From Gemmatimonadota bacterium (GTDB lineage Bacteria; Gemmatimonadota; Gemmatimonadetes; Palauibacterales; KS3-K002): 44,745 bases of DNA. The DNA is taken from assembly GCA_016209945.1 (NCBI GenBank), contig JACQVD010000009.1:1-44745 (forward strand). The letters are read 5' to 3'. Position 1 is the first letter of the stretch. Every line of letters starts with the position of its first letter. Below are positions 1 to 44,745 of the stretch, piece after piece. The translations under genes were made by a program, and so were the position numbers. The notes under the pieces were generated by a model, which ran no database searches, had not been told where the DNA came from, and saw nothing but the letters and a program-made list of their open reading frames with translations.

Positions 1-19
1 ACCTCGTGTCGGCCGAGGC

Positions 20-454
20 TCACCCGGACGGCGCGCGCTCCCCCGGCTCCCCCGGCTCCCCCGCCTCCCCCGGCTCCGCGCCCACGGCGCGCTCGCGGGC
101 CTCTGCCCGGCGCCGCCGGAGTTCCTGTCGCGCCTCCTGCGCCGCGGCGCGTCCCGCTTCGAACACGCGGCGCGCCTCGTCCGCCTGCTCCTCGACCGCG
201 CGACGCGCGGTGCCGACTCCCTCCTCGACGCGCCGGCGCGTTTCGGCGATCACGTCCTCAAGCGCGCCGCCCACACGCTCGCGGGCCCGGCGCACCCGCG
301 TTCCGAGGGCGCGCCGCGTCTCCTCGCCCGCGCCCGGAGCGAAGAGCAGGCCCAGGACCACACCCACGACCGCGCCCGCCAGGAAGGGAAGGACGACGGA
401 CCCCGAGCGCTCGACGATCACGACACCCGGTTCGGCCTTTTCTTCGTTCCGCAT
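20..454 (-). CDS. YtxH domain-containing protein
   Basis: FLAGAVVGVVLGLLFAPGAGEETRR motif followed by a charged helical tail; GEP repeats at the C-terminus. Confidence 0.85.
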   Translation of the reverse strand: MRNEEKAEPGVVIVERSGSVVLPFLAGAVVGVVLGLLFAPGAGEETRRALGTRVRRARERVGGALEDVIAETRRRVEEGVGTARRAVEEQADEARRVFEAGRAAAQEARQELRRRRAEARERAVGAEPGEAGEPGEPGERAPSG

Positions 455-483
455 GGCTCACCAACCTTTGGCTGAGTGGCTGA

Positions 484-828
484 CTAGGATATGCCCAACG
501 CCCTGCGCAGCTCGAAAAGATTCACCGGCCGATCGAAGAAGACGTCCACGAGACTCCCGGCGCCGCTCGGCGTCGCGGACCCGTCGCGCGCGACCACGAT
601 CCGAACGGCCGGGTTGCGCGAACGGGCGGCGCGAAGGACATCCACAAGGGCAGCGCCTACGTCCGCGTCGCAGAGGACGGCGTCCGGAACGAAGTCCGTC
701 AAGAGACGCAAAGCCTCGGACGCGGAGGCCACTTCGCGCGTCTCGCTCCCCTCCTGCGCGAGGAGCGTGGCCAGGGCTCGGCGGCGCACCGGTCGCCCCC
801 CGACAACGAGACACCGCTTTCTCATCAT
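484..828 (-). CDS. Single-domain response regulator-like (atypical receiver) protein
   Basis: CheY-like pattern (CLVV..., ASASEALRLL..FVPDAVLCD, ...RPVNLFELRRAL); GGAGG RBS upstream of ATG at 828; acidic pocket and conserved Lys are degenerate. Confidence 0.7.
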   Translation of the reverse strand: MMRKRCLVVGGRPVRRRALATLLAQEGSETREVASASEALRLLTDFVPDAVLCDADVGAALVDVLRAARSRNPAVRIVVARDGSATPSGAGSLVDVFFDRPVNLFELRRALGIS

Positions 829-889
829 GGCCAGACGCCTCCTCCGACCGCCAGCGCCCGCATGAAAGTACGCCCGAGTTCCACGCGCC

Positions 890-1711
890 TCAACCACCGG
901 CGTCGCGCGGCGGCGGGTCCGCGCGCCTCTTCGATGACAGCTCCACGACGAGGCCGTCGTACGCGGGCTCGACCCCGGCCGGCAACTTGCTCCGAAGCTC
1001 GTTGTATTCGAGCCGGTGCGTGAGGTGCGTGAGATACGTCCGCCGTGCCCCGATCGACTGCGCCACCTGAACGGCCTCCTCCACGTTGAAGTGGGTGGGG
1101 TGCGGCCGCCCGTACCACAGCGCGTTCAGCACCAGCACCTCCACGCCCTGGAGAGCCTTCCGGGCTGCCGGTGGCATCTCCTTCGCATCCACCACGAGAC
1201 CGAGCGGGCCCGCACGGAATCCGTAGGCGCGGGTGTCGCCGTGGGGAAAGGCGAGCGGCAGGAGATCGAAGCCGCTCGCCTCCACCGGCCTCCCATCCTC
1301 GAAGGTGCGCAACGCGAGTTCCGGCTTCGGCACACCGTCCGAAGTGTCCGCGCTGGGGTCGAACATGTAGCCGAAACGCGTCGTCAACTCCGCCGCAAAC
1401 TCGCGGGCGACGTACACCGGGAACGGCCCTTGGCGGCGAAAGCGGAAGACCCGGAGGTCGTCGATGCCGTTCACGTGATCCGCGTGCATGTGCGTGAGGA
1501 AGGCCGCCTCCACATCCCGAACCCCCTCGCGAAGCAGCTGTAGCCGCAGCTCCGGCGGCGTGTCCACCAGGAGCACCCTGGCACCCTCCTCGAGCGCCAC
1601 GGCATGCCGAGTCCTTCGGTTTCGCGCGTCGTCCGAGGTGCACACCCGGCAACGGCAGCCGATGACCGGCACCCCGAAGCTCGTCCCGGTGCCGAGGAAG
1701 CGCAGGCGCAC
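890..1711 (-). CDS. MBL-fold metallo-hydrolase, PhnP-like phosphodiesterase
   Basis: FLGTGTSFGVPVIGCRCRVC, THMHADHVNG and THLTH motifs. Confidence 0.9.
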   Translation of the reverse strand: MRLRFLGTGTSFGVPVIGCRCRVCTSDDARNRRTRHAVALEEGARVLLVDTPPELRLQLLREGVRDVEAAFLTHMHADHVNGIDDLRVFRFRRQGPFPVYVAREFAAELTTRFGYMFDPSADTSDGVPKPELALRTFEDGRPVEASGFDLLPLAFPHGDTRAYGFRAGPLGLVVDAKEMPPAARKALQGVEVLVLNALWYGRPHPTHFNVEEAVQVAQSIGARRTYLTHLTHRLEYNELRSKLPAGVEPAYDGLVVELSSKRRADPPPRDAGG

Positions 1712-1712
1712 C

Positions 1713-2413
1713 TCACACCTCCTCGATGCGGATCATGTTGGTCGTGCCCCGAACATGGAACGGGATCCCTGCGGTGACGACCACGCGGCCGCCGCGCCGG
1801 CGACCGGCGTCGCCACAGGCTCCCCGCGCCGGCTGCGCAGCGGAACATCGTACTTCGGCCCGCCGGCCACGAGCGCGCTCTGCTCGATCTCGCTGATTAC
1901 GCGCACCACCGCCTCCACGGCCCGCACCGGGTACCGCCCCGTCGCCGTCTCGGCCGAGAGCATGACGGCGTCCGTGCCGTCGAGAAGCGCGTTGGCCGCG
2001 TCCGAAACACTTCGAGTTCGATGAGACCATCGTCCATGAGGATCCGGCCACCCGGCTCGAGCTCCTCGGCGAGCCCGGCGTATGTGATCGGGAGATGCCC
2101 GCCCTCGACCCCTTCCGGGGCGAAGACCACACGGGTCCCGGCCCCAAGTTCGAGGGGTGCCTTCATCTGGCCCACGCGGATACGCGGACCCCGGAGGTCG
2201 GCGAGCAGGGCCAGCGGGCGGCCGGCTGCTTCCGCGGCTTCGCGGGCCGTCGCGACAACGCGGGCCCAGTCCTCGGGGCCGCCGTAGGAGAAATTCAGGC
2301 GAGCGACCGTCGATCCCCGTGCGCACGACACTCGCAACCGTGGCAGGATCCGACGACGCGGGGCCCAGCGTCGCAACGATCTTCGCCCGCCGCTCCCAGC
2401 GGGTGCCGCTCAC
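1713..2413 (-). pseudogene. pyk: Pyruvate kinase pseudogene (frameshift plus two large internal deletions)
   Basis: Pyk motifs split across frames: [12 protein letters not shown] / ARLNFSYG...[11 protein letters not shown]...[12 protein letters not shown] / [27 protein letters not shown] / [20 protein letters not shown]; only ~700 bp. Confidence 0.9.
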
Positions 2414-3834
2414 GGCCCGACCTGTGTCCACACCTGCGGCCACAGCGATCTGGCTCGCTGCGCGCGCGTCACCAGGCTGTCCGCGACCGCCTCGATGGAC
2501 CGACCCCGCACCCTGGGGTTCCCCGGAGGCAAGGCACTCCCGGAGACGAACGTGCCCGGCACGGGCTCCGCAAACACGAGCGCCACCGCGAACACCGCGC
2601 TGTCACCCGGGGCGAGCGTCACGGGCCCCGCCGTGAGCGAGATCCGATAGTCCGCCGGATCGTCCGAGCAGGCGCCGACGTCGTCGCCGGGACCGCTACA
2701 GTCGATGAACGGGTCGGACCCCTGGAGCCGCGCGGTCAGGAGCCGATATGCCAGGTCGAGGTCGTCGTCCGCCGTCCCCGGCCCGCGTTCCCAATCCTCG
2801 CCGATACGCCACAGCGAAACGGGGCGCCGAACCGCGCTCGCCGGCGCCTCCGTGATGACGAGGCCGACGAGCGGCGGCCGGTTTGGATATCCCGAGACGA
2901 GAGTCGAATCGCGGAAGTTCAGGTCGTACAGGAACGCGACCCCCGCGTCCGGGATGGTGGTTCCCACATCGTCATCCGCGTCCCCGATGTCGGCATCCAA
3001 GCTCATGCCCGCGTAGAGGCCCTCGTAGCGGAGCCCTGGCTCCGGCACCTCAGGGCGCCACGCGCGAAAGCGAGGGTCCGCAGTCACGTTCCGGAGTCGA
3101 AACCGGAAGTAGAGGACATCCGCAAGGTCGGGGAGGCTCGGAGCGATCACCCACTGGCCCACCTCGATTCCCCGGAGGGGAAGCCGGATCAGCGTGGGAC
3201 CGGGGTCCGACCAGTACCGGAAGGCCGCCACCTGACCGGCCGCGCCGCTCGTCACGGATACGGGGGACCGCCCCCTCCACGTGTCCGCGTACACGAGAGA
3301 GGCCACGGTATCGCCGGCAAAGGCCACCGCATCGGGTGCAATCACTGCCCCCACCTGTAACCGAAGGCCGGCGACATACTCGTTCACCGAGGTCGCAGGC
3401 CAGGCGCTGTCACCGGGCCGGTTGGGGTTGAAGACCGTCGAGCAGAAATCCCCCCTCCCCGTGATGACGCACGCCACGCGGCCCGTCTGAAGACGGGGCG
3501 CGCAGTTGCTCCTACACCCGCCCACGAGCGCGGCATCCACAACGGCGAGCGCCGTCTCGGGGACGACCACGTCGTCCTCCCACTCGAACACCTCACCCAG
3601 AGCGGACGTGAACTGGAGCTTTAGCCGGTGACGCGCCGCCGAGCGATCCACACGCGCGGGCGTGACGAGCCCCGTAGAGGTTCCATCGATCACGATGAGC
3701 GCGCCCGACGGGTCCGAGCGCACCTCCAGCTGCCCGAACACCGGTATCGTGATCCGCCCGCGCTCCAGCTCGCATGCGCCGAGCCACAGGAGACACAGGA
3801 GCAAGGGCAACCCGAACCGCCGGCCAGAAGACAC
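2410..3834 (-). CDS. Putative lipoprotein with N-terminal PEGA domain
   Basis: Signal peptide with LGAC lipobox; [18 protein letters not shown]...GLVTP PEGA-like motif; stop overlaps the pyk start (GTGA). Confidence 0.7.
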
Positions 3835-3845
3835 CCTCGAACTCC

Positions 3846-4070
3846 TCAGCGGCCCGAGGCGGGATCGCGGCGGCCTGTGCGTCCGCCAGGACCGCGTGTG
3901 TCGCGGTCGATCGTCCTGTTCAAAGGAAGGCCGAGCGCTCCCGCGTGGAAGCGCTCGGCCCGCTCAACATCCCGCACATCGAAGACGATCCGCGCGATCG
4001 CGCGAACCGGGATCACGAGATCAGGCTCTGGGCTTCCATCGTAACCTGTGGGCGACGCCTCTGGATCCAC
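3846..4070 (-). pseudogene. Possible VOC/glyoxalase-family N-terminal remnant
   Basis: IPVRAIARIVFDVRDVERAERFHAGALGLPL resembles a VOC N-terminus, after which similarity is lost. Confidence 0.35.
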
Positions 4071-4345
4071 CGGTGGATCGTCCTGATCATCGGCATCGGC
4101 GTCCTCTCCAGAGTGTTCATGGGAAGCCCTGGGATGACCGCCGCCAGAGCGCGCCGCATGAAGTAATTCTCCTGTCGCCGCCGCTTCGCCGCGCTCAGGG
4201 TCGTCCCCGAGGGCTGGTCAGGGATCGGTTCCAGAAGGACACAGTAGCTGTGAATCTGTCGCTCTGTGAACTCCGCCGGGACTTGGTAGCGCTGCCGCTT
4301 CAGCGTGAAATACCCGTTCGGATCGACCCGGAACGTTTTCGCCAT
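4013..4345 (-). CDS. Hypothetical protein
   Basis: 110-aa ORF with protein-like composition and a candidate promoter upstream; no recognised family. Confidence 0.6.
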   Translation of the reverse strand: MAKTFRVDPNGYFTLKRQRYQVPAEFTERQIHSYCVLLEPIPDQPSGTTLSAAKRRRQENYFMRRALAAVIPGLPMNTLERTPMPMIRTIHRWIQRRRPQVTMEAQSLIS

Positions 4346-4435
4346 CGATCTCTCTACCCGTTTCACGCGTCACCCAGCGGCGTTCCTGCCAGAACGGCAT
4401 GGTAAAAGGCCACAACGCACATTTTTTTCCACACA

Positions 4436-4464
4436 ATCCTACACCGCTGGCGGCCCTACCGCAA
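4436..4464 (-). promoter_or_regulatory. Candidate sigma70-type promoter
   Basis: TTGCGG-N17-TAGGAT on the minus strand upstream of 4345. Confidence 0.4.
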
Positions 4465-4487
4465 CGAAAAACCCTCTTGGGACGGGC

Positions 4488-4916
4488 TCAGGCGTAAAGG
4501 GGGCCCGCGGTTGGCCGCTGGGATTCGGGCGCTTTGACCACGTAGAGGGGGACGCTCTTCTTGTGCTGCCCGTCTATGAGGACCTCGAACGAGTAGTCGC
4601 CCGCTGCCGCGAAGACCACCCCGCTGAGCCCCAAGATGATGTGGGGCTTCACAGGCCTGCCGGGCTTCCCACCGAGCACATGCAGCGGGCCCTCGGCGCG
4701 AAAGACCTGGGACCCGTCGGCGTCCATGAGCCGGAGCTCGAGGTGGTGCTCGCCCTGCTCCGCGAACTGGGCTTCCACCCTGACCACGAAGACCATCGTG
4801 CCGTGACGCAGGGGGAAATCGCGCCCCCAGATGGTATCGAAGATCCCGAGGATGTTGAGCTTCCCCTCCTGGCTGACGTTCGCGGCGTCAGCCAGAACGG
4901 CGAGGTCAACGTCCAT
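4488..4916 (-). CDS. DUF6941-like protein
   Basis: LADAANVSQEGKLNILGIFDTI N-terminus and FAAAGDYSFEVLIDG C-terminus typical of this Ig-like family. Confidence 0.7.
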   Translation of the reverse strand: MDVDLAVLADAANVSQEGKLNILGIFDTIWGRDFPLRHGTMVFVVRVEAQFAEQGEHHLELRLMDADGSQVFRAEGPLHVLGGKPGRPVKPHIILGLSGVVFAAAGDYSFEVLIDGQHKKSVPLYVVKAPESQRPTAGPLYA

Positions 4917-4917
4917 G

Positions 4918-5433
4918 CTAGGATCCGCTTTTGGGGGGTTCGCCCGCGGCTCTTGTCCGGAAATGCGTGTTCGTGGGCCGGAAGGGCTGGGCCACCCGGC
5001 CGAAGTGCCGGTTCACCGGACGGAACGGCTGAAGAACCGGGCCGAACGGGCGGGTGATGGGCCCGAAGGGCTGGTCGGTCCGGGCGCGGGGGAGGTTGTC
5101 GTCGGAGGCCGCGGCGTCCGTCCCCGCTGGCGCCCGGGGGAAGTCCGTGAGCGGCTTGTCGAGAAGCACGACTCGCGAGACAAAGAACGCGGGGACGAGC
5201 ACCACGCTGCTTGCCGCGATCGGCGCCTCCGGCTTCTCAGCGTGCTGGACCACGAGGACACAGCCGGAGGGGACTCGATCGCCACGAATAAGCCCACGGG
5301 GGCCGGGGCGCAGCTCGCATTCGTCGCCGCTGGCTCCGCGCTGGGTCGCCTCTCCTTGCTGCGCCACCAGCGGGCGCGCGCCACCCACGAGAAGCGCACC
5401 CACGCCCAACACGAGGAAACGTCTGCGCGCCAT
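4918..5433 (-). CDS. Putative Tat-exported protein with C-terminal heptad repeats
   Basis: MARRRFL twin-arginine signal; six 7-aa repeats x-x-x-[PH]-F-[GR]-x. Confidence 0.6.
   Translation of the reverse strand: MARRRFLVLGVGALLVGGARPLVAQQGEATQRGASGDECELRPGPRGLIRGDRVPSGCVLVVQHAEKPEAPIAASSVVLVPAFFVSRVVLLDKPLTDFPRAPAGTDAAASDDNLPRARTDQPFGPITRPFGPVLQPFRPVNRHFGRVAQPFRPTNTHFRTRAAGEPPKSGS
4954..5079 (-). repeat. Six degenerate 21-bp coding repeats
   Basis: Encode TDQPFGP ITRPFGP VLQPFRP VNRHFGR VAQPFRP TNTHFRT. Confidence 0.75.
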
Positions 5434-5470
5434 GGAGGCAACGTACCGCCCCGCTACCGGCCGGACAAGC

Positions 5471-5511
5471 CGTCTACCCTCCGCCTACCCCCCGCCTACC
5501 CCCCGCCTACC
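5471..5511. repeat. 11-bp tandem repeat (cgcctaccccc) x~4
   Basis: Directly visible; spans the dipeptidase stop codon; G-rich on the minus strand. Confidence 0.85.
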
Positions 5512-6725
5512 GCGGTCGCGCTCCGAGGGGCGGACGCGGCCTGCAACGTTTCCGCCACTTCTTCCGCGCGCCGCAGCACCCGCAGGACGTTGCCACCGAG
5601 AATCTTCCTCAGATCCTCGTCGGTGTAGCCGCGCCGCAGCAGCTCCTCGGCGAGCACGGGGAACCGCGACACGTCCTCCATCCCTTCCGGCGTGACGTCG
5701 ATCCCGTCGTAGTCCGACCCCAGGCCCACGTGGTCCACTCCCGCCACGCGGGCGATGTGGTCAACGTGGTCCGCGAGGGTCTTCACGGTCCCGCGGGTAG
5801 GATTCGCACGCCACAGTTCCGACGCCGCGTTATCATACTCTGCCGGGTCGGGATAGCGGGCCCGCAGCTCGCGCAGCGCTCTGGCGACCTCTGGCACGAC
5901 GAACCCGGGGTAGAAGTTCACCATCACGACGCCGCCGTTCGCCTTCACAAGAGGCAGGACGTCGTCCGGAACGTTCCGCGGATGGTCGGCGATGGCCCGG
6001 GCCGACGAGTGCGAGAAGATGACGGGCGCGCGGCTCACCCGGAGGGCATCCCGCATCGTCTCGTCGGAGACATGCGAGAGATCCACCAGCATGCCCAGCC
6101 GGTTCATCTCGCCGACCACCTCCTCCCCGAACGGCGTGAGGCCGCCGTGCCGCGCCGAGTCGGTGGCGGCGTCCGCCCACTCGAGCGTTCGGTTGTGCGT
6201 CAGGGTCATGTAGCGCGCCCCGAGGGCGTACACCATGCGGAGCGCCCCCAGGGAGTTCTCGATGCAGTGCCCCCCTTCGATCCCGATGAGGGCCGCGATC
6301 TTCCCCTTGCGCGCGATCCGTTCCACGTCCGCCGCGCCGGTCGCCAGCTCGAGATCGGGGTATCGGCTCACCATGCGATGGACGAGGTCGATCTGCTCGA
6401 GGCACACCCTGAGCGCGCCCTGAGAGATGAAGTCCACGGGGACGTACGCGGCGAAGAACTGGGCGTCCACGCCGCCCTCGCGGAGCCTGGGGATGTCCGT
6501 GTGGCCCGTGGAGAGCCTCTGCGCGATGTCGATGACGTCGAACGACGAACTCCCCTCGGTGCGCATGCGCCACGGGAGATCGTTGTGCCCGTCCACCACG
6601 ATCGCCTCGCGGTGGATGCGCCGAGCCCGCCGGGCGAGATCATGCCCGGCGGGCGGGGTCACGGCAGCACAGGCGCAGATGAGCGACACCACGGCCTGCC
6701 CCATCACCACGGCCGTCCAGCGCAT
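5496..6725 (-). CDS. Membrane dipeptidase (peptidase M19)
   Basis: [38 protein letters not shown] motifs; signal peptide. Confidence 0.93.
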
Positions 6726-6773
6726 AGGCACCTCCCATTCCTGTTTGACGCCTCGCGATCGCGCGGCGACGGC

Positions 6774-7466
6774 TCAGGCTCCCAGCACGTCGGCCAACTC
6801 CAGAAGGTTCGAGACGATGAATTCCGGGCTCGGGCCGCCGTTCGGCACCGTCTCCGCCGCGCGGTTCACCCAGGCGACGGCGAGCCCGAGGTCTGCCGCG
6901 GGCTCCACATCATGGAAGACGCTGCGGGCCACGTGCAGGATCCTCTCGGCCCCGCCTGCCTTGCGGATCCCCTCTTGAAAGTGCGCCGGCCGCGGCTTGT
7001 ACGAGCGCACCTGCTGCGCCGTGACCACCCAGTCGAACGTCACCGAGAAGTGCCGCATGGTCTCGGCCAGAAGGTCGTCGTCCACATTCGAGAGGATCGC
7101 CAGGTGAAACCGCCGGCGGAGGCGCGCCAGGGCGGGATTCGTGTCGGCGAACGGCGTCCACAGAGGCAGCGACGCCGCCAGCCATCCGGCACGCTCGGGT
7201 GCCATGGTCCAGCCCAGCCGCCGTGCCACGCCGAGCCCTGCCTCACGCAGAACCTCGCGATACGGACGGTACGGCCCGGCTTCCACCTCCGCCTCGATGT
7301 CCCGGTAGGCCTGCACAACGCGCGCGGGCTCGGGCGGCACGCCTCGGCGTGCCGCCTCGGCCGCGAAGGCCTTCGTGATTCCGGACTCCCAGTCGATGAG
7401 CGTGCCGTAGCAGTCGAACGTGAGAACGTCGAAAGGGCGGGTCCGCGCGAGACCTCGTGCGCCCAC
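6774..7466 (-). CDS. HAD-family hydrolase (haloacid dehalogenase type II-like)
   Basis: TFDCYGTLIDWESGI, LSNVDDD, SYKP, HVARSVFHDVEPA; start approximate. Confidence 0.88.
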   Translation of the reverse strand: MGARGLARTRPFDVLTFDCYGTLIDWESGITKAFAAEAARRGVPPEPARVVQAYRDIEAEVEAGPYRPYREVLREAGLGVARRLGWTMAPERAGWLAASLPLWTPFADTNPALARLRRRFHLAILSNVDDDLLAETMRHFSVTFDWVVTAQQVRSYKPRPAHFQEGIRKAGGAERILHVARSVFHDVEPAADLGLAVAWVNRAAETVPNGGPSPEFIVSNLLELADVLGA

Positions 7467-7495
7467 GGCGCGGCCGCCTCGGGGGGCAGAGCCCG

Positions 7496-9505
7496 TTATC
7501 GGCGGCGGCCCCGAGTCGGCCGCGCACTCCGCGCCCGCGGCTTCCCAGGCTTCCGCCGCCCGTCCTCCGCCGGCGTCTTGAGCCCCCACTTGCCGCGCAG
7601 GTAGCGGGTGAGGCCGCCCGCCAGGAGCATATCGATCTGCCGCCGGGAGAGGGCGTGCGTCATCCGGTAGCTGCGCCGGCGCGTCAGGTTCTTCACCGCG
7701 ATGGGCCCGCCGCTCTCGAAGGCGCCGCGGATGTGCGGAATCTCGAGCCGGTCACCCCAACGAATCGTGTCGCGATCCTTCAGGTTTTCGAACCGCAGGG
7801 GCGGGATCCCGAAATTCACGAGATTGGACTCGTGGATTCGTGCGTACGAGGCTGCCAGCACCGCCTTGATGCCGAGGAAGAGCGGCGCGATCGCCGCGTG
7901 CTCGCGGGAAGAGCCCTGTCCGTAGTTTTCGCCGGCCACGATGAACCCGCCCTTCCGAGCCTTGGCGCGCGCGACGAACGTCTCGTCCACGTAGGCGAAC
8001 GTGTACTCGCTGATCGCCGGGATGTTCGAGCGCAGTGGAAGCACCTCGGCGCCGCCCGGCAGGATGTCGTCGGTCGAGACGTTGTCTCCCAGCGTGAGGA
8101 GGACCTCGCCCCTCATCGATCGAGGCAAGGGCGGCACGGGAGGCGCGGGCTTGATGTTGGGGCCGACGTAGATCTCCACCCTGTCGGGATCCTCGGCGGG
8201 TGGGAGGAAATCCTCCGTGTAGAGGAAGTACTCCTCGGGCTCCTCGATCGTCGGCGCGTCGCCGAGCCGGCGTGGATCGGTGATGGCGCCGTGCAGCGCC
8301 GTCGCCGCGGCGACCTCCGGCGAGCAGAGCCAGACGGCGTCCTGGCGCGTCCCGCTGCGTCCGGGGAAGTTCCGGTTGAACGTGCGGACGCTGTTGCCGC
8401 CCGTGGGCGGCGCGGCACCCATCCCGATGCACGGCCCGCACGCCACCTCGAGGGCGCGAACCCCCGCCATCGTGAGGTCGAGGAGGGCGTCCGTCTGGGC
8501 GATGTTGATGAGGATCTGCCGGGAGCCCGGCGAGAGCGTCATGTGCAGGTTCGGCGCTACGTGCTTCCCCTTCAGGATCTTCGCCACGATCATGAGGTCG
8601 CGGTACGACGAGTTCACCGAGGAGCCGACCGCCACCTGCGTGACCGGCGTCCCGTCGACCTCGCGCACGGGGACCACGTTGTCGGGTGAGTGCGGTCGGG
8701 CGATGAGCGGCTCCAGCTCCGAGAGATCGACCGTGCTCTCGCCGTCGTAGTCCGCGTCCGCATCCGGCCCCAGCGGCACCCAATCCTTTTCCCTCATCTG
8801 GGAGCGGAGAAACCGTCGCGTCATCGCATCGCTCGGGAAGATCCCGGAGGTCGCCCCCAGCTCCTGCGTCATGTTGCCAATCGTCGCCCGCTCCCAGACG
8901 GTGAGCTCGGCCAGGGCGGGACCCACGTACTCGAAGACCTTGCCCACGCCGCCCTTCACCGTGCGACGCCGCAGGAGCTCCAGGATCACGTCCTTGGCCG
9001 AGACCCACGGCGGGAGTTCGCCCACGAGATTCACGCGGACGACCTGGGGCATCTTCACGTAGAAGGGCTCCCCGGCCATCGCCGCCGCGACCTCGGCGCC
9101 GCCCGCACCGATCGCCAGCATCGCGAGCGCTCCCGCCGTGCAGGTGTGGGAGTCGGATCCCAACATCGTCCGCCCCGGCACATCGAAACGCTCCAGGTGG
9201 GCGAAATGCGAGATCCCGTTCCCGGGGCGCGAGAAGACCGCGCCGTACTTGGCGCACATCGACTGGAGGAAGAGGTGGTCGTCGGCGTTCTCAGGACCGG
9301 TCTGGAGGATGTTGTGGTCTACGTACTGGACCGTGGGCACCACCACGCGGGGGATCCCGAAGGAGTGGAACTGCTGCCACACCATGGTCCCCGTCGCGTC
9401 CTGGAGCAGGCACTGGTCGATCCTGAGCCCGATCTCGCGGCCTGCGACCATCTCGCCTTCCACGAGATGAGCCCGAATGATCTTCCGAGTGAGGTTCTCG
9501 CCCAC
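7496..9505 (-). CDS. Aconitate hydratase
   Basis: [43 protein letters not shown] motifs; start may be 9520. Confidence 0.92.
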
Positions 9506-9680
9506 GATCACCCCGATCACGGCATGCGGGAGCCGCAGCCCCCCGGCGCTCCCCGCGGCCCGCGCGCCCGATTATACAGCCGCGCTCGTGGCGCCCAACA
9601 GACTTCGCCTCTCACGCCGGGCTCGGTCCGCGCCGGAACCTCGTGGCCCCGTCGGCCCGGCGCTATCTTTCGGACGCGCC

Positions 9681-10667
9681 ATGCCCGCGAACCTGACGCC
9701 CCAGTATCTCGCGGCCGAGGAGCGCTACCGCCTGGCGAAGACGCCGGAGGAGAAGCTTCGCGCGCTGAAGGAGATGCTCGCCCTCATCCCCAAGCACAAG
9801 GGCACGGAGAAACTCCAGGCCGATATCAAGCGCCGGATCTCGCGGCTCCAGGACGAGTCGAGACGCGCGCGCTCGGGAAGCCACAAGGCGCCGGCCTGGG
9901 TGATCGAGCGGGTGGGTGCGGGGCAGGTCCCGATCGTCGGCCCGCCGAACTGCGGGAAGTCATCGCTCCTCGCGGCCCTCACACGGGCGGAACCCCGCAT
10001 CGCGGACTATCCCTTCACGACCGCGAACCCGCTCCCGGGGATGATGCCGTTCGAGGACATCCAGGTGCAGCTCGTGGACACGCCCCCGCTGGCGCGCGAG
10101 CACTGGGTCGAGTGGATGCCCGACCTCCTCCGGCGCGCCGATGCGTGCGTCCTCATGACGGATCTCTCCGCGCCGGATCCCTGGGCGCCGCTGGAGGCGA
10201 TCCTCCCCATGCTGGAGGAGCGCGGCGTGCTCCTTGGGGCGGGCAGCTCCGAGGCACTCATCGATGTCCAGCTGCCGACGCTCCTCGTGGCGAACAAACG
10301 GGATCTCCCGGGCTCGCTGGAGCGCTGGCAGCATCTCGTGGCGCAGGTCGGGGGTCGCGCTGCGGTGGAGGCGATCTCGGTGGCGCGCCGGGACGGGCTC
10401 GAAAGACTGAAGCGCGGGATCTTCGAGACGCTACAGGTCGTGCGCGTGTACCCGAAGCCGCCGGGGAAGCCGCCCGAGAAGAGCGAGCCTTTCGTCCTCC
10501 CCGCGGGTTCCACCGTGCTCACGCTCGCGGAACGCATCCACAAGGAGATCGCCCGCAAGCTCCGATACGCGCGGGTGTGGGGACGGTCCGGCGTGTTCGA
10601 CGGGCAGCGCGTGGGGCCGGATCACGGGCTCCAGGACGGCGATCTCGTGGAGATCCACGCCGCGTAG
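9681..10667 (+). CDS. DRG/Obg-family GTPase with TGS domain
   Basis: MPANLTPQY...[10 protein letters not shown]-terminus, [21 protein letters not shown]-terminal TGS (YARVWG...DGDLVEIH). Confidence 0.9.
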
Positions 10668-10680
10668 CCGCGGACTCCCG

Positions 10681-10725
10681 CCCCTGCATCTCCCTGCACC
10701 TCCCTGCACCTCCCTGCACCTCCCT
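10681..10725. repeat. 10-bp tandem repeat (tccctgcacc) x4.5
   Basis: Directly visible between the convergent GTPase and apgM genes. Confidence 0.9.
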
Positions 10726-11935
10726 ACGCCCCGTACCTTGCCAGCCGTCCCGCATGCCCGAGCGCGAGGGGCATGATGTCGGTCGCGGGCAGCCGGCCTA
10801 GGCTCCCCCGCACGCACGCCCGCTCGGAGAACTCCACGAGCTCATCCGGACGGCAGTTCGAAGACCACAGGAGCAGCGGCACCGCGTGCCACGAATGCTG
10901 GCGGAGCCGGGCGGGAGTCGAGTGGTCGCCCGTGACGACGACGACATCCGGCTTGAGATCGAGAAGGCGCGGGAGCCGCGCGTCCACGTCCTCGATCGCG
11001 TTCACCTTCGCCTGGAAGTCGCCGTCCTCCCCCGCCCGGTCGGTGTCCTTCACGTGCAGGAACACGAAATCGTGGTCGGCCCAGACCTGAGGAACGGCGT
11101 CGAACTCTTCGTCCAACGTCGCGGCCGGCACGATCGTCGGCATTCCGAGGACGCGCGCCACCCCGCGGTACATGGGGTACGCCGCGATCGCCGCCGCCCG
11201 GAGTCCGTACACCGACCCGAACGAGGGCCAGGCCGGGAGCTGATCGAATCCACGGAGCACGACCATATTCGCATCCCGCTCCCCGCCCAACCGCGCGCGC
11301 GCGGCCGACACGAACGCTCGGACGAGCTCCGCCGTGGCCCGCGCCTCGGGCGTCCGCGGCTGCGGTTCGAGCGCCGGAACGCCCTCGCGGCCGGGATCCG
11401 TGTCCGTCACCTCGGCCGACAGGTCCGGTCCCCGAAGAACGAGAAGAAAACGGTGCTCCTTCACCGGCTCGACGAAGAGTTGCACGCCCGGAAGCTCGAT
11501 CGCTCGCAGCCGCTCGACGAGCGCACGGGCGCGCTCGCTGGAGAGCCTGCCGGCGCGGCGATCGACAACCGCACCAGCGGCATCCACGGAGCAGAAGTTG
11601 CCACGCGCCGCCACGTCGCCGGCGCCGAGAGCGAAGTCAACCCCCAGCGCCTCGAGCACGCCGCGCCCGATGCGGTAGCGGATCGGGTCGTAGCCGAAGA
11701 GAGCCAGATGCCCGACGCCGGAGCCGGGAGTGATGCCCGGCCCCACCGGGTCGTGGATTCCGAGCACGCCGCTCCTGGCGAGGGCATCGAGGTTCGGGGT
11801 GGACGCGGCCTCCAGTTCCGTCGGGCCCCGCTCGCGGAGGGGCAGCCCTCCCAGCCCGTCGAGGACGAGAAAGAGGATCTTCGTCCGCGCGTCGGTCCGA
11901 AGCGCCTGAAGGAACTCCAGATTTGGAGATGTCAT
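10724..11935 (-). CDS. apgM: 2,3-bisphosphoglycerate-independent phosphoglycerate mutase (ApgM type)
   Basis: LVLDGLGG, PGSGVGHLALFGYDP, HVKDTDRAGEDG, TGDHSTP motifs. Confidence 0.92.
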   Translation of the reverse strand: MTSPNLEFLQALRTDARTKILFLVLDGLGGLPLRERGPTELEAASTPNLDALARSGVLGIHDPVGPGITPGSGVGHLALFGYDPIRYRIGRGVLEALGVDFALGAGDVAARGNFCSVDAAGAVVDRRAGRLSSERARALVERLRAIELPGVQLFVEPVKEHRFLLVLRGPDLSAEVTDTDPGREGVPALEPQPRTPEARATAELVRAFVSAARARLGGERDANMVVLRGFDQLPAWPSFGSVYGLRAAAIAAYPMYRGVARVLGMPTIVPAATLDEEFDAVPQVWADHDFVFLHVKDTDRAGEDGDFQAKVNAIEDVDARLPRLLDLKPDVVVVTGDHSTPARLRQHSWHAVPLLLWSSNCRPDELVEFSERACVRGSLGRLPATDIMPLALGHAGRLARYGA

Positions 11936-12142
11936 CCGCGGCTCCGCGCTGCTGTTCCGGACCGGCACGGGCACTCTCCGGGCCGGCGCCGAACGTCGCA
12001 GGCGAGTCTATCCGCTCGGGGCCGAGCCGGCAATCGAGCCCGCCGCGCTTTGACGCGGGGCGCCGCCCCCCGTATATGAACGTGGCCTGCGGGCAACCGA
12101 AGCCCGCGGCAGCCTCTCAACCGCCTTGAGCCGGAGGTCACC

Positions 12143-12430
12143 ATGGCGACGTATGTCCTGCTCAGCAACCTGACGGACGAAGGCGCCAAGACTATCAAGA
12201 ACAAGCCCGAGCGAATCCGTGAGGTGAACAAGGAGATCGAGAAGCTCGGCGTGCGGGTCGCCGCTCAGTACGCGGTGCTCGGACCCTACGACTTCGTCAA
12301 CATCGTCGAGGCACCGGACAACGAGACGATCGCCCGCGTGTCGGCGGAATTGGCGTCCCGGGGCAGCATCAAGCTCATGACCCTGGCGGCGATCCCCGTG
12401 GACACCTTTATCGAGAGGCTCAAGAGGTAG
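12143..12430 (+). CDS. GYD domain-containing protein
   Basis: MATYVLLSNLTDEG...LGPYDFVNIVEAPD; GGAGG RBS. Confidence 0.9.
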   Translation: MATYVLLSNLTDEGAKTIKNKPERIREVNKEIEKLGVRVAAQYAVLGPYDFVNIVEAPDNETIARVSAELASRGSIKLMTLAAIPVDTFIERLKR

Positions 12431-12517
12431 AGGAGCCCGCCGAGGGCCGGGCGCCGCTGCGACCGGCCCGGAGCGCCTCCCACTGAGCCGAGGGCTGCAC
12501 GCAACCGGCCGTCCCCC

Positions 12518-12545
12518 TTGACTTTGGGGACGCCGTGCGTATGCT
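12518..12545 (+). promoter_or_regulatory. Candidate sigma70 promoter of the cold-shock gene
   Basis: TTGACT-N16-TATGCT about 200 nt upstream of the csp ATG. Confidence 0.6.
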
Positions 12546-12578
12546 TCTAACCTGCGGTTTCGTGCCGGCAAGCGTTGT

Positions 12579-12615
12579 GGAGACCTTGGCCGTGTGCTGA
12601 AAGGTCTCCTTTTTT
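12579..12615 (+). terminator. Terminator-like hairpin inside the csp leader (possible attenuator)
   Basis: GGAGACCTT...AAGGTCTCC 9-bp stem followed by T6. Confidence 0.65.
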
Positions 12616-12751
12616 CATGCCCGGCGCGAAGCGCGGCCGCGCGTAGGGTCCCTCCGAGGGACGGCGCGGGAGAGACGGCAAGGGTGCGGCGCGTCGTTCC
12701 CGACCCCTGCTCGTACACATTCACACTTTTCTTCATGGAGGGAGTCGGACG

Positions 12752-13024
12752 ATGTCCCGTACCACCGGCACCGTAAAGTGGTTCTCCAACGAGAAGGGCT
12801 ACGGCTTCATCTCGCGGGACGGTGCACCCGACGTGTTCGTCCACCACACGGCGATCCAGGGCGAGGGCTTCAAGACCCTCGTCGAGGGGGAGACCGTGGA
12901 GTTCGAGGTGACCCAGGACGGACGCGGCCCGAAGGCCCAGAACGTGGTTCGGCTGGATCCGCCTGCCACCGCTCCCCAGCGGGAGCGGTCGGGGGGCGGT
13001 ATGCGCCAGAGCCGCCGGTTCTAG
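12752..13024 (+). CDS. Cold-shock protein (CspA family)
   Basis: [15 protein letters not shown] (RNP1), DVFVHH (RNP2), GRGPKAQNV. Confidence 0.96.
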
Positions 13025-13040
13025 GCCCAGGGGACCCAGA

Positions 13041-13084
13041 GGCGAAGCGCCCGGGGAATCGATTCCCCGGGCGCTTCGTTTTTT
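13041..13084 (+). terminator. Rho-independent terminator after csp
   Basis: Perfect inverted repeat cgaagcgcccggggaatc/gattccccgggcgcttcg followed by T6. Confidence 0.9.
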
Positions 13085-13121
13085 GGAGGACGGCCGCCCG
13101 GCCGAGACGACCGCTCTCCCG

Positions 13122-13147
13122 AGAACTTCCGCGGCGCTGGAAGCGTT
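13122..13147 (+). promoter_or_regulatory. Candidate ECF (SigR/SigH-type) promoter
   Basis: AGAAC-N18-GTT about 43 nt upstream of the ECF sigma ATG. Confidence 0.45.
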
Positions 13148-13189
13148 ACTCAGCCGGGCAGGCGGGCTACCCAGGTCCTGGAGAGGTCG

Positions 13190-13729
13190 ATGGGGGCGGC
13201 GTTCGAAGAGCTCGTTGGGGTGCACCTGAACGACCTGTATGGGACGGCCCTGTGCTGTACCGGGAGCCCGGAACGGGCCGAGGAGCTGCTGTGCGACGTG
13301 CTTCGCGAGACCTTCCACGAGTTCCCTCCTCAGGAGGGCGCGCAGGGCTTCCGCCTGTGGGTCCTGGAGATGCTCGCCCGAGCATGCTTGGAACGCGTGC
13401 GGCACCGGGGAACGCGCCCGTCGGGCGTCGCGGAAACGGCATCGGCTCCCGCGGAGATCGAGCCGGCTGCGCCGGGCGTGCGTCTCCCGGAGCCCGGGAC
13501 GCCCGCGTACGCGGCCGTGGGCGACATGCTCAGATCGGCGCTCCGCTCGCTGGACGTTGAGACTCGAATGTCGGTGTGGCTCGTGAACGTGCTCGGGCTT
13601 CGGTACCGGGAGGCAGCCCGATGCCTCGGCGTTTCCGTGCAGGACGTGATGGCCTCCCTCGCCCGAGGACGGCGCAGGTTGCACGCAGAACTGGCGGACA
13701 AACCGGGGAAAGCAGCAGGAGCTGTGTGA
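13190..13729 (+). CDS. ECF RNA polymerase sigma factor (divergent)
   Basis: Region 2 (HLNDLYGTAL..TG...AEELL, FRLWV) and region 4 (LRSALRSL...GLRYREAARCLG...LARGRRRL). Confidence 0.8.
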   Translation: MGAAFEELVGVHLNDLYGTALCCTGSPERAEELLCDVLRETFHEFPPQEGAQGFRLWVLEMLARACLERVRHRGTRPSGVAETASAPAEIEPAAPGVRLPEPGTPAYAAVGDMLRSALRSLDVETRMSVWLVNVLGLRYREAARCLGVSVQDVMASLARGRRRLHAELADKPGKAAGAV

Positions 13730-13737
13730 GGGGAAGG

Positions 13738-14520
13738 ATGCGCTGCGAGGAAGCCCGGACCTTTCTGGTCCCCGCGGACGAGCCGCGGATCGCGGATCGC
13801 GATGTGCTCCGTGCCATCGAGCATGCGGAGCGGTGCTCGAAGTGCGCCGCGTGGATCCAGCTTGACCGGCGTATGGCTCAGCTCATCCGCGAGACGTTCC
13901 CCCGCGATCCCGCCCCCCAAGAGGTGCGCGAGCGCGTGTACAGCGCGCTCGCGCGCGAGCGCGCCGGCGCCCCGGCCGGGGTCCGGCGGTGGCGCAGGCG
14001 CGGCCCCCGCGGACCCCGCGCCTCCCTGGCCGTGCTCAGCCTCGCCGCGGCCCTGACGCTCGTCGCCATCGCGACCCTCGAGATCGTGAGGCCCGGCGGC
14101 GCCCGGCAGCCGGGAACGGTCTTCGTGGAGGACTATCTCCGGAAGATGGTGGAGACGGAGGAGATCGTGTCCTCGGACCCGACGGCGGTGGCCGCGTTCC
14201 TCACCCGCGAGCTCGGCGTGCCGATCCGGCCCCCGGTTGTCCCCGGCGCGGAACTGAAAGCGGCCGAGATCTGCCTCGTCGGCGGCCGCCGCGGCGCGCT
14301 CCTCAAGTACACGATGGGCGGCCGGGAGCTGTCCTACTACGCGGTCAGGGGCGAGGGCCGCCTCGCCGGCCCGAAGCCCAGCGTGCAAACGGTGGAGTTC
14401 GCCTCCGCCAAGGCCCTCAGGCTCGTGCTCTGGTCGGACGGCGAATTCGACCACGCGGTGCTGAGCGATCTCCCCCCTGACTACCTGCTGACCTTCGCCC
14501 ACGCGGCCGGCGGATACTAG
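13738..14520 (+). CDS. Zinc-binding (zf-HC2) transmembrane anti-sigma factor
   Basis: MRCEEAR...HAERCSKC (HxxxCxxC), one TM helix, extracytoplasmic domain; follows the sigma gene. Confidence 0.85.
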   Translation: MRCEEARTFLVPADEPRIADRDVLRAIEHAERCSKCAAWIQLDRRMAQLIRETFPRDPAPQEVRERVYSALARERAGAPAGVRRWRRRGPRGPRASLAVLSLAAALTLVAIATLEIVRPGGARQPGTVFVEDYLRKMVETEEIVSSDPTAVAAFLTRELGVPIRPPVVPGAELKAAEICLVGGRRGALLKYTMGGRELSYYAVRGEGRLAGPKPSVQTVEFASAKALRLVLWSDGEFDHAVLSDLPPDYLLTFAHAAGGY

Positions 14521-14766
14521 TTAGGTGTCCGGCGGTGTCTCTCCGAAGAGATAGGCTCTCAGGTTCTTGAGAAGGAACTCCCGGGTTGATGCCTCGCGCA
14601 CGTCAAGCCGATAGTGATTGATGAGCTGCGTCTGGTGGCGCAGCCATTCGCTCCAGCACACCTGACAGATCTCTCGCTCAATGCGCGCGCCGAGTTCGCT
14701 GCGGAAGGGCGGCATCGTGAGGCCTTCCCGCTCCTCCTGGCAGCGCACGCAGCGCACGTCCGCCAT
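14521..14766 (-). CDS. yggX: Fe(II)-trafficking / oxidative damage protection protein
   Basis: GLTMPPFRSELGARI...CWSEWLRHQTQLINHYRLD...FLLKNLRAYLF. Confidence 0.88.
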   Translation of the reverse strand: MADVRCVRCQEEREGLTMPPFRSELGARIEREICQVCWSEWLRHQTQLINHYRLDVREASTREFLLKNLRAYLFGETPPDT

Positions 14767-14890
14767 TGAGCCTCCGCCTGCTGGTCATGGCGCGTCGGTG
14801 GGCTCCAATCGGAGTTGAGCCTCGTTCACCGGGCCGCGGCGCGCAAGAGGCGGGCAACCGCGTTGCCACGGTCTCCCGCCTGAGCCTAAG

Positions 14891-15688
14891 TTGTCGGCAG
14901 ACGTCGAGGGCGACTTGGCTTCCAACGAAAAAGAACAGGGGCAGGTTCGGGTTCGCTGCTTCGGCGAACTCCAGATCATGCGCCCCGACGGCACACACGT
15001 TCACCCGATGTTCATGCTGCCGCGGCGCGCGGCCCTTTTCCTCTATCTCGCGCTGGCCGATCCGCCAGGCGCGATTCCGCGCGACGAGCTCGCCCAGATG
15101 TTCTGGCCGTTCCAGTCGCCGGGCGCGGCCCAGCACGCGCTCGACAAATCGCTCTTCTCGCTCCGGCAATACGTCGGCGAGGTGTGGGAGACGGCGGACA
15201 GCGCGATCGTGATCGTCCGCGAGTCGCTCTGGTGCGACGTGTGGGTGTTCCGCGAGGCCATCGCGAACGGCGACCTGGAGCGCGCGACCGCCCTCTATCG
15301 CGGCCCGCTCCTCGAGCGACCGGGCCTGTTCGGCGCGGGCGAGTTCCAGATGTGGGTCGAAGAGGAACGCGAGCGCCTGCGACAGGCGGCGATCGGCTCG
15401 TTTGCGCGGCTGGCGCACCGCCAGGGTCAGACGGGGGCGTGGAAGGGCGCGGCACAGACGCTCCGGCAGGCGGCACGGGCCGAGCCGCTCGACGAGGCGA
15501 ACCTGCGCTGCCTTATGGTGACGCTGGTCCAGGCCGGGGACCGGGATGCGGCTTTGCGGGCGTACGAGCTTCTGAGGCGGCGCCTGGCGCTGCGCCACGG
15601 CCGAGAGCCCGAACGTGAAACCGAAACCCTCGCCGAGGTGATCGGCCGGGGCGCAACGCCTCCCCTTGAGCCCTTCCTACCGGCCTAG
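14891..15688 (+). CDS. SARP/BTAD-domain transcriptional activator
   Basis: VRCFGELQI, LFLYLALA...RDELAQMFWP, LYRGPLL...FQMWVEEERERL, EPLDEANLRCLM; start uncertain. Confidence 0.85.
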   Translation: MSADVEGDLASNEKEQGQVRVRCFGELQIMRPDGTHVHPMFMLPRRAALFLYLALADPPGAIPRDELAQMFWPFQSPGAAQHALDKSLFSLRQYVGEVWETADSAIVIVRESLWCDVWVFREAIANGDLERATALYRGPLLERPGLFGAGEFQMWVEEERERLRQAAIGSFARLAHRQGQTGAWKGAAQTLRQAARAEPLDEANLRCLMVTLVQAGDRDAALRAYELLRRRLALRHGREPERETETLAEVIGRGATPPLEPFLPA

Positions 15689-15692
15689 CACG

Positions 15693-15718
15693 GGAACGCC
15701 GCGCACGGGCCGCGAGTT
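15693..15718 (+). promoter_or_regulatory. Candidate ECF (SigR/SigH-type) promoter of the DoxX gene
   Basis: GGAAC-N18-GTT about 80 nt upstream of ATG 15799. Confidence 0.4.
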
Positions 15719-15798
15719 CGGAGAGTGGCGCCAGCGCTCACCGGTCGCCTGCGCGCCTGTCAAAACCCTCACACGTAATCGTACCCTAGGAGCGCGCG

Positions 15799-16245
15799 AT
15801 GCAAGCGAACGACACGGCTTCCCATCGCCTCACGATTCCGTTCCTTCGCCTGGGGCTCGGTGTCTTTCTGGCGCTATGGGGCGTGGACAAACTCGTGGCG
15901 ACGGACGGCGCCCTCGGGATCTTTCGGCGGTTCTACCTCATGGAGGTGGGCCAGGCGCTCGTGCAGGCGCTCGGCGTCCTCGAGATCCTTCTGGGGCTCG
16001 CGATCGTCTTCGGCTTCCTGCGCACTCTGTCCTACGGCCTCGGGCTCGCGGCGGACACCGTCTCGACCCTCGCCTCGTGGAAAGAGATCCTGGATCCGTG
16101 GGGTCTCATCTGGGGAGGTGGAAACGCGCACCTCTTCCTCGCGTCGATCCCCGTGCTGGCGGCGTTCGTGGTGCTCTTCCTGAATCGGCGGGACGAGGTC
16201 TGGGCCCTCGATGCACTTCGGGCCCGCCGCCCGGCGATCCCGTAG
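15799..16245 (+). CDS. DoxX-family membrane protein
   Basis: LRLGLGVFLALWGVDKL...GVLEILLGLAIVFG; four TM segments; AGGAG RBS. Confidence 0.85.
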   Translation: MQANDTASHRLTIPFLRLGLGVFLALWGVDKLVATDGALGIFRRFYLMEVGQALVQALGVLEILLGLAIVFGFLRTLSYGLGLAADTVSTLASWKEILDPWGLIWGGGNAHLFLASIPVLAAFVVLFLNRRDEVWALDALRARRPAIP

Positions 16246-16306
16246 GAGACATCGCCGGACGAAGGGCCCGACCGCGGCGACTTCAGGACCCCGCGGGGCG
16301 ACTAGG

Positions 16307-16819
16307 CTACTTCTTCTCCGCCGGAGCCGGCGCGGCCGCGGGCATCATCATCGGCGCGTCCTGGTTCCAGGTATCCGCCACGGCCTTCCAGGATCCGTCG
16401 GCCTGTTTGCGCAGAACCACCATGTACTTCCCGTTCTCTGTCTGCGTCATCCCAGCCGCGTCGGTCACGCTGTAGCTGTACGTCCCCACCTCGTAGGCCA
16501 GGCCGCCCTCACCGTAGGTTTCGACCGTGTTGACGGTGAGTGTGCCCCGCGGGCCCGCCATCCCGGTTTCGAAGAACTGACGGATCCCGTCGGCGCCCCG
16601 CATGAGTTCGGCGCCAGGCGGCAGGACGACGGCGTTGTCGGCGTAGGTCGCCACGAGCCCGTTCACATCCCCGGCATTGAACGCCTGCACGAACGCTTGG
16701 GTGAGACCCTTCACCTTCTCCAGCTCCTCCGCTGGAAGGGGGCCCGGAGCCTGCGGCGCGCACGCGGCCACCACGAGCGCGACCACCGCTGCGAAGGAAG
16801 TCTTTCGGTTCGACCTCAT
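16307..16819 (-). CDS. SnoaL/DUF4440 (NTF2-like) lipoprotein
   Basis: VAAC lipobox; FNAGDVNGLVATYADNAVVLPPG...GKYMVVLRKQADGSWK. Confidence 0.88.
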   Translation of the reverse strand: MRSNRKTSFAAVVALVVAACAPQAPGPLPAEELEKVKGLTQAFVQAFNAGDVNGLVATYADNAVVLPPGAELMRGADGIRQFFETGMAGPRGTLTVNTVETYGEGGLAYEVGTYSYSVTDAAGMTQTENGKYMVVLRKQADGSWKAVADTWNQDAPMMMPAAAPAPAEKK

Positions 16820-16931
16820 GCGAGCCTCCGACGTAGAAGAAGGTTGGGATTGGAATGACAAGGATAGCATGCGACCCTACCCTGAACCCGACCCACAGGC
16901 CAAGTCAAGTGGAACTGCCTCCACCCGTCCG

Positions 16932-16961
16932 TTGACCGCAGCCCTGGGCCGGTCCTACTGT
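16932..16961 (+). promoter_or_regulatory. Candidate sigma70 promoter
   Basis: TTGACC-N18-TACTGT upstream of 16994. Confidence 0.45.
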
Positions 16962-16993
16962 GCTCCGCCGGTATTGTCGTCGGTTGAGAACAC

Positions 16994-18178
16994 ATGAGTG
17001 CCCGAGGTAAACGGATGGCGCGTAGGCAGACGAGGCGCACGAGAGGGTCTCGAAGGCCCACCAGGAAAGCGGCGCAAGGCGCGGGCCTCAAGGATCGCCG
17101 GCGCGTCTTTCTTCTCATCGGAACGCGCATGGGCCTCTTCACCCTTGAGAGCGACCGCTCGCGGCGCAGATGGACCGTGCGCGGCCCCCATATGGCGGGC
17201 TACGAGATCTACCACGCGATCCTCGATCCGCGTGACCGGAAGCACGCCTACGCCGCGGCACGCCACAGTGTGTGGGGCGTACACTTCTACCGCAGCCCGG
17301 ACGCGGGCCGACACTGGGAGCTCATGGTGGAGACGCCCCATCACCCGCCGGAGCGAAAGCCTTCCTTGAAGGCGATCTGGTTTATCGCCCCCGGCCCGGC
17401 GAGTGAGCCGGAGACCATCTACGCGGGGATCGAACCGGCCGGGCTCTTCGTGAGCCGTGATCGCGGGACGAGCTGGACGCCCATCGGTGGGCTCAATGAC
17501 CATCCCACGAACTCCTCGTGGCAGCCGTCCGGCGGCGGGCTCGCCCTGCATTCGATCACCGTGGATCCTCACGATCCTGCGACCCTCTACGCGGCGATCT
17601 CGGCGGGCGGCGTCTACCGCTCCGACGACGGGGGTGCGACCTGGAAACCGAAGAACGCAGGGGTGCGCGCCGATTTCCTGCCCGCGAAGTACCCGGAGAC
17701 GGGCCACTGCGTCCACAAGATGGTTCTCCACCCTGCCCGCCCCGACCGTCTCTACCAGCAGAACCACTGCGGCACCTATCGGAGCGACGATCGCGGTGGG
17801 CACTGGGAGGAGATCACGGACGGGCTGCCCAGCGACTTCGGGTACCCCATCGCGGTCGATCCGAACGATCCCGACACGGCGTTCGTCATACCCGAGGAGA
17901 GCAGCCACGTCCGAACCACCGTAGCCGGCCGCCTCCGGGTGTACCGCACCCGCAACGCAGGCCGCAGCTGGACGGCGCTCACGCGGGGGCTACCGCAGGC
18001 CAACGTCTACGTCACGGTGCTCCGGGAGGCGATGGCCGCGGATGGCCTGGACCCGTGCGGGATCTATGTAGGGACTTCCAGCGGGCACCTCTTCGCGAGC
18101 CGTGACGGCGGCCACTTGTGGGATCTCATCGCCGGCTTCCTCCCCCGGATCCTGTCTGTCGAGGCGGCACTCCTCTAA
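16994..18178 (+). CDS. BNR/Asp-box beta-propeller protein (sialidase-like)
   Basis: Repeated S-x-D-x-G-x-x-W Asp boxes; QQNHCGTYRSDD and GLPSDFGYP motifs. Confidence 0.88.
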   Translation: MSARGKRMARRQTRRTRGSRRPTRKAAQGAGLKDRRRVFLLIGTRMGLFTLESDRSRRRWTVRGPHMAGYEIYHAILDPRDRKHAYAAARHSVWGVHFYRSPDAGRHWELMVETPHHPPERKPSLKAIWFIAPGPASEPETIYAGIEPAGLFVSRDRGTSWTPIGGLNDHPTNSSWQPSGGGLALHSITVDPHDPATLYAAISAGGVYRSDDGGATWKPKNAGVRADFLPAKYPETGHCVHKMVLHPARPDRLYQQNHCGTYRSDDRGGHWEEITDGLPSDFGYPIAVDPNDPDTAFVIPEESSHVRTTVAGRLRVYRTRNAGRSWTALTRGLPQANVYVTVLREAMAADGLDPCGIYVGTSSGHLFASRDGGHLWDLIAGFLPRILSVEAALL

Positions 18179-18381
18179 ACAAGCTCGGCACGGCCGCACC
18201 GGCTCGGTTCGAGCGCGCGAACATGGCGCCGCGGCTTCCGTCCCGGCGGCCAGGCAGCCCTGTCCTGACCTCCGTCATCCAATGAAGGGAAAGCCCCGGG
18301 ACGCGCCGGCGAGCCCGGCCTCTGACGCGCCCCGGCGAGGCCCACAACAGCTGGGAAGGATTCGGCGGAAGGGACGGAACG

Positions 18382-19200
18382 ATGCTCTCGAAGATGGCAC
18401 CGCTGGTCTTTGCGCTCACGCTGGGGCTGTCCGGGGACGATCCGCGTGCGTGCCTGGGCGTGCGGGTGCAGACATCGTGGAATCCGAAGACGGATTCCGT
18501 GGGCGCCCTGATCCAAGACGTCCTGCCGGACGGGCCCGCCGCCAAGGCGGGGGTCCGGGAGGGAGACGTGGTCGCCAGGTTCAACCGCGTCTCGCTCGGC
18601 GTCAAACCCGGCGACGAGGACCGTACACGCCCGGGACGCCGACTCGTCGAACTGGCCAGGAGCCTGGAGCCGGGCGACACCGTCAACCTGGAGGTGCGGC
18701 GGGATGGCGAGACGCGGTCGCTCACCCTGGTCGCCGCGCGGTGGTCGCAGTGCTTCCCGCGGGAGGCGCGTCGCGAGCTGCGTATCCGTGTGCCGGAGAT
18801 CCCCGACCTTCACTTCGAACTGCCGGACCTCGAGGGGCTGTGGGGGCTTCGCGGCCGCGGGCTCCTGTGCGTCGGTCTTGGCCGTGACGGTGCCGGGCTC
18901 CTCCTCGTGCCGCTCAATCGCGATCTGGGCGGCTACTTTGGTGCCGAGGAAGGGATCCTCGTGGTGCGCGTCCCGGATGACTCACCGCTGAAGCTCCGGG
19001 CCGGCGACGTCATCCTCTCGATCGACGGTCGCAAGCCCCGCGACCCGGAACACGCGATGCGGATCCTCCGGTCGTATGAGCCCGAGGAGAGTGTGAGGTT
19101 CGAGGTCCTGCGGCAGAAGAAGACGACGAGCGTCGAAGGAAAGATCCCGGAGCGGCTGGGGTTCCGCTGGTTCTGGCCACGCTGGGAGGAAGATCCGTGA
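18382..19200 (+). CDS. Secreted tandem-PDZ domain protein
   Basis: Signal peptide; GALIQDVLPDGPAAKAGVREGDVV and LKLRAGDVILSIDG PDZ motifs. Confidence 0.85.
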   Translation: MLSKMAPLVFALTLGLSGDDPRACLGVRVQTSWNPKTDSVGALIQDVLPDGPAAKAGVREGDVVARFNRVSLGVKPGDEDRTRPGRRLVELARSLEPGDTVNLEVRRDGETRSLTLVAARWSQCFPREARRELRIRVPEIPDLHFELPDLEGLWGLRGRGLLCVGLGRDGAGLLLVPLNRDLGGYFGAEEGILVVRVPDDSPLKLRAGDVILSIDGRKPRDPEHAMRILRSYEPEESVRFEVLRQKKTTSVEGKIPERLGFRWFWPRWEEDP

Positions 19201-19221
19201 GGGCGCGCGTAGCGACCCGCG

Positions 19222-20328
19222 CTAGAACACCTCCCACCAGGTGTTCTCCAGCAGCCTCAGATAGGCCAGACGCTTGCCTGCGTTCAGGACGTTGCAGGAG
19301 TGGAACTCGAACGTCTTCGTCCCCTTGAGCTCGACCTCTGCGGGATCCCCTCCCAGAAGGACGTTCAGACTCGCCGCAACAGTGCCTCTGACGGTGTTGT
19401 TGCCGTTGCTCTCGAGTGAGTCGCCCACCAGGATGATGCCGTCCCAGCGGAACGTGCCTTCCAGCTCCAGGTCGCCCGTAACGATCAGAGTCCCCCGACC
19501 TGACTGGACGGGCCCGAGTTTGATCTTGTTCTGGGTCACGCGGATCGACGGATAGAAATCGGCGGGCAGCGAAGAGAAGTTCGGCCACGCCTGCTGGGGG
19601 ATCTCGTAATCGACGGGGAACCCGCCACCGCTCAGCTCTGCCCAGGGGATATCGAGCAAGGCCGCCACGGCGTCGGCGCTTGCTTCCTCAGAAATAGGCG
19701 GATTTCCGCTCGGGACGGGCGGCCCACCGTCCTGTTGGTAGCCGGCGGGCGGAACCACGACGCCGGCCTTCGCCGGTTGACCACCCTCGGGGCAGACAGA
19801 GGTCGTAGCGGCATCGTTCCCCGCGATGACGCCCGAGGCACCTTCCTTCTCGATCCCGCCCGGCGAGACGATCGAACCGGTCACGTTCATCGCCGCGCGC
19901 CGGTACACGGCGAACTCCCGGATCGTGCGCCGCGCCGCCAAACCCGGAAGCATTGGGTCGTCCGCTGTAGCCGCCGAGGTAAGGAGGTACAGCTGGTTAG
20001 GGAAATCGAGGTCCAGGGCCTTCCGGAAGCTCACCGTGGCCTGGCCGCCCGGCATGGAGTACGTCACCGGCCCGGCAGGCAGGCTTCCCGTGTTTTCCGC
20101 GACGAAGCGCTCCAGCGCCGCCTGCGCAATGAAGAACGCGCGGCTCCCGTCCCGCTCGTTGGCGGCCAGCCGGCTCTCCGTGCCCACAACGACGAGGCCC
20201 GCCACACTCGCAATGGCAAGGGCCGCGAGCCCAAAGACCACGACCGGAAGGGCGAAGCCGCGACCTCCGCGGCCACCCCAAGCCTCGAAAGCACCCACGC
20301 GCACCCGCGACAACCTTGTACAGTTCAT
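19222..20328 (-). CDS. PilX-like type IV pilus minor pilin
   Basis: RGFALPVVV prepilin-like site lacking E5; AFFIAQAALE motif; last gene of the pilin cluster. Confidence 0.75.
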   Translation of the reverse strand: MNCTRLSRVRVGAFEAWGGRGGRGFALPVVVFGLAALAIASVAGLVVVGTESRLAANERDGSRAFFIAQAALERFVAENTGSLPAGPVTYSMPGGQATVSFRKALDLDFPNQLYLLTSAATADDPMLPGLAARRTIREFAVYRRAAMNVTGSIVSPGGIEKEGASGVIAGNDAATTSVCPEGGQPAKAGVVVPPAGYQQDGGPPVPSGNPPISEEASADAVAALLDIPWAELSGGGFPVDYEIPQQAWPNFSSLPADFYPSIRVTQNKIKLGPVQSGRGTLIVTGDLELEGTFRWDGIILVGDSLESNGNNTVRGTVAASLNVLLGGDPAEVELKGTKTFEFHSCNVLNAGKRLAYLRLLENTWWEVF

Positions 20329-20335
20329 CGCGCCT

Positions 20336-21205
20336 CTATCTCGCGTTCCGAAACGGAAACTCCACGGTGTAGCCGTACCGGTAACGAGTCGTGACGCCAC
20401 CTGACTTCGCCAACCCCGTCGCCTCTGCGACGAGCCGCACCGCGGTCACCTGCGAGAGCGAGGCGCCTGAAACGCTTTCCACGAAGGCGCCTGTGGCGAG
20501 CTGATACTCGAAATGCGCACCCGCGTCGAAGCCGGAAGCGTACTCGACGAGCGTTCCGCCGGGGGGACCGCTGAAGAGCCCGAGCGTGCCCGGCTCCAGG
20601 ACCGAGGTTGCGAATCCGTACTCCACCCGCTCGTACAGGACCACCGCCACGGGCCCGCCCGGGCCCGTCACGGCGTCCGGGTTGATCACCGACCCCACAC
20701 GTGCCAGGAGCTTGTAGTCCGAAGGAAACCCGCTGTTCACGTTCCCGCGGCTCGTGCACTCCGTGACCGAGCTCCCTCCGGAGGACACGAAGAGCTCGGA
20801 CCACGACGCCGAGGTGTACGACCACGATCCCGAGGCGGACCGCACGGCATACCCGCTCACCCGCGACCCGGGAACGGTCCCACCGTCCAGCGCGAAGTAG
20901 ATATGGGCGCGGTCGCCGCTCACCGCGCAGACGACGCCGACCGCCGTCGGGACACGCGCCAGGAAGCGATCGCGCTCCGCCAGCGTGAACGCCCCGCGCG
21001 CCACCGGACGCACCTCGGTTCCCACAAACTCGCCGGCGATCCGCACGCTCTCCTGCACGCGCCCCGCGGCCGAGGTCCCCGAGTAGAATCGGTTCTGGAC
21101 AACCATCACGGTGAACACGACGGCACCGATCGCGGTCGAGAGGACGAGCGCGATGAGGAGCTCGACCAGCGAAAAGCCCGCAGGCCGGAGAAGCCTCGTC
21201 ACCAT
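20336..21205 (-). CDS. PilW-like prepilin
   Basis: GFSLVELLIAL N-terminal cleavage/methylation motif. Confidence 0.85.
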   Translation of the reverse strand: MVTRLLRPAGFSLVELLIALVLSTAIGAVVFTVMVVQNRFYSGTSAAGRVQESVRIAGEFVGTEVRPVARGAFTLAERDRFLARVPTAVGVVCAVSGDRAHIYFALDGGTVPGSRVSGYAVRSASGSWSYTSASWSELFVSSGGSSVTECTSRGNVNSGFPSDYKLLARVGSVINPDAVTGPGGPVAVVLYERVEYGFATSVLEPGTLGLFSGPPGGTLVEYASGFDAGAHFEYQLATGAFVESVSGASLSQVTAVRLVAEATGLAKSGGVTTRYRYGYTVEFPFRNAR

Positions 21206-21585
21206 CGCTTGTGTACGTAAGAAACGAGGGCGTGGCGCGGCCCCGGCGGGACGGCGGGTGCCACGGTCACCTCGATGCGTTTGGCGCGCGCACCGGTTGG
21301 CGACACAACCACCGTGCGCACGTACGGGCGTCCCTCGATTCTCACCGTGTCGATCTGGCTTCCGACGAGGAGGGCACTGTAGGACTTCGCCTCCGCCGCC
21401 TCCAGCGCCGTCTGGGTGGCGGCGATCACGGAAGTCAGCGCACCGGCGCGTCGCAACTCCAGAGCCAGGCCACCGGTCACCCGGGCGATCGCCAGCACGC
21501 CCACCACGAGGATGATGAGCGCGGCCATCACCTCGACGAGGGTGAAGCCGCTCCGGTCGGTGACGCGGGTGGGCACGCGGCTCAC
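21199..21585 (-). CDS. PilV-like prepilin
   Basis: GFTLVEVMAALIILVVGVLAI motif. Confidence 0.85.
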   Translation of the reverse strand: MSRVPTRVTDRSGFTLVEVMAALIILVVGVLAIARVTGGLALELRRAGALTSVIAATQTALEAAEAKSYSALLVGSQIDTVRIEGRPYVRTVVVSPTGARAKRIEVTVAPAVPPGPRHALVSYVHKRW

Positions 21586-22223
21586 AGGCGCTCTATGCGA
21601 GAGCCCCCCAGCGCGTTGAACGACACGCCGAAGAGATCGCTCCCGGTCCGGAAGGTCGCGCGACCCACGGATCCCGTGGCCCCGCTGAGGTCGGCGAAGC
21701 CACGCGAGTTGAAGGCCAGGCTGTCACCCGCGAGTTCGAGGTCGAGCGCGTCGAGGCGCAGATCGGCCCCCACGGCAAAGCTCCGCCGGGCGATCTCGAC
21801 TCCCGTGCTGCTCCGCAGCACGTAGGCGAGCGAGCTCTCCTGGAAGATGATCGAAATGTTGCGGCGGGATCGGATCGCAGAGCTTCGGGCCAGAGCGAGA
21901 TCGGCCGCAAAGACCTCCGCGGCACGCTGCGCCGAGGTCTTCCGCAGATACGTGCTGTAGGCATTCAGCGCGATACTAGAGGCGATGAGGGCGATCACGA
22001 GAACCGCCATGACCTCAAGCAGGCTGAAGCCTTGCTCAGGAGCAAAACGTTTCAAAGGCAGTTCACTGACAGGACGGCCGGGGTCCTTCAGCTTAACCCT
22101 CTCCCCGGCGCCAGGGCAAGGCCCACAGACATGGGAAACGGACGTTTCCAGCCCGGCGCTTCTGTATCGCCTTGAGATCCTAGCCATCCGCCAATGCCTG
22201 CTATCGCCGCCCTCCCTCCGCAA
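21582..22223 (-). CDS. FimT/GspH-like prepilin
   Basis: GFSLLEVMAVLVI...ADLALARSSAIR...LAFNSRG; true start probably downstream of 22223. Confidence 0.8.
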   Translation of the reverse strand: MRREGGDSRHWRMARISRRYRSAGLETSVSHVCGPCPGAGERVKLKDPGRPVSELPLKRFAPEQGFSLLEVMAVLVIALIASSIALNAYSTYLRKTSAQRAAEVFAADLALARSSAIRSRRNISIIFQESSLAYVLRSSTGVEIARRSFAVGADLRLDALDLELAGDSLAFNSRGFADLSGATGSVGRATFRTGSDLFGVSFNALGGSRIERL

Positions 22224-22310
22224 GGCCGGGCAACGTAGCGAACGAGGTGCCGGAGTCTATACTTCGTGCGGGATGCACAATCCTCGTACACGTCGGAGAG
22301 GGAGACCGCA

Positions 22311-22742
22311 ATGCCCGTCAAGATCGCGAACCAGAAGAAGGTCATTGCCGCGCTCAACAAAGCTCTGGCGTGGGAGCTGCGAGCCAGCGCCATGTACGCG
22401 CACTACGCCGCCTACGTGAAGGGGCTGGAGAGCCTCCACCTCGCCCCGCTCTTCAAGAGGGAGGCGGGGGAGTCGATCGGCCACGCGGACAAGGTCCGCA
22501 CGATGATCGCGGAGCTCGGAGGCCAGGCGGTCACCGACCGCGACCCCACGCCGATCCTGCACACCGAAGATCCGCGGCAGATGGTCCAGGAGGCCCTCAA
22601 GACGGAACGCAAGGCCGCGCAACACTACTCCGCCATCGTGCCGATGGCGAAGGCCTACTACCCTCACTTCCACACGCTCGTGCACATTCAGAAGGAGGAG
22701 ATGGACGCCGTGGTCGAATTCGAAAACCTGCTCGCCGTCTGA
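22311..22742 (+). CDS. Ferritin-like (bacterioferritin-like) protein
   Basis: LNKALAWE...ESIGHAD...LGG...E...EE four-helix diiron pattern; GGAG RBS. Confidence 0.85.
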   Translation: MPVKIANQKKVIAALNKALAWELRASAMYAHYAAYVKGLESLHLAPLFKREAGESIGHADKVRTMIAELGGQAVTDRDPTPILHTEDPRQMVQEALKTERKAAQHYSAIVPMAKAYYPHFHTLVHIQKEEMDAVVEFENLLAV

Positions 22743-22809
22743 CCGGCCCCGGCGGACATCTTTGGGCCGCCCCCGCGCGCGAGTCGTCCCGCCTCGGAGC
22801 GCCCGCGCC

Positions 22810-23907
22810 CTACGCGAGGAACCTCGACCTCCTGGCGCGCGTCCCCCGGAGGGCCGCCTGCACCATCATGAACTCGCCGACGTTCTCCATCGTGAGAAGC
22901 CCGAGGAGCCGGCCGCCGTAGACGACCGGGAGCATCGGGATCCCCGAGGCCTGCATCCTGGCGAGCACGCGATCCAGCATCTCGAAGGGGCCCACGGTCT
23001 CGACATCGGCGCGCATGATCTCGCGAACGAAGGCCTTGGGCCCGCGCTCGGCCAACACACGCAGGAGATCCGAGCGGGTCACGATCCCCACGACCCGGTC
23101 GGCCTCCACCACGGGGAAATCCTGCTGTGACCCGCTGAGAAGCCGCTCCACCGCCACCCCGACGGGATCCGACGGCGAGAGACTGCGGAACTCGGTGACC
23201 ATGGCGCTCTGCACCGGGACGTTCTGGAAGGCGGCCCGCATCTGAGCGAGCGACGCCTCCTGCTCCGCGCCCATGTAGACGAAGAGCGCGATGAAGAGGA
23301 GGAGCGGGTTCCCGAAGAGGCCCCAGAGCCCAAAGAGGAGCGCCATCCCCTGCCCCACGCGCGCGGCGATCTGCGTCGCCCGGAGGAAGCCGATCCGCTG
23401 CGCCAAGAGCGCCCGCAGCACGCGGCCCCCGTCCATGGGGAAGGCCGGGAGGAGGTTGAAGGCCACGAGGAAGACGTTCGTGAGCCAGAGGCGGAGCAGG
23501 AACGGGCCCGTGAGCGCACTCACCCCCTCCAGGCGCCCGAAGTCGCCCTGCGCCCGGATCACCGCATAGAGCGCGCCGGCGATGAGCACGTTGACCAGGG
23601 GGCCCGCGATCGCGACCAGGAACTCCTGCCGCGGCTTCTCCGGCATACGCTCGAGACGCGCGACGCCGCCGATCGGGAGGAGCGTGATGTCCTGCACCCG
23701 AATCCCGAAGCGCTGGGCGACCAGGCTGTGCCCCAACTCGTGCAGCACCACGCAGGCGAAGACCACGCTGATGAAGAGGATGTTCATCGGGATGGACGCG
23801 CCTACGCTCGCGCTCGCGAACCCGATCCAGATAAAGAGGAGAAAGAAAGTCAGGTGAACGCGGATGGGAATTCCGCTCACCTCGAGGATCTTGAGCGACC
23901 ACCTCAT
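22810..23907 (-). CDS. Site-2 protease (M50) with tandem CBS domains
   Basis: HELGH, AGPLVN, NLLPAFPMDGGR; C-terminal CBS pair. Confidence 0.93.
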   Translation of the reverse strand: MRWSLKILEVSGIPIRVHLTFFLLFIWIGFASASVGASIPMNILFISVVFACVVLHELGHSLVAQRFGIRVQDITLLPIGGVARLERMPEKPRQEFLVAIAGPLVNVLIAGALYAVIRAQGDFGRLEGVSALTGPFLLRLWLTNVFLVAFNLLPAFPMDGGRVLRALLAQRIGFLRATQIAARVGQGMALLFGLWGLFGNPLLLFIALFVYMGAEQEASLAQMRAAFQNVPVQSAMVTEFRSLSPSDPVGVAVERLLSGSQQDFPVVEADRVVGIVTRSDLLRVLAERGPKAFVREIMRADVETVGPFEMLDRVLARMQASGIPMLPVVYGGRLLGLLTMENVGEFMMVQAALRGTRARRSRFLA

Positions 23908-24029
23908 CGTCTCGCTCTCGTCCGTGAAGTCGTGCCGCCCGCCGGGGGCGCTTCCTGGGCCATCGTCCGTCACCAGTTTAGGGCGTACCGGGGAGCAGGG
24001 CGAGCCTTCCAGCGAGGGCGGCAAGGGCC

Positions 24030-24228
24030 AAAAAAACGCGCCGGGAGTCACCAGCGTCCGCCTTCGATCTTTTTCCCTAGGGACTTCCTCCCCAGACCCG
24101 AAGGTCCAGGTTTACATCCCTTGGGCTTCCGGTCCCTGTACGCGCCTGCCCGAGAGCAGGCGGACGTCCGAGACCTTCGATCTAGCGCCCCGAAGGACGC
24201 ACGACGGAACTCGTAACTCCCGGCGCGC
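24030..24228 (-). ncRNA. Candidate structured ~200-nt non-coding RNA of unrecognised family
   Basis: Own promoter; 5' and 3' ends form a 15-bp helix extended by further pairs; two UUCG hairpins with G-U pairs; U7 tail; no credible ORF. Confidence 0.7.
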
Positions 24229-24232
24229 TCTC

Positions 24233-24261
24233 ACTATAAGGGCCGGTCCGCGCACGCGCAA
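24233..24261 (-). promoter_or_regulatory. Sigma70-type promoter of the candidate ncRNA
   Basis: TTGCGC-N17-TATAGT; predicted +1 at ~24226-24228 coincides with the first paired base. Confidence 0.7.
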
Positions 24262-24513
24262 GAGTTTCCATCACTTTGTCAAAAACTCGCCGCGATCTTC
24301 TGCACGCATCCTCTGCAAGGTCGCGTGATCGCCGCATCGATCTCAAACGAATTCTCGACGAAGTGTGTAACTCGTGCCGCCACAACGCGGCGGCGGCTTT
24401 TCCCCGCGACCTGCCAGGATGCCAACAGGCAGTCCACACGAACGGCCGGGCATCTGTTGAAGAATTGTTCGAAAAGAAGGCTCCTTCTCCGCGCGGTGAG
24501 ACCCGTGGGGCGC

Positions 24514-24560
24514 AAAAAACAGAAACGCCAGGCGCCCCGATGCCGATGAGACGCCCGACG
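24514..24560 (-). terminator. Terminator downstream of the HU gene
   Basis: 13-bp GC/GU stem cgtcgggcgtctc/ggggcgcctggcg followed by tttctgtttttt. Confidence 0.6.
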
Positions 24561-24600
24561 AAATGAAAGACGACAGCGGTGCGGTGCGAAGCGGACCCGG

Positions 24601-24888
24601 CTAGTGGGCCACGCTATCCTTCAGCGGCCTCCCTGCCCTGAAGACCGGCGCCACCGTGGCTGGGAGGTAGATCGTCTCACCCGTCCGGGGGTTCCGTGCC
24701 GTGCGGGGCCCGCGCTTTCGTGTCTCGAAACTGCCGAAGCCCGTGATCTGAACCTTCTCCCCGCGCTTCAGGGTCGTGGCGACCAGCCCCTTCTCTACGT
24801 TGAAGAGGGCTTCCACCACTCGGGACGCGTGCGCCTTGGAGAGGTTCACGCGCTCGGCGAGCATCTCCACCAGGTCTCCCTTGTTCAT
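24601..24888 (-). CDS. hup: HU-family DNA-binding protein
   Basis: MNKGDLV...GEKVQITGFGSF...ARNPRTGE...PVFRAG; GGAGG RBS. Confidence 0.95.
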   Translation of the reverse strand: MNKGDLVEMLAERVNLSKAHASRVVEALFNVEKGLVATTLKRGEKVQITGFGSFETRKRGPRTARNPRTGETIYLPATVAPVFRAGRPLKDSVAH

Positions 24889-24913
24889 GGGGCTCCTCCC
24901 GTTCGAGGACCGA

Positions 24914-27472
24914 TCACCCGCACTCGCTGTAGCCACACACGTGGCACTTCAGACACCCCTCGGCAAACTCCAGCTGCATCCCGCACTCCGGGCACATGTC
25001 GATGAACGCCGCCACGTCCTGCCCGTTGAACACTCTCGCAGCAGGCCTCACGTCGATGTGGGCCGCCTCGGCCGCCTGCTGGCCGCCGTTTGGCTTGCGA
25101 GGGTCTGCGGGGTCCGGCAGCGGGAGCACCTGTTGCTCCCCCTCCTTCTCCCTCAGATACTCCTCGATCGCCTGGGCGATGGCGTCGGGCATCGACAGCA
25201 CCTTCTTCTCGCCGAACCCGACGGCGCGATCGCACGAGATGCCGCGGAGCTGCTGCCACACCTCCCGGATCGGCACGCCGCTCCGCAGCGCCAGAGAGAT
25301 GAGCCGGCCGATCGCTTCCGCGTCCGCCACGGCAGCTCCCCCCGCCTTACCAAGGGCGGCGAAAAGTTCGAAAGGCCGGCCCTGATTGTCCTCGTTGATC
25401 GTCACGTACATGGTGCCCAGGGGCGACACCGTCTTCCGCGTGATCCCCCGGAGCACCGGCGGCCGCTCGCGAACGAACGGGCGGTTCACGTAGCCCGACT
25501 GCAGACGGGCCACCTCCCGGCGAAGCTCCTCGTTCTCCGCTTCGAGACGAGCCCCCTCGTCGTCGGCACCAGTGGCGGGTGAGGCGGACGCACCGCCCTC
25601 TTCTCCCCCCGACATCCCGGCCGCCTCACCCGATGCCGAGGCTCCGCGCGCCTCCACCATCACCCTCTTCGCCGTCTTCCCGGTCGAGAGCACCTGCGCC
25701 GCCCGCGAGCCATCCCGGTAGACCGTGACACCCTTGCACCCGAGTCCGTACGCGAGCCAGTAGATCTGGCGCACATCCTCCTCGGTGGCGTCCGCCGAGA
25801 AGTTGGATGTCTTCGAGATCGCCGAATCCACGTGCGCCTGAAACGCCGCCTGCATCCGCACGTGCTGCTCGGGCGTCACCTCGTGGGCCGTCACGAAGAT
25901 GCGCTGCACCTCCTCCGGCACCTCGGGGAAGTGGATGTGACCCTCCTCGGCGATCCGGCGCACGAGCTCGTCCGAGCACCACCCCTCGCGGCGCGCGCGC
26001 GCCACGAAGTCGGTATTCACGTCGGGCATGAGCACACCCGCCTGGTTGCGCATGAACGCCACCGCGAACAGCGGCTCGATCCCGGAGGAGCAGCCCGCGA
26101 GGATGGAGATCGTGCCCGTCGGGGCGACCGTCGTGAGGTTGCAGTTGCGGAGCCGGCGCATCGGCCGGATGCGCGTCCCATCGGCGTCGCGCGCGCACGT
26201 CTCGTCGGGCCCCCAGATCGAGCGCGGCCACTCGGGGAAGACGCCGCGGGCCACGGCTAGCTCTTCCGACGCCCGCTTCGCCTCCTCGTCCACGAAGTGC
26301 ATGACCTCCTCGGCCAGCTCGACCGACTCCTCCGACCCGTAGGGGATCTCGAGACGCACGAGCATGTCCGCCCACCCCATGACGCCCAGCCCGATCCGGC
26401 GGATCCGCTGGGCGAGGCTCTCGATCTCCTCGAGCGGGTAGTGGTTCGCGTCGATGACGTTGTCGAGGAAGCGGGTGCAGGCGTGCACACATTCGCGCAC
26501 GCCTTCCCAGTCGATCCCGCCGCCACGCGCGAAGGGCGCCACATTGATCGACCCCAAATTGCACACGTCGTACGGCAGGAGCGGCTGTTCGCCGCACGGG
26601 TTCGTCGCCTCGTAGGAGCCGAGGTGCGGCACGGGGTTGTAGCGGTTCGCCCGATCGACGAAGAAGACGCCCGGCTCACCGTTCCGCCAAGCGCCGCGCA
26701 CGATCCGGTCGAAGACCTCTCGGGCCCCGAGCCTCCTCGCGACCTCGCCCGAGCGGGGGTTGACGAGCTCGTATTCGTCGTCGCGCTCCACGGCGCGCAG
26801 GAAGGCGTCCGTGAGAGCGACCGAGATGTTGAAGTTCGTGATCTTCCGGTTGTCCCTCTTCGCGTCGATGAATTCCAGGATGTCCGGGTGATCCACCCGC
26901 AGGATCCCCATGTTGGCCCCGCGCCGGGTCCCGCCCTGCTTCACCGCCTCGGTGGAGGCATCGTACACCTCCATGAAGGACACGGGACCCGAAGCGACGC
27001 CCATCGTGGACCGCACCACATCGCCCCTCGGGCGAAGCCGGCTGAACGCGAACCCGGTGCCCCCGCCAGACTGATGGATGAGAGCCATGTGCTTGAGCGT
27101 CGTGTAGATCCCCTCGAGCGAGTCGTGGACGGGGAGCACGAAGCACGCCGAGAGCTGGCCCAGGGGCCGGCCCGCGTTCATGAGCGTCGGGGAGTTCGGC
27201 AGGAACTGGCGGTCCGCCATGAGGTGGTAGAAGCGGATGGCCGTCTCCATCGCCTCGTCCACCGTGGCGCCGTACGCGAGGTCGGGCGCCGCCATGACGC
27301 GGGCGACGCGCCAGAAGAGCTGCCGCGGGGTCTCCACCGGCCGGCCGTTCTCGTCCTTCACGAGGTACCGCCGTTCGAGCACGGTGAGCGCGTTCTCGCT
27401 CAGGTCGGGATCGGGGAGATAGCCGGGGACCTCCACCGTCAAGGTCCGCAAGGTTTCAATTGTCGCTGGCAT
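24914..27472 (-). CDS. nrdJ: Class II (B12-dependent) ribonucleotide reductase with C-terminal TSCPD-like and Zn-ribbon domains
   Basis: PNSPTLMNAG, LSACFV, ATNPCGEQ, APTGTIS, KGVTVYRDGSR; ends CPECG...EGCLKCHVCGYSECG. Confidence 0.95.
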   Translation of the reverse strand: MPATIETLRTLTVEVPGYLPDPDLSENALTVLERRYLVKDENGRPVETPRQLFWRVARVMAAPDLAYGATVDEAMETAIRFYHLMADRQFLPNSPTLMNAGRPLGQLSACFVLPVHDSLEGIYTTLKHMALIHQSGGGTGFAFSRLRPRGDVVRSTMGVASGPVSFMEVYDASTEAVKQGGTRRGANMGILRVDHPDILEFIDAKRDNRKITNFNISVALTDAFLRAVERDDEYELVNPRSGEVARRLGAREVFDRIVRGAWRNGEPGVFFVDRANRYNPVPHLGSYEATNPCGEQPLLPYDVCNLGSINVAPFARGGGIDWEGVRECVHACTRFLDNVIDANHYPLEEIESLAQRIRRIGLGVMGWADMLVRLEIPYGSEESVELAEEVMHFVDEEAKRASEELAVARGVFPEWPRSIWGPDETCARDADGTRIRPMRRLRNCNLTTVAPTGTISILAGCSSGIEPLFAVAFMRNQAGVLMPDVNTDFVARARREGWCSDELVRRIAEEGHIHFPEVPEEVQRIFVTAHEVTPEQHVRMQAAFQAHVDSAISKTSNFSADATEEDVRQIYWLAYGLGCKGVTVYRDGSRAAQVLSTGKTAKRVMVEARGASASGEAAGMSGGEEGGASASPATGADDEGARLEAENEELRREVARLQSGYVNRPFVRERPPVLRGITRKTVSPLGTMYVTINEDNQGRPFELFAALGKAGGAAVADAEAIGRLISLALRSGVPIREVWQQLRGISCDRAVGFGEKKVLSMPDAIAQAIEEYLREKEGEQQVLPLPDPADPRKPNGGQQAAEAAHIDVRPAARVFNGQDVAAFIDMCPECGMQLEFAEGCLKCHVCGYSECG

Positions 27473-27637
27473 GCGTCCCCTACATCAAACCAGGTTGGAT
27501 CTCCGCGGAGTGAGGCCGCCGCTCTTGAGTTTGTGGACCTCGCCCGGGGAGGCCGACCCCGGGCATCGGAAGCCGCGCCCCCAGCGGGGTCAGGGACGAC
27601 CTTGGCACCCCCGGCTGGGCGGGCCGGACCCCTCCGG

Positions 27638-27684
27638 GCCCAACGTATAGTACTCCGCCAATGTAACGACCCGAGATGTTGGGG
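27638..27684. promoter_or_regulatory. Tandem NrdR boxes
   Basis: gcccaacgtatagtac (27638-27653) and acccgagatgttgggg (27669-27684), 31 bp apart, resembling acaCwAtATaTwGtg. Confidence 0.75.
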
Positions 27685-27688
27685 TCAA
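27660..27688 (-). promoter_or_regulatory. Sigma70 promoter of nrdJ
   Basis: TTGACC-N17-TACATT overlapping the upstream NrdR box. Confidence 0.7.
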
Positions 27689-27767
27689 GTGGCAAAGCCC
27701 GTGGACAAAGGGCTTAAAAGGAGGGTTCGCCCGGCGGATGGACGGTGCAAGGCCCCGCTCGCGCGCC

Positions 27768-29723
27768 CTAATCGTTCGCCGCTGTTCGCCTGAGAAACTC
27801 TTCGATTCCGCGGAGAACCCCCTCCGCGTATCGCTCTCGGAACTCGGGGGTTCCGAGCGCCGCTTCCTGCTCCGGGATCATCATGAACGCCCCTTCCGTG
27901 AGCGCCGCCGGCATCCACGTGGGGCGCGCCAGCGCGAGGTTCGCTCGCCCGATCCCTAGATCGCGAAGTCCGAGGGTGCGAAGGAGGTGCTCCTGCAAGG
28001 CACGCGCGAGCCCGAGACTGTGCGGGTGGAAGTAGAAGACGCTCGTGCCGTGGTTCTCGAAGGGATTCACGCCGTCGGCGAGAGCGTTGTTGTGGATCGA
28101 GATGACCATCTCGGCATCGGCGGACTCGGCAATCAGCGGGCGGTCGTAGAGCGGGACCGGCTCCGCCGTGGACCGCGTCATCATCACCTCGGCCCCGCGC
28201 TGCTCCAGGAGCGCCTTGAGACGGACTGCGATGCCGAGATTGACATCGCCCTCGTATAGACGCGTCGGACCGGTGGCTCCGGCCGGGGGATGGCCCGGGT
28301 CGAGCGCAATGCGGCGGCCCCTCAGCGGGTGACCGCGGTCGATGCGCGGTGGGCGGCGGATGGTGAGGACGAGGCCCTCGTCGGCGGAGCGCACGCGGTA
28401 GCCCCACGGCTCTTCGCGAACATCCAGGCTGAGGACGAAGAGGCCGCCGGGCTCCTGCCGCCATTCCGCCGACCGTAGGAAGTCATCCGTCGCGCCGTAG
28501 AAAAGCCAGTCCGTCTCCGCGAACGCCGAGTAGAGCGCGAGCTCCAGGCGCCGCCCGTCCTCCCTGACCCGATACGGGACCCGCTCACTCAGCGCCACCC
28601 GAACTTCCACCGCGCCTGCGCCGGGGAGTATTCTCACCGTTCCCACCTTGGCCCTGGGTGGAGGCGTGCCATCCGGAAGCGGCACCTGCTCGCGCAGATC
28701 GATCCACGCGTGGAGATCGGGCGCCAACTGGACGCGAAGCCGGTCACCCATGCGCCCTGAGACGGCGAGCCGCTGTCGATCGTGGAAGAACCAGACGTAG
28801 GTGCCGTTCGAGGTCGGGCGCCCGTAGACGATCCCGTCGGTCCCCTGGGGGCTCGGGGGATCCAACGTCATCACGACGGGGAGTCGCGCAGGGTCGAGGA
28901 TCCACAGGTCGAGCGGAAGGCGCAAGCGCACCGTGTCCGCCTCCCACGCCGCCCAGAGGGTCGCTCGCGGCAGCGTGTCCATCGTCTTCGCGGCGGTGTC
29001 TGCGAGCGGCCCCCGGGGGACGGGTAGCCGTGGCGGCTCCACGGCCCCCCGACCCAAGGGCGCGCGGGCGGGGACCGCGCCGCGGTAGAGCGCGCCCCCC
29101 AACTGCCTGGGCGTCGATCCCGTCTCCCGGGTCAACCTCGGGTCGCCGGCGGACGGCCGATCCCCCGGCGTGGTAGCTGCGAGCGCGAACCGCTCGCCCG
29201 CAGGCCACTCGATCCACACGGCCGCACCCGCCGTGGCGCGCACCGAAACGTCGAGCGCCTCTCCCGCGAGCGCCCACACCACACCGCGAGGTGCCACGCT
29301 CAAGGTGTCGAGAACGAGCCGGTCGTCGGGGATCTCGAGGGGCGGCGTCGGCAACCCGACGCGGCGAAGGAGGTAGGCCGTGTCCCGATCCGTCGCCGCC
29401 ATGACCTCGAAGAGCGCCGTCGTGTCCCCGGGCTCTCGCCATGGCACGACCCACCCCAGGAACGCCCCGTTCGCGTGCACCGGCACGGCGGCGCTGTTCA
29501 CCCAGAGGACCGCGTTCGCGTCGCTCACATTGCCGAAGAGAAAGGTGGTGTCGCGCGTCGTGAGGCGCTGGTCCTCCTCGGGGTAGACCGCGTCGATCGT
29601 GAGCGGTCGGCTCGGCGGCTCCGCTGGAGCAGGGGGTGCGGGCTCCGGCACTCGCCGCGCGCAGGCCAGAAAGACGAGAGCCGTCAGGGCCGCGGTGGCG
29701 AGCGGAGGTCGAATCCCCATCAT
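27768..29723 (-). CDS. N-acetylmuramoyl-L-alanine amidase (Amidase_3), lipoprotein
   Basis: FLAC lipobox; IALDPGH, E, ISIHNNA, PAALTEGAFM Zn motifs; ATGA overlap with the symporter stop. Confidence 0.9.
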   Translation of the reverse strand: MMGIRPPLATAALTALVFLACARRVPEPAPPAPAEPPSRPLTIDAVYPEEDQRLTTRDTTFLFGNVSDANAVLWVNSAAVPVHANGAFLGWVVPWREPGDTTALFEVMAATDRDTAYLLRRVGLPTPPLEIPDDRLVLDTLSVAPRGVVWALAGEALDVSVRATAGAAVWIEWPAGERFALAATTPGDRPSAGDPRLTRETGSTPRQLGGALYRGAVPARAPLGRGAVEPPRLPVPRGPLADTAAKTMDTLPRATLWAAWEADTVRLRLPLDLWILDPARLPVVMTLDPPSPQGTDGIVYGRPTSNGTYVWFFHDRQRLAVSGRMGDRLRVQLAPDLHAWIDLREQVPLPDGTPPPRAKVGTVRILPGAGAVEVRVALSERVPYRVREDGRRLELALYSAFAETDWLFYGATDDFLRSAEWRQEPGGLFVLSLDVREEPWGYRVRSADEGLVLTIRRPPRIDRGHPLRGRRIALDPGHPPAGATGPTRLYEGDVNLGIAVRLKALLEQRGAEVMMTRSTAEPVPLYDRPLIAESADAEMVISIHNNALADGVNPFENHGTSVFYFHPHSLGLARALQEHLLRTLGLRDLGIGRANLALARPTWMPAALTEGAFMMIPEQEAALGTPEFRERYAEGVLRGIEEFLRRTAAND

Positions 29724-31483
29724 CGGGTTGATCCCAGGGCCGCGGCCGCGCTCAGGACCGCCCTGCGCCGCGCGCTTTCCCGACGCAGCTGGATGTAGGC
29801 CGCCGTCGCCACGCCCGCCGCCGTAGCCGCCCACGCCCACCCTCCGAGGAGAGCCCAACCGATCCCGAAGACGAGGGCGAACAAGAGGGCGACGCCGTAC
29901 ACCCAGCTCCGCAGGTCGGCGCCGAGGTCCTGGAGCGCTGCCAGCCCGCTCGCCGCGCGCTGCCGCCGCCATCCCGGCCCTCCGGGACGCGTGCGCCGGT
30001 AGAACGCCTCCAGCGTGGCCTCCGGCTCCGGCGGCGTGAGGAACATCACCGGCACCCAGACCGCCGCCGCGCCGAACGCGGTCAGGGCGAGCCGCAGCCC
30101 GAAGTCCATGTCGGCCCACCACGGGAGATACGAGGCGATGGCGATCATGATGCCCGAACCCATCGCCGCGATCTCCGCCCACGCGTTCACGCGCCACCAG
30201 AACCAGCGCAGGATGAGCACGAGGCCGGGGCCCGTCCCGATGGCGATCATGAAGCGGAAGACCGTCCCCACATCCTCCTGGTTGTACGCGGCCGCAGCCG
30301 CGAGGGCGACGAGGAGGACGGAAGCCACGCGACCCATCCGCACGAGCTCGCCCTGGCCGGCGCCGCGGCGCACGAAACGCGCGTAGAGATCGTTGACGAG
30401 GTACGAGGCGCCCCAGTTGATCTGGGTGGAGACCGTGGACATGAACGCCGCGAACAGCGACGCGACGACCAACCCGAGGAGCCCCGCGGGGAGGTATCGC
30501 GTCATCAGGAGGGGGTAGCCGACCTCGGGATCTTCGAGCGTCGGGAATACCGCGATCGCGGCGAGTGCCACGATGACCCAGGGCCACGTGCGCACCGCGT
30601 AGTGCAGCACGTTGAACAGCCATGCGGCCCGGACGGCGTCGTCTTCGCTCTTCGAGGCGACGAGGCGCTGGATGAACATCCCGCCGCCGTCCGAGTTCCG
30701 CCACGCCCACCACTGGATCCCCACGTAGCCGAAGAAGGTCAGCAGGGAGAGCTCGGCGACCTCCGGCCACGGCACGAAGCCCAGCCGATCCCCGAGACCG
30801 CGGCTCACGAGCGCGGACTGGACGGCATCGACACCGCCGAGGTCGCGCATAGCGAAGATCGCGACCAGGAGCGCCCCGGCCATAGACAGCAGGAACTGAA
30901 AAAAGTCCGTGGCCACGACACCCCAGAGACCGGCCAACCCCGCGTAGATGAGAACCACGACACTCGTCGCGACGACGATCCCCAGGCGGTCGTCCCCCGG
31001 CAGATCGAAGGGGATCGCGTCCCAGAGCCCGAGGGTTTCGACGACCTTCCGCATCGCCAGCATGGTGTAGCCCATACCGATGCAGTTGATGGGAACGGCG
31101 AAGAGGAAGGCGCGCACGCCCCGCAGGATCGCGGCGGGCCGGCCGTGGTAGCGGAGCTCCGTCAGCTCCATGTCCGTCACGATCCCCGCACGGCGCCACA
31201 GCCGCGCGAAGAGATAGATCATCAGCACGTGGGAGATGGCGAAGGCCCACCACTCCCAGTTCCCGGCGATCCCGCGACGCCAGACGACGCCGGTGACGTA
31301 CAGCGGGGTGTCCACGCTGAACGTGGTCGCGGCCATCGACGTGCCGGCGAGCCACCACGGGAGCGCCCGCGAGCCCACGAAGAAGTCGGTGACGCTGCGC
31401 GCCCCGCGCCGCGAGAGCCACAGGCCGATGACGAGGGTGAGGACGCCGTACCCGGCGACGATCGCCCAGTCCGCCGGACTCAA
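29720..31483 (-). CDS. Sodium:solute symporter (SSS family)
   Basis: DFFVGSRALPWWLAGTSMAATTF, GLWGVVATDFFQF, AAFMST; many TM helices; TTGA overlap with the nagZ stop. Confidence 0.9.
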   Translation of the reverse strand: MSPADWAIVAGYGVLTLVIGLWLSRRGARSVTDFFVGSRALPWWLAGTSMAATTFSVDTPLYVTGVVWRRGIAGNWEWWAFAISHVLMIYLFARLWRRAGIVTDMELTELRYHGRPAAILRGVRAFLFAVPINCIGMGYTMLAMRKVVETLGLWDAIPFDLPGDDRLGIVVATSVVVLIYAGLAGLWGVVATDFFQFLLSMAGALLVAIFAMRDLGGVDAVQSALVSRGLGDRLGFVPWPEVAELSLLTFFGYVGIQWWAWRNSDGGGMFIQRLVASKSEDDAVRAAWLFNVLHYAVRTWPWVIVALAAIAVFPTLEDPEVGYPLLMTRYLPAGLLGLVVASLFAAFMSTVSTQINWGASYLVNDLYARFVRRGAGQGELVRMGRVASVLLVALAAAAAYNQEDVGTVFRFMIAIGTGPGLVLILRWFWWRVNAWAEIAAMGSGIMIAIASYLPWWADMDFGLRLALTAFGAAAVWVPVMFLTPPEPEATLEAFYRRTRPGGPGWRRQRAASGLAALQDLGADLRSWVYGVALLFALVFGIGWALLGGWAWAATAAGVATAAYIQLRRESARRRAVLSAAAALGSTR

Positions 31484-32985
31484 CCCACGCCTTCCCAGGC
31501 ATCGGCCAGCCACTCCGCGGCGGCGCGCTGCATCACCTCGTCACCCGACCAGGCGCAGACCACGGTCCGTGCGTGCGGCCATGCGTGGCCGAGCCTCGGA
31601 TGACCGAAGAGGACAAGGAGAGCCTCCGGCCGGTGACGGAGCCGGCGCGCCACTGCCGCCTCGGCCTCCGCGGAGAGCCCCGCCCGCCCCTTGAAGCCGC
31701 GGACATCCGCAAAACAGAGGATCACGGGCTCGCCCTCGGATCCCCATGGATCGGGATCGCGCAGGACCCGCACGGCCGCGAAGCCGCGGCGTTCCAGCGT
31801 CTCGAAGAAGGCGCGGCGCGAAGGCGCCGGCGGCTGCGCTTCGAGCCCCAACGCGGCGAGAGCCTCTGGCGACAGCCTGACCACATCGTCGTCCACCACG
31901 GCCACCTGGACGCTCGCGGGCCGACGACGCGGCCGCACCTCCCCTTTCAGAAGTTCGACGGCCCTCGTGGCCGTCTCCAGCGCCCATCGGGCATGCGTCG
32001 CATCCGCCGGAGCCTGCGACGCAGGGCCGGCCGCGGCCCGCTCCACCCGCTCGACCGATCGCTCGAGTTGCGCGCCGTTCAAGCGGCCGCGCCGCAGCGC
32101 GCTACCGATCGCGCCAAGCGTCGCCTCGAGATCGCTGGGAGCCAGCAGGAGATCCGATCCCGCCTCGAGCGCGCGCAGGGCGGCCTCGACCTCGGAGCCC
32201 GCGCTTCCCAAGGCGCCGGCCATCCCCAGCGCATCGCTCACGATCAGCCCATCGAAGCCGAAGCTCTCGCGCAGGAGACCCGTGAGGATGCGGCGCGACT
32301 GGCTTGCCGGCGCGCCGCTCGGATCGAGCGCCGGATAGGCCACGTGCGCCGACATGACGCTCGCCACACCAGCATCAATCGCCGCGCGAAACGGCGCGAG
32401 ATCCGCTTCCAGGGCCGCTCGGCTCGCCGCCACCACGGGGAGACCCAGGTGCGAGTCTGTGGTGGTCCGCCCGTGGCCGGGGAAGTGCTTCGCGCACGCG
32501 AGCACCCCCAGAGACTGGCACGCCGCAACCCACCCGCGTACGCACTCGCTCACCTGCACCGGCTCGGAGCCGAAGCTTCGGGTCCCCACGATGGGGTTCT
32601 CCGCCTCGATGTCGAGATCGGCCACAGGGGCGAGCGCCCAGTTGAGCCCTGCGGCCCGCAATTCCTGCGCGGTGATCCGCGCCGCGGTGCCGATCGCCTC
32701 GAGACGATCCGGGAGCGCGGCCAGCGCCCGTGGCGGCGGCAGCGAGGTGGCGCCACGGAACTGCTGGCCCGCACCGCGCTCGGCATCCGTCGCCAGCAGG
32801 ACCGACCGGCCCGCGCGGCGGCGCACCTCCTGAGCCCACGCCCGCACCGACTCGAGATCGCCTCCGAAGACGACGAACCCGGCGACACCGGCGTCCAGGG
32901 CGCGCTCGACGTCGGGCGAGATCTCTCCGGAACGGCCTGCTTCGCGCCGGTGCACGCCCTGGAGGATGAGGCGACCGAGGTTCAC
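31480..32985 (-). CDS. nagZ: Beta-N-acetylhexosaminidase (GH3, NagZ-like)
   Basis: DAERG, AKHFPGHG..TDSH, IVSDALGM; GTGA overlap with the anmK stop. Confidence 0.88.
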   Translation of the reverse strand: MNLGRLILQGVHRREAGRSGEISPDVERALDAGVAGFVVFGGDLESVRAWAQEVRRRAGRSVLLATDAERGAGQQFRGATSLPPPRALAALPDRLEAIGTAARITAQELRAAGLNWALAPVADLDIEAENPIVGTRSFGSEPVQVSECVRGWVAACQSLGVLACAKHFPGHGRTTTDSHLGLPVVAASRAALEADLAPFRAAIDAGVASVMSAHVAYPALDPSGAPASQSRRILTGLLRESFGFDGLIVSDALGMAGALGSAGSEVEAALRALEAGSDLLLAPSDLEATLGAIGSALRRGRLNGAQLERSVERVERAAAGPASQAPADATHARWALETATRAVELLKGEVRPRRRPASVQVAVVDDDVVRLSPEALAALGLEAQPPAPSRRAFFETLERRGFAAVRVLRDPDPWGSEGEPVILCFADVRGFKGRAGLSAEAEAAVARRLRHRPEALLVLFGHPRLGHAWPHARTVVCAWSGDEVMQRAAAEWLADAWEGVG

Positions 32986-34118
32986 GCGGGTGTCAGCTTG
33001 CCGAGCACCCTGGGACCTGCCGCTCCCGTTACCTCGGGTGCGTTGCCGGGGATCCCGTGCAGGTGGGCGTGCGCGTGGACCGCGAACGCGAGCGCCTCCT
33101 TCGCCTTCGGATCGACGCCCAGAGCGCTCAAGTCGCGGACCGGGATCGGCGCCAACGCGTCCTGAAGCATTCGCACGAGCGTCGGGTTGCGCGCACCTCC
33201 GCCGGACACGTAGCACTCGTCTGGGCCGCCGCGAGGAGCCAGGAAGTCGCGATACGCTTTGGCGATGCTACGGGCCGTGAGTGCCGTGGCGGTCGCGACA
33301 CAGTCCTCGGGCCCGGCTCCGAGCGCCCCCGCTCGCTCGGCGAGCCGGCGAGCGTAGGCGGACCCGAACCGCTCCCGCCCGGTCGACTTCGGCGGAGTCA
33401 CCGAGAAGTACTCGTCCGCGAGGAACTCTTGCAGCACGTCGTCCCGCACACGACCGCGCGCCCCGAGCGCACCGTCGCGGTCGAAGCTCTGCGCGCCTCT
33501 CGTAACGAGCTCCACGACGGCGTCCACGACGGCGATCCCCGGACCCGTGTCGAACCCCACGATCGAGCCCGCGAACTCGCCCGCCGGGAGATACGTCACG
33601 TTGGCGATCCCGCCGATGTTCTGGATCGCCCGCCGTCGCGTCGGATGCGTGAACAGCCATACGTCCACCAACGGCACGAGAGGCGCGCCCTGGCCGCCGG
33701 CCGCCACATCCCGGGCTCGGAAGTCCGACACCACGGGCCGGCCGACCCGTTCCGCGACCACGGCCGCTTCACCGATCTGGAGGGTGCCTCCCGAGCGTGT
33801 GCCCGGCGGCTCGTGCCAGACGGTCTGCCCGTGGCTCCCGATCGCCGCGATGTCGCGCGGCTCGACGCCCGCTTCTTGAAGGAGCCGGAGCGTCGCCTCC
33901 GCGAACCACACGCCCAGATCGAAGTTCAGCCGGCAGAGGTCCGCGGCGCCCGCGCCTTCCATCATCGCCCGCAGGCGCGCCCGCTGCTCGGAACTGTACG
34001 GAACGGTGAGGAAGTGCACGACCGCTGCGCGAACGTCGGGAGGCTTCCCCGACACCTCGGCGAGCACGGCGTCGATGCCGTCGAGGGACGTGCCGGACAT
34101 GAGACCGACGTAGAGCAC
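32982..34118 (-). CDS. anmK: Anhydro-N-acetylmuramic acid kinase
   Basis: GLMSGTSLDGIDA, GSHGQT, DFRARDVAAGGQGAPL, NIGGIAN, FDTGPG, PKSTGRE; start approximate. Confidence 0.95.
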   Translation of the reverse strand: MLYVGLMSGTSLDGIDAVLAEVSGKPPDVRAAVVHFLTVPYSSEQRARLRAMMEGAGAADLCRLNFDLGVWFAEATLRLLQEAGVEPRDIAAIGSHGQTVWHEPPGTRSGGTLQIGEAAVVAERVGRPVVSDFRARDVAAGGQGAPLVPLVDVWLFTHPTRRRAIQNIGGIANVTYLPAGEFAGSIVGFDTGPGIAVVDAVVELVTRGAQSFDRDGALGARGRVRDDVLQEFLADEYFSVTPPKSTGRERFGSAYARRLAERAGALGAGPEDCVATATALTARSIAKAYRDFLAPRGGPDECYVSGGGARNPTLVRMLQDALAPIPVRDLSALGVDPKAKEALAFAVHAHAHLHGIPGNAPEVTGAAGPRVLGKLTPA

Positions 34119-34144
34119 GCTGGCGACCCGTGGGACGCGGCCGG

Positions 34145-35599
34145 TCAGCGGTCGCGAGGCGCCGCTAGGAAGCGCCGCACCGCCTCGGTATGGTGGTCGT
34201 CGTGCGCCACGACGTGTCGGAGGAGCTGGTACAACGTGACGCGGCCGAGGGTCTCGTGCCGGCCCGCGCGTCCGAAGTCCTCGATCGTGCGGCCGTTCAG
34301 GAGCTCCATGAGCCGGGCTCGCGAGGCGGCGAACTCGCCGAGGATCTCCCGGGCAGGGCGCCTGTCGTGTCCCGCCGGCCTGATCTTCGCGTTCTCCACC
34401 GTCTCGTCCCAGTTCGGCAGCAGCGGCGACATCTCCGAGAGGATTCGCCGGACGCGCCCGGTCTGTATCTCGTTGGCGACCGTGAGATGCACTGCATGCT
34501 CCTTGGGGCACCATCGTTCGGGCGCGGGCCGCGCGCTCCAACGCCCGTCGTCGCTCGCGGCGTGTAGATCCCGCAGGCGCTGCGGGACGCGGTCGAGCCC
34601 GTCGAGGAGCGCAGCAAGAACCCGCGCGTCCGGTGGGGACTCCGGGTAGGCCCGGTAGGGGCTCCGAGGCTCGCGCAGGAGCGACTCACGCAGCGCGAAC
34701 GCCCGGCGCACGAACCCCCACGCGTCCAGGAGCAACCGCGCGGCCTCTCCGCACCCCACGCCGAACCGCTGCATGACTAGCGCGGTCTTCACCGACCCGT
34801 CGGCGCGCTCGATGACATCCCGGGCTTCCGCCCTGCCGCACCCGGTGACCTCCATCACGATGCGCTCGCCCCGATCCACCAGCTTCTGGCTCCAGGCCTG
34901 GAGGTCCACCATGAGGTTCTCGTAGACCTTGCCCAGCCGGATCATGGCGCCGGTGGTGAGCGTGTTCAGGACGAGTTTCGTGGCAGTGCCCGCCTTCATC
35001 CGCGTGGAGCCCGCGATGACCTCCGGACCGACCTTGAGCACGATGCAGATCTCCACAAGGCCCCGGATCTCGGCATCGGGTTCGGTGCAGCAGAGGAACC
35101 CGGTTCGCGCTCCCCGCTCGCGCGCACGCCGCAGCGCGGCCCGCACGAACGGGGTCGTGCTGGACGTGGCGATCCCCAGCACGACATCGCGCTCGCCCAC
35201 GCCGCGCTCATCGATGGCCATCTGGCCCGCCTCCACGTCGTCCTCCGCGCCCTCCTGGCTGCGCACGAGCGCCGCCGGTCCGCCCGCGATGATCCCCTGG
35301 ACCATCTCCGGCTCCGTGCCGAAAGTCGGGGGGCACTCCGCGGCGTCGAGAACGCCCAGTCGTCCGCTCGTACCCGCGCCGACGTAGAAGAGCCGCCCGC
35401 CTTGCCGGAAGCAGTCCACGACGATCTCGATCGCACTGGCGATCGCCTCCCGCTCGCGGGCGATGGCCTCCGGCACGGTGCGATCCTCGGCGCTGATCAT
35501 GTCCACGATCGTGAGCGGGTCGGCAAGGTCGATCTCCCGGGTGGCCGGGTTTCGCTGCTCGGTGAGTCGAGGATCGAGGGGGCGAGAAATCTCCGTCAC
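34145..35599 (-). CDS. murQ: N-acetylmuramic acid 6-phosphate etherase fused to a C-terminal DinB-like domain
   Basis: TEQRNP, GAGTSGRLGVLDAAECPPTFG, GPEVIAGSTRMKAGTATKLVLN, NLMVD; extra ~170 aa with RPAPERW..EHAVHL and HVVAHDDHH. Confidence 0.93.
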   Translation of the reverse strand: MTEISRPLDPRLTEQRNPATREIDLADPLTIVDMISAEDRTVPEAIAREREAIASAIEIVVDCFRQGGRLFYVGAGTSGRLGVLDAAECPPTFGTEPEMVQGIIAGGPAALVRSQEGAEDDVEAGQMAIDERGVGERDVVLGIATSSTTPFVRAALRRARERGARTGFLCCTEPDAEIRGLVEICIVLKVGPEVIAGSTRMKAGTATKLVLNTLTTGAMIRLGKVYENLMVDLQAWSQKLVDRGERIVMEVTGCGRAEARDVIERADGSVKTALVMQRFGVGCGEAARLLLDAWGFVRRAFALRESLLREPRSPYRAYPESPPDARVLAALLDGLDRVPQRLRDLHAASDDGRWSARPAPERWCPKEHAVHLTVANEIQTGRVRRILSEMSPLLPNWDETVENAKIRPAGHDRRPAREILGEFAASRARLMELLNGRTIEDFGRAGRHETLGRVTLYQLLRHVVAHDDHHTEAVRRFLAAPRDR

Positions 35600-35674
35600 G
35601 TGCCGGTTGCACCTCCGCGCGAAACGCGCCTACATTCCCGGCCCCAACCTACACGGCTCCGCATTCTCTAAAAA

Positions 35675-35710
35675 GGGGCGCGAGGGGCGCAGGGGGCGCA
35701 GGGGGCGCGG
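35675..35710 (+). repeat. ~9-bp tandem repeat (gggggcgca) with four G-tracts
   Basis: ggggcgcgaggggcgcagggggcgcagggggcgcgg in the murQ/nth divergent region. Confidence 0.8.
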
Positions 35711-35726
35711 TCACAGAGACGAACGC

Positions 35727-36446
35727 ATGGTGAGCCAGGCCGCAACGCGCACTCGACATGTCCGGGATGACGGCCGCGGGGTCCGCCGCCGGATCCGCGA
35801 GATCGGCCGGCGGCTCACCGACCTGTATGGAGCGCCGGAGCGCGAGCGCTACGCTCCCCTCGACGAGCTGATCCTCAGCATTCTCAGCCAAAACACATCG
35901 GACGCGAACCGCGATGTCGCGTATGCGCGCCTCCGCGAGCGCTTTCCCACCTGGGAGGCCGTGCGGACAGCGCCGCGCCGGGAACTCGAGGCCGCGATCC
36001 GGCCCGCGGGGCTCTGGAGGCAGAAGGCGCGCGTGGTCCGCGACATCCTGAACACCCTGCACGCGGAACACGGGTCGCTCACGCTCGACCACCTCGCGGC
36101 GATGCGGGACGCCGACGCGCTCCGCTACCTGACGGGCTTCCGCGGCGTGGGGATCAAGACCGCGGCCTGCGTTCTCTGCTTCTCCCTCGGCCGGCCGTAT
36201 ATGCCGGTGGACACGCACGTGCACCGGCTGGCCCGGCGACTCGGCCTCATCCCCCCGGATGCCGAGGCCGAGGACGCGCACGAGATCCTGAACTCCGTGG
36301 TGCCGCCCGCAGAGCGTTTCGCGTTTCACATCCAGCTCATCCGCCACGGCCGGCAGGTGTGCAGGGCGCGAAAACCTCGCTGCGACGAGTGTGTCGTGAG
36401 CGACCTCTGCCCCAAGGTCGGCGTCGCGAAGGGACGGCGCTCGTGA
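35727..36446 (+). CDS. nth: Endonuclease III-family (HhH-GPD) DNA glycosylase
   Basis: ILSQNTSD, GVGIKTA, VDTHVHR, CRARKPRCDECVVSDLC Fe-S motif. Confidence 0.88.
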   Translation: MVSQAATRTRHVRDDGRGVRRRIREIGRRLTDLYGAPERERYAPLDELILSILSQNTSDANRDVAYARLRERFPTWEAVRTAPRRELEAAIRPAGLWRQKARVVRDILNTLHAEHGSLTLDHLAAMRDADALRYLTGFRGVGIKTAACVLCFSLGRPYMPVDTHVHRLARRLGLIPPDAEAEDAHEILNSVVPPAERFAFHIQLIRHGRQVCRARKPRCDECVVSDLCPKVGVAKGRRS

Positions 36447-37057
36447 CCTGGTCGCCGTTGAAGAGCGCGTCCCTGGCCCTCACGCTCCTTCTCTGCGCGC
36501 ACGCCACGAAGGCGCGAGCGCAGGAGTTGGCATGGCTGGAGCCGCGCACCTGGCTCACCGGTTGGTTCGGTGGGCTCTTCCCGGACGACGTGGCGGACCC
36601 GGCGACAGGGACCTGGATCCTCGGCGACAACGTCGGTGGCGGCCTGGAACTTAGCTGGCGAGTTGCGCCGAGCGCGTTCCTGACGGCAGACCTGAGCTAC
36701 ACCCGAACCGGTTACGACAGAGAGAGCCCGGTCGATCCCGGCACCGGGGACGCGGACGTGCTCGCCGGTGGAGTGGGACTGCGCTACCATCCGTACACGG
36801 GACCCGGCGTGCTCCTCTGGCCGTTTGGGGTTCTCGGACTGGGGCTCGTGGGCTATCGGTTGACGGAATTCGACGATCTCGACACGGATTTCAGCATCCT
36901 CACGGGAGCGGGCCTGGAGTGGCGCCTGAGCCTCAAGCTTCGGCTGGTCATCGCGGGATACGATTTTCTGGTCTTCCATCAGCGACCCGAGGGCGGCCGC
37001 AAGAGCAACACGAACCGCCTGCGCGAGCTCAGGGTCGGTTTGCGCTGGGGACTGTGA
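36443..37057 (+). CDS. Outer-membrane beta-barrel protein
   Basis: Signal peptide (ARA|Q); alternating amphipathic strands; ends VGLRWGL; GTGA overlap with nth. Confidence 0.7.
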   Translation: MTWSPLKSASLALTLLLCAHATKARAQELAWLEPRTWLTGWFGGLFPDDVADPATGTWILGDNVGGGLELSWRVAPSAFLTADLSYTRTGYDRESPVDPGTGDADVLAGGVGLRYHPYTGPGVLLWPFGVLGLGLVGYRLTEFDDLDTDFSILTGAGLEWRLSLKLRLVIAGYDFLVFHQRPEGGRKSNTNRLRELRVGLRWGL

Positions 37058-38868
37058 GCGAGAGTGCGGACGTGAGGAGGAGCGCGGCGCGGGTGATCGA
37101 ATCGAGAAGCGCACGGCGCGTGCGGCGAGCCCTCGTGATCGGGCTTTGCGCTGCCCCGTGCGCGGCCGCGGCCGTCACGCCCCCGCCCCTGACGGCGCAG
37201 ACAACCCGCTACGACTTCCCCTTCGACTGGCCGTTCCGCGGCAGGCAGCGACCCGCCGTCACCGCGTCGCGCGGGATGGTCGTGAGCACATCGGGCCTCG
37301 CCAGCGATGTGGGCGCGGAGATCCTGCGGCGTGGCGGCAACGCCGTGGACGCCGCAGTGGCCACGGCCTTCGCCCTTGCCGTGGTGCACCCGGAAGCCGG
37401 GAACATCGGCGGCGGCGGATTCCTGATCGCGAGGTTGGCGAGCGGCGAGATCGCGGCCCTCGATTTCCGCGAGCGTGCGCCGATCACCGCGACGCGGGAC
37501 ATGTTTCTGGATGCCAGCGGGGCCGTCAACAAGACATCGCTGACGGGCCACCTCGCCGCAGGCGTCCCGGGGAGCGTGGCCGGGTTGCACGCGGCCTGGC
37601 AGCGCTACGGCTCCCTTCCCTGGGAGACCATTCTCGGGCCGGCCATCGAGCTCGCCGAGCGAGGCTTCCTGGTGGACGAACGCTTCCACCGGAACCTCGC
37701 GCAAGCGAAGGAACGCCTTCTCCAGTTCCCGAGCACGGTCGAAGGGTTCCTCACCAGCGGCGAGCCACCCGCCATCGGAGCGACGTTCCGCCAGCGCGAC
37801 CTTGCCGAGACCCTGCGGCTCATCGCGCAACAGGGGCCCGACGCGTTCTACCGGGGCCGGATCGCCGATCTCATCGTCCAGGAGATGCGGCGGGGCGGCG
37901 GGATCATCCGACACGACGATCTCGCCCGCTACGAGGCGAAGTGGCGCGACCCCATCGTGTTCGACTACCGGGGATACCGGGTCCTCTCGGCGCCTCCGCC
38001 TTCGTCCGGTGGCGTCACGCTGGCGGTCATCCTCAAGATCCTCGAGGGATACGACCTCGCCCGGCTCGGCTGGCACACGCCGGAATCGATCCACCTCTTC
38101 GTCGAGGCGTTCCGCCGCGCCTTCGCCGATCGGAACTACTACCTGGGCGACCCGGACTACGTGGACATGCCGATCGCAGGGCTGACCAGCGATGCGTACG
38201 CGGAGGAGCTGCGCACGACGATCTCCAGGAACAGGGCATCGAACTCCGAGGACGTGAGCCGCGTGCTCCCGGTCGGGGAAGGCATGCACACGACGCACCT
38301 CTCGGTGGTGGACTCCGCGGGGAACGCCGTGGCCCTCAGCACGACGCTGAACTCCTTCTACGGCTCGGGCGTCGTCGTGGCCGCTGCGGGGTTCTTCCTC
38401 AACAACGAGATGGACGATTTTTCGGCGCGGCCCGGCGCGCCCAACCAGTATGGGCTCGTGCAGGGCGAGGCGAACGCCATCGAGCCGGGGAAACGCATGC
38501 TATCGGCGATGACGCCCAGCGTCGTGCTGGACCCGGCCGGCCGGCTGTTCCTCGTGGCCGGGACGCCGGGCGGAGGCACGATCATCACGCAGATGGCTCA
38601 GATCCTCACGAACGTCATCGACTATCGGATGGATCTTCGGACGGCCGTGGATGCTCCCCGGTTCCACCACCAGCTCTTTCCCGACGAGATCCGGTACGAG
38701 CGCGGCGGGCTGGACGGGTTGACGATCGGCGCGCTCAGCTCCATGGGGCACCGGCTGCGCGAGTCGGAGGAGTACCTCGGCGACGTGAACGCCATCCTCA
38801 TCCTTCCGGATGGCACGCGGCTCGGCGCTGCGGACGAGCGCCGCGGTGGTGAAGCGATCGGCGCCTGA
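37054..38868 (+). CDS. ggt: Gamma-glutamyltransferase
   Basis: GGNAVDAA, NIGGGGF, DFRERAP, TTHLSVVD catalytic Thr, NNEMDDF, GKRMLSAMTP. Confidence 0.95.
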   Translation: MSESADVRRSAARVIESRSARRVRRALVIGLCAAPCAAAAVTPPPLTAQTTRYDFPFDWPFRGRQRPAVTASRGMVVSTSGLASDVGAEILRRGGNAVDAAVATAFALAVVHPEAGNIGGGGFLIARLASGEIAALDFRERAPITATRDMFLDASGAVNKTSLTGHLAAGVPGSVAGLHAAWQRYGSLPWETILGPAIELAERGFLVDERFHRNLAQAKERLLQFPSTVEGFLTSGEPPAIGATFRQRDLAETLRLIAQQGPDAFYRGRIADLIVQEMRRGGGIIRHDDLARYEAKWRDPIVFDYRGYRVLSAPPPSSGGVTLAVILKILEGYDLARLGWHTPESIHLFVEAFRRAFADRNYYLGDPDYVDMPIAGLTSDAYAEELRTTISRNRASNSEDVSRVLPVGEGMHTTHLSVVDSAGNAVALSTTLNSFYGSGVVVAAAGFFLNNEMDDFSARPGAPNQYGLVQGEANAIEPGKRMLSAMTPSVVLDPAGRLFLVAGTPGGGTIITQMAQILTNVIDYRMDLRTAVDAPRFHHQLFPDEIRYERGGLDGLTIGALSSMGHRLRESEEYLGDVNAILILPDGTRLGAADERRGGEAIGA

Positions 38869-38895
38869 CCGCGGAAGTGTGGCGGCCGCGCAGAG

Positions 38896-39729
38896 CTAGC
38901 GGATCACCACCTCCAGGGGCTCGTCCAGCTTCAGGGTCAGCTTCCCACCCGCGGGGATGACGCCCGCGTAGTCGGCCGTCCCGAGCGCGATCGCGGTTCC
39001 TGCGGCGGCACCGGCCGCGGCGCCGATGATCGTGGACTTCGCGTCCTTGCCGAGCACTTTCCCGAGTACCGCGCCCGCTGCCGCTCCGCCCAGAATTTTC
39101 GCCGCCTGCTCCGCATCACCCGTCGTGCGCCGCGTCTTGACCTCCGCGGACACGACACTCGCCCGAAGCGGGTAGGTGCGCCCTTCGAAGGAAAGGCTGT
39201 GGAAGGCGAGCGTGATCGTTGCCTGCCGGCTGGCGCCCTTGGATGCCTGGACCGCCGCCACTTCGCCTTCGACCTCGGCGCCCGCGGGGATGAGCACCCC
39301 GCCGCCGGGGGATGCGACGTCCGCCGCCAGCTTCGCGGTGAAGCGATCACCGGGGCGCTGTGTCTCGGTGGAGATCTCCTGGTCCAGCAGCACGTCGAGG
39401 GTCGTGCCGACCGCGGCCGTGGTGGTGGTGGGCTCGGCTGGCGGCGGCGTCAACACCTCGCGCGCCGAGGGCTCCGGCGCTCGTGGCTTGGATGCCGGTC
39501 TCGGCGCGGGCTTGGGCGCCGGCCTGGGCGCCGGCCTGGGCGCCGGCTTCGGCTGCGCCAGGAGCGCGGTATCCGCGAGGGCGACCGCCGGCGTGTCCCG
39601 GCGAATGGCGAGCTCGAGCTCCCGCTCAGCTGCCGCGGCCTCCTCGGCGGAGCGCTGCCTCTCGCCGCAGGCCAGCGCGAACAGGAGCGGCGCGGCACAC
39701 ACGAGCTTCCAAACGCGCACCGGAATCAT
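38896..39729 (-). CDS. Hypothetical lipoprotein (Pro-rich linker, beta domain, glycine zipper)
   Basis: ALAC lipobox; PAPR/PAPK repeats; GGAAAGAVLG...GAAAGAAAG. Confidence 0.75.
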   Translation of the reverse strand: MIPVRVWKLVCAAPLLFALACGERQRSAEEAAAAERELELAIRRDTPAVALADTALLAQPKPAPRPAPRPAPKPAPRPASKPRAPEPSAREVLTPPPAEPTTTTAAVGTTLDVLLDQEISTETQRPGDRFTAKLAADVASPGGGVLIPAGAEVEGEVAAVQASKGASRQATITLAFHSLSFEGRTYPLRASVVSAEVKTRRTTGDAEQAAKILGGAAAGAVLGKVLGKDAKSTIIGAAAGAAAGTAIALGTADYAGVIPAGGKLTLKLDEPLEVVIR

Positions 39730-39772
39730 TCGGCTCCTCCTGGCAGGTCCTCCAGGTTACTACGACGATTGC

Positions 39773-39801
39773 TTGAAGCTACCCGTCACAGCCCCTAATG
39801 T
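39773..39801 (+). promoter_or_regulatory. Candidate promoter giving a leaderless ABC-transporter mRNA
   Basis: TTGAAG-N17-TAATGT ending 6 nt before GTG 39808; no SD sequence. Confidence 0.5.
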
Positions 39802-39807
39802 TCGCGT

Positions 39808-41580
39808 GTGAGAGCCCTGCGCTTCCTCCTCCGATACGCGCGTCCATACCGCGCCGGGATCGCCGCCGGCCTGGGGCTCGTGGTGATCTCGAACCTCTTC
39901 AGCGTGGCCGCCCCCTATCTCCTGAAACTCGCCATCGACTCGCTCCAGAGCGGCGCCCCTCTGTCCACGGTGACCGCGTACGCGGCGTTGATCATCGGGA
40001 CGACGCTCCTGGCCGGGGTGGCGCGCTTTGGGATGCGCGAGCTCCTGAACGGGCTCTCGCGCCGCATCGAGTGCGATCTCCGGGACGACCTCTTCGCGCA
40101 TCTCCTCCGCCTCTCGCCGGACTTCTATTCCCGGATGCACACGGGCGAGATCGTGAGCCGCGCCACGAACGACATCGTCGCCGTCCGGATGGCGGTCGGG
40201 CCCGCGGTGATGTACCTCGTGAACACGGCGGTCATCGGCTCGCTGGCCCTCGGGTTCATGCTGTGGCTCGATCCGACGCTCACGCTCGTAGCGCTCGTCC
40301 CGCTCGCGCTCCTCCCACCGACGGTGTTCGTCTTCGGCCGCCAGATCCACGATCGCTTCCAGGACATCCAGGCACAGTTCGGGCAGATGTCCACCATGGT
40401 GCAGGAGAACCTGGCCGGGGTCCGGATCGTCAAGGCGTACCGGCAGGAGGCGGCGCAGGCCCGGGCGTTCGACCGGCTGAACAGCGACTATCTCGAGAAG
40501 AACATGGGGCTCGCCAGGAGCTCGGGCCTCTTCCACCCGACCCTCACGCTCTTGATCGGGCTCGGCGCGGTTGCCGTGCTCTGGTGGGGCGCCCGGGCGG
40601 TGATGGCGGGTCGCATGACGGTGGGGGAATTCATCGCCTTCGGGTTCTACCTGGTGCAGCTCGGCTGGCCGATGATCGCCCTCGGCTGGGTCATCAACCT
40701 CTTCCAGCGCGGGGCGGCGTCGATGGAGCGCATCCTGGAGATCCTCCGCGAGACGCCGTCGGTGCGCGATGTCCCCAGCGCGATCGCGCTGCCGAGCGTG
40801 CGGGGCGAGATCGCGTTCCGGGATGTCGCCTTCCGCTACCCCGGGACGGAGCGGTGGGTCTTGCGTGGGATCGATCTCGTGATCCCGGCCGGCTCGACCG
40901 TGGCCGTCGTCGGAGCGACGGGCTCGGGGAAGACGACACTCCTGCGGCTCATCCCGCGTCTCTATGACGCCAGCGAGGGCGCGGTCCTCATCGACGGGCT
41001 CGACACCCGCGAGGCGCGCCTCGAGGACCTGCGTCGCCACATCGGGATGGTGCCCCAGGAGCCGTTCCTCTTCTCGGAGACGATCGAGTGGAACCTGGGC
41101 TTCGCGCTGCGGGACGGGGCCGACCCGAGCCGCGTGCGCTGGGCCGCCCAGGTGGCGCAGCTAGCCGCAACGGTCGAGGAGGGGTTCCCCCGCGGCTACC
41201 AGACCGAGCTGGGCGAACGGGGGATCAACCTCTCCGGCGGTGAGAAGCAGCGGGCAACCCTGGCCCGCGCCCTCGCCCGTGACCCGGCGATCCTGATCCT
41301 GGACGACGCGCTCTCCGCCGTGGACACCCAGACCGAGCGCGAGATCCTGCGCGGGCTGCGCCGAGTGCGAGCGGGAAAGACGAACGTCATCGTGTCCCAC
41401 CGCATCACGAGCGTCATGCACGCCGACCGCATGGTGGTTCTGGAGGACGGCAGAATCGTGGAGGAGGGTGCGCACGCGGAGCTCCTCGAGCGCCGCGGAG
41501 CCTACGCCGCGCTCCTCCGCCGGCAGGTGATCGAGGAGAGCCTGCTCCTAGATTCGCTCGAGAATGAAGTCCGGCGTTAG
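39808..41580 (+). CDS. ABC exporter, fused permease/ATPase (MdlA-like)
   Basis: Six-TM domain; GATGSGKT Walker A; LSGGEKQR signature; ILDDALSAVD. Confidence 0.93.
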   Translation: MRALRFLLRYARPYRAGIAAGLGLVVISNLFSVAAPYLLKLAIDSLQSGAPLSTVTAYAALIIGTTLLAGVARFGMRELLNGLSRRIECDLRDDLFAHLLRLSPDFYSRMHTGEIVSRATNDIVAVRMAVGPAVMYLVNTAVIGSLALGFMLWLDPTLTLVALVPLALLPPTVFVFGRQIHDRFQDIQAQFGQMSTMVQENLAGVRIVKAYRQEAAQARAFDRLNSDYLEKNMGLARSSGLFHPTLTLLIGLGAVAVLWWGARAVMAGRMTVGEFIAFGFYLVQLGWPMIALGWVINLFQRGAASMERILEILRETPSVRDVPSAIALPSVRGEIAFRDVAFRYPGTERWVLRGIDLVIPAGSTVAVVGATGSGKTTLLRLIPRLYDASEGAVLIDGLDTREARLEDLRRHIGMVPQEPFLFSETIEWNLGFALRDGADPSRVRWAAQVAQLAATVEEGFPRGYQTELGERGINLSGGEKQRATLARALARDPAILILDDALSAVDTQTEREILRGLRRVRAGKTNVIVSHRITSVMHADRMVVLEDGRIVEEGAHAELLERRGAYAALLRRQVIEESLLLDSLENEVRR

Positions 41581-42285
41581 GCCCGCGAGCCAGCCGGCGA
41601 GGAGCGTGAACTTCCCGCTCACGAGAAGGAGCCCCACGCCGATCAAGAGCCCCCCGGCCGCCCACTCGGCGTAGCGAACGTAGCGGCGGAACTTCTGGAA
41701 CCAGACCAGGAAGGCGCCCAGCCCCACCGCCGTCACCAGGAAGGGAACCGCGAGGCCCAGCGAGTACGCCGTGAGGAGCCCGAGCCCCTCGTTGAGGCTC
41801 GCGCGGACGCTCGCGAGCGTCAGGATCGCTCCAAGGACCGGCCCGATGCACGGCACCCAGCCGGCACCGAACGCCACGCCCACGAGCCACGCTCCCAGGT
41901 AGCCGACCGGCTTGTCGTGCACGATCGCGCGCCGCTCACGCAGGAGGAACGGGATGCGCAGGAGCCCGAGGGTGTGCAGCCCGAAGAGCACGATCAGCAC
42001 ACCGCCCGCGCGCGCCACCCAGACCTGGTACTGGCGAAACGCCTGGCCCAGGAGCGTCGCGGACGCGCCCAGGGCGAGGAACACCATCGTGAAGCCCAGC
42101 ACGAACGCCGCCGCATGCGTGAACGCGAGCGTCTTCACCCGCGGGCTGCCGCGCTCCAGCTCGTCGGCGTTGACGCCGGTCACGAAGGACACGTACGACG
42201 GCCACAGCGGGAGCACGCACGGGGAGAGAAACGAGAGGAGCCCCGCGACAAAGGCGACGAGAAAGCTCAGGTTCGAAGATTCCAC
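41548..42285 (-). CDS. ccdA: Cytochrome c biogenesis protein CcdA
   Basis: GLLSFLSPCVLPL and GWVPCIGPVLG motifs. Confidence 0.93.
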   Translation of the reverse strand: MESSNLSFLVAFVAGLLSFLSPCVLPLWPSYVSFVTGVNADELERGSPRVKTLAFTHAAAFVLGFTMVFLALGASATLLGQAFRQYQVWVARAGGVLIVLFGLHTLGLLRIPFLLRERRAIVHDKPVGYLGAWLVGVAFGAGWVPCIGPVLGAILTLASVRASLNEGLGLLTAYSLGLAVPFLVTAVGLGAFLVWFQKFRRYVRYAEWAAGGLLIGVGLLLVSGKFTLLAGWLAGLTPDFILERI

Positions 42286-43172
42286 CGGTACCCAATCAGC
42301 TTGTACACGAGCTTCGCGACGGCGAAATCGGGCGCGTGCAGCCCCGGGACGGGTGCCAGCTCGACGACATCCGCGGCCACGACGCGGCGCTCCGCGAAGA
42401 CGCCGCGCAGGAGCTCCAGCGCCTGCGCCCAGCTGGCGCCGCCGGGCTGCGGAGTGCCCGTCGCCGGCACGAGGCTCGGATCGAAGAAGTCCACATCGAT
42501 GCTCAGGTAGACCTGCGGTCCCAGGGCGCGCAGGACGCGATCGACCCAGCCGCGCGCTCCCAGCTCGTGGCCGAAGACCACGGTGAGCGAGCGCTCTCGG
42601 ATGACGTCGCGCTCCTCGACGGAGATCGACCGGACGCCCGCGGCGACGACCGGAACGCCTTCCTCCACCACCCTGCGCATAACGCACGCATGGCTGAACC
42701 GGTTTCCCTGGTACTCGTCGCGAAGATCGGCGTGCGCGTCGAGCTGGAGCACGTGGAGCCCGGCGCCGCGACCGAGCGCCTCGTGCCAGGCCGCCACGAG
42801 CGGGTAGGTCAGGCCGTGCTCGCCGCCCAAGCCGACGAGAAATCGCCCCGTCCGCAGCGCCTCCCGAACGAGGTCGCCGTAGACCGCGCGGAGCATCGCA
42901 AGCGCCTGGCGGCTATCGCCCGCGGGGAGATCGAGCGCGGGATACGTGTGGATCCCCGTCCGACACGGCTCGGCGTCGAGCTCGGGGTCGTAGAACTCGA
43001 CCTGCGCGGATGCCTCCAGGATCGCCGACGGCCCGCGCCGGGTTCCGGTCCCGTACGAGGTCGTGGCCTCGTACGGGATCGGCAGAACGGCCGAGCGCGC
43101 CGTCCCCGGATCGCAGAGCTCAGGAGGGAGACCGAGGAAGTTCTGGGGTGGCAACCAGGGGGGGTCAGCCAC
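42267..43172 (-). CDS. speB: Agmatinase (ureohydrolase)
   Basis: [32 protein letters not shown]. Confidence 0.92.
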
Positions 43173-43725
43173 AAAAGACGGCCGCGGCGAGCACCGTCAC
43201 CCACCGCCCGTCGTCGGGTCCCTCCGCGGTCTGGGTGATGTTCATGGTGCGGACGATCTGCCCCGACAGCTGCCATTCGGCACGGCGCTCGTCCCAGGCT
43301 TTGTCGGGATCGAAGGGGACGCCGAGAATCGTCGCGAGCATGCTCGCCGCAAGGTCCTCCGCGTACTCGCCGCCCACCGTGTCGTTGTGCCCGAAGGTGT
43401 GGTGCTCGGAGAGGTAGCCGAACTTGTCGCAATCGTTGGGGATCGCGAGACCGATGCTCGCGCACACGAGCCGGCTCGGCTCGTTCGTGTCCTGCCGCGC
43501 CATGACCGTGAAGACGATCTGCCCCGGGTGCAGAAGCTTCAGGCCCTCTTCCCGCGGGATGAGCTCGCAGTGCGGCGGGAAGATGGAGGAGACGTTCACG
43601 AGGTTGTACTTGGCGATCTTGGCGTCGCGGAGCGACAGCTCGAACGAGCTGAGCCGCTCTCGGTGGACGCCGACGCCTTTCGTGAGGAAGAGCTTGCTCG
43701 GAACGAGGAGCCGGCTATCGAGCAC
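43165..43725 (-). CDS. pdaD: Pyruvoyl-dependent arginine decarboxylase
   Basis: FLTKGVG...[24 protein letters not shown] (Ser-Ser cleavage site), [17 protein letters not shown]. Confidence 0.9.
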
Positions 43726-43796
43726 CGCCGACCTCCGGTCCTCCTCGCAACGGGTGACCGCAGGCAGTGCAGCCGGAGCGGGTGGGCTCCGAGATG

Positions 43797-44231
43797 TCAG
43801 CTCCGGCAGGAAGGGCAGTAGCCAACCAGCTCGAGATGGTAGTCCAGGACCTCGAACCCGTCTCCGGGCACTAGGCCTTGCACGAGACCCGGGTCGTGAG
43901 GCCCGTGAACGTCCATCACGCGCCCGCACTTGAGACACCGCGCATGGTCGTGCTCGTCGGTGCGGCCGTCGTATCGCGCCGGGCCGTCACCGAGCGCCAG
44001 CTTCCTGGCCAGGCCAGCCTCCACAAAGGCTTCGAGGGCCTTGTACACCGTGGCGAGGCTGAGGTCCGGGATGTCCGCGCGAGCCGCTGTGAAGATCTCG
44101 TCCGCGGTGGGGTGGGTCGTCACGTTCGCCAAGTAACGGTACACCGCGGCCCGCTGCGGCGTGTACCGATGCCCACAGGCCTCCAGCGCTTCCCGGAGGA
44201 GCGGGCGCGGTGAGGTTCTCTCCGTGTCCAT
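43797..44231 (-). CDS. Fur/PerR-family transcriptional regulator
   Basis: [35 protein letters not shown]. Confidence 0.93.
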
Positions 44232-44246
44232 GCGTGAACCGCCGCA

Positions 44247-44275
44247 AAGTTACCCGCGGCGGCACGCGATGTCAA
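44247..44275 (-). promoter_or_regulatory. Sigma70 promoter of the Fur-family gene
   Basis: TTGACA-N17-TAACTT. Confidence 0.7.
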
Positions 44276-44293
44276 CGCGCGGGCGCCCGAATC

Positions 44294-44728
44294 TTAGGGC
44301 GTGCCGTTCGTGCCTTTTGTGCCGTTTGCGAGGTGTCCTAAAAAGTCACTCCAGCGCTCCGGCGCGCCACGAATCTCCACCACGAGCGGCGCGTTCGAGT
44401 CTCCCACCCGGCGCAGGAGCCGCTCTGCGAGGCGCGGAATCACATCGTGGGGCGCCGTGCCATGCTCTTCGAGCTTCTGCACCCACCGAACCTCGTCCCC
44501 CTCTTCGTCCAGCGGCTCGAGCGTGAGCCGTGCGACGACCACCCGGCGCCGCTCGGGCGCGCCGTCGAAGCACGAGAGCATGACGAACTCCGTCGGCGGC
44601 TCCTGGTTGGGCAGCGGTGGGAAGATCCAGACCTCGTCCACGGCGGAGGCGCCCAGCTCGTCGCCGGCCGCCTTGAGCCGCCCGCCAAGGTCTATGGTAG
44701 GCCTCAAACGCCGATCCGGTTTTCGCAC
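44294..44728 (-). CDS. Hypothetical protein
   Basis: 144-aa ORF with GGAGG RBS (VDEVWIFPPL...EEHGTAP); no function recognised. Confidence 0.7.
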   Translation of the reverse strand: MRKPDRRLRPTIDLGGRLKAAGDELGASAVDEVWIFPPLPNQEPPTEFVMLSCFDGAPERRRVVVARLTLEPLDEEGDEVRWVQKLEEHGTAPHDVIPRLAERLLRRVGDSNAPLVVEIRGAPERWSDFLGHLANGTKGTNGTP

Positions 44729-44745
44729 AACCCCCTCCCTCCCGC

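Follow-up and report, generated by a model that had tools for sequence, protein, structure and literature searches.

Large structured RNAs that fall outside the known families are uncommon in bacteria and have repeatedly opened new biology, and lineage-specific small RNAs are numerous. RNAs of the 6S type are normally conserved across families. Bacterial Y RNAs of the YrlA type combine a long stem formed by their two ends with a multi-branch, tRNA-like module and a U-tract end. Ms1 is described as one long hairpin that has a bubble in its middle and a pair of short hairpins towards the ends, and the same report indicates that polymerase-binding RNAs can evade the 6S model (PMC4191392). The HU protein is reported to organise the nucleoid together with naRNA4 (PMC4550694), and a 2026 preprint questions the chromosome-organising role of REP325 (10.64898/2026.03.23.713779).

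The element described here was predicted on the minus strand of a 44,745-nt window (the whole stretch of DNA that was analysed), in the 693-nt gap between hup and a gene for an M50 protease. The host is an uncultured groundwater bacterium with a small genome, of which the assembly is 83.5% complete; the window has a G+C content of 69%. The element is read, with confidence standing about even, as a gene complete in itself that encodes a stable and highly structured non-coding RNA, ~195–200 nt long (predicted) and apparently restricted to a groundwater lineage. Stand-alone structured small RNAs are a familiar kind in bacteria; this element would be an orphan within that kind, and on the tests available it fits none of the RNA families described. 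If real, it would be a well-delimited, strongly structured RNA of unassigned family from an uncultured small-genome groundwater lineage, and stable non-coding genes are unlikely to be idle in small genomes. As an orphan, the find is of limited reach.

Comparison with described RNA families

The whole window was searched against Rfam 15 at gathering thresholds, with 0 matches, and positions 23900–24650 (751 nt) were searched at E ≤ 10, with only three irrelevant matches (11–17 bits). An earlier reading of the locus made from the sequence alone (the sequence-only reading) had assigned the RNA to no recognised family, and the covariance searches agree with it. RNase P RNA and tmRNA, both of which that reading had set aside, were located on other contigs of the genome (259.7 and 161.2 bits, respectively). 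SRP RNA was rejected as an identity for the element on the grounds that no SRP-family model matched the region at E ≤ 10. The best match of the small SRP model in the genome lies elsewhere (18.5 bits; C155:5137-5214), and the SRP RNA of this 83.5%-complete genome may simply be unassembled.

With 6S RNA (RF00013) and Ms1 the candidate shares a comparable size, a long closing stem made by the 5' and 3' ends, a very stable fold, a transcription unit of its own (putative here) and a presumed mode of protein binding rather than antisense pairing. It differs from 6S RNA in giving no covariance-model match at the gathering threshold or at E ≤ 10, and in its minimum free energy (MFE) and centroid structure, which is a three-arm multi-branch junction, whereas 6S RNA is a rod with a central bubble and a terminal stem-loop. 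Its shape is likewise unlike that described for Ms1, and it shows neither synteny in relatives nor conservation across the family or order.

It was considered whether the RNA is analogous in function to 6S RNA or Ms1, binding RNA polymerase and tuning global transcription where 6S RNA goes unrecognised. The Rfam 6S model matched 0 of 41 genomes of the order, closed genomes included, so that the niche is unfilled as far as the model sees; the model matched only 5 of 14 control genomes, however, and its silence across the order is therefore weak evidence. A length of ~200 nt, paired ends, a putative promoter of its own and extreme stability are all 6S-like traits, and the Ms1 precedent shows that such an RNA could escape the model. 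The analogy is very improbable when set against the lack of a 6S match even at E ≤ 10 over the 751 nt, the junction-shaped fold and the normally broad conservation of 6S-type RNAs, since neither the 30 genomes of the family nor the 144 of the order yielded the element, within the limited reach of a single-sequence model. In an order without an Rfam-detectable 6S RNA, a candidate global-regulator RNA is for that reason worth attention.

The candidate resembles YrlA-type Y RNAs in its end-paired long stem, multi-branch interior and U-tract end. A Y RNA was rejected after Rfam gave no match and ARAGORN found no tRNA, tmRNA or tRNA-like gene in 23500–24800. A Ro/TROVE gene (PF05731) was not found in the genome (83.5% complete), and no rsr or TROVE gene was present among the neighbours checked.

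Several GGA-containing purine stretches are exposed in the candidate, as in CsrB and RsmZ, and one of them, AAGGGAUGU, resembles the CsrA binding consensus. GGA motifs numbered 10, compared with 6.8 in dinucleotide shuffles (p = 0.064, not significant). The hairpin loops differ from those of CsrB and RsmZ in being UUCG and CUCG rather than GGA loops, and there was no Rfam match. A CsrA sponge was rejected on the combination of non-significant GGA enrichment, non-GGA loops and a CsrA gene (PF02599) that was not found in the 83.5%-complete genome.

Like E. coli naRNA4 (REP325), the candidate is a highly structured, junction-forming non-coding RNA by prediction, and the HU gene is its immediate upstream neighbour; this adjacency to hup is the sole link of the candidate to the naRNA4/HU system. 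naRNA4 originates from a multi-copy REP cluster, whereas the candidate is single copy.

Locus, promoter-like and terminator-like signals

Coordinates of the locus and of the parts of the predicted RNA are collected in Table 1.

Table 1. Features of the hup-M50 gap and of the predicted RNA (positions in the window)
Feature	Position	Strand	Extent, basis or remark
hup, HU-type DNA-binding protein (upstream neighbour)	24601-24888	minus	Pfam Bac_DNA_binding, E = 2.2e-27
hup terminator-like hairpin and T run	24515-24538	minus	terminator scan; stem 24538-24522
-35-like hexamer TTGCGC	24256-24261	minus	read from sequence; 3/6 match to TTGACA
-10-like hexamer TATAGT	24233-24238	minus	17 nt after -35-like hexamer; read from sequence
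Candidate structured RNA	24030-24229	minus	predicted ~195-200 nt; fold, strand asymmetry, no Rfam match, single copy
Closing helix, 5' arm	24203-24232	minus	~29-30 pairs in three segments; MFE and centroid
Hairpin 1	24185-24200	minus	six pairs, UUCG loop; loop unpaired probability 1.0
Direct repeat copy 1, exact 10 nt (AGAUCGAAGG in RNA)	24174-24183	minus	repeat detection and fold
Hairpin arm 2	24131-24175	minus	~17 pairs, internal loop, CUCG loop
Hairpin arm 3	24075-24125	minus	UUCG loop; asymmetric purine-rich internal loop, GUAAA opposite GAGGAA
Direct repeat copy 2, exact 10 nt	24061-24070	minus	repeat detection and fold
Closing helix, 3' arm	24032-24062	minus	MFE and centroid; includes local 6-bp hairpin 24056-24039
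U7 tract, terminator tail	24030-24036	minus	directly after closing helix, whose 3' arm ends at 24037
M50 site-2 protease with CBS domains, membrane protease (downstream neighbour)	22810-23907	minus	Pfam Peptidase_M50, E = 5.6e-26; CBS, E = 2.8e-18
Upstream spacer, related strain	24236-24600 (365 nt)		19 substitutions, 1 indel among differences listed
RNA region, related strain	24030-24235 (206 nt)		3 substitutions, 0 indels among differences listed
Downstream spacer, related strain	23905-24029 (125 nt)		11 substitutions, 2 indels among differences listed; least conserved part of locus

The sequence-only reading had placed a TTGCGC-N17-TATAGT promoter at the base of the closing helix; the site is present there and ends 4–7 nt ahead of the helix. 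A promoter-scan program listed no promoter at this position, which is attributed to the poor match of the -35-like hexamer (three of six positions). Hexamers with at least 5/6 identity to TATAAT occur only 7 times in 89.5 kb (44.7-kb window, both strands; own count), and the candidate promoter is one of the 2 that have TTG 16–18 nt upstream. Sites comparable to it were seen by eye upstream of two stable-RNA genes of the same genome, those for tmRNA (TTGACC-N18-TAGATT) and RNase P RNA (TTGATT...TAGACA).

At the other end, the U7 tract was confirmed immediately behind the helix. The terminator scan listed the 24056–24039 stem followed by the T run, and this local 6-bp hairpin could, on the folding model, be an alternative terminator stem for the RNA. 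The terminator that had been proposed after hup was also recovered, as a stem followed by a T run that sets hup apart from the RNA. At the helix base sits the promoter-like site and at the helix end the U tract, an alignment expected for the discrete RNA of ~195–200 nt that had been put forward, and the M50 ATG (23907), said to lie about 120 nt downstream, is 122 nt past the U tract.

This arrangement also bears on the reading of the element as a cis-acting 5' leader of the M50/CBS gene, with 24261–24233 as the M50 promoter and with the structured RNA and U7 tract as an attenuator (riboswitch-like or protein-controlled) that sets read-through. The element is on the strand of M50 and precedes its start codon by 122 nt; no convincing sigma-70-type promoter was found in that spacer by eye and none was listed by the promoter scan, so that M50 may rely on read-through from the candidate promoter; and the local 6-bp hairpin could compete with the long-range closing helix. 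Set against these points, the ~30-pair, GC-rich closing helix abuts the U7 tract and leaves little room for switching, no riboswitch family of Rfam matched, and the comparative results given below are negative. A leader is considered unlikely.

Predicted fold

Positions 24030–24235, folded as minus-strand RNA, gave an MFE of -118.9 kcal/mol (z = -7.67) against -84.5 ± 4.5 kcal/mol for dinucleotide shuffles, 0 of 200 of which were as stable as the native fold. The MFE structure was identical to the centroid structure. In it, a closing helix of ~30 pairs encloses three hairpins with UUCG, CUCG and UUCG caps (24030–24229), and the closing helix, hairpins and loops of the sequence-only reading were recovered at their minus-strand coordinates.

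The strands were compared by folding both, which gave -116.7 kcal/mol (z = -6.8) for the minus and -83.2 kcal/mol (z = -3.3) for the plus strand; the reverse complement is thus ~33 kcal/mol less stable than the minus-strand RNA. G-U pairs make up 10 of the 69 pairs of the minus-strand fold, and two loops are tetraloops of the very stable cUUCGg type. The inverted repeat formed by 24210–24227 and 24037–24054 is 89% complementary as DNA, and its mismatches become G-U pairs in the minus-strand RNA. A 15-bp stretch of the closing helix has one G-U pair and is continued by two more helical segments. Because a DNA palindrome would be strand-symmetric, the folding signal is assigned to the RNA level and to the minus strand, which bears out the RNA-level structure proposed earlier from G-U pairs and UUCG loops.

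One pairing was revised. AGGGAC had been paired with GUCCCU around the third hairpin; in the MFE and centroid structures GUCCCU pairs with AGGGAU (24120–24115), and the AGGGAC stretch has its partner in GGUCUC and thereby closes the middle hairpin arm; the pairing first proposed is a possible alternative. The two copies of the direct repeat are joined by a 4-bp GAUC/GAUC helix in the predicted fold. Segments with an unpaired probability above 0.7 were GAA, GGAAG, GUAAA, GAGGAA, AAAAA and GAA, together with the tetraloops; all are short and purine-rich. A small-protein gene was rejected, since the predicted transcript contains no frames other than an AUG-UAA pair and a GUG frame of 7 codons (by eye).

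Proposed mode of action

The element is a credible, well-delimited candidate for an orphan RNA gene, and its modelled fold suggests that the RNA is probably protein-binding. Transcription would start at a purine 4–7 nt after TATAGT and would stop within the U tract. With its 5' and 3' ends paired, the RNA would be sealed against exonucleases. It may then act in trans, binding protein as a decoy or scaffold, rather than as an antisense regulator. A protein-binding role is favoured because nearly all bases are locked in helices with very stable tetraloops; an antisense role is disfavoured because the exposed stretches are short and purine-rich and offer no C/U-rich seed for ribosome-binding sites. 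Among the genes for the usual partners of small RNAs, that for Hfq, like those for CsrA and Ro/TROVE, was not found in the genome at its 83.5% completeness.

A more ambitious extension, in which the RNA would be the first of a new class of protein-binding RNAs with sealed ends and a junction shape, is distinctly unlikely. On this view it would perhaps titrate or scaffold a global DNA- or RNA-handling protein, either RNA polymerase, in an order with no detectable 6S RNA, or HU, whose gene is the upstream neighbour; the twin AGAUCGAAGG elements would then form the platform for the protein together with the purine-rich internal loop.

Homologue searches in relatives

The source genome was the sole representative of its genus among the genomes searched. 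Covariance models were built for the full-length element (R1, single-sequence), for its core only (R3) and for a family of repeats (R2, described below). Single-sequence models have limited reach, and absence is used here to mean not found among the genomes searched.

BLAST against the genome itself returned only the self-match, so the element is single copy, and BLAST against 40 relatives returned only matches of 15–41 nt and no homologue. Seven loci with short matches to the middle of the RNA were inspected, several of them on the opposite strand, and none of the seven had further similarity or a comparable fold. R1 found no credible homologue in 30 family genomes, 144 other genomes of the order (145 order genomes in all) and 150 sampled genomes of the phylum; its best non-self matches were plain hairpins. 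One R1 match of 150 nt, in genome G269, was rejected because it lies inside long reading frames and its fold has z = +0.76. R3, applied to the 30 family genomes, gave no homologue and one 61-nt match (E = 0.14). A gapped pattern on the twin 9-nt motif matched a collection of genome contigs four times, each time in unrelated tandem or dispersed repeats, and two exact 27-nt patterns gave 0 matches to viral contigs.

Both neighbouring genes were used as anchors. With R1, the hup loci of 29 relatives held only terminator-like hairpins. Four true M50 orthologues (53–55% identity) had upstream regions unrelated to the element (0/4 with the element upstream), and R1 searches of their whole genomes were also null. 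R1 was likewise applied to 80 metagenomic M50 loci (47–56% identity), of which none carried the element and which yielded two simple hairpins only; the closest M50 among them is only 56% identical, so that no close relative was reached via M50. The order hup, RNA, M50 is accordingly not kept in the family and order relatives searched. For the leader reading, which had been ranked earlier as the less likely one, comparative support is thus absent at all of the orthologues and metagenomic M50 loci.

Two R1 matches of 122–124 nt in the genus g4 were rejected as shorter homologues, being members of a dispersed repeat family. This structured repeat of ~130 nt occurs in up to 23 copies in same-family relatives. 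R2 matched 27 of the 30 relatives and had 0 matches in the source genome at E ≤ 0.1, and the core model R3 did not match these repeats.

A closely related strain in groundwater metagenomes

The locus was found in public groundwater metagenomes of three studies. No RNA run was among the sequencing runs listed for it, an outcome that carries no weight for or against expression. Runs X5 to X12 contain 24–31% of the words sampled from the locus. A variant with ~4% divergence is present on contigs in runs X5, X6 and X12, which come from two studies distinct from the one whose runs match the locus best; it keeps the order hup, element, M50, and in X5 and X6 a single contig covers the whole 1201-nt stretch. 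Among the genomes and metagenomes searched, the element was found only in the source lineage and in this one close relative, in accordance with the lineage-specific distribution that had been suggested.

Among the differences listed, 3 substitutions fall within the 206 nt of the RNA compared with 30 within 490 nt of flanks (plus 3 indels; Fisher p = 0.006), which places the substitution rate of the RNA at ~1/4 of the flank rate; for X12 the differences listed in 23900–24456 are 24 of 27, so that the RNA could contain no more than 3 others, and for X5 it could contain up to 11 others, most of which appear to lie beyond 24772. This distribution shows stronger constraint on the RNA than on its flanks, in the form of purifying selection that is compatible with the fold and is not proof of it. 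Among these differences, conservation is lowest in the stretch from the U tract to M50 (Table 1), which counts further against a leader of M50. Two indels, of 1 and 2 nt (net +1), at 23948 and 24019, fall within a long plus-strand frame (23728–24216), which is for this reason unlikely to be coding; by the same indels, 23948–24019 is non-coding.

The substitution rate was also weighed against the reading that the element has no function as RNA and is either a relic or accidental set of GC-rich inverted repeats (for example a mobile or repeat element in decay) or a site acting at the DNA level (a cruciform or a protein-binding site near hup). It is an orphan for which the searches gave no homologue outside the near-identical lineage, same-family relatives carry the dispersed structured repeat described above, and the element itself holds an exact 10-nt direct repeat, all of which fit such an origin. 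The genome has a single copy of the element, however; R2 found no match in that genome and R3 misses the repeats; the 10 G-U pairs and two cUUCGg tetraloops favour one strand, as a DNA palindrome would not; and promoter-like and terminator-like signals lie exactly at the helix ends. Because of the strand asymmetry, the single copy and the low substitution rate among the differences listed, the relic or DNA-level reading is judged quite improbable.

The preferred reading, that of a self-contained RNA gene, was compared with the individual changes listed for the variant RNA. One is a U to C in the junction. The other two are in arm 3, where a C-to-U change at 24082 converts a G-C pair to G-U and an A-to-C change at 24078 falls in a bulge. 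All three fit the fold, one as a G-C to G-U change and two at unpaired positions, and the variant RNA has an identical predicted fold (-112.6 kcal/mol). Conservation and covariation in relatives had been suggested as a check on the element. No homologue was found at genus-to-phylum distance and no compensatory double change in the variant strain (one lineage, 3 listed substitutions); what did emerge is the lowered substitution rate and the one G-C to G-U change in the near-identical lineage. Both promoter hexamers are unchanged in the variant strain, and the listed changes at 24255 and 24247 fall in the 17-nt spacer between them. Beyond 24772, X12 has ~10 differences.

Dispersed structured repeat of the family

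A structured repeat, rod-shaped and some 130-136 nt long, was found dispersed through genomes of the window's taxonomic family (see table). A covariance model of this repeat (R2) matched 27 of 30 relatives, at up to 23 copies per genome and in varying gene contexts. The core was strongly conserved and the closing helix variable yet compensated; between two compared copies, 5 of 35 pairs were altered on both sides. Two loci searched against Rfam at E<=1 gave no match, and a model search of the window's own genome (E<=0.1) returned no copy. The repeat may be a REP/MITE-like sequence or a small mobile RNA element.

Locations of the dispersed structured repeat in loci (L) and genomes of relatives (G)
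Feature	Location	Strand
Dispersed structured repeat	L039:1495-1630	-
Dispersed structured repeat	L040:1315-1448	+
Dispersed structured repeat	many loci, G002-G046	

6S and small SRP RNAs

The Rfam 6S RNA model was applied to 41 genomes of the order (G000-G040, closed genomes included) and matched none; among 14 control genomes, it gave a match in no more than 5. The 6S RNA of the order is therefore either divergent or missing. For small SRP RNA, no match above the Rfam cut-off was obtained in the window's genome (83.5% complete). The top score there, 18.5 bits, fell at G000:C155:5137-5214 (1501-1578 of locus L183), which holds a partial domain-IV-like string; this candidate could have matched by chance, in which case the true gene may be unassembled.

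Surroundings of the predicted RNA

About 260 nt (24262-24520) lie between the hup terminator and the promoter-like site of the predicted RNA. The related groundwater strain (~4% divergent) carries at least 17 substitutions and one indel here among the differences listed, and the segment looks like an unconstrained spacer, which is notable given a genome size of roughly 2 Mb. A 13-nt imperfect inverted repeat lies inside it (24313-24325 and 24405-24417). A separate 13-nt direct repeat (12/13 identical) has one copy ~110 nt upstream of the promoter-like site (24369-24381) and the other in the 5' region of the M50 protease gene (23927-23939); it could represent a shared protein-binding site or chance. 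Apart from the promoter-like site of the predicted RNA, a hexamer with at least 5/6 matches to TATAAT and TTG 16-18 nt upstream was present in the window only on the minus strand in the 9571-9576 region, where a perfect TATAAT is preceded by TTG (TTGGGC) at a distance of 16 nt.
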